The position numbers were made by a program, and so were the translations under genes. The notes beneath the pieces are model-generated. The model saw nothing but the letters and a program-made list of their open reading frames with translations, was not told where the DNA came from and did no database searches. From an uncultured Cryomorphaceae bacterium (GTDB lineage: Bacteria > Bacteroidota > Bacteroidia > Flavobacteriales > Schleiferiaceae): a stretch of 64,000 nucleotides of DNA. Where the stretch lies: NCBI GenBank assembly GCA_937129395.1, contig CAKZNE010000134.1, positions 18,196 through 82,195 on the forward strand, written 5' to 3'. Below, one piece after another: positions 1 to 64,000 of this stretch (positions are counted from its first letter, which is position 1; the number at the start of each line of letters is the position of its first letter).

Positions 1-1355
1 CCATAAGGAGTAGATTCAATACACTCCACCCTGGTGCCCCATCCAGCAACAGCAAGGTGAGGAGACAAAACTCTTGTCCAGTTTCCATTTGTATAATAGC
101 CAAAACCAAAGGTGTCCTGCTGACTACCGTTTAAGAAATCTCCTCCTGCATACAAGGTGTCACCAACACTTTTAAGTGCGTAAACTGTTGTTTTAAGGCC
201 ATTGCCCAATTGCTTAAATTGACTTCCATCATAAGCGGCAATATGATCATAGCTTACAGTATCTATTGAATTAAAAGTACCTCCCAATATTAGATCCCCT
301 TTATGAACTTCCAAAGAATGAACAACACCTTGTGGACTTCCTTGAAGTGCAGTCCAATCTGTTCCGTCCCATTTGGCAAAATTGTGAAATTGTACTGGGG
401 CGTTAAAATCGGGTCTAAACATCCCAGCTGCATAAAGCTCCCCATTATAAACTTCCACATCAAAAACTATATTGGGTAGAGCACCAACATAAAAACTTCC
501 CATTTCCGACCATTTTGTTCCATCCCAAAATGCAACCCCCGAATTCACGTAAACAGAATCTGCTTGATAAATATTTCCTGCGGCAACAATTCCTCCATTA
601 AACTCCACCATATCTTCCACAGAATATCGCAATCCCGTATTTCCAAACCTTAACCAATCATAACCAGCGATACCATTTACCCAAGTTGCAATTCCTTTTG
701 CAGCCGTTGTTCCAGAAGAATCGAAAACTCCTCCGGCCATAATTTCTTGGGAAGAATTACTGAAAATTACATGAACTGGACCATTGAAACCCATGTCCAT
801 TTTTTCTGCCGTGGATTGCGGCGGATAACCGGGTTGAATCCATGCCAATTCTTCTGCTGTAAATCCACTTTTGGCTACCCAAGAGTTCAGTTCCAAATTA
901 TTCATGTCCAATAAATACTCATAGTTCATCTTGGCACTTATTTTTATTGCTAAAAGATTAAATCCGCTTTCTTTTATTAAATGACCAACCGCGCAATAAT
1001 TACCATTTGAACCAATAAAAACTGGCCTTCTATTTTGATGGGTGATATTGTTCGGGAATTGCCCTTTAATTGCATATTCCTTCAATTTTTCCAGGGATTC
1101 AAACCTGTTTTGTTTTTGTTTTTTATTAAGATGATCCACGCTTCTGGAAGCTAAGGTTTGCTGAACCAGAAGTAGGTGTGTTTGAATTGGGTTATCCTCA
1201 GATTGTAATTCAAAAACCTGAGATGGAAAGTCCTTTTCGAAAGTCCATCGGATATTTACATCCACCAAGGATGAATATAAATTTTGAGCTTTGGCCAATC
1301 CTGTATAAATCAAAAGGAAGGCAACAAAAAAAATTTGCTTTGGAATTGTTTTCAT
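1..1355 (-). CDS. Secreted repeat protein (Kelch/beta-propeller-like repeats); 3' end runs off the window
   Basis: Absent from the ORF track because no stop lies in the window. Hand translation of the reverse strand from ATG 1355-1353 gives MKTIPKQIFFVAFLLIYTGLAKAQ (signal-peptide-like) and stays open to position 1. Later part has ~50-aa repeats: GELYAAGMF..FAKWDGTDW, GDLILGGTF..IAAYDGSQF, GDTLYAGGDF. Confidence 0.6.
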   Translation of the reverse strand, partial: MKTIPKQIFFVAFLLIYTGLAKAQNLYSSLVDVNIRWTFEKDFPSQVFELQSEDNPIQTHLLLVQQTLASRSVDHLNKKQKQNRFESLEKLKEYAIKGQFPNNITHQNRRPVFIGSNGNYCAVGHLIKESGFNLLAIKISAKMNYEYLLDMNNLELNSWVAKSGFTAEELAWIQPGYPPQSTAEKMDMGFNGPVHVIFSNSSQEIMAGGVFDSSGTTAAKGIATWVNGIAGYDWLRFGNTGLRYSVEDMVEFNGGIVAAGNIYQADSVYVNSGVAFWDGTKWSEMGSFYVGALPNIVFDVEVYNGELYAAGMFRPDFNAPVQFHNFAKWDGTDWTALQGSPQGVVHSLEVHKGDLILGGTFNSIDTVSYDHIAAYDGSQFKQLGNGLKTTVYALKSVGDTLYAGGDFLNGSQQDTFGFGYYTNGNWTRVLSPHLAVAGWGTRVECIESTPY

Positions 1356-1473
1356 GCTTTTCTGTTTTCTTAGTGATGAAGGTAAGGTCTTGAAGGTTGC
1401 TTTTCAAATCTAATTCATTTTAGGCGCAACCTTCTTTACCTTTAGAGCATCAAAAGCAAAAGAAAAGCATTAG

Positions 1474-2031
1474 TTGGCATCTGAAGAACTTATAAGAGCT
1501 TGTCAAAAAGGAAGTCAAAAAGCACAAGGCGAATTATATACTCTGCATTATAAGAAAATGTACGGGGTATGTATGTACTATGCTAAGGATGAGACAGAAG
1601 CCATGGATTTTTTACAGGATGGGTTTTTTCATTTATTTCAAAAAATAGAAAAGTATTCCTTTAAGGGTTCTTTTGAAGGATGGATGCGAAGGCTTTTTGT
1701 AAACTTGATTTTACAAAGTTTCAGGAGCAAAAAAATGCTTTATCCGACAGGAATTGAAACCATAGAATCAGAAATGTTTAGTTCTGAAAATATTATTGAT
1801 GAGATAACAACAAAAGATCTTTTGGATATTATTAAAGAATTATCGCCTCAATATAAGCTTGTATTTAATCTGTACGCTATTGAGGGTTATAGTCATAAAG
1901 AGATTAGTGTGAAACTGAATATTAGCGAAGGTACCTCCAAAAGTAATTTGTCTAGAGCAAGGGCTTTATTAAAGGAAAAGGTGATGAAGCAATTTCCGGA
2001 ATCTTATAGAATGAGTAGCAATGGGAGATAA
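1474..2031 (+). CDS. ECF-type RNA polymerase sigma-70 family factor (TTG start)
   Basis: Region 2-like DFLQDGFFHLFQKIEKY and region 4 HTH YAIEGYSHKEISVKLNISEGTSKSNLSRAR. No nearby in-frame ATG, so the TTG start is plausible. Confidence 0.8.
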   Translation: MASEELIRACQKGSQKAQGELYTLHYKKMYGVCMYYAKDETEAMDFLQDGFFHLFQKIEKYSFKGSFEGWMRRLFVNLILQSFRSKKMLYPTGIETIESEMFSSENIIDEITTKDLLDIIKELSPQYKLVFNLYAIEGYSHKEISVKLNISEGTSKSNLSRARALLKEKVMKQFPESYRMSSNGR

Positions 2032-3442
2032 TAAGGAAAACATAGATAAGCTATTTAGCGAAGGCTTCGAGGGTTTTGAGCCTGATACTCCTTTTGATGG
2101 CTGGCAAGCTGTAAAAGCAAAAATCGCCAAAAGCAAGCAAAAAAAGAGAGCGCTACTAATCCGTTGGAGTGCTGTATGCTTGGCAATTCTATTGGCCTTT
2201 TTCGCAGGATACAAATTGCAGTATTTGAATTCAAACCCGAAGCAAATTCCAGCGATGGATGAAAAGCAAATAACAAATAAAGGTCAAGATTTAATAAAGG
2301 ATAATAATGCCAATGAAATAGGTACCGAAAAAATCAATTCAGAAAATGAAAAACCTTTTGAAAGCTCAATTTCGAAATTGGAAAAAATGGGATCAAAGGG
2401 GAATAGCACAGATCAATCATTAAGTACTTATCCAGGTGGGAAAAATAGTCCAAAAGAAAACCCTATTACTGGAAATGCACCTAAAAATGTCAACCCTAAT
2501 GTTGGTGGCACAAGTGACAATCCAAATTTTGCCCAAATCCCTAAAAGGCCACAGCAGGATTTATTGCAAGTCGCTCAACTTGAGGTTTCGTTAGATGAAA
2601 CGAATTCTAATTTAGGTCTTTCTCCTGATGATTATATCTTGGAAATACTAAAAACCCAAGCCCTGCCAAATGAAGACTATACTAGTTTAGGAATTTACCC
2701 TTCCAAAATAAGGAGACTTTTTTATGATTTTGAAGTTGGTATTTATGCAGGGCCAAGTTTTCCCTCAAGAACTGTAAGTTTTAGCAATGCAGATGAAATA
2801 GCCAAGAATAATGTGGCTAATGAACAATTGGCAAATACCAATAGTTATGGAATTCAACTTTCCAAAAGGTGGAGAAGCATAGAATATGGAATTGGATTTT
2901 TCCGAAGTGAATGGAATCAAACAAGCAATAATATTATTCTTCAAGGAGAACCTTCAGGAAATGCTGCAACTAGTTATACAGGTAAGATTAGAGGAACCAC
3001 TTCCATTGGTGATTTTACATTAAACATTGCAACAGGAGCTCCAATTCAACCCACTTTGGAGTCTGGCCAATTTTTATTATTACCGAACATTTTACAGGAG
3101 TATCAATTTTTAGACATCCCCGTTTCCGCCTCTTATTATATGCTTGATAAGCGATTTAAACTAAAACTCCAATTAGGAGTTAACAATCGGTTTCTAACTA
3201 AATCTACAGTTCAGCTTGAGTTTCCAGATGGTACAAAAGAGGATTTCGACGATTTAATACCCGAAAGGTATAGCCTCCAGTTTAATTCTGGTTTGGGTAT
3301 TTCTTACAGGATTGTTGGAAGGTGGAATTTAAACCTAATCCCTACCTACTCTTATGGTCTAAGCCCAATAAGCGTTCAAGAAGGAACTACAACACGACAA
3401 CATCAACTATCAATTTTTTCAGGAATTTCATATCGCTTCTGA
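2021..3442 (+). CDS. Sigma-coupled membrane protein with beta-barrel-like C-terminal domain (possible anti-sigma/outer-membrane protein)
   Basis: Overlaps the sigma gene stop by 11 nt. Short N-terminal segment, then TM helix WSAVCLAILLAFFAGY, low-complexity linker, C-terminal alternating-hydrophobic region ending in YRF. Confidence 0.45.
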   Translation: MGDNKENIDKLFSEGFEGFEPDTPFDGWQAVKAKIAKSKQKKRALLIRWSAVCLAILLAFFAGYKLQYLNSNPKQIPAMDEKQITNKGQDLIKDNNANEIGTEKINSENEKPFESSISKLEKMGSKGNSTDQSLSTYPGGKNSPKENPITGNAPKNVNPNVGGTSDNPNFAQIPKRPQQDLLQVAQLEVSLDETNSNLGLSPDDYILEILKTQALPNEDYTSLGIYPSKIRRLFYDFEVGIYAGPSFPSRTVSFSNADEIAKNNVANEQLANTNSYGIQLSKRWRSIEYGIGFFRSEWNQTSNNIILQGEPSGNAATSYTGKIRGTTSIGDFTLNIATGAPIQPTLESGQFLLLPNILQEYQFLDIPVSASYYMLDKRFKLKLQLGVNNRFLTKSTVQLEFPDGTKEDFDDLIPERYSLQFNSGLGISYRIVGRWNLNLIPTYSYGLSPISVQEGTTTRQHQLSIFSGISYRF

Positions 3443-3475
3443 TGTGAACAAAGAATTATTATATTTGTTGGTTCT

Positions 3476-4567
3476 ATGAGCAGTACCATTGATAAACATA
3501 TTAGTCAATTATTATTTGACCATGAGTGCGTAACCGTTTCTGGTTTTGGATCTTTCATAATTAGAGAGTATCCTGCAGAAATAAATGGTGCAACCCATAT
3601 GTTTAGACCAGCAACGAAGCGTGTTTCTTTTAATCCTAGTATTAAAGAAAATGATGGCTTATTGGCCAAGCAAATTAGTTCTTCAGAAAACATTGCCTAT
3701 CGACAAGCCTCTGAGAGTATTTCCATCTCTGTTCGCTCTTGGCAAAGAATGCTTAAAGGTGGTAAGAAGGTAAATTTACCCGGTATTGGTAGATTGTATA
3801 TGGATGAGTCCAAAAGATTGCAATTTAATCCAGCTATAGAAATAAATTACGATCGTTATTCTTATGGTTTAAATATTTTTAGGGCTCCTTCTTTGCAAAG
3901 GGAAATAAAAATTGAACAAACTATTCATCAAGCCATTGAAATGGAAATTCCGTCCAAATCTAAAGAAGAAAAGAAAAGAAGGACCATGCCTTTGTTTTTT
4001 AAGGCAGCTGCGATAACAGCTTTATTGGGTCTTTCATTAAGTTCTGTTTTATATTTCACGGATGCTAATAAAAGTTTTCAGTCCATTTCTGGACTAAACC
4101 CATTTTCTTTTTTCGGAAACTCGGTCGATAGCAAGGCCAAAGAAAAAAGTAAAACTACATTTAGTGCTCCTACAAAAAATGAAAGCACCACTAGTGAGGA
4201 ATTGGCAACTACTGAACTAAGGGAACCTAATTCTACCAGTGAGGTTGAAAAAAAGGACAAGGGAAAAGTTGAAGATATAGTTGAGCCAAAAACTCCAGAA
4301 AGAGCCAGTTCAAAACCAAGAATTACAAAACCGGAAATTTCCTCCAATTCCTATCATATCATTGTAGGGTCATTTAAAGAGGAGTCCAATGCCAGAAACT
4401 ATTTAAAAGTTTTGCAAAGTCAAGGTTATGATGCTTTTATTGCAGATGGGAAAACCAAATTTTCAAGAGTGGCCATCGGGAATTTTTCGAATTCTTTGGA
4501 AGCCAGACAAATATTAGTAAACATCAAAAAGGATTTGAATCCAAGCGCTTGGGTTTATCATAATTGA
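3476..4567 (+). CDS. HU-like (HU-CCDC81 type) N-terminal domains plus C-terminal SPOR peptidoglycan-binding domain protein
   Basis: N-terminus VTVSGFGSFIIREYPAEI.., GIGRLYMDESKRLQFNP; TM segment; C-terminal YHIIVGSFKEESNARNYLKVLQSQGYDAFI..RVAIGNF is typical of SPOR. Confidence 0.6.
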   Translation: MSSTIDKHISQLLFDHECVTVSGFGSFIIREYPAEINGATHMFRPATKRVSFNPSIKENDGLLAKQISSSENIAYRQASESISISVRSWQRMLKGGKKVNLPGIGRLYMDESKRLQFNPAIEINYDRYSYGLNIFRAPSLQREIKIEQTIHQAIEMEIPSKSKEEKKRRTMPLFFKAAAITALLGLSLSSVLYFTDANKSFQSISGLNPFSFFGNSVDSKAKEKSKTTFSAPTKNESTTSEELATTELREPNSTSEVEKKDKGKVEDIVEPKTPERASSKPRITKPEISSNSYHIIVGSFKEESNARNYLKVLQSQGYDAFIADGKTKFSRVAIGNFSNSLEARQILVNIKKDLNPSAWVYHN

Positions 4568-4569
4568 TC

Positions 4570-4577
4570 TATTTTTG
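4570..4577 (+). promoter_or_regulatory. Bacteroidetes -7 box TATTTTTG (thioesterase gene)
   Basis: Exact TAnnTTTG match 16 nt upstream of ATG 4593. Confidence 0.4.
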
Positions 4578-4592
4578 CAGCAAATTCCTGCA

Positions 4593-5132
4593 ATGAAATC
4601 CAAAAAACCTAGCGAGTCCAGAACAATAGTTACCGAAATTGTACTTCCTAACGACACCAATAATCTTCACAATTTATTTGGAGGCCAATTGTTAAGTTGG
4701 ATGGACAGAGCTTCTGCCATCGCTGCGCATCGTCATTGCAAAAGAATAGTTGTTACCGCCTCCGTAAATAATGTTTCGTTTAATAGACCTATTCCTCAAG
4801 GGAGTATTGTTACTCTGGAAGCTTCAGTTTCTCGTGCTTTTTCTTCGAGTATGGAGGTTTTTGTAGATGTTTTTATTGAGGATCAAAACATTGCGGGTAA
4901 AAAAGCGAAAGCCAATGAGGCTATTTACACTTTTGTTGCAGTGGATCAATTGGGAAACCCCATAAATATTCCTGGTATTGAGCCCGAAACGGAACAAGAA
5001 AAAATTCGTTTTGAAGGTGCTTTGAGAAGAAGGCAATTGTCTTTAATCTTAAGTGGAAAAATGAAACCTTCGGAGGCTACGGAATTGAAGGCTTTGTTTT
5101 TGGACGAAGAGCCTGATTCAAATAAGGACTAA
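4593..5132 (+). CDS. Acyl-CoA thioesterase (hotdog fold, YciA/BFIT-like)
   Basis: PNDTNNLHNLFGGQLLSWMDRASAIAAHRH is the typical hotdog thioesterase motif. ATG at 4593 is preferred over the track TTG at 4575, which lies inside a TATTTTTG -7 box. Confidence 0.75.
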   Translation: MKSKKPSESRTIVTEIVLPNDTNNLHNLFGGQLLSWMDRASAIAAHRHCKRIVVTASVNNVSFNRPIPQGSIVTLEASVSRAFSSSMEVFVDVFIEDQNIAGKKAKANEAIYTFVAVDQLGNPINIPGIEPETEQEKIRFEGALRRRQLSLILSGKMKPSEATELKALFLDEEPDSNKD

Positions 5133-6065
5133 AACAAGGTTGAAAATCAAAACTAAATAGATTAGGTCCTTTTGCCACCATTTTTTTAGGCTAAGTAAGA
5201 AATCATACAATAGTATTGAAAGGGGAAAAATCATAAAAGCCAGGAGGTTTACAGAACTTTTTTGAGAACTCGCCAAAAGAATGCTCAATAATATTAAACC
5301 AATACAAAGTGTGATTACCTGTCTTTTAAAAACTGTTGCTTTTACTATAGATTTCAAAACATTGATCATGGAAACTAGGCCAAGAAACAATAAGCCAAGC
5401 AAGTTTAGTAATACCCCAAAATCATAATCAATAAAACCCCATTCTATTTTCTGGTATTGATGTTTAAGAATGTTTAAGAATTCAAAACCGTCCCAAATAA
5501 AGCTTACAAAAAAGGCAAGTGTATAAGCTGCAAAAAGGCCCACAACTGGGATAAGAATCGTTTTTACATTAAAGGTTCTGAAAACTAAAATAGCCAACCA
5601 ACAAAAGGCTATCAAAACAATTGCCTCTACAAAAAAGAGACTCACAAAACCAGCAATTACCCCAATATCAAAAAGCAAGGGTCTTGGATCTGCTAAGTTT
5701 CCAATTTTAAATAGTTTTTGAAAAGCAAGTAAAATAAAAGGGAGGGCAAGAATAAGTTCAATGCTAAATTGTAATTCAATTAAAAGCAAAAAGGAAATTC
5801 CAAAAAGAATGGATTTTTGGAAGGAACCGGGGAAAACTCCTAATGAATTTACGTTTGTGGCATAGATAATAGGCACAAAGGAGCTTATCAAAACATAAAA
5901 AAGCCTAATTATACTTGTTCCAAATACAATTTTGTGTTCTCCAAAACTAAGGGTAACGTCCTGAATGTCTATCAGATAGATACCAACTGCATTTAACACA
6001 ATCAGACTGATAAAGGCAATTATTCCTGCTTGGACACTAATGTTGTTAAATAACCTTGTAAGCAT
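5118..6065 (-). CDS. Polytopic inner-membrane protein of unknown function
   Basis: 315 aa, almost entirely hydrophobic helices. Tail-to-tail 15-nt overlap with the thioesterase gene. Confidence 0.55.
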   Translation of the reverse strand: MLTRLFNNISVQAGIIAFISLIVLNAVGIYLIDIQDVTLSFGEHKIVFGTSIIRLFYVLISSFVPIIYATNVNSLGVFPGSFQKSILFGISFLLLIELQFSIELILALPFILLAFQKLFKIGNLADPRPLLFDIGVIAGFVSLFFVEAIVLIAFCWLAILVFRTFNVKTILIPVVGLFAAYTLAFFVSFIWDGFEFLNILKHQYQKIEWGFIDYDFGVLLNLLGLLFLGLVSMINVLKSIVKATVFKRQVITLCIGLILLSILLASSQKSSVNLLAFMIFPLSILLYDFLLSLKKWWQKDLIYLVLIFNLVLVLI

Positions 6066-6078
6066 GAGCCTTTTTGTA

Positions 6079-6086
6079 TAGTTTTG
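6079..6086 (+). promoter_or_regulatory. -7 box TAGTTTTG (small membrane protein gene)
   Basis: Exact TAnnTTTG match 19 nt upstream of ATG 6105. Confidence 0.4.
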
Positions 6087-6104
6087 ACGCCAAATTTAGA
6101 TCAG

Positions 6105-6275
6105 ATGCAAGTTAAGGAAATCATGTACGGAATAGGAGAATTTTTCTGGTGGGCTTTTGAGTCACTGGAAGCTTTAGGCAATATTCCGAATCTAATTTTT
6201 CTAGCCATTGGTTCTGTTCTTTTCCTTTATTGGATGGGACAAATGAAAAAACATTCCAAAGCCGGAGAAAAATAA
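6105..6275 (+). CDS. Small membrane protein (56 aa)
   Basis: MQVKEIMYGIGEFFWWAFESLEALGNIPNLIFLAIGSVLFLYW: one or two TM helices. ATG 6105 preferred because the track TTG 6084 sits inside a TAGTTTTG -7 box. Confidence 0.45.
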   Translation: MQVKEIMYGIGEFFWWAFESLEALGNIPNLIFLAIGSVLFLYWMGQMKKHSKAGEK

Positions 6276-7544
6276 TTATAGGTCGAAACCTATATCTTCT
6301 CGGTAGCACATTCCTTCAAAATTTACCTTTTGGATGGATTCGTAGCTATGCAAAAGTGCCATTTCCTTGCTAGGTCCGTAGGATGTAAAAGCCAATACTC
6401 TACCCCCGTTGGTTTTAATTTTATCCCCTTCATTTTTAGTCCCAGCATGGAAAACAATACTTTCCATTTGTTGGTCTAGCCCTGTAATTTCTTTTCCCTT
6501 TTCATAAGCTTCTGGGTAGCCTTTGGAAACCGTCATTACTGTTGTGGCAAAGCGAGGGTCAATTTCAAGATCCATAGAATTCAAATTATTTGAGCCTGCT
6601 GCAAGAAGCAGATCTACAAAATCACTTTTAATCCTTGGCATTACCACTTCCGTTTCCGGGTCGCCCATTCGTACATTGTATTCAATAACATAGGGTTCGT
6701 TATTTACCTTGGTAAGCCCAATAAAAACGAAGCCCGTATAATCCATTCCCCTTTTTTCTATTCCTTTTACGGTAGGTAGAATTACTTTTTCCTCCACCTT
6801 TTTCATCAAAGCTTCGTCTACAAAAGCGACAGGAGATATAGCTCCCATGCCCCCTGTATTTAAACCTTTATCCCCTTCTCCAATTCGCTTATAATCTTTG
6901 GCCACGGGTAATATTTTATATTCTTTACCATTGGTAAGAACGAAAACGGAAAATTCAATTCCATCCAAATATTCTTCAATTACAACCTTAGAACTTGCTG
7001 CGCCAAATTTACCAGATAACATTTCTGCCAATTCCCTTTTGGCTTTGTTCAAATCTTCCAATATCAAAACCCCTTTTCCTGCTGCCAAACCATCTGCTTT
7101 TAAAACATAGGGAGGGTTTAAGGTTTCTAAAAAAGCTTGTCCTGCTGCAACATTATCATTCGTAAAACTTTTATGCGCTGCGGTTGGGATACCAAATTCC
7201 GACATAAAATCTTTCGAAAAATCCTTACTCCCTTCCAATTGAGCAGACTTTGCATCTGGTCCGATTAGGAGGATGTTTTTTAAAGCTTCATCCTTTTTAA
7301 AGAAGTCTTTAATACCATTTACCAAGGGATCTTCTGGACCAACAATTAGCAATTCAATTTTTTCTTGAAGGCAAAAGGCGGCAATACTGTTGAAGTCGTT
7401 TACATTCAGTTCCACATTATTGGCTAAATCTTTTGTCCCCGCATTTCCCGGTCCCACAAAAAGCTTTTCACATTTTGGGCTTTGCTTTACTTTCCAGGCC
7501 AAAGCATGTTCTCTTCCGCCACTTCCTAGGATCAAAATATTCAT
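6276..7544 (-). CDS. purD: Phosphoribosylamine-glycine ligase
   Basis: MNILILGSGGREHALAWK start and ATP-grasp body. Start moved to ATG 7544 because the track start 7568 falls in the promoter box. Confidence 0.9.
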   Translation of the reverse strand: MNILILGSGGREHALAWKVKQSPKCEKLFVGPGNAGTKDLANNVELNVNDFNSIAAFCLQEKIELLIVGPEDPLVNGIKDFFKKDEALKNILLIGPDAKSAQLEGSKDFSKDFMSEFGIPTAAHKSFTNDNVAAGQAFLETLNPPYVLKADGLAAGKGVLILEDLNKAKRELAEMLSGKFGAASSKVVIEEYLDGIEFSVFVLTNGKEYKILPVAKDYKRIGEGDKGLNTGGMGAISPVAFVDEALMKKVEEKVILPTVKGIEKRGMDYTGFVFIGLTKVNNEPYVIEYNVRMGDPETEVVMPRIKSDFVDLLLAAGSNNLNSMDLEIDPRFATTVMTVSKGYPEAYEKGKEITGLDQQMESIVFHAGTKNEGDKIKTNGGRVLAFTSYGPSKEMALLHSYESIQKVNFEGMCYREDIGFDL

Positions 7545-7565
7545 AGTATTACCTTCTAATTTCTG

Positions 7566-7573
7566 CAAAAGTA
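7566..7573 (-). promoter_or_regulatory. -7 box TACTTTTG (purD)
   Basis: Plus strand CAAAAGTA, 22 nt upstream of ATG 7544. Confidence 0.45.
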
Positions 7574-7693
7574 AAACTATCCAAGTCTGGCAGAAAGAAA
7601 CTTGGAATTATTTCCCGTACAATCTAATAATCGTATTAATAGCCTAGTAATCACGGCCTTTTAAATCTCTTTCTTTTGGTTCAATAAAAAAAC

Positions 7694-7701
7694 TACTTTT
7701 G
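7694..7701 (+). promoter_or_regulatory. -7 box TACTTTTG (gdhA)
   Basis: Exact match 32 nt upstream of ATG 7733; a TTG lies at 7676-7678. Confidence 0.5.
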
Positions 7702-7732
7702 CCCTGTTAAATCATCTTATTGACAAATAACT

Positions 7733-9082
7733 ATGTCTGAAAAATACAAAGTACAGATTGATGCATTTATGCAAAAGGTAACAGCCAAAAACCCTAATGA
7801 GGCTGAATTCCTTCAAGCGGTGGAAGAAGTTGCTGAAACCGTAATTCCTTTTATAGAGGAAAACCCCAAATACAAAACCTCCAATATTCTGGAAAGAATT
7901 ACAGAGCCCGAGCGTGTTATTATGTTTCGTGTGCCCTGGCTGGATGATGCGGGTAATGCACAATATAATCGCGGTTACCGTGTGGAGTATAACTCTGCAA
8001 TTGGACCTTATAAAGGAGGTTTACGCTTTCACCCAAGTGTAAATTTATCCATCCTTAAATTTTTAGGATTTGAGCAAATCTTCAAAAACTCCCTTACTAC
8101 CCTTCCTATGGGTGGTGGAAAAGGTGGATCTGACTTCGACCCAAAAGGAAAGTCGGATAATGAAGTGATGAAATTTTGCCAGTCTTTTATGACTGAATTG
8201 CAACGCCATATTGGTGCAAATACGGATGTTCCTGCTGGGGACATTGGTGTTGGTGGCCGTGAGATTGGCTACATGTATGGTCAATACAAAAGACTTCGCA
8301 ATGAATTTACTGGTGTTTTAACTGGTAAAGGTTTAAGCTGGGGTGGTTCTTTAATAAGAACGGAAGCCACAGGATATGGAACTGTATATTTTGCTAAAGA
8401 AATGTTGGCGACAAAGTCTGAAACTTTTGAAGGCAAAACGGTTGTTGTGTCTGGTTCTGGTAATGTTGCTCAGTATGCCATTGAAAAAGTTAATCATTTA
8501 GGAGGAAAAGTGGTAACGGCTTCGGATTCTTCGGGTTATATTTTTGATAAGGATGGAATTACGGCTGAGAAGTTGGATTTCTTAAAAGATCTTAAAAATG
8601 TAAGAAGAGGTAGAATTAGCGAATATGCTGATAAGTTTGGTTGTGAATTCCACGCTGGATCTAGACCATGGGCTACAAAATGTGATATTGCACTTCCTTG
8701 TGCTACACAAAATGAGCTTAATGGTGAAGAAGCTACCATGCTTATTAATAATGGTGTAATGTGTGTTGCCGAAGGTGCAAACATGCCAACTTCACCAGAG
8801 GCTATTGCCAATCTTCAAGCTGCCAAAGTATTGTTTTCTCCAGGGAAAGCTTCTAATGCTGGTGGTGTTGCTGTATCTGGTTTAGAAATGGCTCAAAATG
8901 CTATGCACTCACATTGGGATGCAGAAGATGTGGATAACAAATTACGCTCGATTATGGTTAGTATCCATAAAGCTTGTGTAAAATATGGAACAAGTGATGG
9001 TTACACTGATTATGTAAAAGGTGCAAACGTTGCTGGTTTTGTAAAAGTTGCCGATTCAATGTTAGATCAAGGATTGGTTTAA
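7733..9082 (+). CDS. gdhA: NADP-specific glutamate dehydrogenase
   Basis: KGGLRFHPSV, PMGGGKGGSDFDPKGKS, GSGNVAQYA Rossmann motif. Confidence 0.9.
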   Translation: MSEKYKVQIDAFMQKVTAKNPNEAEFLQAVEEVAETVIPFIEENPKYKTSNILERITEPERVIMFRVPWLDDAGNAQYNRGYRVEYNSAIGPYKGGLRFHPSVNLSILKFLGFEQIFKNSLTTLPMGGGKGGSDFDPKGKSDNEVMKFCQSFMTELQRHIGANTDVPAGDIGVGGREIGYMYGQYKRLRNEFTGVLTGKGLSWGGSLIRTEATGYGTVYFAKEMLATKSETFEGKTVVVSGSGNVAQYAIEKVNHLGGKVVTASDSSGYIFDKDGITAEKLDFLKDLKNVRRGRISEYADKFGCEFHAGSRPWATKCDIALPCATQNELNGEEATMLINNGVMCVAEGANMPTSPEAIANLQAAKVLFSPGKASNAGGVAVSGLEMAQNAMHSHWDAEDVDNKLRSIMVSIHKACVKYGTSDGYTDYVKGANVAGFVKVADSMLDQGLV

Positions 9083-9100
9083 GCCAATACTTTAAATCAT

Positions 9101-9146
9101 AAAAAATCCCTCAACTTTTCAGTTGGGGGTTTTCTATTTTTTGGGG
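9101..9146. terminator. Bidirectional rho-independent terminator between gdhA and gatC
   Basis: A-run, 9-bp stem CCCTCAACT/AGTTGGGGG (one G-U), TTTC loop, T-run. Confidence 0.7.
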
Positions 9147-9155
9147 ATAATTTTT

Positions 9156-9449
9156 TTAATCTCTGTTTACCACTTTAGGAACTCTAAAATAATCACTGTC
9201 TTTATCTGGGGCATTTCGCAAAGCTTCCTCTCTTGTTACTTCGTAAAGAACTTTGTCTTCCCTAGGCCTATTTTCATCTTCGGTCATATAAACCAACGGT
9301 TCTACACCCTCTAAATTAAGGCTGTCAAGTTTTTCTATGAAACCAATGATTTTGTCCATATCCTCAATCATTTCTTCCTTTTCTTTTTCGTTGAATTCCA
9401 ACCTTGCCAAATGGGCCAACTTTTCAACTTCCTTTTTATCTAGTTTCAT
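9156..9449 (-). CDS. gatC: Asp/Glu-tRNA amidotransferase subunit C
   Basis: 97 aa; VEKLAHLARLEFNEKEKEEM..LDSLNLEGVEP is a typical GatC pattern. Confidence 0.85.
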   Translation of the reverse strand: MKLDKKEVEKLAHLARLEFNEKEKEEMIEDMDKIIGFIEKLDSLNLEGVEPLVYMTEDENRPREDKVLYEVTREEALRNAPDKDSDYFRVPKVVNRD

Positions 9450-10195
9450 TTTTTCTTTCTTTTAATATCTTGAAGCAATTCCTTCTCAATAATTTCAAAA
9501 CAATCTCCCTTTAATCTGCCAACCTCTTCGGAAGAATTTTCTTTTGGGTGCAAAAAAGGGTGAATTTTGGTTCTAATTATTCCCGGACCACCTTCGGCAA
9601 AGGTAAAGGGTAATTTTCTTTCATTGTCGAAAAATGTTATTGGAATAATAGGTATTTGTTTATCCACAGCAAGCTTAAAAGCTCCATTTTTAAATTCCCC
9701 GAGTAAAGGTTTGTTTTTTGGGACCCCTCCTTCAGGGTAAATGCAAACACCAATCCCTTCATCAATTTTTTTCCCAGCTCTATCAAAAACATCCCTTCTA
9801 CTTCGAAGGCTTTTTCGGTCTACCAAAATGTTTGTTCGTTTATAAAAGAAGCCAAAAAGAGGGAATTTCGTCAATTCTTTTTTGCCGATAAATAAAAAGC
9901 AGTTTGGGAATAAAGCCAGCATCAATAATATATCCGCAAGGCTGGTATGGTTGGAACTTAAAATATAAACTTTGTCTTTATCAGGTTTTTCAAGCCATTC
10001 TGTTTTCGGGATTAAACCGGTCATTATCAACACCATCCATGCCCAAATTTTGGCAAACAAAAAGAATTTAGGATACCATTCTTCCTTTAATGAAGTGGCC
10101 AAAATAAAAGGAAAAAGCACTAGAATGGCGATAAGAATACTAAGGTATAACCATGCTTTCCAGAGGGAAGAAAATATGTATCCGATAAATTTCAC
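9446..10195 (-). CDS. 1-acyl-sn-glycerol-3-phosphate acyltransferase family protein (GTG start)
   Basis: NHTSLADI (NHxxxxD) and YPEGG motifs; N-terminal TM helices; ATGA-type 4-nt overlap with gatC. Confidence 0.75.
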   Translation of the reverse strand: MKFIGYIFSSLWKAWLYLSILIAILVLFPFILATSLKEEWYPKFFLFAKIWAWMVLIMTGLIPKTEWLEKPDKDKVYILSSNHTSLADILLMLALFPNCFLFIGKKELTKFPLFGFFYKRTNILVDRKSLRSRRDVFDRAGKKIDEGIGVCIYPEGGVPKNKPLLGEFKNGAFKLAVDKQIPIIPITFFDNERKLPFTFAEGGPGIIRTKIHPFLHPKENSSEEVGRLKGDCFEIIEKELLQDIKRKKK

Positions 10196-10238
10196 GCCGC
10201 AAAAGTAAACTTTTGATTAGGTTTATAATTAGGCTTAG

Positions 10239-10246
10239 TACTTTTG
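10239..10246 (+). promoter_or_regulatory. -7 box TACTTTTG (trpS)
   Basis: Exact match 18 nt upstream of ATG 10264. Confidence 0.5.
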
Positions 10247-10263
10247 CCAAATAATAAAACTTC

Positions 10264-11235
10264 ATGGCCAGAATTTTAACAGGAATACAAAGTAGTGGAA
10301 AACCACATTTAGGAAATATCCTTGGGGCAATTAAACCCGCAATTGAGCTTTCTCAATCTTCCGAAAATGAGTCTTTCTTTTTTATTGCGGATATGCATTC
10401 GCTAACAACAATAAAAAATGCAGAAGAAAGAATTGAAAATGTATATGCTGTGGCTGCAGCTTGGCTGGCTTTTGGTTTTGATACAGACAAAAACGTTTTT
10501 TACAAGCAAAGTTCGGTTCCTGAAGTTACAGAACTTACTTGGTATTTAAACTGTTTCACCCCATTTCCAATGTTGGGTAATGCGCATTCCTTTAAAGATA
10601 AAAGCGATCGCTTGTCGGATGTAAATGCCGGTTTATTTGATTATCCTGTTTTAATGGCAGCAGACATTCTTCTTTATGATGCGAACATTGTTCCTGTAGG
10701 AAAGGATCAGAGACAACATTTGGAAATGACCAGGGATATTGCAGGGAGTTTAAACCATCAAATGAAAGCAGATATTTTGGTTTTGCCGGAGGCGGAAATT
10801 CGCAAAGATGTAATGACCGTGCCTGGAATAGATGGACAGAAGATGAGTAAATCTTATGGAAATACTATCGATATTTTTTTACCGGAAAAGCAGCTTAAAA
10901 AACGAGTTATGGCTATTGAAACGGATAGCAAAGGCCTCGATGAACCTAAGGATCCAGAAACTTGTAATGTTGTAGCCATCTATTCTTTACTTGCGGATTC
11001 TGAGCAAATTAAGGATATGGAAGAAAAATACCGTTCGGGCGGTTATGGTTATGGACATGCAAAACTAGAATTGCTGCGAATAATCCTGGAAAAATTTGAA
11101 GAACCCAGAAAACGCTTTAATCACTTTATGGACAATAGGGGTTTATTGGATTTGGAATTGGAAAAAGGCGCGGCCAAGGCAAAATTAGTTGCAGCCAATG
11201 TTCTTAAAAGGGTAAGAAAGTCTTTGGGTTATTAA
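10264..11235 (+). CDS. trpS: Tryptophan-tRNA ligase
   Basis: TGIQSSGKPHLGNILG (HIGH-like) and KMSKSYGN (KMSKS) motifs; 323 aa. Confidence 0.9.
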   Translation: MARILTGIQSSGKPHLGNILGAIKPAIELSQSSENESFFFIADMHSLTTIKNAEERIENVYAVAAAWLAFGFDTDKNVFYKQSSVPEVTELTWYLNCFTPFPMLGNAHSFKDKSDRLSDVNAGLFDYPVLMAADILLYDANIVPVGKDQRQHLEMTRDIAGSLNHQMKADILVLPEAEIRKDVMTVPGIDGQKMSKSYGNTIDIFLPEKQLKKRVMAIETDSKGLDEPKDPETCNVVAIYSLLADSEQIKDMEEKYRSGGYGYGHAKLELLRIILEKFEEPRKRFNHFMDNRGLLDLELEKGAAKAKLVAANVLKRVRKSLGY

Positions 11236-11239
11236 AAAC

Positions 11240-13036
11240 CTAATCGTTTAATTTTAAAACAGCTAAAAATGCTTCTTGTGGAATTTCGACATTTCCCACT
11301 TGACGCATTCTCTTTTTACCTGCTTTTTGTTTTTCAAGTAATTTTCTTTTTCTGGAAATATCGCCACCATAACATTTAGCGGTAACATCCTTTCGCAAGG
11401 CGCTTAATGTTTCTCTAGAAATAATTTTTGCACCAATGGCGGCTTGGATAGCAATCATAAATTGTTGCCTTGGGATAAGCTGGCGAAGTTTTTCGCACAT
11501 CTTTTTTCCAAGATCGTAGGCGTTATCCTTATGAACTAATGCAGAAAGGGCATCAACAGGATCTCCATTTAACATAATATCCACCTTAACCAAATCTGCA
11601 GCCTGGTATTCAATGGGATGGTAATCGAAAGAGGCATATCCTCTGGAGATGGTTTTTAAACGATCGTAAAAATCAAATACTATTTCGGCTAGAGGCATAT
11701 CAAAACTCATTTCAACCCTGTCGGAGGTTAAATAAACTTGATTTTTAAGAATCCCTCTTTTCTCAATACATAATCTCATTACAGATCCAACGTAGTCGGA
11801 TTTTGTAATTATTTGTGCTTTAATATAAGGCTCTTCCATCCTTTCCAATGAAGAAGGGTCTGGAAATTCAGTGGGATTGTTTACGACAATATTTGTATTA
11901 GGATCCTTTTTCAAAAAGGAATTATAGGAAACGTTTGGTACGGTTGTAATAACGGTCATATTAAATTCCCTCTCCAATCTCTCCTGAACAATTTCCATAT
12001 GGAGCATTCCTAAAAAACCACAACGGAATCCAAAACCAAGTGCTACAGATGATTCTGGCTCAAAGGTTAAGGAGGCATCATTAAGCTGTAACTTTTCTAG
12101 GGAAGCTCTTAGTTCCTCAAACTCTTCAGTATCCACGGGATAAATTCCAGCAAATACCATCGGTTTTACATCTTCAAAACCAGAAATAGCCGTAGACGAC
12201 AAGCGATCAACAGCCGTAATTGTATCTCCTACTTTAACTTCTTTTGCATTTTTTATTCCCGAAATTATGTAGCCTACATCTCCTGTGAATATTTCTTTCC
12301 TTGGCTCTTGTTTTAGTCGTAAGACTCCAATTTCATCAGCAAAATAATCATTACCCGTGGCCATAAATTTTACCTTCTCACCTTTTTTGATGCTGCCGTT
12401 AATAACCTTAAAAAAGGCCTCAATACCTCGGTATGGATTATAAACAGAGTCAAAAATTAAGGCTTGCAAGGGTGCCTCAGGATCTCCAACTGGAGCTGGA
12501 ACATTTTTCACAACACTTTCCAAAATCTCTTTTATACCGACACCTGTTTTAGCACTTGCCGGAATAATGTCCTCAATTTCACAACCAATAAGGTCAATAA
12601 TTTGATCCATAACTTCCTCCGGATTCGCACTAGGAAGGTCAATTTTATTTAAAACAGGAATTATTTCCAGATCGTGTTCCAATGCTAAATAAAGATTAGA
12701 AATGGTTTGGGCCTGGATCCCCTGTGCTGCATCAACAACCAACAAAGCTCCTTCACAAGCGGCAATTGCTCTAGATACTTCATAAGAAAAGTCAACATGT
12801 CCTGGAGTGTCGATAAGATTTAAGACAAAAGACCCTTCTTTATTAACATAGTCCATCTGTATAGCGTGGCTCTTTATGGTAATGCCTCGCTCTCGTTCCA
12901 AATCCATATCATCCAACAACTGGTTTTTCTTTTCTCGATCACTTACAGTTTGAGTTGTTTCCAATAATCGATCAGCAAGAGTGCTCTTTCCGTGGTCGAT
13001 ATGGGCGATGATACAAAAGTTTCTAATATTTTTCAT
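11240..13036 (-). CDS. lepA: Translation elongation factor 4
   Basis: [35 protein letters not shown] GTPase motifs and LepA C-terminal [16 protein letters not shown]. Start set at ATG 13036. Confidence 0.9.
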
Positions 13037-13278
13037 TGCGCTATAATCAGGCTTCATTTCAAGTGGCGCGAAATTACAAGAAAAAAGCCTCTTATATCAC
13101 CAAAATTGAAAGTTGACTCAAAAGCTCTCAAATGAAAGTTATTAACGGTTTCGAAAAAACGCTAAATACTAGCAGTAACTAATTAATGAGTAATTTTTAG
13201 GTAATGAAACTTGCTGTTTATTAACAATAAGGTATTTTTACTCTCTTAATTAGACCGAGAAATAAATAATTGCCGAAC

Positions 13279-15588
13279 ATGAGAAAAATAATAATTGCCT
13301 TAACCGCGCTTTTAGTAGCATTTAGTTTTGAGTCAAAAGCCTCTCACCTTGCGGGTGGAGAAATCTTTTACGAGCACGTTGCGGGTACTGTAAGAGACTA
13401 TAAAGTTACCGTAATCATTTATAGAGATTTGAATGGTATTGCCTTAGGGACTACTGCTAACTTAAACTACTCGTCCTCTTGTAACCCAGGTGGTAATAGT
13501 GTTTTACAAGCTACTCCTGGCACAACCCTAAACGCCCCTGTAACTGGAGCCTACCCTTGTGTTGCTTTGTCTTCTCCCGGTTCGGTACCATTTTCAAGCT
13601 ATTCTTATTGTGGAACTATAACACTCCCAACAAATTGTAACGACTGGGTTTTTTATTGGTCTAGCTGTTGTAGGAACCCTGCGATTACAAATATTGTGAA
13701 TCCTTCAAGTCAAGGTTTTTTAATTCAAGCAAAATTAAACAACAACCTTGGTCAAAATTCTTCCCCTGTATTTATTACTCCACCTGTAAAACAGTTTTGT
13801 TTAAAAGGTCAAAACGACCCTGCATTTAACTGGTCGCAAGCGGCAATTGAGCCAAATGGCGATTCTATTGTTTATAGTTTTGGTGCTCCATTAGATGATC
13901 CATTTCCAGGTACTGCAATTCCTTGGGCCAATGGTTATAGCCTTACTGCTCCAATGACTACATGGAACGGGATTGCTTTAGACAATGCAACAGGAACTTT
14001 TACTTTTAAACCTTCCCAAAATGAAGTAGACGTTTTTAAAGTTGATGTAAATGAGTATCGATATGATCCTGGTCTTACGCAATGGATTTTTGTAGGAAGT
14101 ACAACTCGAGAAATGCAGGTTCCGATTCTTTCACAATGTGATCAAGCTACAGCTGCTGGTCCGAAAATTAACACTTCACTTCCCGGCTTTTCTACAGGAA
14201 ATATTAGCTCAGATAGCCTTTCTAATGTATACCAACACGATAGTGTAAGCAATGCCTCTACTGTTGTTAATGGCCAACAAGTTTATGATGTTCCGGTTAT
14301 TGAATATGATTGTTTTGATGATGTTGTAACCCTACGATTTGATATTCAAATAGATATTAGTAGTATTTCTCCTGATGGAAATGAATTTCGTATTGTAGGT
14401 CCTGACGGAATCCTAAGACCAGTGGTTGAGGCTACCTGGAAAATTGGAGCTTCACCAATTGAAACAGATGAAATTTATCTTAAACTTCACAAAAAGTTGG
14501 ATGAAAATGGAATCTATGTTATGTATATTAAAAGAGGTGCCGATGGAAACACTCTTTTAAATGAGTGTGGATTTGAACTGGATGCCTATTACACAATGCT
14601 TATCAGTGTCCAAAATTGTCCTACTTTAGATTATCAAATGGACAATCTTACTGTTGTAGATGATCGCAACCGTAAAATTAATTGGTCAATTGTAGATCCT
14701 TCTTACCTACAACCAAGTTTGTTTAATTATTGGCAAATTGGAATGACCGTTGGAGGCGCTACTTATATTAGAACCATAAATGACATTAATGCTCGTTCAT
14801 TTGAAGATACTGAGCAATTCTTTCCAGACCAAGTAGATCATCAGAACTTTGAGTATTGGGTACAATTAGTACAAAATTCTGATTTTAAAGCTCCAACAAA
14901 TAATACTTTAATTACGGTTCGTTTACGTGACACCATTATTTTTAAGGGAGATAAAAATGCTGATATTGATTTTGGTTGGAATGCTTATAACGCATGGGAT
15001 TCTGGAGAAACTGAATACCAAATGTGGTGGGCAGAGTGTAATCCTGATACTACAATTGCTGGCACTTGGTCAAAATACGAAGGACAGGATACAAGCTATT
15101 TTTTCAATCGTTTTAAGGTCGATAATTCCAAAATTGAAAATGAAGGAATATTTGTTTTCCGTGTTGATGCTACAAATAATCAAAACCCTCCTCCAGCGGG
15201 TTGGACTTCAGAATCCAATTGGAGGTATGTATTTGTAACTTATATTGAGGATCCAGACATATCCTTACCAGAGCTATTTGCTCCAAATGTATTTACACCC
15301 AATGATGACAATCAAAATGACAAATTCTATATTACTGCGGTAAATGGGGGTCGAGAATTTGAAGATGTGAAATTATCTGTTTTCAACAGATGGGGTCAAT
15401 TGGTTTATGAAGATGAAAACTTTTCTGCCAGAAACAATCCTCAGCAAGGATGGGATGGAACCAGTATTTATACTGGAAAGAAATTAGCCGATGGTGTATA
15501 TTATTATACTGCTCAATTTCGTGACCCTACAACCAACAAAACCGAAGATTTGCAAGGTTCTGTAACAATTATGGGATCTACCAATTAA
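13279..15588 (+). CDS. Large secreted protein with T9SS type B (CHU_C, gliding-motility-associated) C-terminal sorting domain; tandem paralogue 1
   Basis: Signal peptide, then SHLAGGEIFYEHV; SCCRNPAITNI; EPNGDSIVYSF (cadherin-like DGD). C-terminus FAPNVFTPNDDNQNDKFYI..VFNRWGQLVYED..WDGT..DGVYYY. Confidence 0.8.
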   Translation: MRKIIIALTALLVAFSFESKASHLAGGEIFYEHVAGTVRDYKVTVIIYRDLNGIALGTTANLNYSSSCNPGGNSVLQATPGTTLNAPVTGAYPCVALSSPGSVPFSSYSYCGTITLPTNCNDWVFYWSSCCRNPAITNIVNPSSQGFLIQAKLNNNLGQNSSPVFITPPVKQFCLKGQNDPAFNWSQAAIEPNGDSIVYSFGAPLDDPFPGTAIPWANGYSLTAPMTTWNGIALDNATGTFTFKPSQNEVDVFKVDVNEYRYDPGLTQWIFVGSTTREMQVPILSQCDQATAAGPKINTSLPGFSTGNISSDSLSNVYQHDSVSNASTVVNGQQVYDVPVIEYDCFDDVVTLRFDIQIDISSISPDGNEFRIVGPDGILRPVVEATWKIGASPIETDEIYLKLHKKLDENGIYVMYIKRGADGNTLLNECGFELDAYYTMLISVQNCPTLDYQMDNLTVVDDRNRKINWSIVDPSYLQPSLFNYWQIGMTVGGATYIRTINDINARSFEDTEQFFPDQVDHQNFEYWVQLVQNSDFKAPTNNTLITVRLRDTIIFKGDKNADIDFGWNAYNAWDSGETEYQMWWAECNPDTTIAGTWSKYEGQDTSYFFNRFKVDNSKIENEGIFVFRVDATNNQNPPPAGWTSESNWRYVFVTYIEDPDISLPELFAPNVFTPNDDNQNDKFYITAVNGGREFEDVKLSVFNRWGQLVYEDENFSARNNPQQGWDGTSIYTGKKLADGVYYYTAQFRDPTTNKTEDLQGSVTIMGSTN

Positions 15589-15613
15589 ACTGCTAATTGT
15601 ATATAATATTTCA

Positions 15614-15647
15614 AACACTCAAGTTTCGGCTTGGGTGTTTTTTTTTG
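15614..15647 (+). terminator. Rho-independent terminator after T9SS paralogue 1
   Basis: Stem ACACTCAAG/CTTGGGTGT followed by a T8 run. Confidence 0.7.
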
Positions 15648-15959
15648 CTTCAAATGAATGGTCATTTGTTTCACTCTCCTTCCAAGGCAAAAAAATGGTT
15701 TTCTCATTAAAGTCTTAAGAAAACAAAAAGGGACAAATACCTTAAATAAGGAATTCAACCTTTGGCTAAATTCGACAAATCGCATTGTCTATCGAACAAT
15801 AGTTTTAGAGGTTCAAAAATAAATTATGCCGTTTAAATAAAGACCTAAAATCTAATACTACCGTATTTACACTAAGTCTGGGCTGCTTTTGAATGATTGA
15901 CATTAAATTTTCGCTGGTGGTAACTTTAAATTTATAGTGATCTAAAAACCCACCACTAT

Positions 15960-18296
15960 ATGAAAAATTTAAAGCTTTTCGCAGCACTGGTTGCCATTTT
16001 TACCACCCTTAGTGCTACAGCTACCCACTACGCTGGTGCCGAAATATTTTATGAGCACGTTCCGGGTTCTGCTCGAGCCTACCATGTCACCCTAATCGTC
16101 TATGGCGATTTAAATGGTACAGCGGCATTACAAGTCCAAGAGAGTATAAGCTATTCTAGCTCTTGTCACCCCGGAGGAATAGTAAATATTCAAAATTCCC
16201 AAGGAGCAACGGCGGGGTACAACCGTGCAGATTATATATATACTCAGGCATATCCTTGTGCTCCTTACGATCCTAATGACCCAAACTCGGTGCAGTTTTA
16301 CAGTTTTACTTTTGAAATGACCGTTACACTTCCTGTAGATTGTAATGATTGGGTTTTTTCTTGGGAGAACTTTGCTCGAAACAATGCAATAACAAATATT
16401 CAAAACCCCGGTGGCCAAGCCTTACATATTGAGGCGCTTCTGAATAGTAATTTTGGACCTAATAGTTCCCCACAATTCACCTCTGCCCCAGTAAAACAAT
16501 TTTGCGTAAAACAGCCAAATGACCCTCCTTTTCCATTGGTCCAAACCGCTATCGAGGTCGACGGCGATTCTATTGTTTATGAACTAGCCCAACCTCAGGG
16601 TGCCGGAGGGGCACTGATTCCTTGGGTAAATGGGTACAGCAATATGGCGCCAATATCTTCTTGGACTACTCCTACTATTAATCAAAAGACGGCTACTTTC
16701 TTTTTCGCCCCAAATACTCCTGAAGTTGATGTTTTAAAAATTGTGGTAAAAGAATATCGATTTGATGCAAATTCTGGAGTCTGGATTTTTGTGGGTAATA
16801 CAACTCGTGATTTACAAATCCCTGTCTTAACAAATTGCAATTCAAATGCTGAAAATGGGCCTTCCATAAATACATCTTTAGCTGGTTTCTCAACTGGCTC
16901 TTATTATGGAGACAGTTTAAGGGAAACCTATGGTTTTACAAAAATTAGCAATGATTCCACTCTTGAGCCAATAACAGGTAAATACCTATTTGAAATATCA
17001 CAAATTGAATATAATTGTTTTGATAATGTAGTTACCCTAAAATTCGATGATTCCCCACTAATTTACACACCTTCAATTTCGGAAGCAAAGGATGAGTTTA
17101 GAATCCTTGGGCCAGATGGGGTTAGTCGGCCAATTGTTGATATTACATTTTTACCCCAACCAGGTTCAGCTGTTCAAACAAATGAAATTTATCTAAAACT
17201 TCATAAACCTCTAGATACTGATGGCAATTATCTGTTGCAAATAAAAAAAGGGTCGGATGGAAATACCCTGCAGGATGAATGCGGTTTTCAATTACCTCCA
17301 AACCAAATAATGCTCATTACCGTTATCAATTGCCCAAGCTTAGATTACAACTTGGATAATCTTACTGTTGTTAATGACAGAAATCGAAAAATTGATTGGT
17401 CCATTGCCGACCCCAACTATTTACAACCTAGTCTTTTTAATTACTGGCAGGTAGGAATGACTGTTGGAGGGGCAACTTATGTACGAACCATTAATGATAT
17501 CAACGCTAGGTCATTTTTAGATACTGAAGAGTTTTTTCCAGATCAGGTGGATCATCAAAATTTTGAATATTGGGTTCAATTGGTTCAAAATTCAGATTTT
17601 AAGGCTCCTGCAAATAATAATTTAATTACTATAAAACTGAGGGATACAATTACTTTTAAAGGCCTTCAACACTCCACGGTTGACTTTGGTTGGAATGCTT
17701 ATAACGCATGGTCTAGTAGTGAAACTGAATACCAAATGTGGTGGGCAGAATGTAATCCAGACAGCTCTTTAGCAACGGCTTGGGAAAAATACGAGGGTCA
17801 AGATACCAGCTATTTTTACAATCATTTTGATGTAGATAATTCCAAAATTGCAAACGATGGTCTTTTTGTTTTCCGTGTAGATGCCACAAACAATCAAAAC
17901 CCACCACCTGCCGGTTGGATTTCAGAATCGAATTGGAAGTATGTTTTGGTAAAATACTCTGAAATACCCGATGTTTCCTTACCAAGTCTGTTTGCTCCAA
18001 ATGTATTTACACCAAATGATGACAATCAAAATGACAAGTTTTATATCACGGCTGTAAATGGCGCTAGGGAATATGAGGAGGTAAAACTATCTGTTTTCAA
18101 CAGATGGGGTCAATTGGTTTATGAAGATGAAGACTTCTCTTCTCGCAATAACCCAGAACAAGGATGGGATGGAACCAGTATTTATACAGGTAAAAAACTA
18201 GCGGATGGCGTTTATTACTATACGGCAAAATTTCGCGATCCTTTAACAAATAAAACAAAAGATCTACAGGGTTCGGTAACCATGCTTGGCTCTTAG
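15960..18296 (+). CDS. Large secreted protein with T9SS type B C-terminal sorting domain; tandem paralogue 2
   Basis: Signal peptide, then THYAGAEIFYEHV; VDGDSIVYEL. C-terminal third is nearly identical to paralogue 1, including the FAPNVFTPNDDNQNDKFYI tail. Confidence 0.8.
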   Translation: MKNLKLFAALVAIFTTLSATATHYAGAEIFYEHVPGSARAYHVTLIVYGDLNGTAALQVQESISYSSSCHPGGIVNIQNSQGATAGYNRADYIYTQAYPCAPYDPNDPNSVQFYSFTFEMTVTLPVDCNDWVFSWENFARNNAITNIQNPGGQALHIEALLNSNFGPNSSPQFTSAPVKQFCVKQPNDPPFPLVQTAIEVDGDSIVYELAQPQGAGGALIPWVNGYSNMAPISSWTTPTINQKTATFFFAPNTPEVDVLKIVVKEYRFDANSGVWIFVGNTTRDLQIPVLTNCNSNAENGPSINTSLAGFSTGSYYGDSLRETYGFTKISNDSTLEPITGKYLFEISQIEYNCFDNVVTLKFDDSPLIYTPSISEAKDEFRILGPDGVSRPIVDITFLPQPGSAVQTNEIYLKLHKPLDTDGNYLLQIKKGSDGNTLQDECGFQLPPNQIMLITVINCPSLDYNLDNLTVVNDRNRKIDWSIADPNYLQPSLFNYWQVGMTVGGATYVRTINDINARSFLDTEEFFPDQVDHQNFEYWVQLVQNSDFKAPANNNLITIKLRDTITFKGLQHSTVDFGWNAYNAWSSSETEYQMWWAECNPDSSLATAWEKYEGQDTSYFYNHFDVDNSKIANDGLFVFRVDATNNQNPPPAGWISESNWKYVLVKYSEIPDVSLPSLFAPNVFTPNDDNQNDKFYITAVNGAREYEEVKLSVFNRWGQLVYEDEDFSSRNNPEQGWDGTSIYTGKKLADGVYYYTAKFRDPLTNKTKDLQGSVTMLGS

Positions 18297-18324
18297 ATTA
18301 AATCTATTTTACTTAGGATTGAAA

Positions 18325-18360
18325 GGCTCATCTTCTGAAATGTTGATGGGTCTTTTTATT
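18325..18360 (+). terminator. Probable terminator after T9SS paralogue 2
   Basis: Stem GGCTCATC/GATGGGTC (two G-U pairs), then TTTTTATTT. Confidence 0.5.
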
Positions 18361-18371
18361 TAGATAAGGGC

Positions 18372-18400
18372 AAAAAAAAGCCCAGCAGATGGCCAGGCTT
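18372..18400 (-). terminator. Terminator after accC
   Basis: Reverse strand reads AGCCTGGCCATCTGCTGGGCT followed by T8. Confidence 0.6.
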
Positions 18401-18423
18401 TTAAATATAATTCAATTAACACC

Positions 18424-19761
18424 TTATTCAAACTCAAAAGTATCCATAAAGGCAGTGGTATAATTCCCAGCTAAATAATTTGGATCATCCATTAAGGCTC
18501 TATGAAAAGGAATAGTTGTTTTTACACCTTCAATTACGAACTCATCCAAAGCTCTTCTCATTTTGTCGATGGCCTCATTCCTTGTTTGTGCCGTTGTAAT
18601 CAACTTAGCAATCATAGAATCATAAAAAGGAGGAATAACATAACCAGCATAAACATGAGTATCCAACCTTACCCCGTGTCCACCTGGAGCATGAAATGTA
18701 GAAATCATTCCTGGTGAAGGTCTAAACCCATTATGTGGATCTTCTGCATTAATTCTACACTCAATTGAATGCAATTGGGGTTCATAATTCTTTCCACTTA
18801 TTTTAATCCCGGCAGCAACCTTTATTTGCTCTCGGATTAAATCATAGTCAATTACTTGTTCGGTTATTGGATGTTCTACTTGGATACGTGTATTCATTTC
18901 CATGAAATAGAAATTCTTGTGTTTATCCACAAGGAATTCAATAGTACCAGCACCTTCATATTTAATATATTCCGCGGCCTTTACTGCGGCATCACCCATT
19001 TTTTTCCTCAATTCCTTGGTCATAAAAGGAGAAGGAGTTTCTTCGGTAAGTTTTTGATGTCTTCTTTGGATGGAACAATCTCTTTCAGAGAGATGACAGG
19101 CTTTTCCGTCAATATCCCCTACAATTTGGATTTCGATATGCCTAGGATCCTCAATTAACTTTTCCATATACATGCCATCGTTTCCGAAAGCAGCAGCGGA
19201 TTCTTGGCGAGCATCGTCCCAGGCTTTTTTAAGCCCATCTTCAGCCCAAACAGCGCGCATACCTTTTCCACCACCACCGGCGGTAGCTTTTAGCATTACT
19301 GGATAGCCCATTTCTGCGGCCAATTTTTCAGTTTGCTCAAAAGATTCCAGCAAACCTTCAGATCCTGGAATACAAGGAACTCCAGCGGCGATCATTGTGG
19401 CTTTAGCCGAAGCTTTATCACCCATTCTATCAATCATCTCCGGTTCGGGTCCAATAAATTTTATTCCATTTTCGGTACAGATTTTAGAAAATTTAGAATT
19501 CTCTGATAAAAATCCATACCCAGGGTGAATAGCGTCCGCATTGGTAATTTCCGCAGCAGCAATAATATTGGGAATATTTAAATAGGATTCATTACTTGCT
19601 GCAGGCCCAATACAAACGGCTTCATCTGCAAACCTTATATGCAAACTATCCTTATCTGCTGTACTATAGACTGCAACAGTTTTAATACCCATTTCTTTAC
19701 ATGTACGGATTACACGTAAAGCAATTTCGCCACGATTGGCAATTAATATTTTTTTGAACAT
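18424..19761 (-). CDS. accC: Acetyl-CoA carboxylase biotin carboxylase subunit
   Basis: [29 protein letters not shown]-grasp [19 protein letters not shown]. Confidence 0.92.
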
Positions 19762-19789
19762 AGCAGTATTTAATAAGGGTTTATTAATC

Positions 19790-20269
19790 CTAAGAAGGAT
19801 CTACTAAAAATAATGGTTGATCATATTCCACTGGAGTTTGATCATCTACCAAAATCTTTACAACTTTCCCTGATACTTCACTTTCTATTTCATTGAAAAG
19901 CTTCATTGCTTCAATAATACACACAACACTTCCAGGTTGGATTTCATCCCCAACATTCACAAACAAAGGTTTGTCTGGTGTTGGTCTTCTATAAAAAGTA
20001 CCAATCATTGGTGATTTTACAGTAATGTATTTTGAATCGTCCTCTTCGGCCACCGCTGGAGTTTCTGGAATAGCCGGAGCTGTTGCAGGAACTTGTGCCG
20101 GAGCACTAGGTGCCGCTTGGGGCATGGAGATTATTTGGGGAATAGCTTGGTCGCCAGCGGCTGCTCCTGTTTTAATGTTAATCTTGAAATCTTCCGTTTC
20201 TAGATTCACTTCTGAAGCTCCAGAACGAGCTACGAATTTAATGAGGTTTTGAATTTCTTTAATATCCAT
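19790..20269 (-). CDS. accB: Biotin carboxyl carrier protein
   Basis: Ala/Pro-rich linker and biotinylation motif [13 protein letters not shown]. Confidence 0.9.
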
Positions 20270-20295
20270 AAATGTATCGGAATGTTGGTTGCTAA

Positions 20296-20303
20296 CAAAT
20301 CTA
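20296..20303 (-). promoter_or_regulatory. -7 box TAGATTTG (accB-accC)
   Basis: Plus strand CAAATCTA, between the fabH stop and the accB start. Confidence 0.4.
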
Positions 20304-20314
20304 AAAAAAAAGCT

Positions 20315-21310
20315 CTAAGAAGGATCGTAGGCCCATGTTAAAAACACAGATCCCCATGTAAATCCACCTCCAAAGGCTGAAAAAATAATATTATCTCCCT
20401 TTTTTAATCTCTTCTCATAATCCCATAAGCAAAGGGGTAAAGTACCACTTGTTGTATTTCCATATTTGTGGATATTCAACATTACCTTATCCTCTCCAAT
20501 GCCCATTCTCCTTGCTGTGGCATCAATAATACGCTTATTTGCTTGATGAGGAACTAAAAAGGCTACATCATCGGCGCTAAGATTATTTCTTTCCATTATT
20601 TGTCCAGAAACATCCGCCATATTGGTAACTGCAAATTTAAATACTTGTGGCCCTTCTTGGTGTACAAAATGTTCTCTTTTCTGAACAGTCTCTTCACTAG
20701 AAGGATGCATAGATCCGCCAGATTTGATATATAAAAACTCTCTACCTGAACCATCGCTCTTCAATACAGAATCTTGAAGACCTAAACCTTCTTCATTGGG
20801 TTCCAGTAAAACCGCTCCTGCTCCATCTCCAAAAATAACACAAGTGGTACGATCTGTATAATCAATTATGGAGGACATTTTATCGGCTCCAATTACAAGT
20901 ACTTTTTTATGAGTACCTGCTTCAATAAATTGGGCTCCAGTAACCAAGCCATAAAGAAAGCTGGAACAGGCGCTTTGTAGGTCAAAACTAAAAGCATTTA
21001 CAGCTCCAATTTTTGTTGCAACATAAGCCGCTGTTGAAGCTACCATCATATCTGGTGTTGCGGTGGCGCAAATTACAAGCTCAATTTCACTTGCATCTAT
21101 GCCTCTTTTTTCCAAAAGTTCTTCAGCCGCCTTAATGGCCATAAATGAAGTTCCCGCACCCTCTTCTTTTAGGATCCTTCTTTCTTCAATTCCTGTACGA
21201 GACATAATCCAATCATTGGTAGTATCTACCATAGTTTCAAGGATTGAGTTGGTAAGCCTATAATCTGGCACATACCCTCCTACTGCTGTTATCGCTGCTT
21301 TTATTCCCAT
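20315..21310 (-). CDS. fabH: 3-oxoacyl-ACP synthase III
   Basis: Thiolase-fold KAS III pattern: active-site region SACSSFLYGL, HQANKRII, GNTTSGTLPL. Confidence 0.9.
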   Translation of the reverse strand: MGIKAAITAVGGYVPDYRLTNSILETMVDTTNDWIMSRTGIEERRILKEEGAGTSFMAIKAAEELLEKRGIDASEIELVICATATPDMMVASTAAYVATKIGAVNAFSFDLQSACSSFLYGLVTGAQFIEAGTHKKVLVIGADKMSSIIDYTDRTTCVIFGDGAGAVLLEPNEEGLGLQDSVLKSDGSGREFLYIKSGGSMHPSSEETVQKREHFVHQEGPQVFKFAVTNMADVSGQIMERNNLSADDVAFLVPHQANKRIIDATARRMGIGEDKVMLNIHKYGNTTSGTLPLCLWDYEKRLKKGDNIIFSAFGGGFTWGSVFLTWAYDPS

Positions 21311-22252
21311 TTAGTTGAATGCTTTCTTTATGTGTTCTGCCAAATTTGCCTTCGCCACCTTTTCCGCTGCCAATATCATATTGCAGATAGCATTAGCATT
21401 TGAAATGCCATGCCCTAAAAGAACATTACCATTTACTCCTAAAACTGGAGTACCACCATAATTCTCATAATTGAATTGGTTAAGGTAATCATCTTCAATA
21501 TTTCTTTTCTTCAGCAATTTATAAAAAGCTTCGGTTTGTTTGAGGATTAAATTTCCTGCAAAGCCATCGCAAACGGTAACATCGCAATGCCCATCGAAGA
21601 AATCTCTGGATTCCATATTACCAATAAATTCAATGGAGCTTTCTAATTTTAAAAGTTCATGGGCCTTTTGGTACATCAAACTACCTTTGGACTCTTCGGA
21701 GCCAGTATTTAATAAACCTACTTTCGGGTTTTCAATACCAAAAACCTCGCGAGCGTAAACCGTTCCGAGTTTTGCAAACTGAACTAACATTTCTGGCTTA
21801 CAATCTACGTTGATACCAACATCCAAAAGAATATTTTTACTACCATCTGGTAATGGAAAGGCAGAAGCCACACAAGGTCTCCACACACTATCAATCTGCT
21901 TAACAGAATGAATGGCACCAATCATTACAGCACCAGAATGCCCGGCACTAGCAAAAACATCAAGTTTTTTATGAGCTAATAAACCAAATCCAACAGCAAG
22001 GCTGCTGTCTTTTTTACTTTGAAGGGCTTTTATTGGATGTTCCTCCATTCCAATTACTTGGGTGGTAGGTACAATTTTCACACGTTCAGAATCAATACCT
22101 GATTGCTGCAAAAGATCCGAAATAGCCAATTGATCTCCAATTAACCACAATTCAGAATCGTCGCTGAGTTTATCCAAGGCAAGAATTGCCCCTTCCAAAG
22201 CTGCAAGGGGAGCGAAATCTCCCCCCATAATATCTATTCCTATTTTTGTCAT
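21311..22252 (-). CDS. plsX: Phosphate acyltransferase
   Basis: MTKIGIDIMGGDFAP.. is a typical PlsX N-terminus. Start set at ATG 22252; abuts the fabH start. Confidence 0.88.
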   Translation of the reverse strand: MTKIGIDIMGGDFAPLAALEGAILALDKLSDDSELWLIGDQLAISDLLQQSGIDSERVKIVPTTQVIGMEEHPIKALQSKKDSSLAVGFGLLAHKKLDVFASAGHSGAVMIGAIHSVKQIDSVWRPCVASAFPLPDGSKNILLDVGINVDCKPEMLVQFAKLGTVYAREVFGIENPKVGLLNTGSEESKGSLMYQKAHELLKLESSIEFIGNMESRDFFDGHCDVTVCDGFAGNLILKQTEAFYKLLKKRNIEDDYLNQFNYENYGGTPVLGVNGNVLLGHGISNANAICNMILAAEKVAKANLAEHIKKAFN

Positions 22253-22300
22253 ATGGAAAGAAAGTGTAACCATCTAGGAAACACTTTCTAAGAAATCAGC

Positions 22301-22489
22301 CTAGGCTGCTTCTTTTTCCATTACCACTTTACCTTTATAGTAAAGTTTTCCTTCGTGCCAATGCGCTCTATGATATAAATGCGCTTCGCCGGTTGTTTGA
22401 CAGATAGCAACGGTTGGGGCAACAGCCTTGTAGTGCGTTCTTCTCTTGTCTCTTCTAGTTTTAGAAATCTTTCTCTTAGGATGAGCCAT
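22301..22489 (-). CDS. rpmF: 50S ribosomal protein L32
   Basis: [21 protein letters not shown]. Confidence 0.9.
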
Positions 22490-22501
22490 TTCCTTCTTAT
22501 T

Positions 22502-23032
22502 TTAATTTAGTAATGTTCTTAATTTATCCCACCTTGGGTCAACTTCACCTTCTTTTGTCTCCGATTGTACATCAGGACTTAAGTCTTCAATCTTCTTTAA
22601 AATATCTCCTCCCTTTTTTCCCGACAAAACATCAGGATTAATTTTCTTTAAAGGAACTGTTAATACGGCAAGTTCATAGGCAACTTGACTGATATCGACA
22701 TAATGACTATCAAAGGGAAGAATTAAAATTTCTTCGTTTTCATCATTAAACTCCTCTCCAAACTTCACTAAAAGCGAAATTTTGTTTTCCAAAGGCAAAT
22801 CAAAAAGGTCATTGGTAACATCACATGGTACCAAAACAGTCCCGGAAAGAGTTAAATCCAATTCCAATGAATTGGTTTTTTTCTCCATAATTAGGTCTAC
22901 TTTCAGATTTGCATCTTCAAAATCGGAAAATTCAAAAAGGTCAAAGAACGATTTATCTAACTGAAAATCAAACTTATGGTAACCCAACTTCAATCCGGTA
23001 AACTTAATATTGAAATCTTTATCAGTCTTCAT
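22502..23032 (-). CDS. DUF177 (YceD-like) protein
   Basis: Acidic 176-aa protein directly upstream of rpmF-plsX, the conserved YceD position. Confidence 0.7.
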   Translation of the reverse strand: MKTDKDFNIKFTGLKLGYHKFDFQLDKSFFDLFEFSDFEDANLKVDLIMEKKTNSLELDLTLSGTVLVPCDVTNDLFDLPLENKISLLVKFGEEFNDENEEILILPFDSHYVDISQVAYELAVLTVPLKKINPDVLSGKKGGDILKKIEDLSPDVQSETKEGEVDPRWDKLRTLLN

Positions 23033-23059
23033 ATCTCACCTTCAAAAAGTTACAGCCCG

Positions 23060-23067
23060 CAAAGATA
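23060..23067 (-). promoter_or_regulatory. -7 box TATCTTTG (DUF177-rpmF-plsX-fabH)
   Basis: Plus strand CAAAGATA, 28 nt upstream of ATG 23032. Confidence 0.4.
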
Positions 23068-23089
23068 TAAAATCTTTTAACTGACAAGC

Positions 23090-24136
23090 TTAATGATCTT
23101 GTTTTCTCTGTTTTTTTAGTGCATTCTTTTCAAGCGCCTTATTTTCCTTTCTGTTTTTTGCTATTTCTATAGCCATATAAAGGGCTTGTCTAAAAGATGA
23201 TTCATCTGCTAAACCCTTACCAGCTATATCAAAACCTGTCCCGTGATCTGGGCTGGTTCTTACAATTGGCAAACCAGCAGAATAATTTACACCTTCACCA
23301 AAAGAAATACTTTTAAAGGCAATTAAACCTTGATCGTGGTACATACTTAGTATAGCATCGAATTTAGAATAGGCATTTGAACCAAAAAAACCATCTGCAC
23401 TATAGGGCCCGAAAGCCATTATTCCTTGATCCGAAGCTTTTTGAATAGCCGGCCTAATGATTTCTTCTTCCTCTTTTCCAATTACACCATTATCTCCAGC
23501 GTGGGGGTTAAGTCCTAAAACAGCAATTTTTCCTTTAGAAATATTAAAATCTGTTTTTAAACTATTATGAATGGTTTTTAATCGGGAAACAATTAACTCT
23601 TCATTTAGCGCGGCTGCAACTTCAGAAATTGGAATGTGTACCGTTGCTAAGGCCATTCTCATGTGGTCGCTTATCAACATCATTGTTGCCTTGGATTTGA
23701 ATCTTTCTTCCAAATAATCTGTATGTCCGGAAAATTTAAAATCCTCACTTTGAATCGCGGCCTTGTTTATTGGTGCCGTAAGCAAAGCATCAATTTTTCC
23801 ATTTTCTAAAAATTCACAGGCCTTTTCTATTGATTTCAAGGCAAAACTACCAACCTGAGCGTTTTCCGCACCTAGCTGAATATTTACATCTTCCTTCCAA
23901 GTATTAAACAAATTTGCCTTGTTCACTTGGATTTTATCAATCTCGTGAACAATATTAAAGTTGAAATTTTCAATTTTAAGTGCTCTCCTATGAAATGAGG
24001 CAACTTTAGATGTAGCAAAAACCACTGGAGTACAAATACTTAATACATCGGGGTTTTGGAAGGTTTTCATAATGATTTCCATTCCAATTCCGTTTAAATC
24101 TCCAACTGAAATCCCTATTATTGGCTTGGCGTCCAT
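23090..24136 (-). CDS. pdxA: 4-hydroxythreonine-4-phosphate dehydrogenase
   Basis: GISVGDLNGIGMEI, GHTDYL, GLNPHAGDNG, SPDHGTGFDIAG motifs. Confidence 0.88.
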   Translation of the reverse strand: MDAKPIIGISVGDLNGIGMEIIMKTFQNPDVLSICTPVVFATSKVASFHRRALKIENFNFNIVHEIDKIQVNKANLFNTWKEDVNIQLGAENAQVGSFALKSIEKACEFLENGKIDALLTAPINKAAIQSEDFKFSGHTDYLEERFKSKATMMLISDHMRMALATVHIPISEVAAALNEELIVSRLKTIHNSLKTDFNISKGKIAVLGLNPHAGDNGVIGKEEEEIIRPAIQKASDQGIMAFGPYSADGFFGSNAYSKFDAILSMYHDQGLIAFKSISFGEGVNYSAGLPIVRTSPDHGTGFDIAGKGLADESSFRQALYMAIEIAKNRKENKALEKNALKKQRKQDH

Positions 24137-25563
24137 TAGGCTCTATTTTTTAAATAATTAAATAACAAACGAACCCCAACCCCTGTTCCTCCTCTAGGTC
24201 TATACCCGTCATCTGCATTCAAAAAAGCTGGGCCGGCAATATCCAAATGGACATAAGGGTAGTCTGTAAATCTTTCTAAAAATTTCCCTGCTGTAATGGC
24301 GCCACCTTCTCTTCCTCCTATGTTTTTTACATCGGCAATAGAAGATTTTAAAAGTTCATTATACTCATCCCAAAAAGGAAATCTTGCAATTCTCTCATAG
24401 GCTTCTTTTCCTGCATGCCCTAAATCATTAAAAACTTGATCCTTTGCATTTCCCATAGCGACAACTCCAAATTTACCAATAGCAACAGCGGCTGCACCAG
24501 TCAATGTAGCAAGATCAATTACTACTTCTGGTTTGAATTTTTTAGCATAAGCCAAAGCATCAGCCAAAATCATCCTTCCTTCAGCATCGGTATTTAACAC
24601 TTCAACGGTTGATCCATCAAACATTGTAATTACATCGCCTGGGGTGTAAGCCTTTTCTCCCGGTCTATTATCCGTTGCTGGAGTAAGACCGATAATATGT
24701 AATGGTAAATTCGCCTTTGCCACACTTATCATTGTGCCTATAACAGCTGCTGCTCCACCCATATCGCTTTTCATCGAATCCATGGATCCCGCTGTTGGCT
24801 TTAAACTTAAACCTCCTGTATCGTAAACAACCCCTTTTCCTACAAGTACAATTGGCTTTTTATTCAATGACTTACTAGGCTTGTATTCCATTATTGTAAA
24901 GGTTGGAGGGTCTTGACTTCCTTTATTAACCGCAAGTAGCCCGCCCATTTTAAGGGATTCAATCTTTTTCTTGTTTAGTATCTCAACCTTAAAACCATAT
25001 TTCTCACCTGCCCTTTTAGCTTCATTCGCTAATTCAGTTGCGGTTAAGTGCATCACAGGTTCGTTTACTAAATCCCTTGCTTTAAAAACTCCAGTAATAG
25101 TTGAATTCAAATTCAGTATTTCTTTTGAACCTGCGCCAATCACTACAATTTCCTTTAATGACTTAGCTCGCTTCTTGGCGTCACTAAAGTATTTTAGGAA
25201 TTCATAGTTTGATAAGGCGAGTCCCTCAGCAAAAGCTATGGGGTCTAAACGCTCATTAAGACTTTCAACCTCAACTTTTGAAATTGATTCTGACCCAATC
25301 CAGCTAAGCGCTGATTTACCCTTGAGTCTCAAAGCTTCAAAAGTTTGGAATTTTCCTTTTTTTGAGGTTTCTACTTTAATAAAATACAAACCATTTTCAT
25401 AATGATTTATAGAAGCTTCATCCTTCTTATGCTTTTTAAACTTATTGTCGAGGTATTTTTGTTCCTCTCCGCTTAAGCCTAGTTTATCCAAATCTTTAAG
25501 GGATTCGAACAGATATATAGTATGTGCTGATGAAGACGTAGACTTTCCTGCACTAATTTTCAT
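24136..25563 (-). CDS. pepA: Leucyl aminopeptidase (M17)
   Basis: VGKGVVYDTGGLSLKP, NTDAEGRMILADAL. Start set at ATG 25563, downstream of a -7 box; 1-nt TAATG overlap with pdxA. Confidence 0.88.
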   Translation of the reverse strand: MKISAGKSTSSSAHTIYLFESLKDLDKLGLSGEEQKYLDNKFKKHKKDEASINHYENGLYFIKVETSKKGKFQTFEALRLKGKSALSWIGSESISKVEVESLNERLDPIAFAEGLALSNYEFLKYFSDAKKRAKSLKEIVVIGAGSKEILNLNSTITGVFKARDLVNEPVMHLTATELANEAKRAGEKYGFKVEILNKKKIESLKMGGLLAVNKGSQDPPTFTIMEYKPSKSLNKKPIVLVGKGVVYDTGGLSLKPTAGSMDSMKSDMGGAAAVIGTMISVAKANLPLHIIGLTPATDNRPGEKAYTPGDVITMFDGSTVEVLNTDAEGRMILADALAYAKKFKPEVVIDLATLTGAAAVAIGKFGVVAMGNAKDQVFNDLGHAGKEAYERIARFPFWDEYNELLKSSIADVKNIGGREGGAITAGKFLERFTDYPYVHLDIAGPAFLNADDGYRPRGGTGVGVRLLFNYLKNRA

Positions 25564-25587
25564 AAAGAGTTTTATTAAATTTGATAA

Positions 25588-25595
25588 CAAAAGTA
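25588..25595 (-). promoter_or_regulatory. -7 box TACTTTTG (pepA-pdxA)
   Basis: Plus strand CAAAAGTA, 25 nt upstream of ATG 25563. Confidence 0.45.
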
Positions 25596-25685
25596 TTATT
25601 ATTTGAGGCAACTAATGCGGATTGTGAACATCTAGTAAAATAAGAGGTTTATTATTCTGTTAATAGCAGTCCAAGACCAAAGTCG

Positions 25686-25693
25686 TATTTTTG
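25686..25693 (+). promoter_or_regulatory. -7 box TATTTTTG (T9SS paralogue 3)
   Basis: Exact match 19 nt upstream of ATG 25712. Confidence 0.45.
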
Positions 25694-25711
25694 GACTTTC
25701 CACTGAGTTTT

Positions 25712-28384
25712 ATGAAGAAGTTTATTTTCTTTTTAGTATTGTTTTTTCTTTCCCTGTCTAGCTATGCTACGCACAATAGGGCTGGAGAAATTACCTATAG
25801 ATGGTTAGGAGGGAATACCTATGAAGTTACCATTACCACCTACACAAAAAATTCTGTCCCTGCTGATAGATGCCTTCTAACGGTAGACTGGGGAGATACC
25901 AACACCGAAAATTTACCTCGCTCAAATGGTGCTTCAGGGACTGGGTGTCCATCCAATGCAAAACTTGGCGAATTAATTTCTGGTACGGATATTCGATTAA
26001 ACATTTATAAAGGGGTACATACCTATTCGGCTTCAGGTATTTATATCATCTCATTTGAGGATCCAAACCGAAACCTCGGTGTTGCAAATATTATTCAATC
26101 GGTAAATGTGCCTTTCTTTGTTCAAACAGAACTAGTGGTAAGCTCTACTTTGGGCGGGAATAATTCGGTGCAATTGTTAAATCCCCCCATAAATGACGGT
26201 TGTACCCGAAAATTATTTAAACATAATCCCGGTGCTTTTGATATTGACGGTGATAGTCTATCCTATCAACTGGTTTTATCTCGTGGATCTGAAGGCCAGC
26301 AAATTCCTACTATTTACGATCCTGCATTTGTTACGGATAGTATAAAAATTGACGCTTTAACAGGTGATTTAGTTTGGGACCTTCCCCAACAAATTGGACA
26401 ATTTAATTTTGCAATTCAAATAAACGAATGGCGAAATGACCCTATAAGCGGTATTCCTACACGAATTGGTTATGTAATAAGGGATCTTCAAATTGATATA
26501 AAAGGTTGTGGAAATAATCCTCCTGTTATAAGTCCAGTTGGGCCATTTTGTATTGAAGCTGGACAAACCCTAACCTTTAACGTTACAGCAACCGACCCAG
26601 ATGGTGACCCCTTAAGCTTAACTGCATTTGGTGGGCCTTTTTCGGTATTAAATCCAGCGCAGCCTATTAATACAAGTGGCGCTAGTCCTCGCACTGCAAC
26701 TTTCATTTGGCAAACCGAATGTCATCACGTACGTAAGCAGCCTTATTTTTTAACTTTTGAGGCCGAGGACAATCCTGTTCAATTTGGCGAACAGGCTTTG
26801 GTGGACATGTATACAACTGAAATAACCGTAGTTGCTCCATCGCCCAAAAACCCAATAGCCCTGGCAAGTCTAGAAAAAATAAATCTCTCTTGGGATCCCG
26901 AAATTTGCACCGATGCCATTGGATATCGAATTTATAGAAGGGAAGATAGCTTTGGTTTTATACCAGGCGATTGTGAAACTGGAGTGCCTGAATATACTGG
27001 TTATAAATTTTTAGCTGAGGTTCAAGGACTTAATTCGGTTAGCTATGCCGACGATTTTGATTTGAAAAAAGGAGTGCGATACTGCTATATGGTCTATGCT
27101 TTTTTTCAAGATGAATCCGAAAGTTATGCTTCAGTTGAGTTTTGTGCCTCATTGCCCTTAACAGATCCTCTTATTACAAATGTGGATGTATTAAATACCG
27201 ACCCAAATAATGGTGAAGTATCTGTTCATTGGATTCATCCACCAGAAATAGACAGTACGCTAAACCCTCCTCCATATTCTTATAAGTTATTTAGAGCCAC
27301 AGGTATGAATGGTGTGGATTACGCTGAAATTCAAAGCCTTACCGATACGTTTTACCTTGATCAAAGTTTAAACACCCTTGACACTTCATTTAGATACAAA
27401 GTTGAAATGTTTTCAGGAATTAACCTCGATCTAGTTGGCGACTCGGACCCGGCTAGCTCAGTTTATTTGGAAGTTGAAGGTCAGGATGAAAGTAATTTAT
27501 TGGTTTTTTCGCATAATACCCCTTGGTATAATTACGAATACATTATTTCTCGTGAAAGTCCAACTGGAAGTGGAAACTTTGTGATTCTTGATACTACTAA
27601 TTCAGAAGAATATGTAGATGACAGTTTGGTAAATGGTGATAATTACTGTTATAAAGTTTTAACCATTGGAGAATATACCGCTGGCGGAAATTTAGTGCCA
27701 AAGCCACTTTTCAATAATTCCCAGATAAATTGTGGAAGTCCTGTTGACACCAGCGCCCCTTGTCCTCCGTTTTTGCTATCTGACTTTTATTGCGAAAAAG
27801 ATTCTTTGGTTTTAACATGGCTTATTCCACCAGATCCAAATTGCGCTGATGATATTCAGTTTTACAATGTTTATTACAAGGAAAATGAAAGTGACAATTT
27901 CCTTGAAACTCCGATTTTTCAGTTTAACAATACCCAAAACAGCCATACTTTATTTGCTGTAAATGATGGTAGGCCAATTGTGGGTTGCTATGCGGTAACT
28001 GCCGTTGATGATGCCGACCAAGACCCGTCGGGTGAGGCCAATGAAAGTGGCTTTAGCAATATTATTTGCGTGCAGGCTTGTCCTCTTATTAAATTTCCAA
28101 ATATGTTTAGTCCGAATGGAGATTCTAAGAACGATTTCTTTACAGCAACGGAATTTAAGGATATTAAAGAGCTCAGAATAAGTGTACGAAATCGTTGGGG
28201 TACGGAAGTTTACCAAACTAGCGATGGAAACGAATTTTTGAATACGGGCTGGGATGGTAAGGACATTTTTACGGGCAAGGATTGTTCGGAAGGAGTTTAT
28301 TATTTCGTTTGCCAATACAGTCCATTAAGTATTTCAGAATCTAAAGAAAGAGTGGTAAATGGCTTTGTACATTTGTTCCGTTAA
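25712..28384 (+). CDS. Large secreted protein with T9SS type B C-terminal sorting domain (paralogue 3; cadherin-like and FN3-like middle)
   Basis: Signal peptide, then THNRAGEITYRWLGG; DIDGDSLSYQL; TATDPDGDPLSL. C-terminus FPNMFSPNGDSKNDFF..RNRWGTEVY..WDGKD..EGVYYF. ATG 25712 preferred over the track TTG 25691. Confidence 0.8.
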   Translation: MKKFIFFLVLFFLSLSSYATHNRAGEITYRWLGGNTYEVTITTYTKNSVPADRCLLTVDWGDTNTENLPRSNGASGTGCPSNAKLGELISGTDIRLNIYKGVHTYSASGIYIISFEDPNRNLGVANIIQSVNVPFFVQTELVVSSTLGGNNSVQLLNPPINDGCTRKLFKHNPGAFDIDGDSLSYQLVLSRGSEGQQIPTIYDPAFVTDSIKIDALTGDLVWDLPQQIGQFNFAIQINEWRNDPISGIPTRIGYVIRDLQIDIKGCGNNPPVISPVGPFCIEAGQTLTFNVTATDPDGDPLSLTAFGGPFSVLNPAQPINTSGASPRTATFIWQTECHHVRKQPYFLTFEAEDNPVQFGEQALVDMYTTEITVVAPSPKNPIALASLEKINLSWDPEICTDAIGYRIYRREDSFGFIPGDCETGVPEYTGYKFLAEVQGLNSVSYADDFDLKKGVRYCYMVYAFFQDESESYASVEFCASLPLTDPLITNVDVLNTDPNNGEVSVHWIHPPEIDSTLNPPPYSYKLFRATGMNGVDYAEIQSLTDTFYLDQSLNTLDTSFRYKVEMFSGINLDLVGDSDPASSVYLEVEGQDESNLLVFSHNTPWYNYEYIISRESPTGSGNFVILDTTNSEEYVDDSLVNGDNYCYKVLTIGEYTAGGNLVPKPLFNNSQINCGSPVDTSAPCPPFLLSDFYCEKDSLVLTWLIPPDPNCADDIQFYNVYYKENESDNFLETPIFQFNNTQNSHTLFAVNDGRPIVGCYAVTAVDDADQDPSGEANESGFSNIICVQACPLIKFPNMFSPNGDSKNDFFTATEFKDIKELRISVRNRWGTEVYQTSDGNEFLNTGWDGKDIFTGKDCSEGVYYFVCQYSPLSISESKERVVNGFVHLFR

Positions 28385-28401
28385 TATCATATTTCACAAT
28401 A

Positions 28402-28992
28402 ATGTTTACAGGTATCGTTGAGGCTTTAGGGAAGGTTACTAAGCTTGAAAAGGAACAAAGTAATTTACATATAAGCCTACTTTGTCCATTTACAAAAGAG
28501 CTAAAAATTGATCAAAGTGTTGCTCATAATGGGGTATGCCTTACGGTTGTAGATATTGATAAAGACAGTTATACTGTAACGGCTATTGATGAAACCCTGG
28601 CACGAACCAACTTGAAGCATCTTAAATTTGGGGATGAATTAAATCTAGAACGATGTACCCAAATTGGAGCAAGGCTAGACGGCCATATCGTTCAAGGTCA
28701 TGTAGATCAAACTGGAGTTTGTAAAAGTGTGGAAAACCTAAATGGAAGTTGGAAATTTAGTTTTGAATACGAGCCAAACCCATCCAATGTAACCGTTCAA
28801 AAGGGAAGCATTTGCATAAATGGTGTTAGTCTTACTGTTGTAGATTCTGATAATAATTCCTTTTCGGTGGCTATTATTCCTTATACCTACGAACACACTT
28901 CTTTCAAAAGCATTGAGGTTGGAACCGAAGTGAATTTAGAATTTGATATTATTGGAAAATATGTTGCCCGGTTAATAGAGGCCAGAGGTTAA
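28402..28992 (+). CDS. ribE: Riboflavin synthase alpha chain
   Basis: MFTGIVEALGKV start and duplicated lumazine-binding halves (GVCLTVV / GVSLTVV). Confidence 0.9.
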   Translation: MFTGIVEALGKVTKLEKEQSNLHISLLCPFTKELKIDQSVAHNGVCLTVVDIDKDSYTVTAIDETLARTNLKHLKFGDELNLERCTQIGARLDGHIVQGHVDQTGVCKSVENLNGSWKFSFEYEPNPSNVTVQKGSICINGVSLTVVDSDNNSFSVAIIPYTYEHTSFKSIEVGTEVNLEFDIIGKYVARLIEARG

Positions 28993-28993
28993 T

Positions 28994-30691
28994 TTAAAAT
29001 CCCTTAATCGATTTTTCATCCAAAGCCACCAATTCCAATAATTGATTATTGGATCCATGTTCAATGAATTGGTCTGGTAAAGAATGACATTTTAACCTTA
29101 TTGGACTGTTCCACTTTGCTTTTAATGAGGCCAGTTTTTCTCCCAAACCACCAGCAGGAGAATTTTCCTCAATACTTATAACTTCATCATATTCTGAAAA
29201 TATAGTCGCTATGGCGTCCTCGTCAATTGGCTTCAGGTAAACCAAATCATAATGAGAATATTTCAAGTCTTTTAATGCCTTTTGCACTTCCAAACCAATT
29301 GCCCCATAGCTGATAAAAGCCTTCGTTTTTCCTTTTTTAAGTTTTCTTAATTTTCCAAATCCAAGGCCGATTTCCTTTTGGTCCTTACTAAAATTTCCAC
29401 CTTTGGGATAACGAATTACAAAAGCTTTATCAGATTTCAAACTTTCCTCCAATAAGCAAGAAAGTGACTTTCCATCCATGGGAGCCGTTATAATAATATT
29501 AGGAATTGTATTTAAAAAACCAGGATCAAAATTTCCGTGGTGAGTCGCTCCATCTTCTCCTACCAAACTAGCTCTATCCAGACAAAAAACCACTGCCAAA
29601 CCTTGTAAAGCTACATCGTGTATAATCTGATCAAAAGCTCTTTGGGCGAAAGTGGAATACAAATGACATACAGGAATAAAGCCATCGGCGGCCAAAGCGG
29701 CACTCATTGTTACGGCATGCTGTTCTGCAATTCCCACATCGAAGGTTCTATTTGGAAACTTTTCTTTAAAATCACTTAATCCAGCTCCAGCTAGCATCGC
29801 CGGACTAATAGCCACAAGTTTTTCATTCTTTAAAGCCAATTCCTCCATTTTTGAGGCGAAAATTTCTTGGAAAGAAAATTCTTGTTTTGGATTGGAGCTA
29901 GTCTGAATTTGATCTATCCAACCCCGTCCCTTTTCGGTAATCACACGAATTACTTTAGCACCTTTTTCGTTTTTCAAGGAGCCAAGCGTGGATATCAATT
30001 TTGCCGTATCATGACCATCAACATCGCCAATAAAATCGAGATTTAAGGAGGTAAAGAAATCAGCATATTTTTGGTTTTGAGATAAGGCACCCACATTTGG
30101 ATCAATGGAAGAATCGTTGTCATTAATAATGATGAGGCAGTTTAAATTTCTTTCTCCTATATAGTTGAGGGCCTCAAAACTTTCCCCTCCAGTTAAAGCA
30201 CCATCTCCAATAACCGCGATATGATTTCGGTTAATGCCTTTTAATTTAGCACCTTCGGCAAATCCAGAAACTGCCGAGATGGAAGTAGAGGAGTGCCCGG
30301 CACCAAAAGGATCGTAAACACTTTCCTTTCTATTTGTAAAACCACTGAGGCCACCAAATTTTCTATTGCTATGAAAAAGGTTTTTTCTTTCGGTTAGGAT
30401 TTTATGGATATAGGCTTGATGACCAACATCCCAAACTAAAATATCATCTGGAGTATCGAAAACAAAATGTAGGGCAATGCTTAATTCCACCACCCCTAAA
30501 CTGGATTTAATATGCCCAGCCTTGGTTTTGGTTATTTCCTGAACAAAAAACCGGAGCTCTTGAGCCAGTTGATCCAATTCGGAAACTCCCAATTTTTTCA
30601 GGTCTTTTGGGGAATTGATATTCTCTAAAACTTGGTATTTCACAGACAAAATTTGCTGAGCAAAGGTAGATATTTTTAAATGTGGAATCAT
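28994..30691 (-). CDS. dxs: 1-deoxy-D-xylulose-5-phosphate synthase
   Basis: GHIKSSLGVVELSIALH, WDVGHQAYIHKILT, GDGALTGG TPP motif, IAEQHAVT. Confidence 0.88.
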   Translation of the reverse strand: MIPHLKISTFAQQILSVKYQVLENINSPKDLKKLGVSELDQLAQELRFFVQEITKTKAGHIKSSLGVVELSIALHFVFDTPDDILVWDVGHQAYIHKILTERKNLFHSNRKFGGLSGFTNRKESVYDPFGAGHSSTSISAVSGFAEGAKLKGINRNHIAVIGDGALTGGESFEALNYIGERNLNCLIIINDNDSSIDPNVGALSQNQKYADFFTSLNLDFIGDVDGHDTAKLISTLGSLKNEKGAKVIRVITEKGRGWIDQIQTSSNPKQEFSFQEIFASKMEELALKNEKLVAISPAMLAGAGLSDFKEKFPNRTFDVGIAEQHAVTMSAALAADGFIPVCHLYSTFAQRAFDQIIHDVALQGLAVVFCLDRASLVGEDGATHHGNFDPGFLNTIPNIIITAPMDGKSLSCLLEESLKSDKAFVIRYPKGGNFSKDQKEIGLGFGKLRKLKKGKTKAFISYGAIGLEVQKALKDLKYSHYDLVYLKPIDEDAIATIFSEYDEVISIEENSPAGGLGEKLASLKAKWNSPIRLKCHSLPDQFIEHGSNNQLLELVALDEKSIKGF

Positions 30692-30805
30692 TGATTTATT
30701 CCTTACAGATGGGCAAACAAATAATGATTCACAAAGAAATAGTGAGCATTTATCTCAAGCCATTGAAAACTACCTGTCCACACCTATAATTATAATGGGT
30801 ATCCT

Positions 30806-30813
30806 TACCTTTG
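30806..30813 (+). promoter_or_regulatory. -7 box TACCTTTG (lysS)
   Basis: Exact match 20 nt upstream of ATG 30833. Confidence 0.5.
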
Positions 30814-30832
30814 CCAAAATTTTTTTAAAACT

Positions 30833-32536
30833 ATGAGCCAGCATCTTTCTGAACAAGAAATCCAAAGACGTGAGGCATTAAACAAGCTTCGAGAAAGAGG
30901 AATAAATCCTTATCCAGCCGATTTATTTCCAGTAAATCACCTATCCAATGAAATAAAGAAGAACTATGAAGAGGGTAAGGAAGTAATAATTGCAGGAAGA
31001 TTGATGCGAAAGAAGGTGCAAGGAAAGGCATCCTTTGGCGATATTCAAGATAGTAAAGGGCGTATTCAGGTTTATTTTAACCGTGAGGAAATTTGCCCCG
31101 ATGAGGATAAATCCCTTTACAATGATGTTTTCAAAAAACTACTAGACCTTGGAGATTTCCTAGGAATTAAAGGGGTGCTTTTTACAACCCAAATGGGAGA
31201 AATTACCGTAATGGTAAAAGAATTTACCCTATTAAGTAAATCATTAAAACCCCTTCCTTTACCTAAAACAGACAAGGATGGTGTGGTACATGATGCCTTC
31301 ACAGACCCTGAATTAAGATACAGACAACGCTATGCCGATTTAGTAGTAAACCCCCATGTAAAAGAAGTTTTTGTAAAAAGAACTTTGCTTTTTAATGCCA
31401 TGCGTAGTTACTTTAATAATCACGGATACTTTGAAGTAGAAACACCTATTCTACAGCCCATTCCTGGAGGAGCCGCAGCTCGCCCATTTATTACCCATCA
31501 CAATTCCTTGGACATGCCTTTGTATTTAAGGATTGCCAATGAGCTTTACTTAAAAAGGTTAATTGTTGGTGGCTTTGACGGTGTTTATGAATTCTCTAAA
31601 AACTTTAGAAATGAGGGAATGGATAGAACTCACAATCCAGAGTTTACTGCGATGGAAATTTATGTGGCTTATAAGGATTACAATTGGATGATGGATTTCA
31701 CCGAAAACCTTTTGGAGCACGTTGCCGTAGCTGTAAACGATTCTGCAGAGGCCCAATTTGGAGAGCATACTATAAATTTCAAAGCCCCTTATAAAAGGGT
31801 AACCATGCGTCAATCTATTATTGATTTTACTGGTTTTGATATCCATGGAAAATCTGAAGCTGAACTAAAAGCCGCTGCAGAAGGAATGGGAATTAAAACC
31901 GACGATAGCATGGGTAAAGGAAAACTAATCGACGAAATATTTGGCGAAAAGTGTGAAGGACAATATATCCAGCCTACTTTTATTACCGACTACCCAGTGG
32001 AAATGTCTCCTTTATGTAAAAAACATAGAGACAACCCAGAACTTACCGAGAGGTTTGAACTAATGGTTTGCGGAAAAGAAATTGCAAACGCTTATTCTGA
32101 GTTAAATGACCCTATTGACCAAAGAGAAAGGTTTGAAGCCCAACTGCAACTTTCGGCAAAAGGAGATGATGAAGCCATGTTTATTGACCAAGATTTCCTT
32201 AGATCCCTAGAATATGGAATGCCTCCTACTTCTGGACTGGGAATTGGAATTGATCGATTGGTTATGTATTTAACCAATAATGCTTCTATTCAAGAAGTGT
32301 TGTTTTTCCCTCAAATGCGTCCCGAAAAAGTAGCATCTGGACCAAGTAAAGGAGATTTTGAAAAATTGGGAGTTCCAGAAAATTGGAGTGAACATGCTAT
32401 GGCAGCCTTTGGAACATTGGAAGCTTTTCAAGAAGCTAAGGCATCCCAAATCCATCAGAAATTAAATGGTTTCCGTAAAAAGAACAAACTAGATATTCCT
32501 GCTTTACAATTAGAGGAAGTAGAAAACTGGAAATAA
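30833..32536 (+). CDS. lysS: Lysine-tRNA ligase (class II) with C-terminal extension
   Basis: OB-fold N-domain, class II motifs (FRNEGMDRTHNPEFT, GLGIGIDRLVM), plus ~70-aa tail after FFPQMRPE. Confidence 0.9.
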   Translation: MSQHLSEQEIQRREALNKLRERGINPYPADLFPVNHLSNEIKKNYEEGKEVIIAGRLMRKKVQGKASFGDIQDSKGRIQVYFNREEICPDEDKSLYNDVFKKLLDLGDFLGIKGVLFTTQMGEITVMVKEFTLLSKSLKPLPLPKTDKDGVVHDAFTDPELRYRQRYADLVVNPHVKEVFVKRTLLFNAMRSYFNNHGYFEVETPILQPIPGGAAARPFITHHNSLDMPLYLRIANELYLKRLIVGGFDGVYEFSKNFRNEGMDRTHNPEFTAMEIYVAYKDYNWMMDFTENLLEHVAVAVNDSAEAQFGEHTINFKAPYKRVTMRQSIIDFTGFDIHGKSEAELKAAAEGMGIKTDDSMGKGKLIDEIFGEKCEGQYIQPTFITDYPVEMSPLCKKHRDNPELTERFELMVCGKEIANAYSELNDPIDQRERFEAQLQLSAKGDDEAMFIDQDFLRSLEYGMPPTSGLGIGIDRLVMYLTNNASIQEVLFFPQMRPEKVASGPSKGDFEKLGVPENWSEHAMAAFGTLEAFQEAKASQIHQKLNGFRKKNKLDIPALQLEEVENWK

Positions 32537-32558
32537 AACATTTCCAAATAAATATTAA

Positions 32559-32590
32559 AGCGCGATCCGTAAAGGTTCGCGCTTTTTTTA
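32559..32590 (+). terminator. Rho-independent terminator after lysS
   Basis: Stem AGCGCGA/TCGCGCT followed by a T7 run. Confidence 0.75.
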
Positions 32591-32763
32591 TTCCTCAAAC
32601 CTAAAAAAGATAAAATAAAACACATTTTTTTAGGTCCTTAATTCCTTGTCTCTCAACATTTTGTAAGACTTTTCATTCTTTTTATGGAAACTATTTCTAC
32701 CTAAGTCAATCCACTTGACTCTTTTTCTCTGTAGGTATATTAAATCATAAAAAGTAATTTAAA

Positions 32764-33417
32764 ATGAAAATCAAATCTTTAGTAGCCTTCGGTGCACTAG
32801 TAGTGTTTTCTTCAATTTATCTCTATGCAGCAGATCATATTGAAGCACCAGGAGTAAGCGGAACAACATCGGATATTACCGATTATTACGCATTCGAAAG
32901 TCCAGAAAACAGCTCCAATATTGTATTGGTTGCCAACCTTCAAGGATTATTATCACCTACCGCCACAGCATCCGCCACATTTGACGAAAACGTAATGGTA
33001 GAATTTAATATTGATACCAACGATGATAAGGTTGAAGACCTCGTTGTACAATGTTATTTTAAAGATGGTAAAATGATGGTTTACGGACCTGTTGCCCCAA
33101 CAAAAACTGGCGTAACTAGTCAATTAGAGGATGGCGCATCTTCTGTAAGTGTAAATGTTTCTGCTTATCAGCAAAGTCCAATTATGGCCACCGCAAACGG
33201 AGTAAAGGCTTTTGCTGGACCACGTGACGATCCTTTCTTTATGGATTTCAGTCAGTTTGGAGAAATTTTAGCCGGAAATGCAAGTGGATTTAACGATCCT
33301 GGTATGGACACTTTTGCTGGAACCAATGTAATGTCTGTTGTAGTTGAGGTTCCTAAATCTCAGATTGGAGGAACAGGAACAATCAATACTTGGGTAACCA
33401 GTAACAGAAAACAATAA
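32764..33417 (+). CDS. Secreted DUF4331-like protein, N-terminal-half type
   Basis: Sec signal ..SSIYLYA, then ADHIEAP..SDITDYYAF, acidic loop NIDTNDDKVEDL, AGPRDDPFFMDF. These match my recollection of the first half of DUF4331. Confidence 0.6.
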   Translation: MKIKSLVAFGALVVFSSIYLYAADHIEAPGVSGTTSDITDYYAFESPENSSNIVLVANLQGLLSPTATASATFDENVMVEFNIDTNDDKVEDLVVQCYFKDGKMMVYGPVAPTKTGVTSQLEDGASSVSVNVSAYQQSPIMATANGVKAFAGPRDDPFFMDFSQFGEILAGNASGFNDPGMDTFAGTNVMSVVVEVPKSQIGGTGTINTWVTSNRKQ

Positions 33418-33442
33418 TAACAAGCTCAAAAAAAAATTAACG

Positions 33443-33997
33443 ATGAAAAGTATATTTAATAAAATGCTTCTTGCCACAGTGGTAAGTTTCAGCATCATGG
33501 GAATCAGTTCTTGCGAAAAGGACGATGATAATGATGACACAACAACAACAAATCCTACAAAGATTCTTTTTGCACAAGAAGACCAGATGGGTAGACCGGC
33601 GATTAATACGGTTTTTGTAGATGCTAATCAGAAAGACAATTTCAATGTAACAATTCCTTCGGAGCAAGGAGCTATGTTTCAGTCTGCTTTTGAAGCTCGT
33701 TTATTGGCTTTAAATGCTGGTTATACAACAAACCTTTTAACGCTGGATGCGAACACCTTTACTTCGGTTTTGGCAACAGATGTTTTAACGGTTTCCCTTG
33801 ATGGACCTACAACCTTCTACGATGGAACGAATGTTCTTACAGGTCGTAAATTGGATGATGATGTAGTAGATGTAGAATTTATTCTAGTTTTTGGAGGACC
33901 AATGGCTAGCGATAACCCAGGCCTAACTTCGGATAATGTTGGTATGAATGACAAACCATTCTTGAGCACCTTCCCTTATTTGGCTGCCCCATTTTAA
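33443..33997 (+). CDS. Lipoprotein, DUF4331-like C-terminal-half type
   Basis: Lipobox SIMGISSC, acidic/Thr linker, MGRPAINTVFV..KDNFN, GRKLDDDVVDV, C-terminal FPYLAAPF. These match my recollection of the second half of DUF4331. Confidence 0.55.
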   Translation: MKSIFNKMLLATVVSFSIMGISSCEKDDDNDDTTTTNPTKILFAQEDQMGRPAINTVFVDANQKDNFNVTIPSEQGAMFQSAFEARLLALNAGYTTNLLTLDANTFTSVLATDVLTVSLDGPTTFYDGTNVLTGRKLDDDVVDVEFILVFGGPMASDNPGLTSDNVGMNDKPFLSTFPYLAAPF

Positions 33998-34002
33998 TTC
34001 AT

Positions 34003-34033
34003 TCGCGCCGATTCTTTAGAAGTTTCGGCGCGA
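34003..34033 (+). promoter_or_regulatory. Perfect 9-bp hairpin inside the DUF4331-TPR spacer (attenuator or processing site candidate)
   Basis: TCGCGCCGA, 13-nt loop, TCGGCGCGA. Only a weak T-tract follows (TTAATTT). Confidence 0.45.
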
Positions 34034-34049
34034 TTAATTTCCACCAATT

Positions 34050-35336
34050 ATGAAAACAGTAATCCCAACAATAGCATTAATAGTGGTAGGTCTTATCATT
34101 TTCCTATCCTTTAAACTCGAGAAAAAGATTCTTGTACAAAGTCTTGATTATCAAACTTATTTAACCCAAAACAACTCGCCTACCAACGATCAAAAAGAAA
34201 TTGACTTTTGGAGTTCTAAATTAAGTCTTGATAGTAATTGTACCGCCTGCAAGCTAAAAATTGCATCAGCCTTAAGTAAAAGGTTTAAAGAAAAATCAAA
34301 TATTAAAGACTTATTAAAAGCAGATTCCATCTTACAAACTTGTTTGGATCAAAAACTTGGAATTACCTCTGTTTACCACAGTTTGGCTTCCATCTCTGTT
34401 ACCCGCCATAATTTTCAAGATTCTTGGGATTACAGTCAAAAAGCCCTAGAAGTTGGTGAGAAAAAAGATGTGACTTATTTCTTGCTTTTTGATGCGGCCA
34501 TGGAGCTTGGTCATTATAAACAAGCAGAATCATTTTTAAATCGCTTCAAAGACAAAAACTCCTTTAATTATTTATTGCGAGCCTCTAAGTTGGAGGATAA
34601 AAAAGGTGATTTAGACAATGCTATTCACTTGATGGAATTGGCTTTGAAGAAGGCCGAAGGAAATGATGAATTATATGTTTGGGCCATTTCCAATTTGGGA
34701 GATATGTACGGTCATGCTGGAGAAATAGAACAATCTTATGATGCCTTTTTAAGGGCCTTAAAAATTAATCCGAATCATTCTCATTCCAAGATGGGTTTAG
34801 CATGGATTTCATTTTCCCACGATAGAAACCCAAAAGTAGCACGGGAAATTATTAAAAACATATATACCCAAAAACCTGATCCACAGCTAAAACTAATGCT
34901 CGCCGAAATTGCAGAGTATGAAAAAAACTTTGAGCTAAGTGAGCTTCTTGAAGAAGATTATTACAATGAAGTATCAGAATCCGATTTTGGTTTTATGTAT
35001 AGCAAATACTTAATTCTTATTGATGCGGAAAATGACCCTAAAAAGGCTGTAAAAAGATCCTTAGAAGAAATAAATAGAAGAGCCACCCCAGAAACCTACG
35101 ATCTATTGGCTTGGTCTTATTTTAAAAACAAACAATTGGTTGAAGCCCTAAAAATTGCTGAAAACCACGTGGTTGGAAAAACGTCTGAGCCTGAAACCTT
35201 ATTTCATTTAGGAATGATTTATAAGGCAAACGGAAATATTTCAAAATCCGAAGCCTATTTAAAAGAAGCTTTGGAAAGCGAGTATGAATTAGGTCCAATT
35301 GCAAGCCATGAAATTCACAGTGCCTTAAAATCTTAA
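34050..35336 (+). CDS. Membrane-anchored tetratricopeptide-repeat protein
   Basis: N-terminal TM IALIVVGLIIFLSF, then multiple TPR-like helical repeats (e.g. YDAFLRALKINPNHSHSKMGLAWI). Confidence 0.65.
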   Translation: MKTVIPTIALIVVGLIIFLSFKLEKKILVQSLDYQTYLTQNNSPTNDQKEIDFWSSKLSLDSNCTACKLKIASALSKRFKEKSNIKDLLKADSILQTCLDQKLGITSVYHSLASISVTRHNFQDSWDYSQKALEVGEKKDVTYFLLFDAAMELGHYKQAESFLNRFKDKNSFNYLLRASKLEDKKGDLDNAIHLMELALKKAEGNDELYVWAISNLGDMYGHAGEIEQSYDAFLRALKINPNHSHSKMGLAWISFSHDRNPKVAREIIKNIYTQKPDPQLKLMLAEIAEYEKNFELSELLEEDYYNEVSESDFGFMYSKYLILIDAENDPKKAVKRSLEEINRRATPETYDLLAWSYFKNKQLVEALKIAENHVVGKTSEPETLFHLGMIYKANGNISKSEAYLKEALESEYELGPIASHEIHSALKS

Positions 35337-35340
35337 AACA

Positions 35341-37590
35341 ATGAAACTTCCTACCCAACATTTAATTATTCTTCTTTTACTTAGTTTTTCACTTAACGCT
35401 CAAGATTATTCAATCAGCGGATTGGTAATAGACCAAAACTCATGTGAACCTCTTTACGGCGCTAAGGTAAGTTTGGTAAATGCAGAAGTAAACGCCTATA
35501 GCAATCAACAAGGAATTTTTAAATTCTCGAAATTAAACCCAGGAGATTATCAACTAAAAGTGAGCTACTTAGGCTATACCAATTCTATAGTTGAGGTAGA
35601 AGCCAAAAGAAATTCTGAAACACCTATTGAGCTTAAACTAGAACCTAAATCCTATCAGCTAAAAGATGTAAATCTCAATGCAAATGGATCCTTAATAAAC
35701 ACCTCTATCAGTCTTTTTGATATGACCGTACAACCAGTAAAAAGTTCCCAAGACATTTTGCGGATTGTACCAGGCTTGTTTATTGCCCAACATGCTGGAG
35801 GGGGTAAAGCAGAACAAATTTTCCTGCGCGGTTTTGATATAGACCATGGAACAGATATAGCCCTTTCATTGGATGGTACTCCCATAAATATGGTCTCCCA
35901 CGCTCATGGCCAAGGTTATTCAGATTTACATTTTATTATCCCGGAAACGGTGGAAAAAGTGGAGTTTAACAAAGGGCCCTATTATACAGAACAAGGAAAT
36001 TTTAATACAGCTGGATACGCTTCCTTTCAAACCAAGAAAAACCTCGAGTCCAATTTAATAAAAATTGAAGGTGGGCAATTTGGGAGATTAAGAACCTTAG
36101 GGATGTTCAATCTTTTGGACCCCAAAAAACAAAATAAGAGCAAACTTTATTTGGCTAGTGAATTTGTTAGAAGTGATGGTTATTTTGAAAGTCCACAAAA
36201 CTTTAAAAGGTTTAATTCATTTTTAAAATTCCAACAAATTCTGGGTTCAAATCAGCTTCTTGAAACCACTTTAAGCGCCTTTAATAGCAGCTGGAATGCA
36301 TCGGGACAAATTCCGATTCGGGCTGTAGAGTCTGGAATGATCACACGTTTTGGGGCTATTGATGATACCGAAGGAGGAGAGACTCAGCGTTTTGCCTTTA
36401 ACAGTAAACTCACAACCCAAATTGATTACAAATCAAGCCTAAGCAATCAAATCTTTATCAATAAATCCAATTTTAAATTGCTTTCCAACTTTACCTTTTT
36501 CTTAGAAAACCCAGTATTAGGAGATCAGATTACACAATCTGAAAACAGAATTACTTACGGTAGTAATAACAGCTATACCCGAAGCAACTCTATTTCTGGT
36601 TTGGACGGAAAACTAAAAGCTGGAATTAATTTAAGAAGAGATGTGGTAAACGACAGCAGGCTGTTTCGATCGTCTAATGAGTTTGGAGAATTGAATGATA
36701 TTTCCAGAGGCGATATTGAGGAAACTAACCTTCAGTTTTATGTTCAAGAAGATATTAAACTAAGTCAAAGGCTTCGTTTTTTGGCAGGGTTGCGTTACGA
36801 TTATTTTCTTTTCGATTATAGCGATAAACTAAACAACAGCAACACTTTTGAAGGAGAAGCTCAGTTAAGTCCGAAGTTTCAACTTTCCTATGATTTGAAT
36901 GAAAACTTAAATCTTTATACAAAATACGGGCTGGGTTATCACTCTAATGATAGCCGATTAATTACCGGAAATAACAGAAACAATAGACTAGCCCAAGCAC
37001 AGGGTTTTGATATTGGAACCTATTGGAGGCCCAATGAAAAAGTACTGATAAATATGGCTGTTTGGAACCTGGATTTGGAAGATGAATTGGTATATGTAGG
37101 TGATGAAGGAATTGTAGAATCAAGCGGAGCAACAAGGCGAATGGGGCTTGATTTTTCGATGAGATATCAGCTTCTAGAATATTTATCAGGTACCATTGAC
37201 GCTAATTACGCTTTCGCCAGATCTAAAAATTCTCCAAAAGGAGAAAACTATATTCCTCTTGCGCCAAGCTTCAGTTCACTAGGAAAACTGAGTTTCTTTA
37301 AAAACAATTTTACAGCTTCTATTCAATATAGATATATAGCTGATAGGGCCGCTAATGAAAACAATTCCCTTAGAGCAGAAGGTTATATCCTAAATGATTT
37401 GAACCTAAAATATGATTTAGGAAAAGTATCCTTCGGTATAAGCATTGAAAATTTATGGAATACAGAGTGGAAAGAAGCACAATTTGAAACAACATCCAGA
37501 TTGCAAAACGAAACAAAGGCGGTAACGGAGATCCATTATACTCCTGGTACTCCTTTTCAAGGATTGGCCTCGATAAGTGTGAAGTTTTAA
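35341..37590 (+). CDS. TonB-dependent receptor with N-terminal carboxypeptidase-regulatory-like domain
   Basis: Signal peptide; ISGLVID..YGAKVSL..GDYQLKVSYLGY (CarbopepD_reg-like); plug FLRGFDIDHGTDIALSLDGTPIN; long beta-barrel ending in VKF. Starts 4 nt after the TPR stop. Confidence 0.8.
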   Translation: MKLPTQHLIILLLLSFSLNAQDYSISGLVIDQNSCEPLYGAKVSLVNAEVNAYSNQQGIFKFSKLNPGDYQLKVSYLGYTNSIVEVEAKRNSETPIELKLEPKSYQLKDVNLNANGSLINTSISLFDMTVQPVKSSQDILRIVPGLFIAQHAGGGKAEQIFLRGFDIDHGTDIALSLDGTPINMVSHAHGQGYSDLHFIIPETVEKVEFNKGPYYTEQGNFNTAGYASFQTKKNLESNLIKIEGGQFGRLRTLGMFNLLDPKKQNKSKLYLASEFVRSDGYFESPQNFKRFNSFLKFQQILGSNQLLETTLSAFNSSWNASGQIPIRAVESGMITRFGAIDDTEGGETQRFAFNSKLTTQIDYKSSLSNQIFINKSNFKLLSNFTFFLENPVLGDQITQSENRITYGSNNSYTRSNSISGLDGKLKAGINLRRDVVNDSRLFRSSNEFGELNDISRGDIEETNLQFYVQEDIKLSQRLRFLAGLRYDYFLFDYSDKLNNSNTFEGEAQLSPKFQLSYDLNENLNLYTKYGLGYHSNDSRLITGNNRNNRLAQAQGFDIGTYWRPNEKVLINMAVWNLDLEDELVYVGDEGIVESSGATRRMGLDFSMRYQLLEYLSGTIDANYAFARSKNSPKGENYIPLAPSFSSLGKLSFFKNNFTASIQYRYIADRAANENNSLRAEGYILNDLNLKYDLGKVSFGISIENLWNTEWKEAQFETTSRLQNETKAVTEIHYTPGTPFQGLASISVKF

Positions 37591-37596
37591 ATGAGA

Positions 37597-37633
37597 ATTG
37601 AGGGTGGAAGGTAGAGTGTGAAGTGTGAAACCC
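37597..37633 (+). repeat. GT-rich element, direct copy A
   Basis: ATTGAGGGTGGAAGGTAGAGTGTGAAGTGTGAAACCC. Confidence 0.5.
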
Positions 37634-37663
37634 TAAGTCCTCCAACTCACGCCGTAAAAAATT

Positions 37664-37693
37664 ATTGAGTGTGAAGGGTCAAGTGTGGTGGGT
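37664..37693 (+). repeat. GT-rich element, direct copy B (5' arm of long hairpin)
   Basis: ATTGAGTGTGAAGGGTCAAGTGTGGTGGGT. Positions 37667-37679 pair 12/13 with 37728-37740. Confidence 0.5.
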
Positions 37694-37716
37694 TTTTATT
37701 TAGCAAGGTTCTAAAT

Positions 37717-37740
37717 CCTCAATACTTACCCTTCAAACTC
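37717..37740 (-). repeat. GT-rich element, inverted copy (3' arm of long hairpin)
   Basis: Reverse complement GAGTTTGAAGGGTAAGTATTGAGG matches copies A and B. Confidence 0.5.
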
Positions 37741-37753
37741 TTGCTTCAAAATA

Positions 37754-37801
37754 TTTGTTTGGTAGGCAGATTGTTAGGTCGTTCATTTTATTGGGCGGCC
37801 T
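37754..37801 (+). repeat. Hairpin-bearing ~50-nt element, copy 1
   Basis: TTTGTTTGGTAGGCAGATTGTTAGGTCGTTC..GGGCGGCCT aligns with copy 2. The stem needs G-U pairs that only form in a plus-strand RNA. Confidence 0.55.
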
Positions 37802-37848
37802 AATACTACCTCCAAAAGAGAAAAAAAGGAAGGGATTTAATGTATTAG

Positions 37849-37900
37849 TTTGTTTTGGTTGGTAGATTGGTTAAGGTCGTTCCTTTGTTTTGGACGGCCT
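37849..37900 (+). repeat. Hairpin-bearing ~50-nt element, copy 2
   Basis: TTTGTTTTGGTTGGTAGATTGGTTAAGGTCGTTCC..GGACGGCCT, followed by TTTTCC. Confidence 0.55.
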
Positions 37901-37997
37901 TTTCCAGTTTAAATCAATTAAGAAAGGGGTCCATAGATTTGGTTTAACCAATTGGCTTTTTCTTATTTCCGAAATAAGGGGGTAAACTAAATTGCGA

Positions 37998-38822
37998 TTA
38001 AACCTTGCCTGCTACTTGCATGGTTTCCAGACTTGGAACAGGACTTCCTCCTCTATTCTCAATGGTTACAGCAAAAAGGGAAGCTCCAGAAGCATTTTTC
38101 ATTTTTAGTAAATCTTTTGTTCCTGGATCAAAAACACCTACATCTACTGGCTTTCCATCTACTATGGCCCACAATTGATATTGCTTTTCTTGGGGCAGTG
38201 CTTTAAGGTTTCCCGCAATAAGGTAGGTCTCTTCAGTTACGGCATTCCAGTAAACATTTGCGGCATAATTGGCGTTGGTATCTACTGCGGCCATTTTAAT
38301 TTGCTTGAAATCTATATCAGCAAAAATCTCTGAATTGCGCTGTAAAATGTCAATTCTTTGGTTCACCAAATTCAATTCATCGGATAGAATTTGTGATGAA
38401 ACTTTCATTTCAAAATTATCCTTATCCGCCTTTTCAAGTTTTTTATGGTAATCGTAAGCCATATAAGAACTAAAGAGAGTAGTAACCACAGAAGCGGCAA
38501 CCATGTATTTCCATACTGGACTAGGTTTTGGTCCGGCTAAATATTTAACTACAGGCTCTGATTTTTCCTCTTTCTCAATTGGTTTTTCCCCTTCTTTTGC
38601 AACATCAATTTTACTAAAAATAGAATCTTTTAAATCTACCGGTAATTCCATAGCCGTTTCCAAAGCCAAAATTTCCAAACCTTCCTCTATGGAGTTAAGT
38701 TCAATTTTTAGTTCTGGGTGTTTTTCCAATAATACCTCTACCTCTTGCCTTTCCTCAGCAGTAAGCTGATCAAGGGCGTAGGATTCTAGTATTCCGGTTG
38801 CTATGTATTCTTCTAAATTCAC
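37998..38822 (-). CDS. Anti-sigma factor, RskA-like (GTG start)
   Basis: N-terminal anti-sigma helix region, TM MVAASVVTTLFSSYMAY, C-terminal YQLWAIVDGKPVDVGVF typical of the RskA extracytoplasmic domain. Start abuts the sigma stop. Confidence 0.7.
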   Translation of the reverse strand: MNLEEYIATGILESYALDQLTAEERQEVEVLLEKHPELKIELNSIEEGLEILALETAMELPVDLKDSIFSKIDVAKEGEKPIEKEEKSEPVVKYLAGPKPSPVWKYMVAASVVTTLFSSYMAYDYHKKLEKADKDNFEMKVSSQILSDELNLVNQRIDILQRNSEIFADIDFKQIKMAAVDTNANYAANVYWNAVTEETYLIAGNLKALPQEKQYQLWAIVDGKPVDVGVFDPGTKDLLKMKNASGASLFAVTIENRGGSPVPSLETMQVAGKV

Positions 38823-39377
38823 TTAAATATTCTGTTTCTTTCTCAATAGTTTTAATGCTGCTCTTAATCGAGACTTTACGGTACCAAGAGGTATTTCAAA
38901 ATCATTCGCCACTTCTGAGTGGGAATAACCTTCGAAATAAACCTTTTGAAGAACAAACTGATGATCTGGTTCCAGATTAGTGATAAGTTCTTTTACCCCT
39001 AAACCTTCAATTTTATCTTGAGTTTGGTCGTCGCCTACATTATATACGTAATTGTCTAGGCTATCGGTTTTAGTCGATCGCTTAATTTCCTTAGACCTTA
39101 TTTTATTTATGGCTTCGTTTCTGGCGATATTCAACATCCAAGTAAAAAATTTACCCTTGGATGGATCATAAGAGTCAATCTTATTCCAGATTTTTAAAAA
39201 TACATCTTGAACAACCTCTCTACTTACCTCTACATCATTTACAATTCTGTTTGCAATTCCATACAGAGCAGCACCGTATTTATCATATACATAGGAAAGC
39301 GCATCTTTATCCTGATCTTTCAACCTAGACACAAGTTGTTCCTCGGGTATAATATTGGATGTGGTGCTATTATTCAA
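38823..39377 (-). CDS. ECF-type sigma-70 family factor (TTG start)
   Basis: Region 2 VVQDVFLKIWNKIDSYD and region 4 YFEGYSHSEVANDFEIPLGTVKSRLR. TTG is the only start candidate after the upstream in-frame stop. Confidence 0.8.
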   Translation of the reverse strand: MNNSTTSNIIPEEQLVSRLKDQDKDALSYVYDKYGAALYGIANRIVNDVEVSREVVQDVFLKIWNKIDSYDPSKGKFFTWMLNIARNEAINKIRSKEIKRSTKTDSLDNYVYNVGDDQTQDKIEGLGVKELITNLEPDHQFVLQKVYFEGYSHSEVANDFEIPLGTVKSRLRAALKLLRKKQNI

Positions 39378-39445
39378 GCGATCCTTTTCAGTTGTTCTTT
39401 GTGTGGGATACGAAAATACTTATAATTTAATTAGTTCGAACAAAG

Positions 39446-39479
39446 CAAAAAAAAACCTCGAAGCCAGGCCCCGAGGTTT
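39446..39479 (-). terminator. Terminator between the small secreted-protein gene and the ECF sigma gene
   Basis: Reverse strand: stem AACCTCG/CGAGGTT, then a T9 run. Confidence 0.65.
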
Positions 39480-39501
39480 CCACAATTAAACCAAATCTCA
39501 A

Positions 39502-39900
39502 CTACTTTATACCTTCTCTAAAATTAAAAACAGCTACGCCATTTACCAATTCTATATTTCTATTTACCCCTCCGTATTGAACTTTTAAGGAATCTAAACC
39601 TTCGGGTACATCAAACTTTAAAAGGCCCTTTGTGTTGTTCGGAACAAACTTTTTGATAATAACATTACCATCCTTATCCATTACCGATAACAACTTAACC
39701 TTAGCCACATCACCTGCCCCAGGTACTAATTTCAATCTTACCTCTACTTTCTTAATTGTATCCATACCAACTTTTAAATCACTCAATAAATAATGCTCTT
39801 GATTTACGTTTTTGTTTAATGGAGCAGCTTCAACTCTTTTTGTTTTCCAGCTAATCAGACCTAAGGCCAAAACGATTATTGTTAAACTTATCTTTTTCAT
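39502..39900 (-). CDS. Small secreted protein of unknown function
   Basis: Signal/anchor MKKISLTIIVLALGLISW, beta-rich remainder. Separated from the sigma gene by a terminator-like hairpin. Confidence 0.5.
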   Translation of the reverse strand: MKKISLTIIVLALGLISWKTKRVEAAPLNKNVNQEHYLLSDLKVGMDTIKKVEVRLKLVPGAGDVAKVKLLSVMDKDGNVIIKKFVPNNTKGLLKFDVPEGLDSLKVQYGGVNRNIELVNGVAVFNFREGIK

Positions 39901-40171
39901 AATTGCTCTAATTTGTTATTCGCGCATAATATATAGTAATTACAATGCCGCTAAGCGTAAATATTTGTTTTTGTGACAGTTGCGGTTTCCCTTGCTTCGC
40001 AACCATTCCCTTTTTGGGACTTTTTGTTTCGTTTCCTCATTTTGGGACTGGGAAATTAAATGCGTTTTTGGATAAAGTAAAAGAAGGATAGCCCTAAAAA
40101 CTGCATTTTCCCTTTGGAAAGGATTTACTCTCAGTCTGAACAATTATTTTTACCTTCTTTTTTAGTGTAAA

Positions 40172-42412
40172 ATGCATATTTATCCAGATCAATTAAGTGA
40201 AAGTTTAGATTTCGAAGCTGTAAAGCAAGCTGTTTCTCAGTATTGCCAAACTACTGGTGGGAAAGAATTTATTCATAAGATCAACACCTTTAAAAACAAC
40301 ACAGCCTTAGAAAAGGAATTAATTCAAACCAATGAATTGCTCTCCTTGTATCTTTCCGATGATTCTTTTCCCTCCACTTTATTTGATTCCATTAAAGAGG
40401 CGCTTAGCAGATTAAAAACTCAAGGAACGGTATTGGAAGAAAAACAGTTCTCCCAAATTCGCAGCTTGAGTGAGTCCTACGCCAATATGTTTCGCTATGT
40501 AGATAAAAAAAGAAATCGCCTTTTTAGCATTTACCAATGGATAGAATCCGCCCAACCCGAAAAAAGCATTTCTCTGGAAATCGACAAACGAATTGATGAA
40601 AGAGCAATCGTAAAATCCAACGCCTCTCCCGAATTGCAAAAAATTAGAGGCCGACTGGTAAAAAGCAGAATAGCAGCCGATCGCATTTTTGATCGAATGC
40701 TAAAAAAATATAGAGACAGGGGTGTAGTTGCCGATTTTCATGAAAGCGTTTCCGAAGATCGAAGGGTGTTGGCTATTCAATCTACTTATAAAGGTCAGGT
40801 TAGCGGAATACTCCACGGGAGCAGTGCCAAACACAGCATTACTTTTATAGAGCCGGGCGAAACGGTGGAAATCAACAATGAGATTAATTTTTTACTGGAT
40901 GAAGAAAAACAAGAAATCCGAAGAATACTAAAAGAGCTAACGGATATTATCCGCCCTTTCGGTTCTCTTTTGTTTGAATACGAGAAAATTTTAACCAAAC
41001 TCGATTTTATAAAAGCCAAGGCTATTTTCGCCAAAAACCAAGAATGTTGCCTTCCGCAAATCAACAATCATAAACATATCTATTTAAGAGACGCCTATAA
41101 CCCTGCCTTAAAACTGGTAAATAAATTCAAGAATAAAATTACCATTCCTTTAAATTTAGAATTGGACTCCTCCAACAGAATTTTGGTGATTAGTGGTCCA
41201 AATGCTGGCGGGAAATCCATTGCCCTAAAAACACTTGGCTTACTACAAATAATGCTACAAAGTGGTTTCTTAATCCCTGTTCATCCTGATAGCAGCCTTT
41301 GTTTATTTTCGAGATTAATGGGAGATATTGGCGACAGTCAATCCATAGAAAACGAACTTTCTACTTACAGTTCCAAATTGGAAAAGATGAAATATTTCTT
41401 AAACAAGGCGGATGATGATACCCTTTTGTTAATTGATGAATTTGGCTCTGGTTCTGATCCTGATTTGGGAAGCGCTTTGGCTCAGGTGTTTTTGGAGAAA
41501 TTAAACAGTTATAAAACGGTAGGAATTTTTACAACACATTACAATTCCATAAAAGCCATTGCCGCTTCTACGGACGGAATCTTAAATGGAGCCATGTTGT
41601 TTGATAGCAAAACCTTTAACCCAGAATATAGACTGGAAATAGGAAACCCAGGAAGTTCCTATACTTTTGAAGTAGCTCAGAAAACAGGAATTCCTCATCA
41701 TATAATTAAAGAAGCCCGAGAAAGAACAGGGAAAAGCACTTTAAAGGTGGATCAGCTTTTGGTTCAAATCCAAAGTGAAAAGTTGCAGTTGGAAAAAAAA
41801 CGTGACCAACTAAACAAAGAGCTTCGACAGATTAAAGTGTTGGAAGCTGAAAAGTCCGATACCATTGGAAAATTAGAGGAAAAACTCAATAGACAAAGCA
41901 AGATTAACGAAGAACATGACCGGCTTTTATATTGGGGACAACGATTTCAAAAACTGGTGGACTCTTGGATGGATCAAAAAAACCAGAAGGACAAAAAAGA
42001 AGTTGTTTCGCGATTTATTGGTTTATTAAATCAACGAAGTGGGGAAACCGAAAAAGAAGAAAATGTTGCTTTAAGCAAAGCTGGACAAAGAAGGAAAAAC
42101 CAATTGGAAAAATTAACCTCAACAGAGCTCAAAATTGGGGATAAGGTAAAGTTGATTGACTCTAAAATGGAAGGCAGCATCCAGGAAATAAAGGGGGATA
42201 AGTACAAAGTTATTGTTGGCGACACCATTTCCATGACGGTGGAAAGGGCCAAAATAATCCCCTTTGCAGCAAAATTGGAAGCACCCCGAAAAAAGAAGAA
42301 AAGGAGTGCCAATTTTAAAAGCACTGAAAAGGGAAGTCCAAAGGCAGAAAAAAACAAAACTGAAAAAAAATCCAAGAAGGAAAAACCAAAATCCGACTCT
42401 GCTAATTCCTAA
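40172..42412 (+). CDS. MutS2-family ATPase without a recognisable Smr domain, with Lys-rich C-terminal tail
   Basis: Walker A ISGPNAGGKS, Walker B LLLIDEFGSGSDP, TTHY motif, coiled-coil, KOW-like KIGDKVKLIDS..GSIQEI. Ends in a KKKKR..KKSKKEKPK tail; no LDLRG..HGKG Smr motif. Confidence 0.75.
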   Translation: MHIYPDQLSESLDFEAVKQAVSQYCQTTGGKEFIHKINTFKNNTALEKELIQTNELLSLYLSDDSFPSTLFDSIKEALSRLKTQGTVLEEKQFSQIRSLSESYANMFRYVDKKRNRLFSIYQWIESAQPEKSISLEIDKRIDERAIVKSNASPELQKIRGRLVKSRIAADRIFDRMLKKYRDRGVVADFHESVSEDRRVLAIQSTYKGQVSGILHGSSAKHSITFIEPGETVEINNEINFLLDEEKQEIRRILKELTDIIRPFGSLLFEYEKILTKLDFIKAKAIFAKNQECCLPQINNHKHIYLRDAYNPALKLVNKFKNKITIPLNLELDSSNRILVISGPNAGGKSIALKTLGLLQIMLQSGFLIPVHPDSSLCLFSRLMGDIGDSQSIENELSTYSSKLEKMKYFLNKADDDTLLLIDEFGSGSDPDLGSALAQVFLEKLNSYKTVGIFTTHYNSIKAIAASTDGILNGAMLFDSKTFNPEYRLEIGNPGSSYTFEVAQKTGIPHHIIKEARERTGKSTLKVDQLLVQIQSEKLQLEKKRDQLNKELRQIKVLEAEKSDTIGKLEEKLNRQSKINEEHDRLLYWGQRFQKLVDSWMDQKNQKDKKEVVSRFIGLLNQRSGETEKEENVALSKAGQRRKNQLEKLTSTELKIGDKVKLIDSKMEGSIQEIKGDKYKVIVGDTISMTVERAKIIPFAAKLEAPRKKKKRSANFKSTEKGSPKAEKNKTEKKSKKEKPKSDSANS

Positions 42413-42440
42413 ATGTTATTTTTGGCAAAAAGCTTTATAG

Positions 42441-43697
42441 ATGGAAGACCTAAACACCCCTATGTTTCCTTTATCCAATGATGCCATTGTAATTGGTTTA
42501 CTCGCCTTGATCCTTGGTTTTGTTTTTAAAACTTCAAGCATTAAGACTGGAGGATGGAAACGGTTTTACACTTTTGTTCCAGCACTTTTACTGTGTTATT
42601 TCATTCCTTCAATATTTAATTCTCTTGGAATTATTGATGGCGAAACAAGCAAATTATACTTTGTAGCTTCCCGATACCTTTTACCAACCTCCCTTGTATT
42701 GCTTACATTAAGCATAGATTTAAAAGAAATTTGGAAACTTCGAGCCAAAGCAGGCGTAATGTTTTTAGCCGGTACCGCGGGAATTATAATCGGTGGTCCA
42801 TTGGCTATTTTAATTACAAGCACATTTGCACCCGATGTTGTGGGAGGGCAAGGGCCTGAAGAAGTATGGAGAGGACTTTCTACAATTGCAGGTAGCTGGA
42901 TTGGAGGAAGTGCCAATCAAGCGGCGATGTTGGAAGTTTTTAAACCAAGTGGTGAATTATTTTCCGCAACAATTGCCGTGGATGTTATCGTTGCAAATAT
43001 TTGGATGGCTATCCTTCTACTAGGTGTAGGAAAATCTAAAAAAATTGATAAATTTTTTAATGCGGATTCAAGCTCCGTGGAAACTTTGAAATTAAACGTA
43101 GAAAAATACCAAGCAAGCATAGCCAAAATACCTACTCTTAGTGATATTATGATTATTCTAGGGATTGGATTGGCAGCTACTGGGATTGGACATTTTTTTG
43201 CGGATTTAATTGCTCCATATATCGAAACAAATTTTCCTGATCTAAAAAAGTTTAGTCTAACCAGCGGTTTCTTTTGGTTGATTATTATTACTACAACGAT
43301 TGGTGTTGTCCTTTCCTTTACAAAAGCCAGAAAACTTGAAGGAGCTGGGGCGTCTAAAATTGGATCGGCCATGTTATACATTTTAGTAGCGACCATCGGA
43401 ATGAAAATGGATGTTTTAGCCATTTTTGATAATCCAGGTCTCTTCGGTGTTGGTTTTATTTGGATGATTATTCATGTTATTGTTCTTCTTTCGGTTGCAA
43501 AACTTATTAAAGCTCCATTCTTTTTTGTCGCTGTTGGTAGTCAAGCAAACGTTGGAGGTGCTGCTTCTGCTCCAATTGTTGCCGGAGCTTTTCATCCTTC
43601 CCTAGCTCCAATTGGAGTATTACTTGCCGTATTTGGATATGCTGTTGGAACTTATGGTGCTTGGCTTTGTGGAATTCTAATGCAAATGGCATCTTAA
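42441..43697 (+). CDS. Polytopic membrane protein (DUF819-like)
   Basis: 418 aa, ~10 TM helices; GSWIGGSANQAAM and GSQANVGGAASAP repeat-like motifs. Confidence 0.5.
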   Translation: MEDLNTPMFPLSNDAIVIGLLALILGFVFKTSSIKTGGWKRFYTFVPALLLCYFIPSIFNSLGIIDGETSKLYFVASRYLLPTSLVLLTLSIDLKEIWKLRAKAGVMFLAGTAGIIIGGPLAILITSTFAPDVVGGQGPEEVWRGLSTIAGSWIGGSANQAAMLEVFKPSGELFSATIAVDVIVANIWMAILLLGVGKSKKIDKFFNADSSSVETLKLNVEKYQASIAKIPTLSDIMIILGIGLAATGIGHFFADLIAPYIETNFPDLKKFSLTSGFFWLIIITTTIGVVLSFTKARKLEGAGASKIGSAMLYILVATIGMKMDVLAIFDNPGLFGVGFIWMIIHVIVLLSVAKLIKAPFFFVAVGSQANVGGAASAPIVAGAFHPSLAPIGVLLAVFGYAVGTYGAWLCGILMQMAS

Positions 43698-43706
43698 AAG
43701 AAAAGA

Positions 43707-45095
43707 ATGAAAAAATATTTCCCGCTATTAGGTCTAGTTTTGTTTTTGACAAATAGCCCAATAAATGCCCAAACCACCCAAGCCCAAACTGATGAAACAA
43801 ACATCAAAAAGCTTTACACCACTGCTTTAACGGAGCAAAATGGTTATAAATGGCTAACTAAGCTCACCAATATTGGCCCTCGTTTAGCGGGGTCTCCTGA
43901 AGCAACTCAAGCGGTAAAAGATTTTGCGGTTTTGGCCGATTCTTTGGGTTTTGAAACCACTTTGCAAGAAGTTACAGTTCCCCATTGGATTAGAGGAGAA
44001 AAAGAAGAGTCTTATTATTATTTTAATGGGCAAAAAATAAAAACCAATGGTTGCGCACTTGGAGGTTCTGTAGCTACCAAGAAAAAAGGATTGCAAGCTC
44101 CTATTGTAGAAATCACCTCTTTTGAAGAGCTAGAGGAGATGGACAAAAAAGCCCTAAAAGGGAAAATTGCCTTCTTCAATATTCCCATGGACCCTTCCTT
44201 TATATTCACCTTTTTCGCCTATGGAAGTGCTGTAAAACAAAGATATGTAGGAGCCGTTGAAGCTTCTAAAAAAGGAGCTGTTGGTGTAATTGTTCGTTCG
44301 CTGAGTTCCAGTGTAAACAAATATCCACATACAGGAAGCATGACTTACGCCGATGCTAAAAAAGAAATTCCTGCAATGGCAATTAGCACTTATGATGCAG
44401 AAAGACTAAGCAATCATTTGGTAGTAGAGCCAGGACTAGAGTTTTTCTATAAAATGAATTGTGAATGGGGAGATAGTACTGTTTCTTATAATTTGATTGC
44501 GGATATTAAAGGAAGGGAAAAACCAGATGAAATTATAGTCGTTGGTGGCCATATAGATTCTTGGGATTTAGGTACGGGTGCCCACGATGATGGAGCAGGA
44601 AGCATTCACGCTTTAGAATCGGCCTATTTATTAAAACAATTGGATCTATTACCAAAAAGGACCCTTAGAGTAGTTTTCTTTATGAATGAAGAATTCGGAT
44701 TGAATGGAGCCATTAAATACGCCAAACAAAGTGTAAAGGACAGTGTAAATCACGTTCTAGCAATGGAATCCGATGCGGGTGGTTTTTCCCCAAGAGGAAT
44801 TAGTATTGTTGCTCCAGATTCTATAATAAAAAAAATAAAAACCCTTAGGAGTTTATTGGAACCTTATGGGATTCACCAATTTAGCCAGACAGAGGCTGGA
44901 GCGGATATTGGCCAACTGAGCAAGGAAAAAACGGTGATGATTGGTATGCGACCAGATGGCCATCGTTATTTTGAAATCCACCATTCGGAGTTGGATAAAA
45001 TTGAAAGTGTAAATGCTCGCGAATTGGAAATGGGTTCGGCTACTTTTGCTGCAATTATCTATTTAATTGACAAATACGATATCCTTATTCAGTAG
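43707..45095 (+). CDS. M28 family metallopeptidase with PA domain
   Basis: Signal peptide; VVGGHIDSWDLGTGAHDDGAG; NEEFGLNG; EIHHSELD metal-ligand motifs. Confidence 0.75.
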   Translation: MKKYFPLLGLVLFLTNSPINAQTTQAQTDETNIKKLYTTALTEQNGYKWLTKLTNIGPRLAGSPEATQAVKDFAVLADSLGFETTLQEVTVPHWIRGEKEESYYYFNGQKIKTNGCALGGSVATKKKGLQAPIVEITSFEELEEMDKKALKGKIAFFNIPMDPSFIFTFFAYGSAVKQRYVGAVEASKKGAVGVIVRSLSSSVNKYPHTGSMTYADAKKEIPAMAISTYDAERLSNHLVVEPGLEFFYKMNCEWGDSTVSYNLIADIKGREKPDEIIVVGGHIDSWDLGTGAHDDGAGSIHALESAYLLKQLDLLPKRTLRVVFFMNEEFGLNGAIKYAKQSVKDSVNHVLAMESDAGGFSPRGISIVAPDSIIKKIKTLRSLLEPYGIHQFSQTEAGADIGQLSKEKTVMIGMRPDGHRYFEIHHSELDKIESVNARELEMGSATFAAIIYLIDKYDILIQ

Positions 45096-45528
45096 TAGAG
45101 ATTCTCTTAAAATTAAAGACTAAAACTTTTTTTCGTCCAACATCATAAACCTCCACCTTAATTTGCTCAGGGTTTAGGAAAAGGTAATGAATATGGTTTG
45201 GGAAATCATGTTCCAAATTAGAAAATAGAATTTCACTTTTGGTGGATTTACTTTCTTTAAATTCTATTGCGGAAGCATTTCCCGAAACATCGGCTATATA
45301 AACTAACTTATCGTTTTGCGCATAAATTTTCAAAGTCTCCCAAACTTCTTTTTTACCCATTTTTATTTCCAAGGCTCGGCCCTCCATAGTATCTCCCTTT
45401 AATTCCCAAATTTCGTGGTGACTGCTGTCCTTTTCATTTTGCCAAATCCCTAACAAATCATTGGGATTAAAGGCCTGACCACAAAGCGAGGAGGAGGAGA
45501 AACAAAATAAAATAAGAATGTATTTCAT
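45085..45528 (-). CDS. Small secreted lipocalin-like protein (DUF6265-like)
   Basis: Signal peptide; GIWQNEKDS..HEIWE.., LEHDFPNHIHY. Family name is from memory only. Confidence 0.4.
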   Translation of the reverse strand: MKYILILFCFSSSSLCGQAFNPNDLLGIWQNEKDSSHHEIWELKGDTMEGRALEIKMGKKEVWETLKIYAQNDKLVYIADVSGNASAIEFKESKSTKSEILFSNLEHDFPNHIHYLFLNPEQIKVEVYDVGRKKVLVFNFKRISTTE

Positions 45529-45619
45529 GGTTCAAGTTTTAAAAAACCTCATCGTAAAGAAAGCTATTAAAAATTATTCCTTCTGTTTTTTATCTTAGAA
45601 GCTGCTAATCTTCAATAAG

Positions 45620-46084
45620 ATGAAACCTATTCCAAATCCTGTTTTTAGAAATTATCTCGGTAAAGAAATTAAAAATATAAAGTCCTTCGTAGAGCAATGG
45701 CTCAAAAATCACCCCGGTGGAGAAATTTATGTGGGAACCGATTCCAAGGCAAGAGGAAAATGGGTAAAATACTCCACCGTTATTTGCCTTTGGGATGTGG
45801 GAAAGGGTGTTGCAGAATTGTATAAAAACGAAGTTTCACCAAAACCCAGGGATACTTTTAGCAGGTTATGGGAAGAGGTAACAAAGGCCATAGAAATTGC
45901 ATCAGAATTAAAATCTTTGGGGAAAATTACGGTTCATGTGGATATTAATTCCAATCCCAAATACAGATCCCATCGCCTTTACGACGCAAGTATAGGATTG
46001 TTAAATTCCCTGGGATTTGAAGCGGCCGGAAAACCATTTTCTTGGGCTGCTACCTGCGGTGCACATAGACATTGCCAAGGTTAA
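45620..46084 (+). CDS. RNase H-fold YkuK/DUF458-like protein
   Basis: GEIYVGTDSKARG, VGKGVAELY, VHVDINSNPKYRS, GFEAAGKP..AATCGAHRH match my recollection of the YkuK-family pattern. Confidence 0.5.
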   Translation: MKPIPNPVFRNYLGKEIKNIKSFVEQWLKNHPGGEIYVGTDSKARGKWVKYSTVICLWDVGKGVAELYKNEVSPKPRDTFSRLWEEVTKAIEIASELKSLGKITVHVDINSNPKYRSHRLYDASIGLLNSLGFEAAGKPFSWAATCGAHRHCQG

Positions 46085-46378
46085 AACGAGGCCCTTTGAA
46101 GCACCTCGGACATTGTTAACAAAATAAATCTCTGACCAACAGCGATTTAAATTTTTTTTATTAACAAAAGTTTCTATCTTCGTTACCCTTTAAAAAATAG
46201 CCGCAATTTTTTTTAATGAGCACAATTAGTCAAAACTTACATATAGATCAGTACTTCGGAAAAGAAAACCGAAGCTTAGATTTGATTAATAGACCTAGAA
46301 AATCGGCTTGTTGCATTACTCCAGATAGAGCCAAAGTATTTAAAAAATACAATCACTCTTTTTCAAAGTAATTCCCTT

Positions 46379-48448
46379 TTAATAATTTAATAATTCCTCC
46401 ATTTTTGCCGCAACTTTATCTGCGTTAGGAATCATTGTGAATTCTAAGGTGCTGTTTAAAGGAATAGCCGGAAGGTTTTCTGACCCAATAACCATTACGG
46501 GAGCGTCCAATTGCTTGAAACAGTTTTGTTGCGCTAAACTAGCAATACCCTGAGCAAATGAATTTCCTTCAGGCTCTTCGGTTATTACCAAACATTTACC
46601 ATGCTTTTTAACTCTTTCAAAAATTAAGTTCTCATCCAAGGGGTATATCGTTCTTAAATCTACAACCTCCACTTGACCAGGGAAATTTTTCATAGCCGAT
46701 TTGGCCCAGTACACTCCCATTCCATAAGTAATTACGCAAATGGAATTTCCGCCATCTATTTTTTCTTCGTCTGCCGGATAGGCAATTCTTCCCTTACCAA
46801 ATGGAATAACATAATCTTCCGATGGTTCTACGGTTTTTGCGTCTTCCGTGCCTTTTATTTTACTCCAATACAAACCTTTGTGCTCCAACATCACAACCGG
46901 ATTAGGATCGTAATAGGCCGATTTCATCAAGCCTTTCAAATCTGCTCCCGTACTTGGATATGCGATTTTAATTCCTCGAATATTACTTAAAACACTTTCT
47001 ACACTTGAAGAATGGTATGGTCCACCGCTTCCATAGGCTCCAATTGGCACACGAATTACCGCGCTAATAGGCCATTTCCCATTGGATAAATAACAGCTTC
47101 TACTTACTTCTGTAAAAAGTTGATTTAAACCTGGCCAAATATAATCGGCAAACTGAACCTCAACAAAAGGCTTACAACCTGCGGCGCTCATACCTACCGT
47201 GGATCCAATAATAAATGCTTCTTGAATTGGGGTATTAAAAACGCGATCATCACCAAATTTTTGAGCCAAAGTGGCCGCTTCTCTAAACACACCACCAAGT
47301 CTTCCGCCAACATCCTGTCCGTATAAAAGAGCTTCCGGGTGTTCCCTCATTATTTCTTGAATCGCAAAAAGGGCAGCATCCACCATTACGGTTTTGTCCT
47401 TTCCATTTGGAGATCTTTCCCCTTTTTCTTCGGTAATGGGAGTCGGAGCAAAGTCATGATCAAAAAGATCTTCTGGCCTTGGGTCTTCTGCTTCTTTTGC
47501 TCTGTTGTAATCAGATTCTACTTTTTCCCCAGCTTCTTTTTGGATCTTTAGTAACTCCTCCTCCGTCATCCCGTTTTCGAGCAAATAGCTCCAAAATTTT
47601 GGGAAGGGGTCTCTTGTAGCGTGTTCTTCTAAATCATCGCGGTACCATTCTTTTCTTACACCAGAAGTATGGTGACCTAAGAGAGGAACTCTAGCATGAA
47701 TTAAAAACGGTCTTCTTTCTTCTCTTACTTTTTCAATTACTTCTTGCAGGGTGGAATAGCTTTCTTCAAAGTCACTTCCATCAATACTTCGGGTTTCTAT
47801 CCCTTTAAAACCTTGGGCATATTCTGCTGCATTTTGGGCTCTTGTTTCGGCGGCATTTGCTGATATATCCCATTCATTATCCTGCACCAAATAGATTATC
47901 GGAAGTTGTTTTAAAGCTGCCATTTGCATGGCTTCAGAAATCTCTCCTTCCGTCATTGCCGCGTCTCCAATGGAGCAAACAACAATTGGCTTTTCCTCTT
48001 GGCTTTGATTTAAATTATGAATTTCATTATAGCGCATTCCCATTGCAATTCCTGTAGTAGGAATGGTTTGCATACCGGTTGCGGAGGATTGGTGAATAAT
48101 TTTTGGTTTATCGGCATCTTTTAAACTAGGGTGGCAATAATAGGTTCTACCGCCAGAAAAGGGATCTTCTCTTTTGGCCATTAATTGCAACATACAATCA
48201 TAGGGGCTCATGCCTATCCCTAAAAGAATAGAATCATCTCGGTAGTAAGGAGAAACAAAATCCTGGGGTTTTAATTGAAGGGCGCATGCCAACTGAATAG
48301 CTTCATGACCTCTGGAGGTTGCGTGAACATATTTAGAAGTAAATTCCTTATTCTCCTCATAAATCTCAGCCATGGCCTTTGCCGTGCACATTAATGCAAA
48401 TGCTTCTTTTACTATTTCTTGAGAAATGGTAGGGGATTTTGTTTTCAT
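46379..48448 (-). CDS. Fused alpha/beta E1 component of a 2-oxoacid (branched-chain) dehydrogenase
   Basis: N-half TPP-binding E1-alpha (GDAAMTEGE..), C-half E1-beta transketolase-like (NTPIQEAFIIGSTVGM). Start set at ATG 48448 because the track TTG 48514 lies in a -7 box. Confidence 0.8.
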   Translation of the reverse strand: MKTKSPTISQEIVKEAFALMCTAKAMAEIYEENKEFTSKYVHATSRGHEAIQLACALQLKPQDFVSPYYRDDSILLGIGMSPYDCMLQLMAKREDPFSGGRTYYCHPSLKDADKPKIIHQSSATGMQTIPTTGIAMGMRYNEIHNLNQSQEEKPIVVCSIGDAAMTEGEISEAMQMAALKQLPIIYLVQDNEWDISANAAETRAQNAAEYAQGFKGIETRSIDGSDFEESYSTLQEVIEKVREERRPFLIHARVPLLGHHTSGVRKEWYRDDLEEHATRDPFPKFWSYLLENGMTEEELLKIQKEAGEKVESDYNRAKEAEDPRPEDLFDHDFAPTPITEEKGERSPNGKDKTVMVDAALFAIQEIMREHPEALLYGQDVGGRLGGVFREAATLAQKFGDDRVFNTPIQEAFIIGSTVGMSAAGCKPFVEVQFADYIWPGLNQLFTEVSRSCYLSNGKWPISAVIRVPIGAYGSGGPYHSSSVESVLSNIRGIKIAYPSTGADLKGLMKSAYYDPNPVVMLEHKGLYWSKIKGTEDAKTVEPSEDYVIPFGKGRIAYPADEEKIDGGNSICVITYGMGVYWAKSAMKNFPGQVEVVDLRTIYPLDENLIFERVKKHGKCLVITEEPEGNSFAQGIASLAQQNCFKQLDAPVMVIGSENLPAIPLNSTLEFTMIPNADKVAAKMEELLNY

Positions 48449-48511
48449 AATTCCAAATTCTGGTTGGCAAATATCGTAAATGGAAAATGGACTAAGAAAT
48501 TCATGTTTTCC

Positions 48512-48519
48512 CAAAATTA
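48512..48519 (-). promoter_or_regulatory. -7 box TAATTTTG (fused BCKDH E1)
   Basis: Plus strand CAAAATTA; overlaps the track TTG start. Confidence 0.4.
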
Positions 48520-48681
48520 TAGCGCGATAATTTGCTTTAACTATTTTATTCTATGATCTTTAGAAAGTCTTTTCTATTATTGAGTTTAGATTAACAGACT
48601 TTTTTCAAATTCCTATTAAAGCAAAAATCAAAATTTTAGGCCTTTCCTAAACTTGAATGTCCCAATAAACCACCTTATTAA

Positions 48682-50190
48682 ATGATTAAACATTTTCTAA
48701 TCCTATGCTTTTTGTGCTTCTCCCTTTCGGGGATGTCTACGCATATTGTTGGAGGAAATTTAAAGGTGGAACAAGTTTCTAAAAATGGCTTTGTTGTGGA
48801 ACTGGCCGTTTTTAGGGATTGTGGAATTGGTGATCCAAACGATAGAACAGACGATCCGGTTGCTTTACAAAACTCAATTAATATTCGTGTTTATGACGCC
48901 CAAAGCTACGCGCTCGTTAACACTTACAACTTTAGTAGAGAAAGTGGTGAGGAAATAACTTTGGGAAATGCCTGTTACAGTCCGCCTAATTTATGTGTTG
49001 AAGAATATCATTTTACCCAGTCCATTAGTCTTTGGGATAACCCAAATGGCTATATCATTGCGGCTCAAACTTGTTGTAGAAATTTTTCGATTTTAAACCT
49101 AGTAGACCCTGGACAAACGGGTATTACTTGGCAAGCAAAAATCCCAGATCCCGCTATTTCAAAATTCAACTCCAGTCCTGTTTTGGGGCCCTACCCTTCG
49201 CTAGGGTTTTTATGTCTTTTAACCGATTTTGAAATTGATTTATCCGCCACTGACGATGATGGTGACAGCCTAGTTTACGAATTGGTTACTCCTTTAGACG
49301 GTGCTTCATCAGGAAACCAGAACCAAAATGGATTTTCTAACCCACCTTTTAAGATGGTAAATTGGAAACAGAATTATTCTACTTTAAATGCAATCCCAGG
49401 GAACCCTTCTCTAAAAATTGATAAACAAACAGGCTTGCTTAGTTGCCATGCGACTCAGCTTGGGGTTTATGTTTTTGCTTATAAGGTTAGCGAATTTAGA
49501 AATGGCCAAAAGATTGGCGAAATATACCGTGATCTACAGTTGGAGGTGTTGAACTGTACCCCTGCTTCTGAACCAGAAATTATAGAACCAAGTTTGGATG
49601 TTTATACCATGGAATCTACAGATGAGCTTTGCTTAAATCTTTATGCAACAGACGCCAACAATAACGACACCTTATATTTTGAAGCTATTTATTCTGGAAG
49701 TGTGATGGACTATACTGATGGTCCTGATCCCTTTTATACAATTGGAATTGGAAACACAAGCGGTGAAATTTGTTGGAAGCCAAAATGCCTTGGCCTAATT
49801 GGAAATCAAACCCTACATATTGAATTGCGTCTAACCTCTTTAGGATGTTATGCGCCCCAATATAAAACCAAGCATATTGATGTGATTATTGAAAACCCAG
49901 CAAAGGATATCAATACTTTATTTCCAAATGTATTTACGCCGAATGGGGATAATCAAAATGATTTCTTTAAACCCTCTGAAATTTCCGAAAGCGACTGCTT
50001 GGAGTTTTTGCAATATAAAATTTACAATCGCTGGGGAGAAATGCTTTTTGAAACAAAACAGAATTCTGCCTTCTGGGATGGAAAGTATGAAGGAAATCCT
50101 GTAAGTGAAGGGGTTTATTATTATGTGGCAAGCGGGAGCTATTTGGGAAAGAATTTCAACTTTTCAAGCCATATTACTTTGGTGAGGTAA
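48682..50190 (+). CDS. Secreted protein with T9SS type B C-terminal sorting domain (paralogue 4, shortest)
   Basis: Signal peptide, then THIVGGNLKVEQV; TCCRNFSILNL; TDDDGDSLVYEL. C-terminus FPNVFTPNGDNQNDFF..YNRWGEMLF..WDGKY..EGVYYY. Confidence 0.8.
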   Translation: MIKHFLILCFLCFSLSGMSTHIVGGNLKVEQVSKNGFVVELAVFRDCGIGDPNDRTDDPVALQNSINIRVYDAQSYALVNTYNFSRESGEEITLGNACYSPPNLCVEEYHFTQSISLWDNPNGYIIAAQTCCRNFSILNLVDPGQTGITWQAKIPDPAISKFNSSPVLGPYPSLGFLCLLTDFEIDLSATDDDGDSLVYELVTPLDGASSGNQNQNGFSNPPFKMVNWKQNYSTLNAIPGNPSLKIDKQTGLLSCHATQLGVYVFAYKVSEFRNGQKIGEIYRDLQLEVLNCTPASEPEIIEPSLDVYTMESTDELCLNLYATDANNNDTLYFEAIYSGSVMDYTDGPDPFYTIGIGNTSGEICWKPKCLGLIGNQTLHIELRLTSLGCYAPQYKTKHIDVIIENPAKDINTLFPNVFTPNGDNQNDFFKPSEISESDCLEFLQYKIYNRWGEMLFETKQNSAFWDGKYEGNPVSEGVYYYVASGSYLGKNFNFSSHITLVR

Positions 50191-50236
50191 AGCCATTTGA
50201 TTCCTATTTCTTATTTTCAAGCCCTTAAAATTCCAC

Positions 50237-50914
50237 ATGACTTATTTCGATCCAGACTTTCTAAACTTTTTTATTGAATTAGCCTCAAATAACCACAAAG
50301 ATTGGTTTGATGAAAACCGAAAACGATATGAAAAATCAGTAAAGAAACCCTTTGAAAATTTTGTGAATGCTCTAATTTTCGAAATCCAAAAAGATGATCC
50401 TTCCATCCAAATAAAAGCCAAGGACGCCATTTTTAGAATCAATAGGGATATTCGTTTTTCCAAGGACAAAACACCTTATAAAATGGACAGGACTGCAGCC
50501 ATTTCTCCAAAAGGAAGAAAGGACCATTCCGATCCTGGTTTTTATGTGAGTCTTGGTCCTGAAAAATTGATGGTTGGTGGCGGAGCTTATTTTCTACCAC
50601 CAGAAACTTTGCTAAAAGTGAGAAATTACATCATGGCGAATCCAATGGAATTTGAATCTACAATAAATGATAAAAGATTTAAATCTACTTATGGGGCTTT
50701 GAAAGGGGATGAGAATAAAAGATTGCCTAACAAAGAGCTAATGGCTGCTGCTCAAGATCAACCTTTGTTGATGCGCAAACAGTTTTATTATATGGCGGAA
50801 AGTGATTCCGATTTAATTTTAAGCGATAAATTGATGGATCATTGTTTAAAGCAATACGAGGATGGAAAAAAGATGAAAGGCTTTTTGAGAACCGCAATGG
50901 GAATGTCCACTTAA
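50237..50914 (+). CDS. DUF2461 (TIGR02453) family protein
   Basis: FFIELASNNHKDWFDENRKRYE.., IFRINRDIRFSKDKTPYK. Confidence 0.7.
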   Translation: MTYFDPDFLNFFIELASNNHKDWFDENRKRYEKSVKKPFENFVNALIFEIQKDDPSIQIKAKDAIFRINRDIRFSKDKTPYKMDRTAAISPKGRKDHSDPGFYVSLGPEKLMVGGGAYFLPPETLLKVRNYIMANPMEFESTINDKRFKSTYGALKGDENKRLPNKELMAAAQDQPLLMRKQFYYMAESDSDLILSDKLMDHCLKQYEDGKKMKGFLRTAMGMST

Positions 50915-51588
50915 TCCAAAATGTGAACCTCGGTTCTTCGGTTTTTTTGTCGGCCAATTTCAGTATTATTATCCGCAATAGGCTCACTTTCCCCATAACC
51001 TTTTGCCTTTAGTCTAGTGGCTTTTATTCCTTTGGATATTAAGTAATTCCTTACGGTTTCTGCCCTTTTTTGGGATAGGATTAGGTTTGGCTTTTCCTCT
51101 CCTACATCATCGGTATGGCCAGCGATTTCAATTTGTACATTTTCTTTTAATTCCAAATACTCAACTAATTCTTTCAACTCTAGGTAAGACTCCTTTTTAA
51201 GGCTAGCTTTTCCCGTTTCGAAATGAACGTTTTCAAGGGTAAAAGATTTGGCCGGTTCAAATTGGATATCAATAGTAAATGTCATCTTCTCCCCCTCCTT
51301 AATTTCTGGTATTGGAATGGTAGAATAATCTTCATCCTCCGAAAATCCTTTTATCTTAATTTCATAGGTGGTATTCCCTTTCAATTGAACCTCAAACTTC
51401 CCTTCTGAATTTGTAATTCCCTGAATCTCTGCATCAGAATCTACATCTTGGAATAAAATAATTTCGCCGCCTTTGATGTTGTTCTGAAAATCAGTTACCA
51501 AAACTATTGCCGTGGCTGTTTGGTTTTGAGCTATTGCTGAAAACGAAAAAATACAGCTGGCCAATATTGAAAAAAGAAAATTTCGCAT
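50911..51588 (-). CDS. OmpA-family peptidoglycan-associated protein
   Basis: Signal peptide, beta-sandwich N-domain. C-terminal IEIAGHTDDVG..LSQKRAETVRNYL..GYGESEPIADN..NRRTEV. Confidence 0.8.
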   Translation of the reverse strand: MRNFLFSILASCIFSFSAIAQNQTATAIVLVTDFQNNIKGGEIILFQDVDSDAEIQGITNSEGKFEVQLKGNTTYEIKIKGFSEDEDYSTIPIPEIKEGEKMTFTIDIQFEPAKSFTLENVHFETGKASLKKESYLELKELVEYLELKENVQIEIAGHTDDVGEEKPNLILSQKRAETVRNYLISKGIKATRLKAKGYGESEPIADNNTEIGRQKNRRTEVHILD

Positions 51589-51655
51589 TTTAGAGAATAA
51601 GTTGGTTTTGATTACTAACGGTGAGATCTATAAAAAATTTAAGCCTTTTAAATAC

Positions 51656-52261
51656 TTAATCCCTGTCAATCCAAAAAATGGTTTTCTCCTTATACATTTT
51701 TAGCAATTCTGCTTTTGTTTTTGGGAAATAATAATTTTTATAATTCGCTTCCTTATCCAAATGATCCACCTTATCCTTATTTTCTGTTTTGAATTTATTT
51801 GGAGAAATATAAACTGTATCGGCATCCACCTCAATTACTTTGTAGGTAGACATTGTTTTGTCCTCTTTATAATATCCATAAACATCATTGGCCTCTGGAT
51901 TCGCCAATAATTCTAAGTTTTTAGTGTCTTGCCTGTCCGATACTATTTCGGTGATACTAATGTTGATTAGAACAATGATAAGTCCAATAAAAGCCCAAAC
52001 AGGAATCCCTTTGCTCGATTTTACATTCCTTACTTCTAACTTTATCGCCCTAGTTTGATCTTTTTTTAGTACCTCCTTTTTGCAATTATAGCAAAGAACC
52101 TCTGCCCATTTTTGAAATGCAAAAAACGGAATCAACAATATGGCGAGATACCTAAAGTAGCTGCTTATTCTTATTCCATCGGTATTTTCACAATGAGGAC
52201 ATGGAAGATGTGAATACTTTTTTTCTTGAAGTTTTTTCTTCCTAAAATGCGGGATGATCAT
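51656..52261 (-). CDS. Membrane protein with split zinc-ribbon (CPHC..CYNC)
   Basis: CPHCEN..TM..CYNCKK, second TM, soluble C-terminal domain. Starts 5 nt after the TerC stop. Confidence 0.5.
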   Translation of the reverse strand: MIIPHFRKKKLQEKKYSHLPCPHCENTDGIRISSYFRYLAILLIPFFAFQKWAEVLCYNCKKEVLKKDQTRAIKLEVRNVKSSKGIPVWAFIGLIIVLINISITEIVSDRQDTKNLELLANPEANDVYGYYKEDKTMSTYKVIEVDADTVYISPNKFKTENKDKVDHLDKEANYKNYYFPKTKAELLKMYKEKTIFWIDRD

Positions 52262-52266
52262 ACAGA

Positions 52267-53031
52267 TTAGCCTTCCTTATTCGCCTCCTTAAGTATCTTT
52301 TTCTGAAACCTTCCCTGAACGATATCAACAACCACTAAAATAAATATCACAAAGTAAAATGTGGTTTTACTCATCGGGGTAATATGGTTGCCAAAGAAAC
52401 TAAGGTGAGCCAAATGTCCTCCTTCACTGATTAGCATTACACCCACAAGAAAAAGGATAAACAAACCCAGGATTTCATACAATCGGTTTTTGGCTAGAAA
52501 TTTTGAAACTCCATTGGAAAGCCACATCATCATTATTCCGCTAATTACAATTGCCGTAGCCATAACCCAAAACACATCGGTTAAAGCCATTGCTGATAAA
52601 ATGGAATCAAAAGAAAAAATGATATTCATTAAAACAATCATTACAATCACCTTGGTAGAAGAGGTTTTTTCGGTTTTTGCCTCGCCATGTTCCTCTAAAT
52701 AAACCAAATGAAATATCTCCTTAACAGCGGTGTATAAAATAAAAATACCACCAAAGAGAACGATTAAACTATGGCCATTAAAAGAACCTTCCATCCAAGA
52801 AATATTGCTTATTTCAAAAAGAGGGTCCTGAAAATACTGGATTAAATGAACCAAAACATATAAAAGTATGATTCGCAAAACAATGGCAATTCCAATCCCT
52901 ATTTTTCTTACCCTAGCCTGATCTTCTAAAGGAGCTCTCTTGGACTCTAAGGAAATATAAAGGAGATTATCAAATCCCAAAACTGCTTGTAATAGAATAA
53001 GCATGAAAAGGGTGAGAATATTTTCGGCCAT
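52267..53031 (-). CDS. TerC-family integral membrane protein
   Basis: LQAVLGFDNLLYISLE and second SFDSILSA half-repeat; ~7 TM. Confidence 0.7.
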   Translation of the reverse strand: MAENILTLFMLILLQAVLGFDNLLYISLESKRAPLEDQARVRKIGIGIAIVLRIILLYVLVHLIQYFQDPLFEISNISWMEGSFNGHSLIVLFGGIFILYTAVKEIFHLVYLEEHGEAKTEKTSSTKVIVMIVLMNIIFSFDSILSAMALTDVFWVMATAIVISGIMMMWLSNGVSKFLAKNRLYEILGLFILFLVGVMLISEGGHLAHLSFFGNHITPMSKTTFYFVIFILVVVDIVQGRFQKKILKEANKEG

Positions 53032-53053
53032 GATTCGGTTTTTGGTTCTGTCG

Positions 53054-53061
53054 CAAAACTA
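53054..53061 (-). promoter_or_regulatory. -7 box TAGTTTTG (TerC operon)
   Basis: Plus strand CAAAACTA, 23 nt upstream of ATG 53031. Confidence 0.45.
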
Positions 53062-53091
53062 CTATTATTCAATTGGACAAAAAGCTATTTC

Positions 53092-53099
53092 TATATTTG
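53092..53099 (+). promoter_or_regulatory. -7 box TATATTTG (DinB-like gene)
   Basis: Exact match 20 nt upstream of ATG 53119; a TTG lies at 53073-53075. Confidence 0.45.
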
Positions 53100-53118
53100 A
53101 AAAAAATGAATCTTCATT

Positions 53119-53772
53119 ATGAAAAAATACAGCCTTGCAAGCCTCCTTATTATTGGAGTTTCTTTTCTTTCATTTTCCTTCTTCCAACACGATAAAGGTG
53201 CTAACTCCACAAAATTAAAATCCATTCTAAATATGTCTGATTCTCTTTATTATAGCGAAATTCCCCAAGCTCCAGATAACTATTCTGGTGCAAATATTTT
53301 GGCAAGAACGGTGGACGGGTTGGGTTATCGTTTTTATTGGGCAACGGAAGGATTAGATGACAAAGCTTTAGATTTTGATCCCGGAAACGGTAACCGGAGC
53401 CCGAGGGAAATGATGGATCATTTTGTGATTCTTTCGGAAATGGTACTCAATGGGCTTTCCCAAAAAGTAAATATCAGGCCACGACCAAAAGTGGAAGGCG
53501 GCTTTATTGAAAAAAGAGAAACCACTCTTGGCAATCTTTGGAAGGCCAGCCTAATTTTAAGGCAAATGGAAAAGGGGGAATTGGAAAAATGCAAACTTGT
53601 TTTCCAAAGAGAAAGCGGAAAAACCGAAATGCCTTTATGGAATTTAATTAATGGACCCTTAAGCGATGCGATTTACCACACAGGACAAATTGTTTCCCAA
53701 AGAAGATCGGCCGGAAACCCTATTCATCCTGGGGTTAGTGTATTAAAGGGGAAAACTAATTTGAATAAATAG
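53119..53772 (+). CDS. Secreted DinB-like helical-bundle protein (tentative)
   Basis: Signal peptide; MMDHFVILSEMV and AIYHTGQIVSQRR resemble DinB-superfamily His motifs. Weak assignment. Confidence 0.35.
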   Translation: MKKYSLASLLIIGVSFLSFSFFQHDKGANSTKLKSILNMSDSLYYSEIPQAPDNYSGANILARTVDGLGYRFYWATEGLDDKALDFDPGNGNRSPREMMDHFVILSEMVLNGLSQKVNIRPRPKVEGGFIEKRETTLGNLWKASLILRQMEKGELEKCKLVFQRESGKTEMPLWNLINGPLSDAIYHTGQIVSQRRSAGNPIHPGVSVLKGKTNLNK

Positions 53773-53778
53773 ACGCTT

Positions 53779-54816
53779 TTATTCCTTTCTAAATTTCAAA
53801 GACTTAGTGGGATTATCCTTGAATCGAATAAAGTAATATCCTGTTTTTAGGTCCTTTAAATCGTATTCCTTTTGTTCCGAAGCCTCAAATTCTCGAACCT
53901 TAATTCCCAACAGATTGTAAATTTCCAAACCTTGATGAGATTGGCTGTCCATTTCAAATTTAAGGATGTCCTGAACTGGATTTGGGTAAACGGAAACCGC
54001 TTCTTGTTCAAATTCTTGAAGAGAGGTTTTATTGTCACAGGAATCGTTTTTTAGATAGTCGTACTCACCAATTCCCCATTTTGGCAAACTATCGAAAACC
54101 ACCAATTTTACAGCTCTTTTAATTTTATCGGCGGTTGTGTCTGGAATCATATAGTTTTTGGTAACCGGAGTGGGATCTTTTCTAAAAATAGAAGTGTAAA
54201 AGCACATCCCAATAGCGTAGGAACCTTCAAAGGAAGGGTGACTTTCATCTGGTTGGTAGAGTTCAATGTCTGGGTGATGCTCACGAATATATCTCCAAAC
54301 TGCACCAACCGGGGAAACCTCAGATTGGTTCATTTGCGCCATGGTACGATAACGCAGTTGAAGCAAACTATCCATTCCTAAATAAGTTGCCGGATAGGGC
54401 CAAGAAGTTGAACCAAAACCGCCGTTTTTTCGTCCCCAAGTCATATAAAAAAGTACCGTTGCACAAGGGTTGTAATCTTTACAAAGGGAATCTACTGCAC
54501 GAGGAATATCATAGTTGTAATTCATTACTGTTGGAAACAAACTTTGATCCTGTAAAACCACATAATCCCAATTTCCAATCGAAAGTTTTTGCAAGGAAAC
54601 AGCATTGGAATAATGCCCACCCATGGTATATCCCCCTGGTGCATTTAAATCGTAGTTTAATGTATCGCCAACAGAAAGCGCAATCAATTGAACGATCTGC
54701 GGCATATTGTTGGAATAGGTATAGCTATTTCCTAAAAACAGTGCGCTTTTAGTTTGACTTTGACCAATTCCTTGTAATGAAGGAAATAGAAAAATTAGGA
54801 ATAATAGATTTTTCAT
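53779..54816 (-). CDS. SGNH/DUF4886-like hydrolase with T9SS type A (Por_Secre_tail) C-terminal domain
   Basis: ALFLGNSYTYSNNMPQ N-terminal block. C-terminus VSVYPNPVQDILKFEM..LEIYNLLGIKV..LKTGYYFIRF. Confidence 0.6.
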   Translation of the reverse strand: MKNLLFLIFLFPSLQGIGQSQTKSALFLGNSYTYSNNMPQIVQLIALSVGDTLNYDLNAPGGYTMGGHYSNAVSLQKLSIGNWDYVVLQDQSLFPTVMNYNYDIPRAVDSLCKDYNPCATVLFYMTWGRKNGGFGSTSWPYPATYLGMDSLLQLRYRTMAQMNQSEVSPVGAVWRYIREHHPDIELYQPDESHPSFEGSYAIGMCFYTSIFRKDPTPVTKNYMIPDTTADKIKRAVKLVVFDSLPKWGIGEYDYLKNDSCDNKTSLQEFEQEAVSVYPNPVQDILKFEMDSQSHQGLEIYNLLGIKVREFEASEQKEYDLKDLKTGYYFIRFKDNPTKSLKFRKE

Positions 54817-54845
54817 AGTTCAGATTCTGAGTGAAAAAATATGTT

Positions 54846-55259
54846 TTAGATTCTTTCAAATTTATGGGTGCAGCCTTCAATACATGGAAAGCGGACCAAT
54901 AGTTTTCCGTTTTCCAATTCGTAAGTCATGTTGAAGTTGTTTGGGCAATTAATTTTTTGGGTGCTTATAGAAAATGTGCTGTTGGACGCAGTTCCTGTAT
55001 CTGTAGAAAGGGAGCAAATTTCTCCATTGGAAAGTAGTGTACCATCGACCAAAAATTCGAAGGTTTTACCACTGTTTGTAGGTTCGTAGTTTCCGCTTCC
55101 ATCGCCGGGATCGGAATAGGTTTCAATTAATTTCCACTTACCATAAACTGTTGTGGGGCTGGGTTCTGAAGGCAGCTCAATTTGCTTTTCTGTTTTGGTG
55201 CAAGAGATCATAAAAACAAGAAGGGCAAGGCTCAAAATCTTCTTCATAGGTTGGGTCAT
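54846..55259 (-). CDS. Small lipoprotein (lipocalin-like)
   Basis: Lipobox LLVFMISC; YGKWKLIE motif. Start could be the second Met at 55247. Confidence 0.5.
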   Translation of the reverse strand: MTQPMKKILSLALLVFMISCTKTEKQIELPSEPSPTTVYGKWKLIETYSDPGDGSGNYEPTNSGKTFEFLVDGTLLSNGEICSLSTDTGTASNSTFSISTQKINCPNNFNMTYELENGKLLVRFPCIEGCTHKFERI

Positions 55260-55304
55260 TTTTACTAAACATTTGATGCCTAAAAAGGAGAAAAAGTTGC
55301 GCCT

Positions 55305-56048
55305 TTATAAAAAAAGAGTCTTTCTTAACTGAGGAGTATAACTTTGGCTAGCTTTGAATTCCGTTTGGGAAATGTCGGCCATTATAAAGATCAAACTGGC
55401 TTTAGAGCCCTTTCTTATTTCCTTAATATACTTTCTGTTTATTAATACACTACGGTGCAATCTAATAAAGTCCGAACCTAGCTTTTCGTCATATTCAGTA
55501 AGGGATCCGGTATGTAAATGGCTTTTCCCTTTTATGTCGGTAATGCTTAGGTATTTGTCTTCCGCTTTAATAAAAACAATGTCTTTGGTGGGCAACAAAT
55601 ACAAGCGATCTCCGATGCTTATGGTAACGGTTTCTATAGCAGGTTGGGTGAGTTGTTTTAATAAATTTTCAATGTTTTGACTTTTAGCTTCGACCTCCAA
55701 ACTTCTCAGTTTATCTATGCTTTTTGCCAATCTTTTTTCTTCGATGGGTTTTAATAAATAGTCGATGGAATTTTCCTCAAAGGCTTTTATGGCGTATTGA
55801 TCAAAGGCTGTGGTGAAGATAATTTTGGGTTGGTTTTTTAGTTTTTTCAGCATTTCAAAACCGTTTAAAACTGGCATCTGAATATCTAGAAAAACCAAAT
55901 CTGGATTTAATTCTTCAATGGCATGAAGACCTTCTTCCCCATCGCTGGCCTCTCCAATTATTTCAATGTAATTGCTAAAGTTTTGCAATAGTTTCTTCAA
56001 CCTGGTTCGGGCCAAAGCTTCATCTTCTACAATTAAACATTTATACAT
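55305..56048 (-). CDS. LytTR-family response regulator
   Basis: MYKCLIVEDE..DLVFLDIQMP receiver and a C-terminal LytTR domain (IVFIKAEDKYLSI..FIRLHRSVLIN). ATG 56048 overlaps the kinase stop by 8 nt. Confidence 0.85.
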   Translation of the reverse strand: MYKCLIVEDEALARTRLKKLLQNFSNYIEIIGEASDGEEGLHAIEELNPDLVFLDIQMPVLNGFEMLKKLKNQPKIIFTTAFDQYAIKAFEENSIDYLLKPIEEKRLAKSIDKLRSLEVEAKSQNIENLLKQLTQPAIETVTISIGDRLYLLPTKDIVFIKAEDKYLSITDIKGKSHLHTGSLTEYDEKLGSDFIRLHRSVLINRKYIKEIRKGSKASLIFIMADISQTEFKASQSYTPQLRKTLFL

Positions 56049-57162
56049 TTTCCAATCCTTTTTTGTTTTGGTCGAGCTTGATAAAAACATTTTTATTGGC
56101 GCCATTTAGGAACTTCAATTCATGTCCATTTGGGTATAAAAGTTTTAGTTTATCGTGGGTACTTTTTAAACCATAGCCTAAAATTTTAGGCTCAGGAAAA
56201 TCCGCGCCATTGTCAAAAACTCGAATTTCTAAATCCCCATTTTCTTTTTTTATCTGAACCTTTAGTTTTCCATTTTTTATTTTAGATAAGGCGTGCTTTA
56301 CAGCATTTTCCACCAAGGGTTGTAAAAGGAATCTCGGAATTTTTTCGTGGATTAAATCTTTATCTACTTCCAGTTCATAAATCAAATTATCTCCAAACCT
56401 CACTTTTTCGATCTCCAAATAAATTTTTACAATATTCAGTTCTTCTTCAATATCTACAAAGTGGGTTTCTTGAGAATTTAGGCTATAGCGGAAAAGCTCT
56501 GAAAGTTTTACCACCATATTCTCTGCTCCTTCTGGGTCTATGGAAATTAAACTGGCAATGGAATTAAAAGAATTGAATAAAAAATGGGGATTAATCCGCG
56601 ATTGTAAAGCATGCAATTCCGCTTGAACCTTTAATTGGATGAGTTTTTCTTGCTCTATTTCCTTTTCTATTAATTTCTCTTTGAGCTTGTTTAACCTTTT
56701 CCTCCAAATAAAAATAGGGGGACCAATTAATAGCGCCATAAAACTATAGGACACCACATTGGTCCAAAAAGGATCTATTTCATAAAAACCAAGATTTATA
56801 ACATCATCATCTACATAACCAAAAGATGCGTAGGTAAACTCCAAGCAAGTGCTTACAATCGCAACTCCAAAAACGGCCAAAAGCACCTTTACAAAAATCG
56901 ATTTTGCTCCTTTTAGATTTTGGCTATTAAGAAACCAAGTTCCTAAAAAAACGGCGTTTATTGCTGCAAGGGGAAGAACGATTAAATCTGTCATCCACGC
57001 AATTTCACTACCGTCGATAGTAAGTCCTAATTCTGGGACAGTAAGGTGGATTATTATTTCAAAAAGAAGATTGAGGCCAATAATCACTAAGATTATTGGC
57101 CCCTGCTTTTTATGTTGTAAAATCCACTCTTGGGAAAAACTTTGCTTTTCGATGCTTTTCAA
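56041..57162 (-). CDS. Membrane sensor histidine kinase, LytS/YehU type (TTG start)
   Basis: ~5 N-terminal TM helices, RINPHFLFNSFNSIASLI (His_kinase PF06580-type), HATPase region LLQPLVENAVKHA. Confidence 0.8.
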   Translation of the reverse strand: MKSIEKQSFSQEWILQHKKQGPIILVIIGLNLLFEIIIHLTVPELGLTIDGSEIAWMTDLIVLPLAAINAVFLGTWFLNSQNLKGAKSIFVKVLLAVFGVAIVSTCLEFTYASFGYVDDDVINLGFYEIDPFWTNVVSYSFMALLIGPPIFIWRKRLNKLKEKLIEKEIEQEKLIQLKVQAELHALQSRINPHFLFNSFNSIASLISIDPEGAENMVVKLSELFRYSLNSQETHFVDIEEELNIVKIYLEIEKVRFGDNLIYELEVDKDLIHEKIPRFLLQPLVENAVKHALSKIKNGKLKVQIKKENGDLEIRVFDNGADFPEPKILGYGLKSTHDKLKLLYPNGHELKFLNGANKNVFIKLDQNKKGLENV

Positions 57163-57171
57163 ACTGTAAGC

Positions 57172-58998
57172 TTATTTTTTAGGAACTCTAAAATTGCCAT
57201 TCGGTTGCATAAATGTTAAGGCGCTTACCTTACCTTCTTTTACCTCAAATTGTACGGAGTATCCATCCAACCCTTCCAAAACAAATTTATCATTACCCGC
57301 GGCAAGAAGACTATATTCTGGTTGACCAGGAACGTTTAATTTTAGGCCATCATCTTTAATAAAAACCTTAGCAGATGCACCGCCTAAATCGTATTCTCCC
57401 AAATACTTTTCTAAGTCGGAAGTCTCCATTTTCACTTCTTCCAATTGTCTTTTAAATAAGATGGGGTCTAATCTAGATTCTACACTTATTCTAAATCCTT
57501 CTATTTCTCCAGCTAAGTTTGTGCTGAAATTAAACATCAATCCACCACCAGAAGAATTGGTATCTACTTCTTCGCCAGCTTCTATAGGTTCGAAAATATC
57601 GTAATGAAAATGGTTTAGGTACCAAAGCTCATTTGGAAGTTTGGCAAACAGGGAATCACCTTTAATCATAACTCTTAATTTTCCATACCCTGGGTGGGAA
57701 AACAGCCCTACATAATCTTCTTTTTTATGGGATGGCTTGCTGTCTTTTACTCTAATGGAACTCGCTTCGGGTTCGTTGATTTCCTCCTTGTTTTTTGCGG
57801 ATTTCTTTTTGGCTTTTTCGGCTTTCAATAAACCTTCTTCCCATTCTACAGATTTTAATCCCAGCATTTTATCTGCAATAATATTTCGCACCAACGAAGG
57901 CACTCCAGAACCATTTTGGTTTACTAAAACTATAATTCCAATACTGTCATTTGGGAAAAAACAAACATTAGCCGAAAAGCCATTAATATTTCCGCCATGC
58001 TCCACTCTTACATGACTATTGTATGATTTTAAAAACCACCCAAAACCATAATTTCCAAAATTGTAATTGGGTCTTTTCGCCCCTGAAGTAGTTGAGGAGG
58101 CAATCATTTGGGAACTAATAGCCTCTCTTCTATAAGCCTCTGGAATAACTTGGTTTCCTTCAAACATTCCATTATTGATCCAAGCCATGGTCCAATTCGC
58201 CATTTCCATAACATTACTGTTGATACTTCCTGCGGGTGCCATTCCTCTAATGCGGTAATAATCTTCGTTTACAATTCCTTTTTTACTAGAGTAGGTATAG
58301 CCTTTAGCGATATTATCCACCTTCAATAATTCATCAATATGAAGGTTGGAATTTGCCATTTTTAAAGGCTTAAAAATTTGATCTCTGATATTTTCCTCCC
58401 AGGTTTTCCCTGTAATTTTCTCACCTAAAGAACCAGCGGCCAAATACATAAAGTTATTGTACTGAAAACCTTCCCGAACCGATAGTGTTGGTTCGTGATA
58501 TTGGATTCTCGCCAACAAACTATCTCTGGAATCGCTTGGAAACATATACCAAGAAATATCATGTCGAGGCAAACCCGTTCTGTGGGACAATAAATCTCTT
58601 ACCGTTATGGACGAATTCATTTGTGGGTTGTAAAACTTCAATTCGGGCATATAATCCCTAGGACTCGCATCCAAATCAATTTTATCCTCCTCTTGTAACT
58701 GACCCAAAATGGCTCCTGTAAAAGCTTTAGTACAAGATCCTATAGCAAACAGTGTTTGGGTATCTACAGGTTTTTTGTTTTCATAATCCTTAAAACCAAA
58801 ACCCTTTGCATAAATGATTTTGTTCTTTTCCACCACCGCAACCGCCATACCCGGACAATTGGAAAGTTCCATTACTTTTTGCAGTCTTTTATCCAGCTTG
58901 GATACTTTTTTACTGTTTTGAGCTAGGCCAGAAAATGCGAGCAAAACCCCCACTAAGCTTAGGGCCATTTTACTGATCTTATTGATTCGATAATTCAT
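57172..58998 (-). CDS. Beta-lactamase-fold serine hydrolase (class C/DD-peptidase-like) with C-terminal extra domain
   Basis: Signal peptide; SxxK = GSCTKAF; YNN = FQYNNF. Long C-terminal domain after a Lys-rich linker. Stop lies 9 nt before the kinase start. Confidence 0.75.
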   Translation of the reverse strand: MNYRINKISKMALSLVGVLLAFSGLAQNSKKVSKLDKRLQKVMELSNCPGMAVAVVEKNKIIYAKGFGFKDYENKKPVDTQTLFAIGSCTKAFTGAILGQLQEEDKIDLDASPRDYMPELKFYNPQMNSSITVRDLLSHRTGLPRHDISWYMFPSDSRDSLLARIQYHEPTLSVREGFQYNNFMYLAAGSLGEKITGKTWEENIRDQIFKPLKMANSNLHIDELLKVDNIAKGYTYSSKKGIVNEDYYRIRGMAPAGSINSNVMEMANWTMAWINNGMFEGNQVIPEAYRREAISSQMIASSTTSGAKRPNYNFGNYGFGWFLKSYNSHVRVEHGGNINGFSANVCFFPNDSIGIIVLVNQNGSGVPSLVRNIIADKMLGLKSVEWEEGLLKAEKAKKKSAKNKEEINEPEASSIRVKDSKPSHKKEDYVGLFSHPGYGKLRVMIKGDSLFAKLPNELWYLNHFHYDIFEPIEAGEEVDTNSSGGGLMFNFSTNLAGEIEGFRISVESRLDPILFKRQLEEVKMETSDLEKYLGEYDLGGASAKVFIKDDGLKLNVPGQPEYSLLAAGNDKFVLEGLDGYSVQFEVKEGKVSALTFMQPNGNFRVPKK

Positions 58999-59162
58999 AA
59001 TGAATGAGCTATGGTTTAGATGATTTCTTAAAAATACTTAAACAATGATAGTCCACATGAAAGAACCCCACAAAAGAAATCAGACCAAAGAAGAATTGAG
59101 CTGATAAAGCAAGAATTTAAGGAATTAATTTAAGAGTTTTTTGTTCGTTTTGTGAATTATTC

Positions 59163-59687
59163 TCATCTCCACCGATTTACCTGAACCTTAACTCCCAAGG
59201 AAAAAATTGTGAAAATTTCAACATCCCCATTGTAAATGAAAGGGCCTGTGGCCAAACACTCGGGGATGATGTTTACATATTTAAAAGGAATTTTATAACC
59301 CATTCTATACCCTGGTAAAAAAAGATGGTTAAAACTCTTATGTTCACTGTATAAATTAGGCGCCCTTTGGTAAACAGGTCCAATTCCATAATAGAATCGG
59401 GAACGTGGATGAGACTTATAATCCGCCAGCAATCCAAGAGTAAAACTGTAATAAAACTGTCTTGCGTGGAGACTTTGGGCAAAAGATCCCAAGGACCATT
59501 GATCACCAAGTTTGTAGTCAAGTCCAAATTGAAAGGAATAGTTTAAAACCTCAGCTTCGGAGGCGTGACTTAGCAAAAGTCCAGCGTTTAACTTCAGGTT
59601 CTGTCCCTTCTTCTTTTGCCCTGTTGCAGGAAGATGAAAGAAACAAATAAAAAGAAGGGCTAAAAAAAATGAATGCGACAATTTCAT
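59163..59687 (-). CDS. Small outer-membrane beta-barrel-like protein
   Basis: Signal peptide MKLSHSFFLALLFICFF..; alternating aromatic/hydrophobic strands. Confidence 0.4.
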   Translation of the reverse strand: MKLSHSFFLALLFICFFHLPATGQKKKGQNLKLNAGLLLSHASEAEVLNYSFQFGLDYKLGDQWSLGSFAQSLHARQFYYSFTLGLLADYKSHPRSRFYYGIGPVYQRAPNLYSEHKSFNHLFLPGYRMGYKIPFKYVNIIPECLATGPFIYNGDVEIFTIFSLGVKVQVNRWR

Positions 59688-59739
59688 GTTTAGGAGCTTA
59701 GTAATGCCAAGATAAACAATTTATGACTTTAATAAAAGC

Positions 59740-59747
59740 TACTTTTG
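59740..59747 (+). promoter_or_regulatory. -7 box TACTTTTG (DEAD-box helicase)
   Basis: Exact match 22 nt upstream of GTG 59769. Confidence 0.45.
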
Positions 59748-59768
59748 CCGCAACAAAAAAGCAGAATA

Positions 59769-60887
59769 GTGAGCACTTTTAAGGAATTGGGGATTAGTTC
59801 TAAATTAATCAAAGGTTTGAAGGACCTCAACATTATTGAGCCAACAGAAATTCAAGAAGAGGTAATTCCTCTTTTATTGGAAGGCCCGATAGATTTAGTT
59901 GGACAAGCCCAAACTGGTACAGGAAAAACTGCAGCATATGGCCTACCCCTCTTGCATAGAATAAACCCAAAACTTCCGGTGGTACAAGGATTAATTCTAT
60001 GTCCTACTCGCGAATTAGGTCAGCAAGTAGCAAAGCAATTGTTCCGATTTACCAAATACACCGATAAAATTTTTACCGAAGCGGTTTATGGTGGTGCGCC
60101 TATTGACAAACAAATTTCTGCTTTAAGAAGACCTACTCACATTATTGTAGCTACTCCCGGTAGACTATTGGATCTTTTGGAAAGAAAAGCGGTGGACCTC
60201 AGCGAAGTGAAAACTGTAATATTGGATGAGGCCGACGAAATGTTGACCATGGGTTTTAAAAAGGATTTAGATCAAATTTTAAAAACACTTTCTACAGCTC
60301 AGTGTAAATGGCTTTTTTCTGCAACCATGCCTCATGGAATTCGTGAAATTGTAAACCAACATTTACGAGAAAATGCGCATCGCATTGAGGTTGCTGGTCA
60401 TAATACCCTTAATAAAAACATACAGCATCAGTATCTTTTATGTGATGAGTCTGAAAAATTATACTGGCTACAAAAGCTCATAAAATCCGATCCTGAAAAA
60501 AGGGGAATCGTTTTCTGTAAAACAAAAGCTGCCACACAAAAGCTAGCTAAACAATTGGTAGCAAAAAACATTTCGGCAGATGCCATTCACGGTGACCTTT
60601 TACAAAAGGAAAGGGATAAAGTAATGCGTGCTTTTAAAAATGAAAGTCTGCAAATACTAGTAGCTACAGACCTAGCCGCCAGGGGTTTGGATGTAGAAGC
60701 ACTAGCTTATGTAGTTCATTACCAATTACCGGATCAAGACGAGTATTTCACACATAGAAGTGGAAGAACGGCAAGGGCAGGGAAAGAAGGAATTTCTCTT
60801 TGTTTGCTAAGCTCTTCAGAAATGAAGCAGATTAAACATTTTGAAAAAATATTTGGAATTTTCTTTTTGCAGGTTACTTCTGTTTAG
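59769..60887 (+). CDS. DEAD-box ATP-dependent RNA helicase
   Basis: Q-motif FKELGI..PTEIQ, AQTGTGKT, PTRELG, DEAD (LDEADEM), SAT, HRSGRTARAG. GTG 59769 preferred because the track TTG 59745 lies inside a TACTTTTG -7 box. Confidence 0.85.
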   Translation: MSTFKELGISSKLIKGLKDLNIIEPTEIQEEVIPLLLEGPIDLVGQAQTGTGKTAAYGLPLLHRINPKLPVVQGLILCPTRELGQQVAKQLFRFTKYTDKIFTEAVYGGAPIDKQISALRRPTHIIVATPGRLLDLLERKAVDLSEVKTVILDEADEMLTMGFKKDLDQILKTLSTAQCKWLFSATMPHGIREIVNQHLRENAHRIEVAGHNTLNKNIQHQYLLCDESEKLYWLQKLIKSDPEKRGIVFCKTKAATQKLAKQLVAKNISADAIHGDLLQKERDKVMRAFKNESLQILVATDLAARGLDVEALAYVVHYQLPDQDEYFTHRSGRTARAGKEGISLCLLSSSEMKQIKHFEKIFGIFFLQVTSV

Positions 60888-60924
60888 GGGGATGTTGATT
60901 GTTTTGGTTATGCACGCTTGTTTT

Positions 60925-61416
60925 CTACACTAAGCTCAATCCGCAATCAGGACAATCATCATCAGTCACAATTAAATCATAGTTACAAGCTGGGCACTTG
61001 AAGGTTTCTTGATTTCCAATTTCCAATTGCGATCGAGGTGGTTTTTTCGTTGGAGATCTTTTGAAGCTTAATTTTGGGTTTAGAAGGAATGTAGTTTCCT
61101 CTTTTATCCATATTGTTTCATTTTCTTTTGTTTCCAGTATGTAATGTTTTTCATCCTCTATTGGTATTCTTATACCGCCAACTTTTAAAGTTGCAAGGCT
61201 AAATTTAATTAATGGCGGTTTTTTAAATGGAGAATCTTGCCAGTCAGAATTATTGGGTTTTCTTTTGTTTTTAAAAGTTAGGTTTTGCTTTTCAAGGTAA
61301 TCTTCTATTTCATTGGAAAAGGGTTTTGTTAGTATTTGATATATTAAGCGAAGTACCAACCACAGTAGGATCACAAATGCAATCCTCAAGCCTATTAATA
61401 TGAATTCGTTGTACAT
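60925..61416 (-). CDS. Orphan membrane-anchored protein with C-terminal zinc ribbon
   Basis: N-terminal TM ILIGLRIAFVILLWLVL; C-terminal CPACNY..CPDCG. Lies 11 nt downstream of the preceding ORF. Confidence 0.45.
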   Translation of the reverse strand: MYNEFILIGLRIAFVILLWLVLRLIYQILTKPFSNEIEDYLEKQNLTFKNKRKPNNSDWQDSPFKKPPLIKFSLATLKVGGIRIPIEDEKHYILETKENETIWIKEETTFLLNPKLSFKRSPTKKPPRSQLEIGNQETFKCPACNYDLIVTDDDCPDCGLSLV

Positions 61417-61427
61417 TTATTTTTCCA

Positions 61428-62138
61428 TTAATTAAAATAATTTTGCTCTATCATTTGTAAAACTATTGATACTTTTTCTGCATAGGCTTTGTCAAATAAG
61501 TCCGCTTTAAAAAACTCTTTTTCAAGGAGTTCTAAAAGGCCTTTACGATTTATGAATTCGAATATTTCCTTTTCGAAAACCTTTCCCTTGAGGTTCAAGC
61601 CCTTGTTTATTAGATCCGTACCATTAAGGTAATAGAAATGCACAAAATTCTTAATGCTGTTATCGTCTTTCGATAAATCCCAAGCATTCAACAATTCAAT
61701 AGGCTGAAAAAAGAAGGAGTAATATTCCAGGTCATCAATACCAATTTCAGAATTGGCACTATTTACAAAACTCAACCAATCTGCAAAAAAGAAATCCCGA
61801 AGCGCTTTTACTTCAATTTCATCCCAAGATTGCCATTTTGCATATTCGAATTTTGCTGTGATTTCAAAAAGGCCTATCATACCCTTTCCGTTTTTTTGGT
61901 TGTGAACTTCAAGAATTCTTGCTAGGAAATGTTTATAGTGTTCAATTTCTCCCCATGTATAAAGTGCGCTTCCATGGTAGGAAACAAAATCATCTTCTTC
62001 CAATTCTCGGAGCTTTTTCGAAGCCAACTTCCTAACATTCTCCTCGTCAATACAACCACAATCACAATGGTGCATATCCGAAGTGGTGTATTTTGAAAAT
62101 ACCGAGTATAGATTTTCTATTGCTTCTTCAATTTTCAT
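61428..62138 (-). CDS. Orphan cytoplasmic protein with N-terminal HHCDCGC cysteine cluster
   Basis: 236 aa, helical, no family recognised. Clean ORF with Bacteroidetes-like codon usage. Confidence 0.45.
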   Translation of the reverse strand: MKIEEAIENLYSVFSKYTTSDMHHCDCGCIDEENVRKLASKKLRELEEDDFVSYHGSALYTWGEIEHYKHFLARILEVHNQKNGKGMIGLFEITAKFEYAKWQSWDEIEVKALRDFFFADWLSFVNSANSEIGIDDLEYYSFFFQPIELLNAWDLSKDDNSIKNFVHFYYLNGTDLINKGLNLKGKVFEKEIFEFINRKGLLELLEKEFFKADLFDKAYAEKVSIVLQMIEQNYFN

Positions 62139-62213
62139 AAAATGCCAAATTAAAACTGGATTGGAATTTTCTAAGGGGCTGTTTTAGGAACATACGATTT
62201 AGTCAACACCAAA

Positions 62214-62729
62214 CTACTTTTCAGTTAACTCAAACCTGTTTACTACTTGCTTAAAATTGATCCATCCAGGAGTTGTTTCATATGTTCGGACTAATTCAAA
62301 ACCGAGTTTTTCCAATACTCTGTTGGGTGCCTTATTTTCAGAATAGGGTTCGCAAACTAATTTTTTCAGACCTAGGTTTTTGAAGAAATAGGGGATTGAT
62401 AATTTCAGAAATTCATACCCAAGTCCAGCTTTCCGATGGTCATTCTTCCATAAGTGCAAATGCATTTTAGCAGATTCTTTAAATTCAATGTTGTTTACAT
62501 TAGTATGCCCGATTGCTTCGTCATCTAACAACCATATTATATAATAAAATTCCTTTTTAGAATAGGGTTTTTGAAATTCCAAATTCAGTTTCTCCAACCA
62601 TTCCTTTTTTTGGGGCAATTTGCTTTTATCAGCTCCCATTTCCTTTAAAAATTCCTCATCAGAATTTACAAAATAGTCGACTATCTTTTCAATATCGGAA
62701 GCTTGTAATTCTCTTGTGCTTAATTTCAT
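62214..62729 (-). CDS. GNAT-family N-acetyltransferase (RimJ/RimL-like)
   Basis: AcCoA motif HRKAGLGYEF (RxxGxG); ENKAPNRVLEKLGFELV tail typical of Acetyltransf_3-like GNATs. Start is 4 nt after the RloB stop. Confidence 0.7.
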   Translation of the reverse strand: MKLSTRELQASDIEKIVDYFVNSDEEFLKEMGADKSKLPQKKEWLEKLNLEFQKPYSKKEFYYIIWLLDDEAIGHTNVNNIEFKESAKMHLHLWKNDHRKAGLGYEFLKLSIPYFFKNLGLKKLVCEPYSENKAPNRVLEKLGFELVRTYETTPGWINFKQVVNRFELTEK

Positions 62730-62733
62730 TTTT

Positions 62734-63288
62734 CTAATTCGTTTTCAAACTATTTAGCGTTTCAAGGAGCCTATAAATTGTTGTACTCGGGTTACTGTGT
62801 TTTTTTAGTTTTCTCGCTCTTTCAATTGCCGCATTGGATTTTTCGTTAAGCCTTGCTTTTAACTGGGTATCAATAATTCCTTTTTTGTAAGTTCGATTCC
62901 GATTGGTCATTTCACGACAGCAATTGCTACTATTGGTCGAGGAGGTTTGGCTTTTGTAATGCAATAAAAACCACAACTCTATGCATGGATTGGAAACTAG
63001 AAGAATTGAATTTTCAATACAAGAAATCTTTTCTAGCATTTCAGGCACATCTAAATCATACATTAAAAAGGTAATATCTTTTTCGTGAGTCGGTTTATCT
63101 TGCTTATAGTTTGCAATATATTCGGCAGATATGTTGTTTCGTCCAATCTTAGCATGAATGTGAATAGAAGGCAATCTATATAAGGATTTCAGATGATTCA
63201 CATAGGATTCCTCCGTCTCTCCTTCACAAAAAACGAATAAGGTTGGATTGATTTTTTTCCCTTTTGGTATCTTTCTTCCCCCGGCCAT
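62734..63288 (-). CDS. RloB-like (Toprim-related) protein
   Basis: TLFVFCEGETEESY, MYDLDV (DxD) and SNPCIELWFLLHY are the hallmark RloB (PF13707-type) motifs as I recall them. Confidence 0.75.
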   Translation of the reverse strand: MAGGRKIPKGKKINPTLFVFCEGETEESYVNHLKSLYRLPSIHIHAKIGRNNISAEYIANYKQDKPTHEKDITFLMYDLDVPEMLEKISCIENSILLVSNPCIELWFLLHYKSQTSSTNSSNCCREMTNRNRTYKKGIIDTQLKARLNEKSNAAIERARKLKKHSNPSTTIYRLLETLNSLKTN

Positions 63289-63290
63289 TT

Positions 63291-64000
63291 TTACTCCTTG
63301 ATGATTGACAGTAACTTTTCACGTGAATTATCAATAATTGGCACAGAGTCAAATCGTCCTTGTAAATAGGCTTTTTCAAGATTCATTGTTTCTCTGAAAT
63401 CACTGTAGTCGTAAAGAGAATAAAGATCAGAACTCCCTTCCTCCTTTTTATTCACAAACCAAATTTGATCTTTTCTGAACCTGCCTAAATCTAAAAGATT
63501 GGTGTTATGGGTAGTGAAAATAAGCTGAGACTTCTCACTCGCGTGGAAAATGTCGATCAAATACTCTACAATTTTGGGGTGGAGGCTATCCTCTATTTCA
63601 TCAATTAACAATAGCTTATCATTTCTTACAACATCCAAAATTGTAAGCATCATAAAAAACAACTTCTTGGTCCCTCCTGACTCTTCTGTAAGGAAATCAA
63701 AGGCGACTTTTGGAGAGTATTTGTGAAAGGTTTTTATCTCCATGCTCTCGAAAATATCGTCTTCAAAAAAAGCCTCCTCAGTATCTAAATTTGCTCGCAA
63801 TTTTTTTCCTTTTTCTTTTTTAAGCGTGTATTTAAAATCTATAATATCACTATCCGCTAATTGCAAAGCCTTTAAAAGTTGTTTTTTATAGGATTTAACT
63901 AATGGTTCAATATTTCGAATCCCATAATTCGAATGCCTTAGGATAAAGGATCCGTGAAAGTAATTGTAAATGGTTTTTGGAATTTCCCTATCCATTTGAC
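63291..64000 (-). CDS. AAA_21/ABC-like ATPase (AbiL-i/RloA-like); 5' end beyond the window
   Basis: ESGGTKKLF signature-like, Walker B LLLIDEIEDSLHP, H-loop LIFTTHN. Frame is still open at 64000, so Walker A is off-window. Stop lies 2 nt before the RloB start. Confidence 0.7.
   Translation of the reverse strand, partial: QMDREIPKTIYNYFHGSFILRHSNYGIRNIEPLVKSYKKQLLKALQLADSDIIDFKYTLKKEKGKKLRANLDTEEAFFEDDIFESMEIKTFHKYSPKVAFDFLTEESGGTKKLFFMMLTILDVVRNDKLLLIDEIEDSLHPKIVEYLIDIFHASEKSQLIFTTHNTNLLDLGRFRKDQIWFVNKKEEGSSDLYSLYDYSDFRETMNLEKAYLQGRFDSVPIIDNSREKLLSIIKE

Follow-up and report, generated by a model that had tools for sequence, protein, structure and literature searches.

The window, a stretch of 64 kb of DNA, ends on its right in five minus-strand ORFs (Table 1). 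Direct reading of the sequence confirmed all five, together with the spacings and every motif quoted in a sequence-only reading of the same DNA, which had drawn attention to their tight packing. The abiLi stop codon, TAA, is separated by 'aa' from the ATG of the RloB gene, abiLii, a junction of 2 nt, and the abiLii TAG is separated by 'aaaa' from the ATG of a gene for a GNAT acetyltransferase, a junction of 4 nt. Gaps of 75 nt and 11 nt lie between the GNAT gene and ORF236 and between ORF236 and ORF163, respectively. ORF163 and a DEAD-box helicase gene converge, 37 nt apart, so that the islet does adjoin the helicase as that reading had it. The motifs located in the five ORFs were LLLIDEIEDSLHP, LIFTTHN, CEGETE, YDLD, NPCIELWFLLHY, RKAGLG, HHCDCGC and CPAC..CPDC.

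Table 1. Genes at the right edge of the window, in window coordinates.
Feature	Coordinates	Strand	Description
abiLi (ATPase, 3' part)	63291..>64000	-	AAA_21; cut by window edge
abiLii (RloB)	62734-63288	-	184 aa; RloB family
GNAT	62214-62729	-	171 aa; Acetyltransf_3, RimJ/RimL-like; neighbour, outside the system
ORF236	61428-62138	-	236 aa; all-alpha uncharacterised family; neighbour, outside the system
ORF163	60925-61416	-	163 aa; TM helix and zinc ribbon; neighbour, outside the system
DEAD-box helicase	59745-60887	+	converges with ORF163

The abiLi reading frame stays open as far as the window end and has no stop codon ahead of its first ATG; within the window are the C-terminal 236 codons of a 419-aa protein. 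Because the frame runs off the edge and the AAA_21 match of the fragment enters the 304-position profile only at position 151, Walker A and the rest of the N-terminal half were placed outside the window. A metagenome contig 99.9% identical to the locus, L001, was used to extend the sequence beyond the window end, and the full-length protein was recovered from it (L001 8739-9998), bearing out the earlier view that the window end cuts the system. The fragment contains an SGG signature, Walker B (LLLIDEIE) and the H-loop TTHN; the full-length protein also has Walker A (GSNASGKS). With the extension, the Pfam AAA_21 match improved from 1.5e-17 to 1.9e-32, over profile positions 2-304, and the PADLOC AbiLi match from 9.9e-50 to 4.2e-83. 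The second-best PADLOC model for the full-length protein was AriA, at 3.2e-32, far below the AbiLi score. A PDB sequence search with full-length abiLi gave no match.

The abiLii product matched Pfam RloB at 2.3e-25 and PADLOC AbiLii, the sole PADLOC model that it matched, at 2.5e-23, the latter match being partial (positions 25-89 of 170). RloB homologues are numerous, 1248 at E<=0.001; the best 120 of these are 53-98% identical to the protein, and those with a named source are all from Bacteroidota. Seven residues were invariant in 27 RloB homologues, namely E22, D78, D80, N100, P101, E104 and W106. A PDB sequence search with the RloB profile gave no match. The top PDB fold match of the RloB model (pLDDT 72) was the Toprim C-terminal region of Burkholderia pseudomallei OLD (6nk8_A), with E 5e-3, probability 0.91 and a weak TM score of 0.34. 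RloB is predicted to be a Toprim-like nuclease effector mainly from published HHpred statements, the relation of RloB to Toprim being given in PMC10440598, with the weak fold match beside them.

AbiL, in the PADLOC and DefenseFinder sense, is defined by an AAA_21 ATPase with intact Walker A and Walker B and by an RloB-family gene directly 3' of it on the same strand. The full-length abiLi protein from L001 has both Walker motifs, and abiLii follows at the 2-nt junction. The two genes are near-obligate partners: of 79 related metagenome loci, 77 have an ATPase gene directly 5' of the RloB gene, the junctions ranging from +10 to -44 nt. The proposed identity of the pair, a split ATPase/Toprim-like module of AbiL type, therefore held, on domain identities, on conserved residues of catalytic type and on pairing, and so did its proposed relation to OLD- and PARIS-type systems, which agrees with the placing of AbiL among ABC-ATPase plus Toprim defence systems in PMC11464382 and PMC10440598. 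AbiL of Lactococcus lactis plasmid pND861 is likewise a pair of neighbouring genes on one strand, that for an AAA_21 ABC-type ATPase first and that for a small RloB-family protein second. The present genes are not on a plasmid but on a chromosome, or metagenome contig, of Bacteroidota, and abortive-infection resistance to phage that depends on both genes is known from the lactococcal founder (Deng 1999, cited in PMC10440598). PARIS (AriA/AriB, class 4 OLD-like) shares the ABC ATPase and, if the prediction for RloB holds, a separate Toprim-type nuclease, and presumably the same sensor/effector logic; its effector, however, is DUF4435/AriB of ~300 aa, whereas that of the present pair is RloB (PF13707) of 184 aa. 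PARIS is defined by a DUF4435 AriB partnered with AriA, and the RloB protein had no PADLOC match to AriB. OLD (P2 Old, class 1) and Gabija GajA (class 2) would have ATPase plus Toprim chemistry in common with the pair, but there the two are fused in one polypeptide, while here they are split and no UvrD/GajB partner accompanies them.

The RloA/RloB proteins of Campylobacter hsd loci belong to the same Pfam families, an AAA_21-type ATPase and PF13707 RloB, and the sequence-only reading had left room for an hsd locus beyond the window end. The 8.7 kb of L001 that lie 5' of the ATPase gene contain an AlkB-like gene, lipoprotein-like and Por_Secre_tail genes, genes of no known function and a HigBA-like pair. 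No hsdM, hsdS, hsdR or N6-methylase gene was found there or, within the window, on the 3' side of the pair, so that, unlike Campylobacter RloA/RloB, the present pair has no flanking hsd genes, and the suspected upstream locus is absent over that distance. Related loci do occasionally have such company: an HsdR-like ResIII/HSDR_N gene follows RloB in 5 of 65, and an HsdR/EcoEI_R_C gene lies 5' of the ATPase in 1 of 35. The majority, however, stand alone, and on the 3' side of the present pair 3.3 kb of window sequence reaches the DEAD-box helicase. That the pair sits in, or serves, a type I restriction-modification locus as in Campylobacter is thus extremely unlikely.

The GNAT protein had been proposed to form a three-gene system with AbiLi and AbiLii, or a five-gene islet with ORF236 and ORF163 as well, in which the GNAT would be a modifier of AbiL or an effector that acetylates aminoacyl-tRNA in the manner of TacT and AtaT. 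The gene spacing has something to offer this proposal. The 4-nt junction leaves the GNAT gene no room for a promoter of its own outside abiLii, and it is therefore probably co-transcribed with AbiL; no terminator-like site was found between the two, and GNAT, ORF236 and ORF163 are probably all read through from the AbiL promoter. Signal searches were uninformative on operon structure: sigma-70-like promoter sites were rarer than in shuffled sequence, the Bacteroidetes -7 motif TAnnTTTG was absent from L001 7900-12400, where ~1.9 occurrences were expected, and the sole terminator-like site found in the terminator scan sits on the wrong strand.

Close spacing is common in this DNA. Among the 31 same-strand junctions of the window, tallied from crude gene calls, 8 (26%) are of <=4 nt and 13 are of <=12 nt, and the tight packing of the five ORFs is not above chance for this window. 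GNAT orthologues that follow unrelated genes also commonly have junctions of <=4 nt. The islet had also looked more AT-rich than the core genes. Its genes do have a GC content of 0.33-0.35, where the mean for all genes of the window is 0.369 (sd 0.023), but the deviation (z -0.7 to -1.6) falls in the window's own range and GC3 shows no drop relative to the window; compositional foreignness was discarded as evidence because the deviation lies inside this normal spread.

To ask if the GNAT gene is linked to AbiL, the neighbourhoods of both partners were tabulated. A GNAT gene was found directly 3' of RloB in none of the 65 related RloB loci having a downstream gene, for a rule-of-three upper 95% bound of roughly 5%. 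Conversely, in 85 loci with GNAT orthologues (44-79% identity), profile searches of six-frame translations at E<=1 found neither RloB nor this ATPase within 10 kb (0/85; upper bound roughly 4%). The closest RloB relative (78%, L172) has no GNAT gene; next after its RloB gene comes a gene for an AMP-binding enzyme in convergent orientation. For the GNAT, the relative of highest identity (79%, L082) lies in a different context, just downstream of an AbiH gene; that it is again just 3' of an Abi gene is a point in favour of the three- or five-gene proposal. When L001 was compared with the three closest GNAT contexts, the GNAT gene was the sole gene shared. PADLOC was also run on 78 genes 5' of GNAT orthologues; the output was unusable as a defence-island test because it was swamped by generic UvrD/GajB matches to the housekeeping UvrD of Aquimarina.

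The GNAT protein itself is of a different kind from the proposed toxin. Pfam supported the GNAT assignment (Acetyltransf_3, 1.2e-17), as it did AAA_21 and RloB for the other two proteins. The best NCBIfam matches were PseH and RimJ, both below their own cut-offs; PADLOC gave no match; and in a PDB profile search the nearest solved relatives were the RimJ-like 3igr and the aminoglycoside acetyltransferase 6bff, with no TacT or AtaT match at E<=1e-3. With the type II toxins TacT, AtaT and ItaT it has no more in common than the overall GNAT fold and a comparable size. The genes beside it are RloB and ORF236, and neither is an RHH (DUF1778) antitoxin. At E<=0.001 the protein has 295 homologues; the best 120 of these are mostly from Bacteroidota and, two near-identical copies of the gene itself aside, 61-79% identical, the best match in species-representative genomes being 71%. 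The contexts of the orthologues are stable within genera, for example UvrD-GNAT-Sua5 in Aquimarina and a position inside a hem cluster in Kordia. The GNAT gene is, then, a RimJ/RimL-like gene that stands alone, is widespread in marine Bacteroidota and occurs in unrelated chromosomal settings, and a role for it as effector or modifier of AbiL was not supported.

ORF236 and ORF163 had been taken for orphans and for possible further components, and they are neither. ORF236 has 117 homologues; its family is found mostly in Bacteroidota, and a CxCGC motif is invariant in it. The protein had no Pfam, PADLOC or PHROG match. Its AF2 model (pLDDT 92.5) is all-alpha and a fold search against the PDB gave nothing better than E 0.36. 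Neither AbiL nor GNAT was present in the contexts of ORF236 elsewhere. ORF163, which has a TM helix at the N-terminus and a CPxC..CPDCG zinc ribbon at the C-terminus, belongs to a small uncharacterised family; 82 representative relatives reach E<=1e-3, and 41 reach E<=1e-10. Its Pfam matches were weak zinc-ribbon matches below cut-offs, and its profile found no copy in the other loci compared, ORF236 loci included. The two are separate uncharacterised families, independent of AbiL, and co-occur neither with AbiL, nor with GNAT, nor with each other.

Against the likely co-transcription and the AbiH neighbour of L082, then, stand the two empty tallies, the GNAT-free closest RloB relative, the RimJ/RimL-like type of the GNAT and the unlinked ORFs, and a three- or five-gene system is very improbable; the adjacency of GNAT to RloB is probably one of chance. 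We give similarly little credence to a narrower version in which this single lineage captured the GNAT gene into its AbiL operon, where the 4-nt junction would make co-transcription obligatory and the enzyme would now modulate the system, e.g., through acetylation of either AbiL protein or of a target RNA, or to the weaker variant in which Abi genes would repeatedly have landed just 5' of this GNAT family (AbiL here, AbiH in L082). The locus is very probably an ordinary stand-alone two-gene AbiL cassette (AbiLi/AbiLii, of RloA/RloB type) from an uncultured, Flavobacteriaceae-like marine genome, with GNAT, ORF236 and ORF163 as independent adjacent genes.

The flanks of the cassette, an AlkB-like 2OG-Fe(II) oxygenase gene just 5' of abiLi (L001 7975-8487) and GNAT on the other side, may tell how it came to lie there. 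Two Kordia genomes have a gene 76-78% identical to the AlkB-like gene ~2.5 kb 5' of their GNAT orthologue, and there hemE and a second GNAT gene occupy the interval. None of the hem genes of the Kordia cluster was found in the window or L001, the AlkB-like gene and GNAT being all that is shared with Kordia. The sequence comparison is consistent with the AbiL cassette occupying a pre-existing AlkB...GNAT interval. No tRNA gene and no meaningful direct or inverted repeats flank the pair, and L001 has no integrase gene. The boundaries and the direction of the putative event are inferred, because no conspecific genome lacking the cassette was found.

How the AbiL pair would act can be proposed by analogy with its relatives. 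AbiLi, the ABC-type AAA_21 ATPase, would be the infection sensor as well as the regulator and would restrain or activate AbiLii, which would be a small Toprim-like metal-dependent nuclease using the conserved Glu of CEGETE, the DxD of YDLD and the Glu of NPCIELW. Phage infection would free the nuclease to cleave nucleic acid, perhaps tRNA, as with PARIS AriB, or DNA, as with OLD and GajA, and growth of the cell would be arrested before the phage cycle is completed. AbiLii is named as the toxic effector in the literature (PMC11464382; PMC10440598, citing Deng et al. 1999), and the founding AbiL was defined via phage abortive infection (Deng 1999, cited in PMC10440598). A different reading takes the pair as mainly a selfish toxin-antitoxin, or addiction, module, in which the Toprim-like protein would be the toxin and the ATPase its antitoxin, with no real anti-phage role in this host. 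AAA_21 plus RloB/OLD-Toprim pairs do appear in the NetFlax type II toxin-antitoxin network, the ATPase neutralising the nuclease (PMC10440598), and the cassette is found in very varied contexts, at times beside transposases. The definition of the founder, however, and the fact that the relatives of the same architecture, PARIS, Gabija and OLD, are defence systems (PMC11464382) make a mainly selfish module unlikely; moreover, one and the same pair can behave as a toxin-antitoxin module and act in abortive infection.

In sum, the close packing of genes in a compact Bacteroidota genome does not show that they form a functional unit, and the seeming coupling of AbiL to a GNAT vanishes once the neighbourhoods of either partner are tabulated. 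The two-gene cassette is one more chromosomal AbiL in an already populous clade, as the number of RloB homologues given above indicates, and is of little value beyond annotation. For studies of the AbiL mechanism any well-behaved member of the family could serve, this instance having no special advantage.

Five consecutive minus-strand ORFs occupy positions 60925-64000 at the right edge of the window, with the coordinates and strand given by the sequence-only reading, and every motif quoted in that reading was found. Read from the sequence, the ATPase-RloB junction is 2 nt (TAA-aa-ATG) and the RloB-GNAT junction 4 nt (TAG-aaaa-ATG), followed by gaps of 75 nt between GNAT and ORF236 and 11 nt between ORF236 and ORF163. 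Same-strand junctions of 4 nt or less are found at 8 of 31 in the window.

Genes at the right edge of the window
Feature	Position	Strand	Basis
ATPase fragment (AbiLi)	63291 to window end (64000)	minus	ORF and AAA_21 match
RloB (AbiLii)	62734-63288	minus	Pfam RloB and PADLOC AbiLii
GNAT	62214-62729	minus	acetyltransferase ORF
ORF236, 236 aa	61428-62138	minus	family without Pfam, PADLOC or PHROG match
ORF163, 163 aa	60925-61416	minus	TM helix and CPxC..CPDCG ribbon
DEAD-box helicase	59745-60887	plus	convergent with ORF163

Since the ATPase frame stays open as far as base 64000 and matches AAA_21 from profile position 151 of 304 onwards, the N-terminal half lies outside the window. The extension past 64000 proposed in the sequence-only reading came from L001, a 21.1-kb marine-metagenome contig from ENA whose overlap with the window end, 4988 bases, is 99.9% identical and which supplies the whole ATPase plus 8.7 kb further upstream. 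The complete protein has 419 aa, with Walker A GSNASGKS, an SGG signature, Walker B LLLIDEIE and TTHN. An AlkB-like 2OG-Fe(II) oxygenase gene (L001 7975-8487) lies directly upstream of AbiLi; the 8.7 kb also hold lipoprotein-like and Por_Secre_tail genes and several unknowns, while hsd genes, an integrase and tRNAs are absent from them. Some 6 kb upstream of AbiLi lies a HigBA-like pair (L001 2102-2776; Gp49, HigB-like, and HTH_3/HTH_19, HigA-like), among several small genes that lack a family match.

Judged by its sequence, the ATPase-RloB pair is a complete, typical AbiL cassette, since profile matches, invariant residues, a weak fold match, published placement and pairing in related loci all point that way. 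The full-length ATPase matched AbiLi best in PADLOC (4.2e-83; AriA second, 3.2e-32) and covered the entire Pfam AAA_21 profile (1.9e-32), while RloB matched PADLOC AbiLii (2.5e-23) and Pfam RloB (2.3e-25), so that the HMMs bear out the earlier assignment to an AbiL-type module. RloB had 1248 homologues at E<=0.001, the best 120 being 53-98% identical and from Bacteroidota wherever the source was named. Across 27 aligned homologues the invariant residues are F20, C21, E22, G23, Y77, D78, D80, N100, P101, E104 and W106, which appear to match the combination of Glu and DxD that a Toprim-type metal site would be expected to have. When the AlphaFold model of RloB (pLDDT 72) was compared with PDB folds, the best match was 6nk8_A, from the B. 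pseudomallei OLD protein, in its C-terminal Toprim region (E 5e-3, probability 0.91), though the TM of 0.34 is weak; PDB sequence searches with the RloB profile and the full ATPase found nothing. AbiL has been grouped with AAA15/21 ABC-ATPase plus Toprim defence systems (PMC11464382), and RloB has been related to OLD_TOPRIM by HHpred (PMC10440598); where the latter source cites Deng et al. 1999, AbiLii is given as the toxic effector. Pairing was scored in 79 of 80 related metagenome loci (RloB identity 46-74%); in 77 of these the ATPase gene directly precedes RloB, the junctions ranging from +10 to -44 nt. In most of these loci (L087-L166) the cassette of this Bacteroidota AbiL clade stands alone, in surroundings that vary; a minority adjoin other conflict genes, namely HsdR-like ResIII (after RloB in 5 of 65), HEPN_AbiV (L146), AEP-TOTE in two, and IS110/IS200 transposases (L089, L127).

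The sequence-only reading had further proposed a three-gene AbiL-GNAT system. The gene downstream of RloB was available in 65 of the 79 loci, and the profile of this GNAT family matched none of the 65, even at E<=1. Acetyltransferase families were not among the 25 most frequent in Pfam scans of all 65, and ten same-strand downstream ORFs of about 120-230 aa, scanned separately, included no GNAT. The genes after RloB were miscellaneous and included HsdR-like ResIII helicases (5/65), transposases, a HEPN_AbiV protein, AEP-TOTE and metabolic genes. In the closest RloB relative (78%, L172) the next gene is a convergent AMP-binding-enzyme C-terminus, with no GNAT.

The same result was obtained from the GNAT side. 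There were 295 GNAT homologues at E<=0.001; the best 120, two near-identical copies of the gene itself excepted, were 61-79% identical and mostly from Bacteroidota, and the usual source name among them, where given, was 'RimJ/RimL family'. An alignment of 21 sequences had 44 invariant columns. Contexts were taken from 80 loci of species-representative genomes (44-71% identity; Aquimarina, Kordia, Polaribacter, Winogradskyella, Dokdonia, Saprospiraceae and others) and, for the closest homologues, from metagenomes or MAGs (five contexts). By tblastn with the window proteins, ATPase, RloB, ORF236 and ORF163 were absent from all 80 genome loci, and neither an RloB-alignment profile nor ATPase phmmer on six-frame translations gave a match in the 85. 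Neighbours vary between genera and are stable within a genus: in Aquimarina the order is UvrD-GNAT-Sua5/YrdC, and in Kordia (L021 5293-12842, L032 5123-13309) GNAT lies inside a haem-biosynthesis cluster, hemCD fusion, AlkB-like, hemE, second GNAT, GNAT, EI24 (CysZ-like), hemF. GNAT is the sole gene that L001 shares with the three closest contexts. By crude ORF calls, the upstream gap was 12 nt or less at 8 of 78 orthologues. GNAT is a stand-alone gene, often close behind unrelated same-strand genes. Judged by the refuting conditions that the sequence-only reading had itself set, the three-gene system is not supported. The suggested TacT/AtaT-like effector role was not supported either: among solved structures its nearest relatives are 3igr, a RimJ-like enzyme, and 6bff, an aminoglycoside acetyltransferase, rather than TacT or AtaT, NCBIfam gave only sub-threshold PseH and RimJ, and PADLOC had no match.

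The rival view, that GNAT was captured into AbiL in this lineage or that Abi genes recurrently land upstream of the GNAT family, is very improbable. The landing-site variant is suggested by one observation: in L082 3408-5184 (GCA_047518385.1, JAOPTP010003920.1) the closest homologue (79%) follows an AbiH gene (PF14253; PADLOC AbiH 7.7e-12) at a distance of 173 nt. Two of the closest GNAT contexts thus carry an Abi gene just before the GNAT, a different one in each, which may be coincidence or a local hotspot.

In two Kordia genomes, a gene 76-78% identical to the AlkB-like gene directly upstream of AbiLi precedes the GNAT orthologue by about 2.5 kb, the interval being filled by hemE and the second GNAT. 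This observation, from two genera only, is consistent with an older AlkB-like...GNAT neighbourhood in which the AbiL cassette now takes up the interior. No empty site (AlkB-like...GNAT without AbiL) was found, and the AbiL pair has no flanking repeats or tRNA as insertion marks. The islet had also been thought more AT-rich than the core. The five genes are indeed slightly low in GC (0.33-0.35, where the genes of the window average 0.369, sd 0.023; z -0.7 to -1.6), but other window genes are equally low (0.324-0.333) and GC3 is not lowered; composition does not speak for a foreign origin.

ORF236 and ORF163, taken earlier for orphans and possible further components, are real, uncharacterised, patchily distributed genes. 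ORF236 has 117 homologues (39-74% identical; Bacteroidota where named), in which C-x-C-G-C and many aromatic residues are invariant. Pfam, PADLOC and PHROG gave no match, and the highly confident all-alpha AlphaFold model (pLDDT 92.5) found nothing in the PDB better than E 0.36. Three sampled contexts all differed from one another, and AbiL and GNAT were absent from them. One homologue, in Tenacibaculum skagerrakense (L169), belongs to a series of small genes on one strand that includes Barstar, DUF5677 and AbiJ_NTD4, a hint at an immunity or conflict-island role. Common to the 82 representative relatives of ORF163 are a TM helix, a central conserved region RKPN..DW..PF.KPP and the C-terminal CPxC..CPDCG ribbon. 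Its profile found no copy in any other comparison locus; because these include the ORF236 loci, ORF163 is not a partner of ORF236. ORF163 could be assigned to no family and has no recurring partner among the comparison loci. Nothing ties either gene to AbiL, and a five-gene islet is not supported.

The cassette has a complete ABC-type ATPase and an RloB with invariant acidic residues, in near-obligate pairing. On the model of PARIS, OLD and Gabija, and from published statements on AbiL, AbiLi would sense infection and control AbiLii, a putative Toprim-like nuclease whose release would lead to degradation of tRNA or DNA and abort the infection. GNAT is probably co-transcribed with the pair by read-through, yet would be functionally independent of it.
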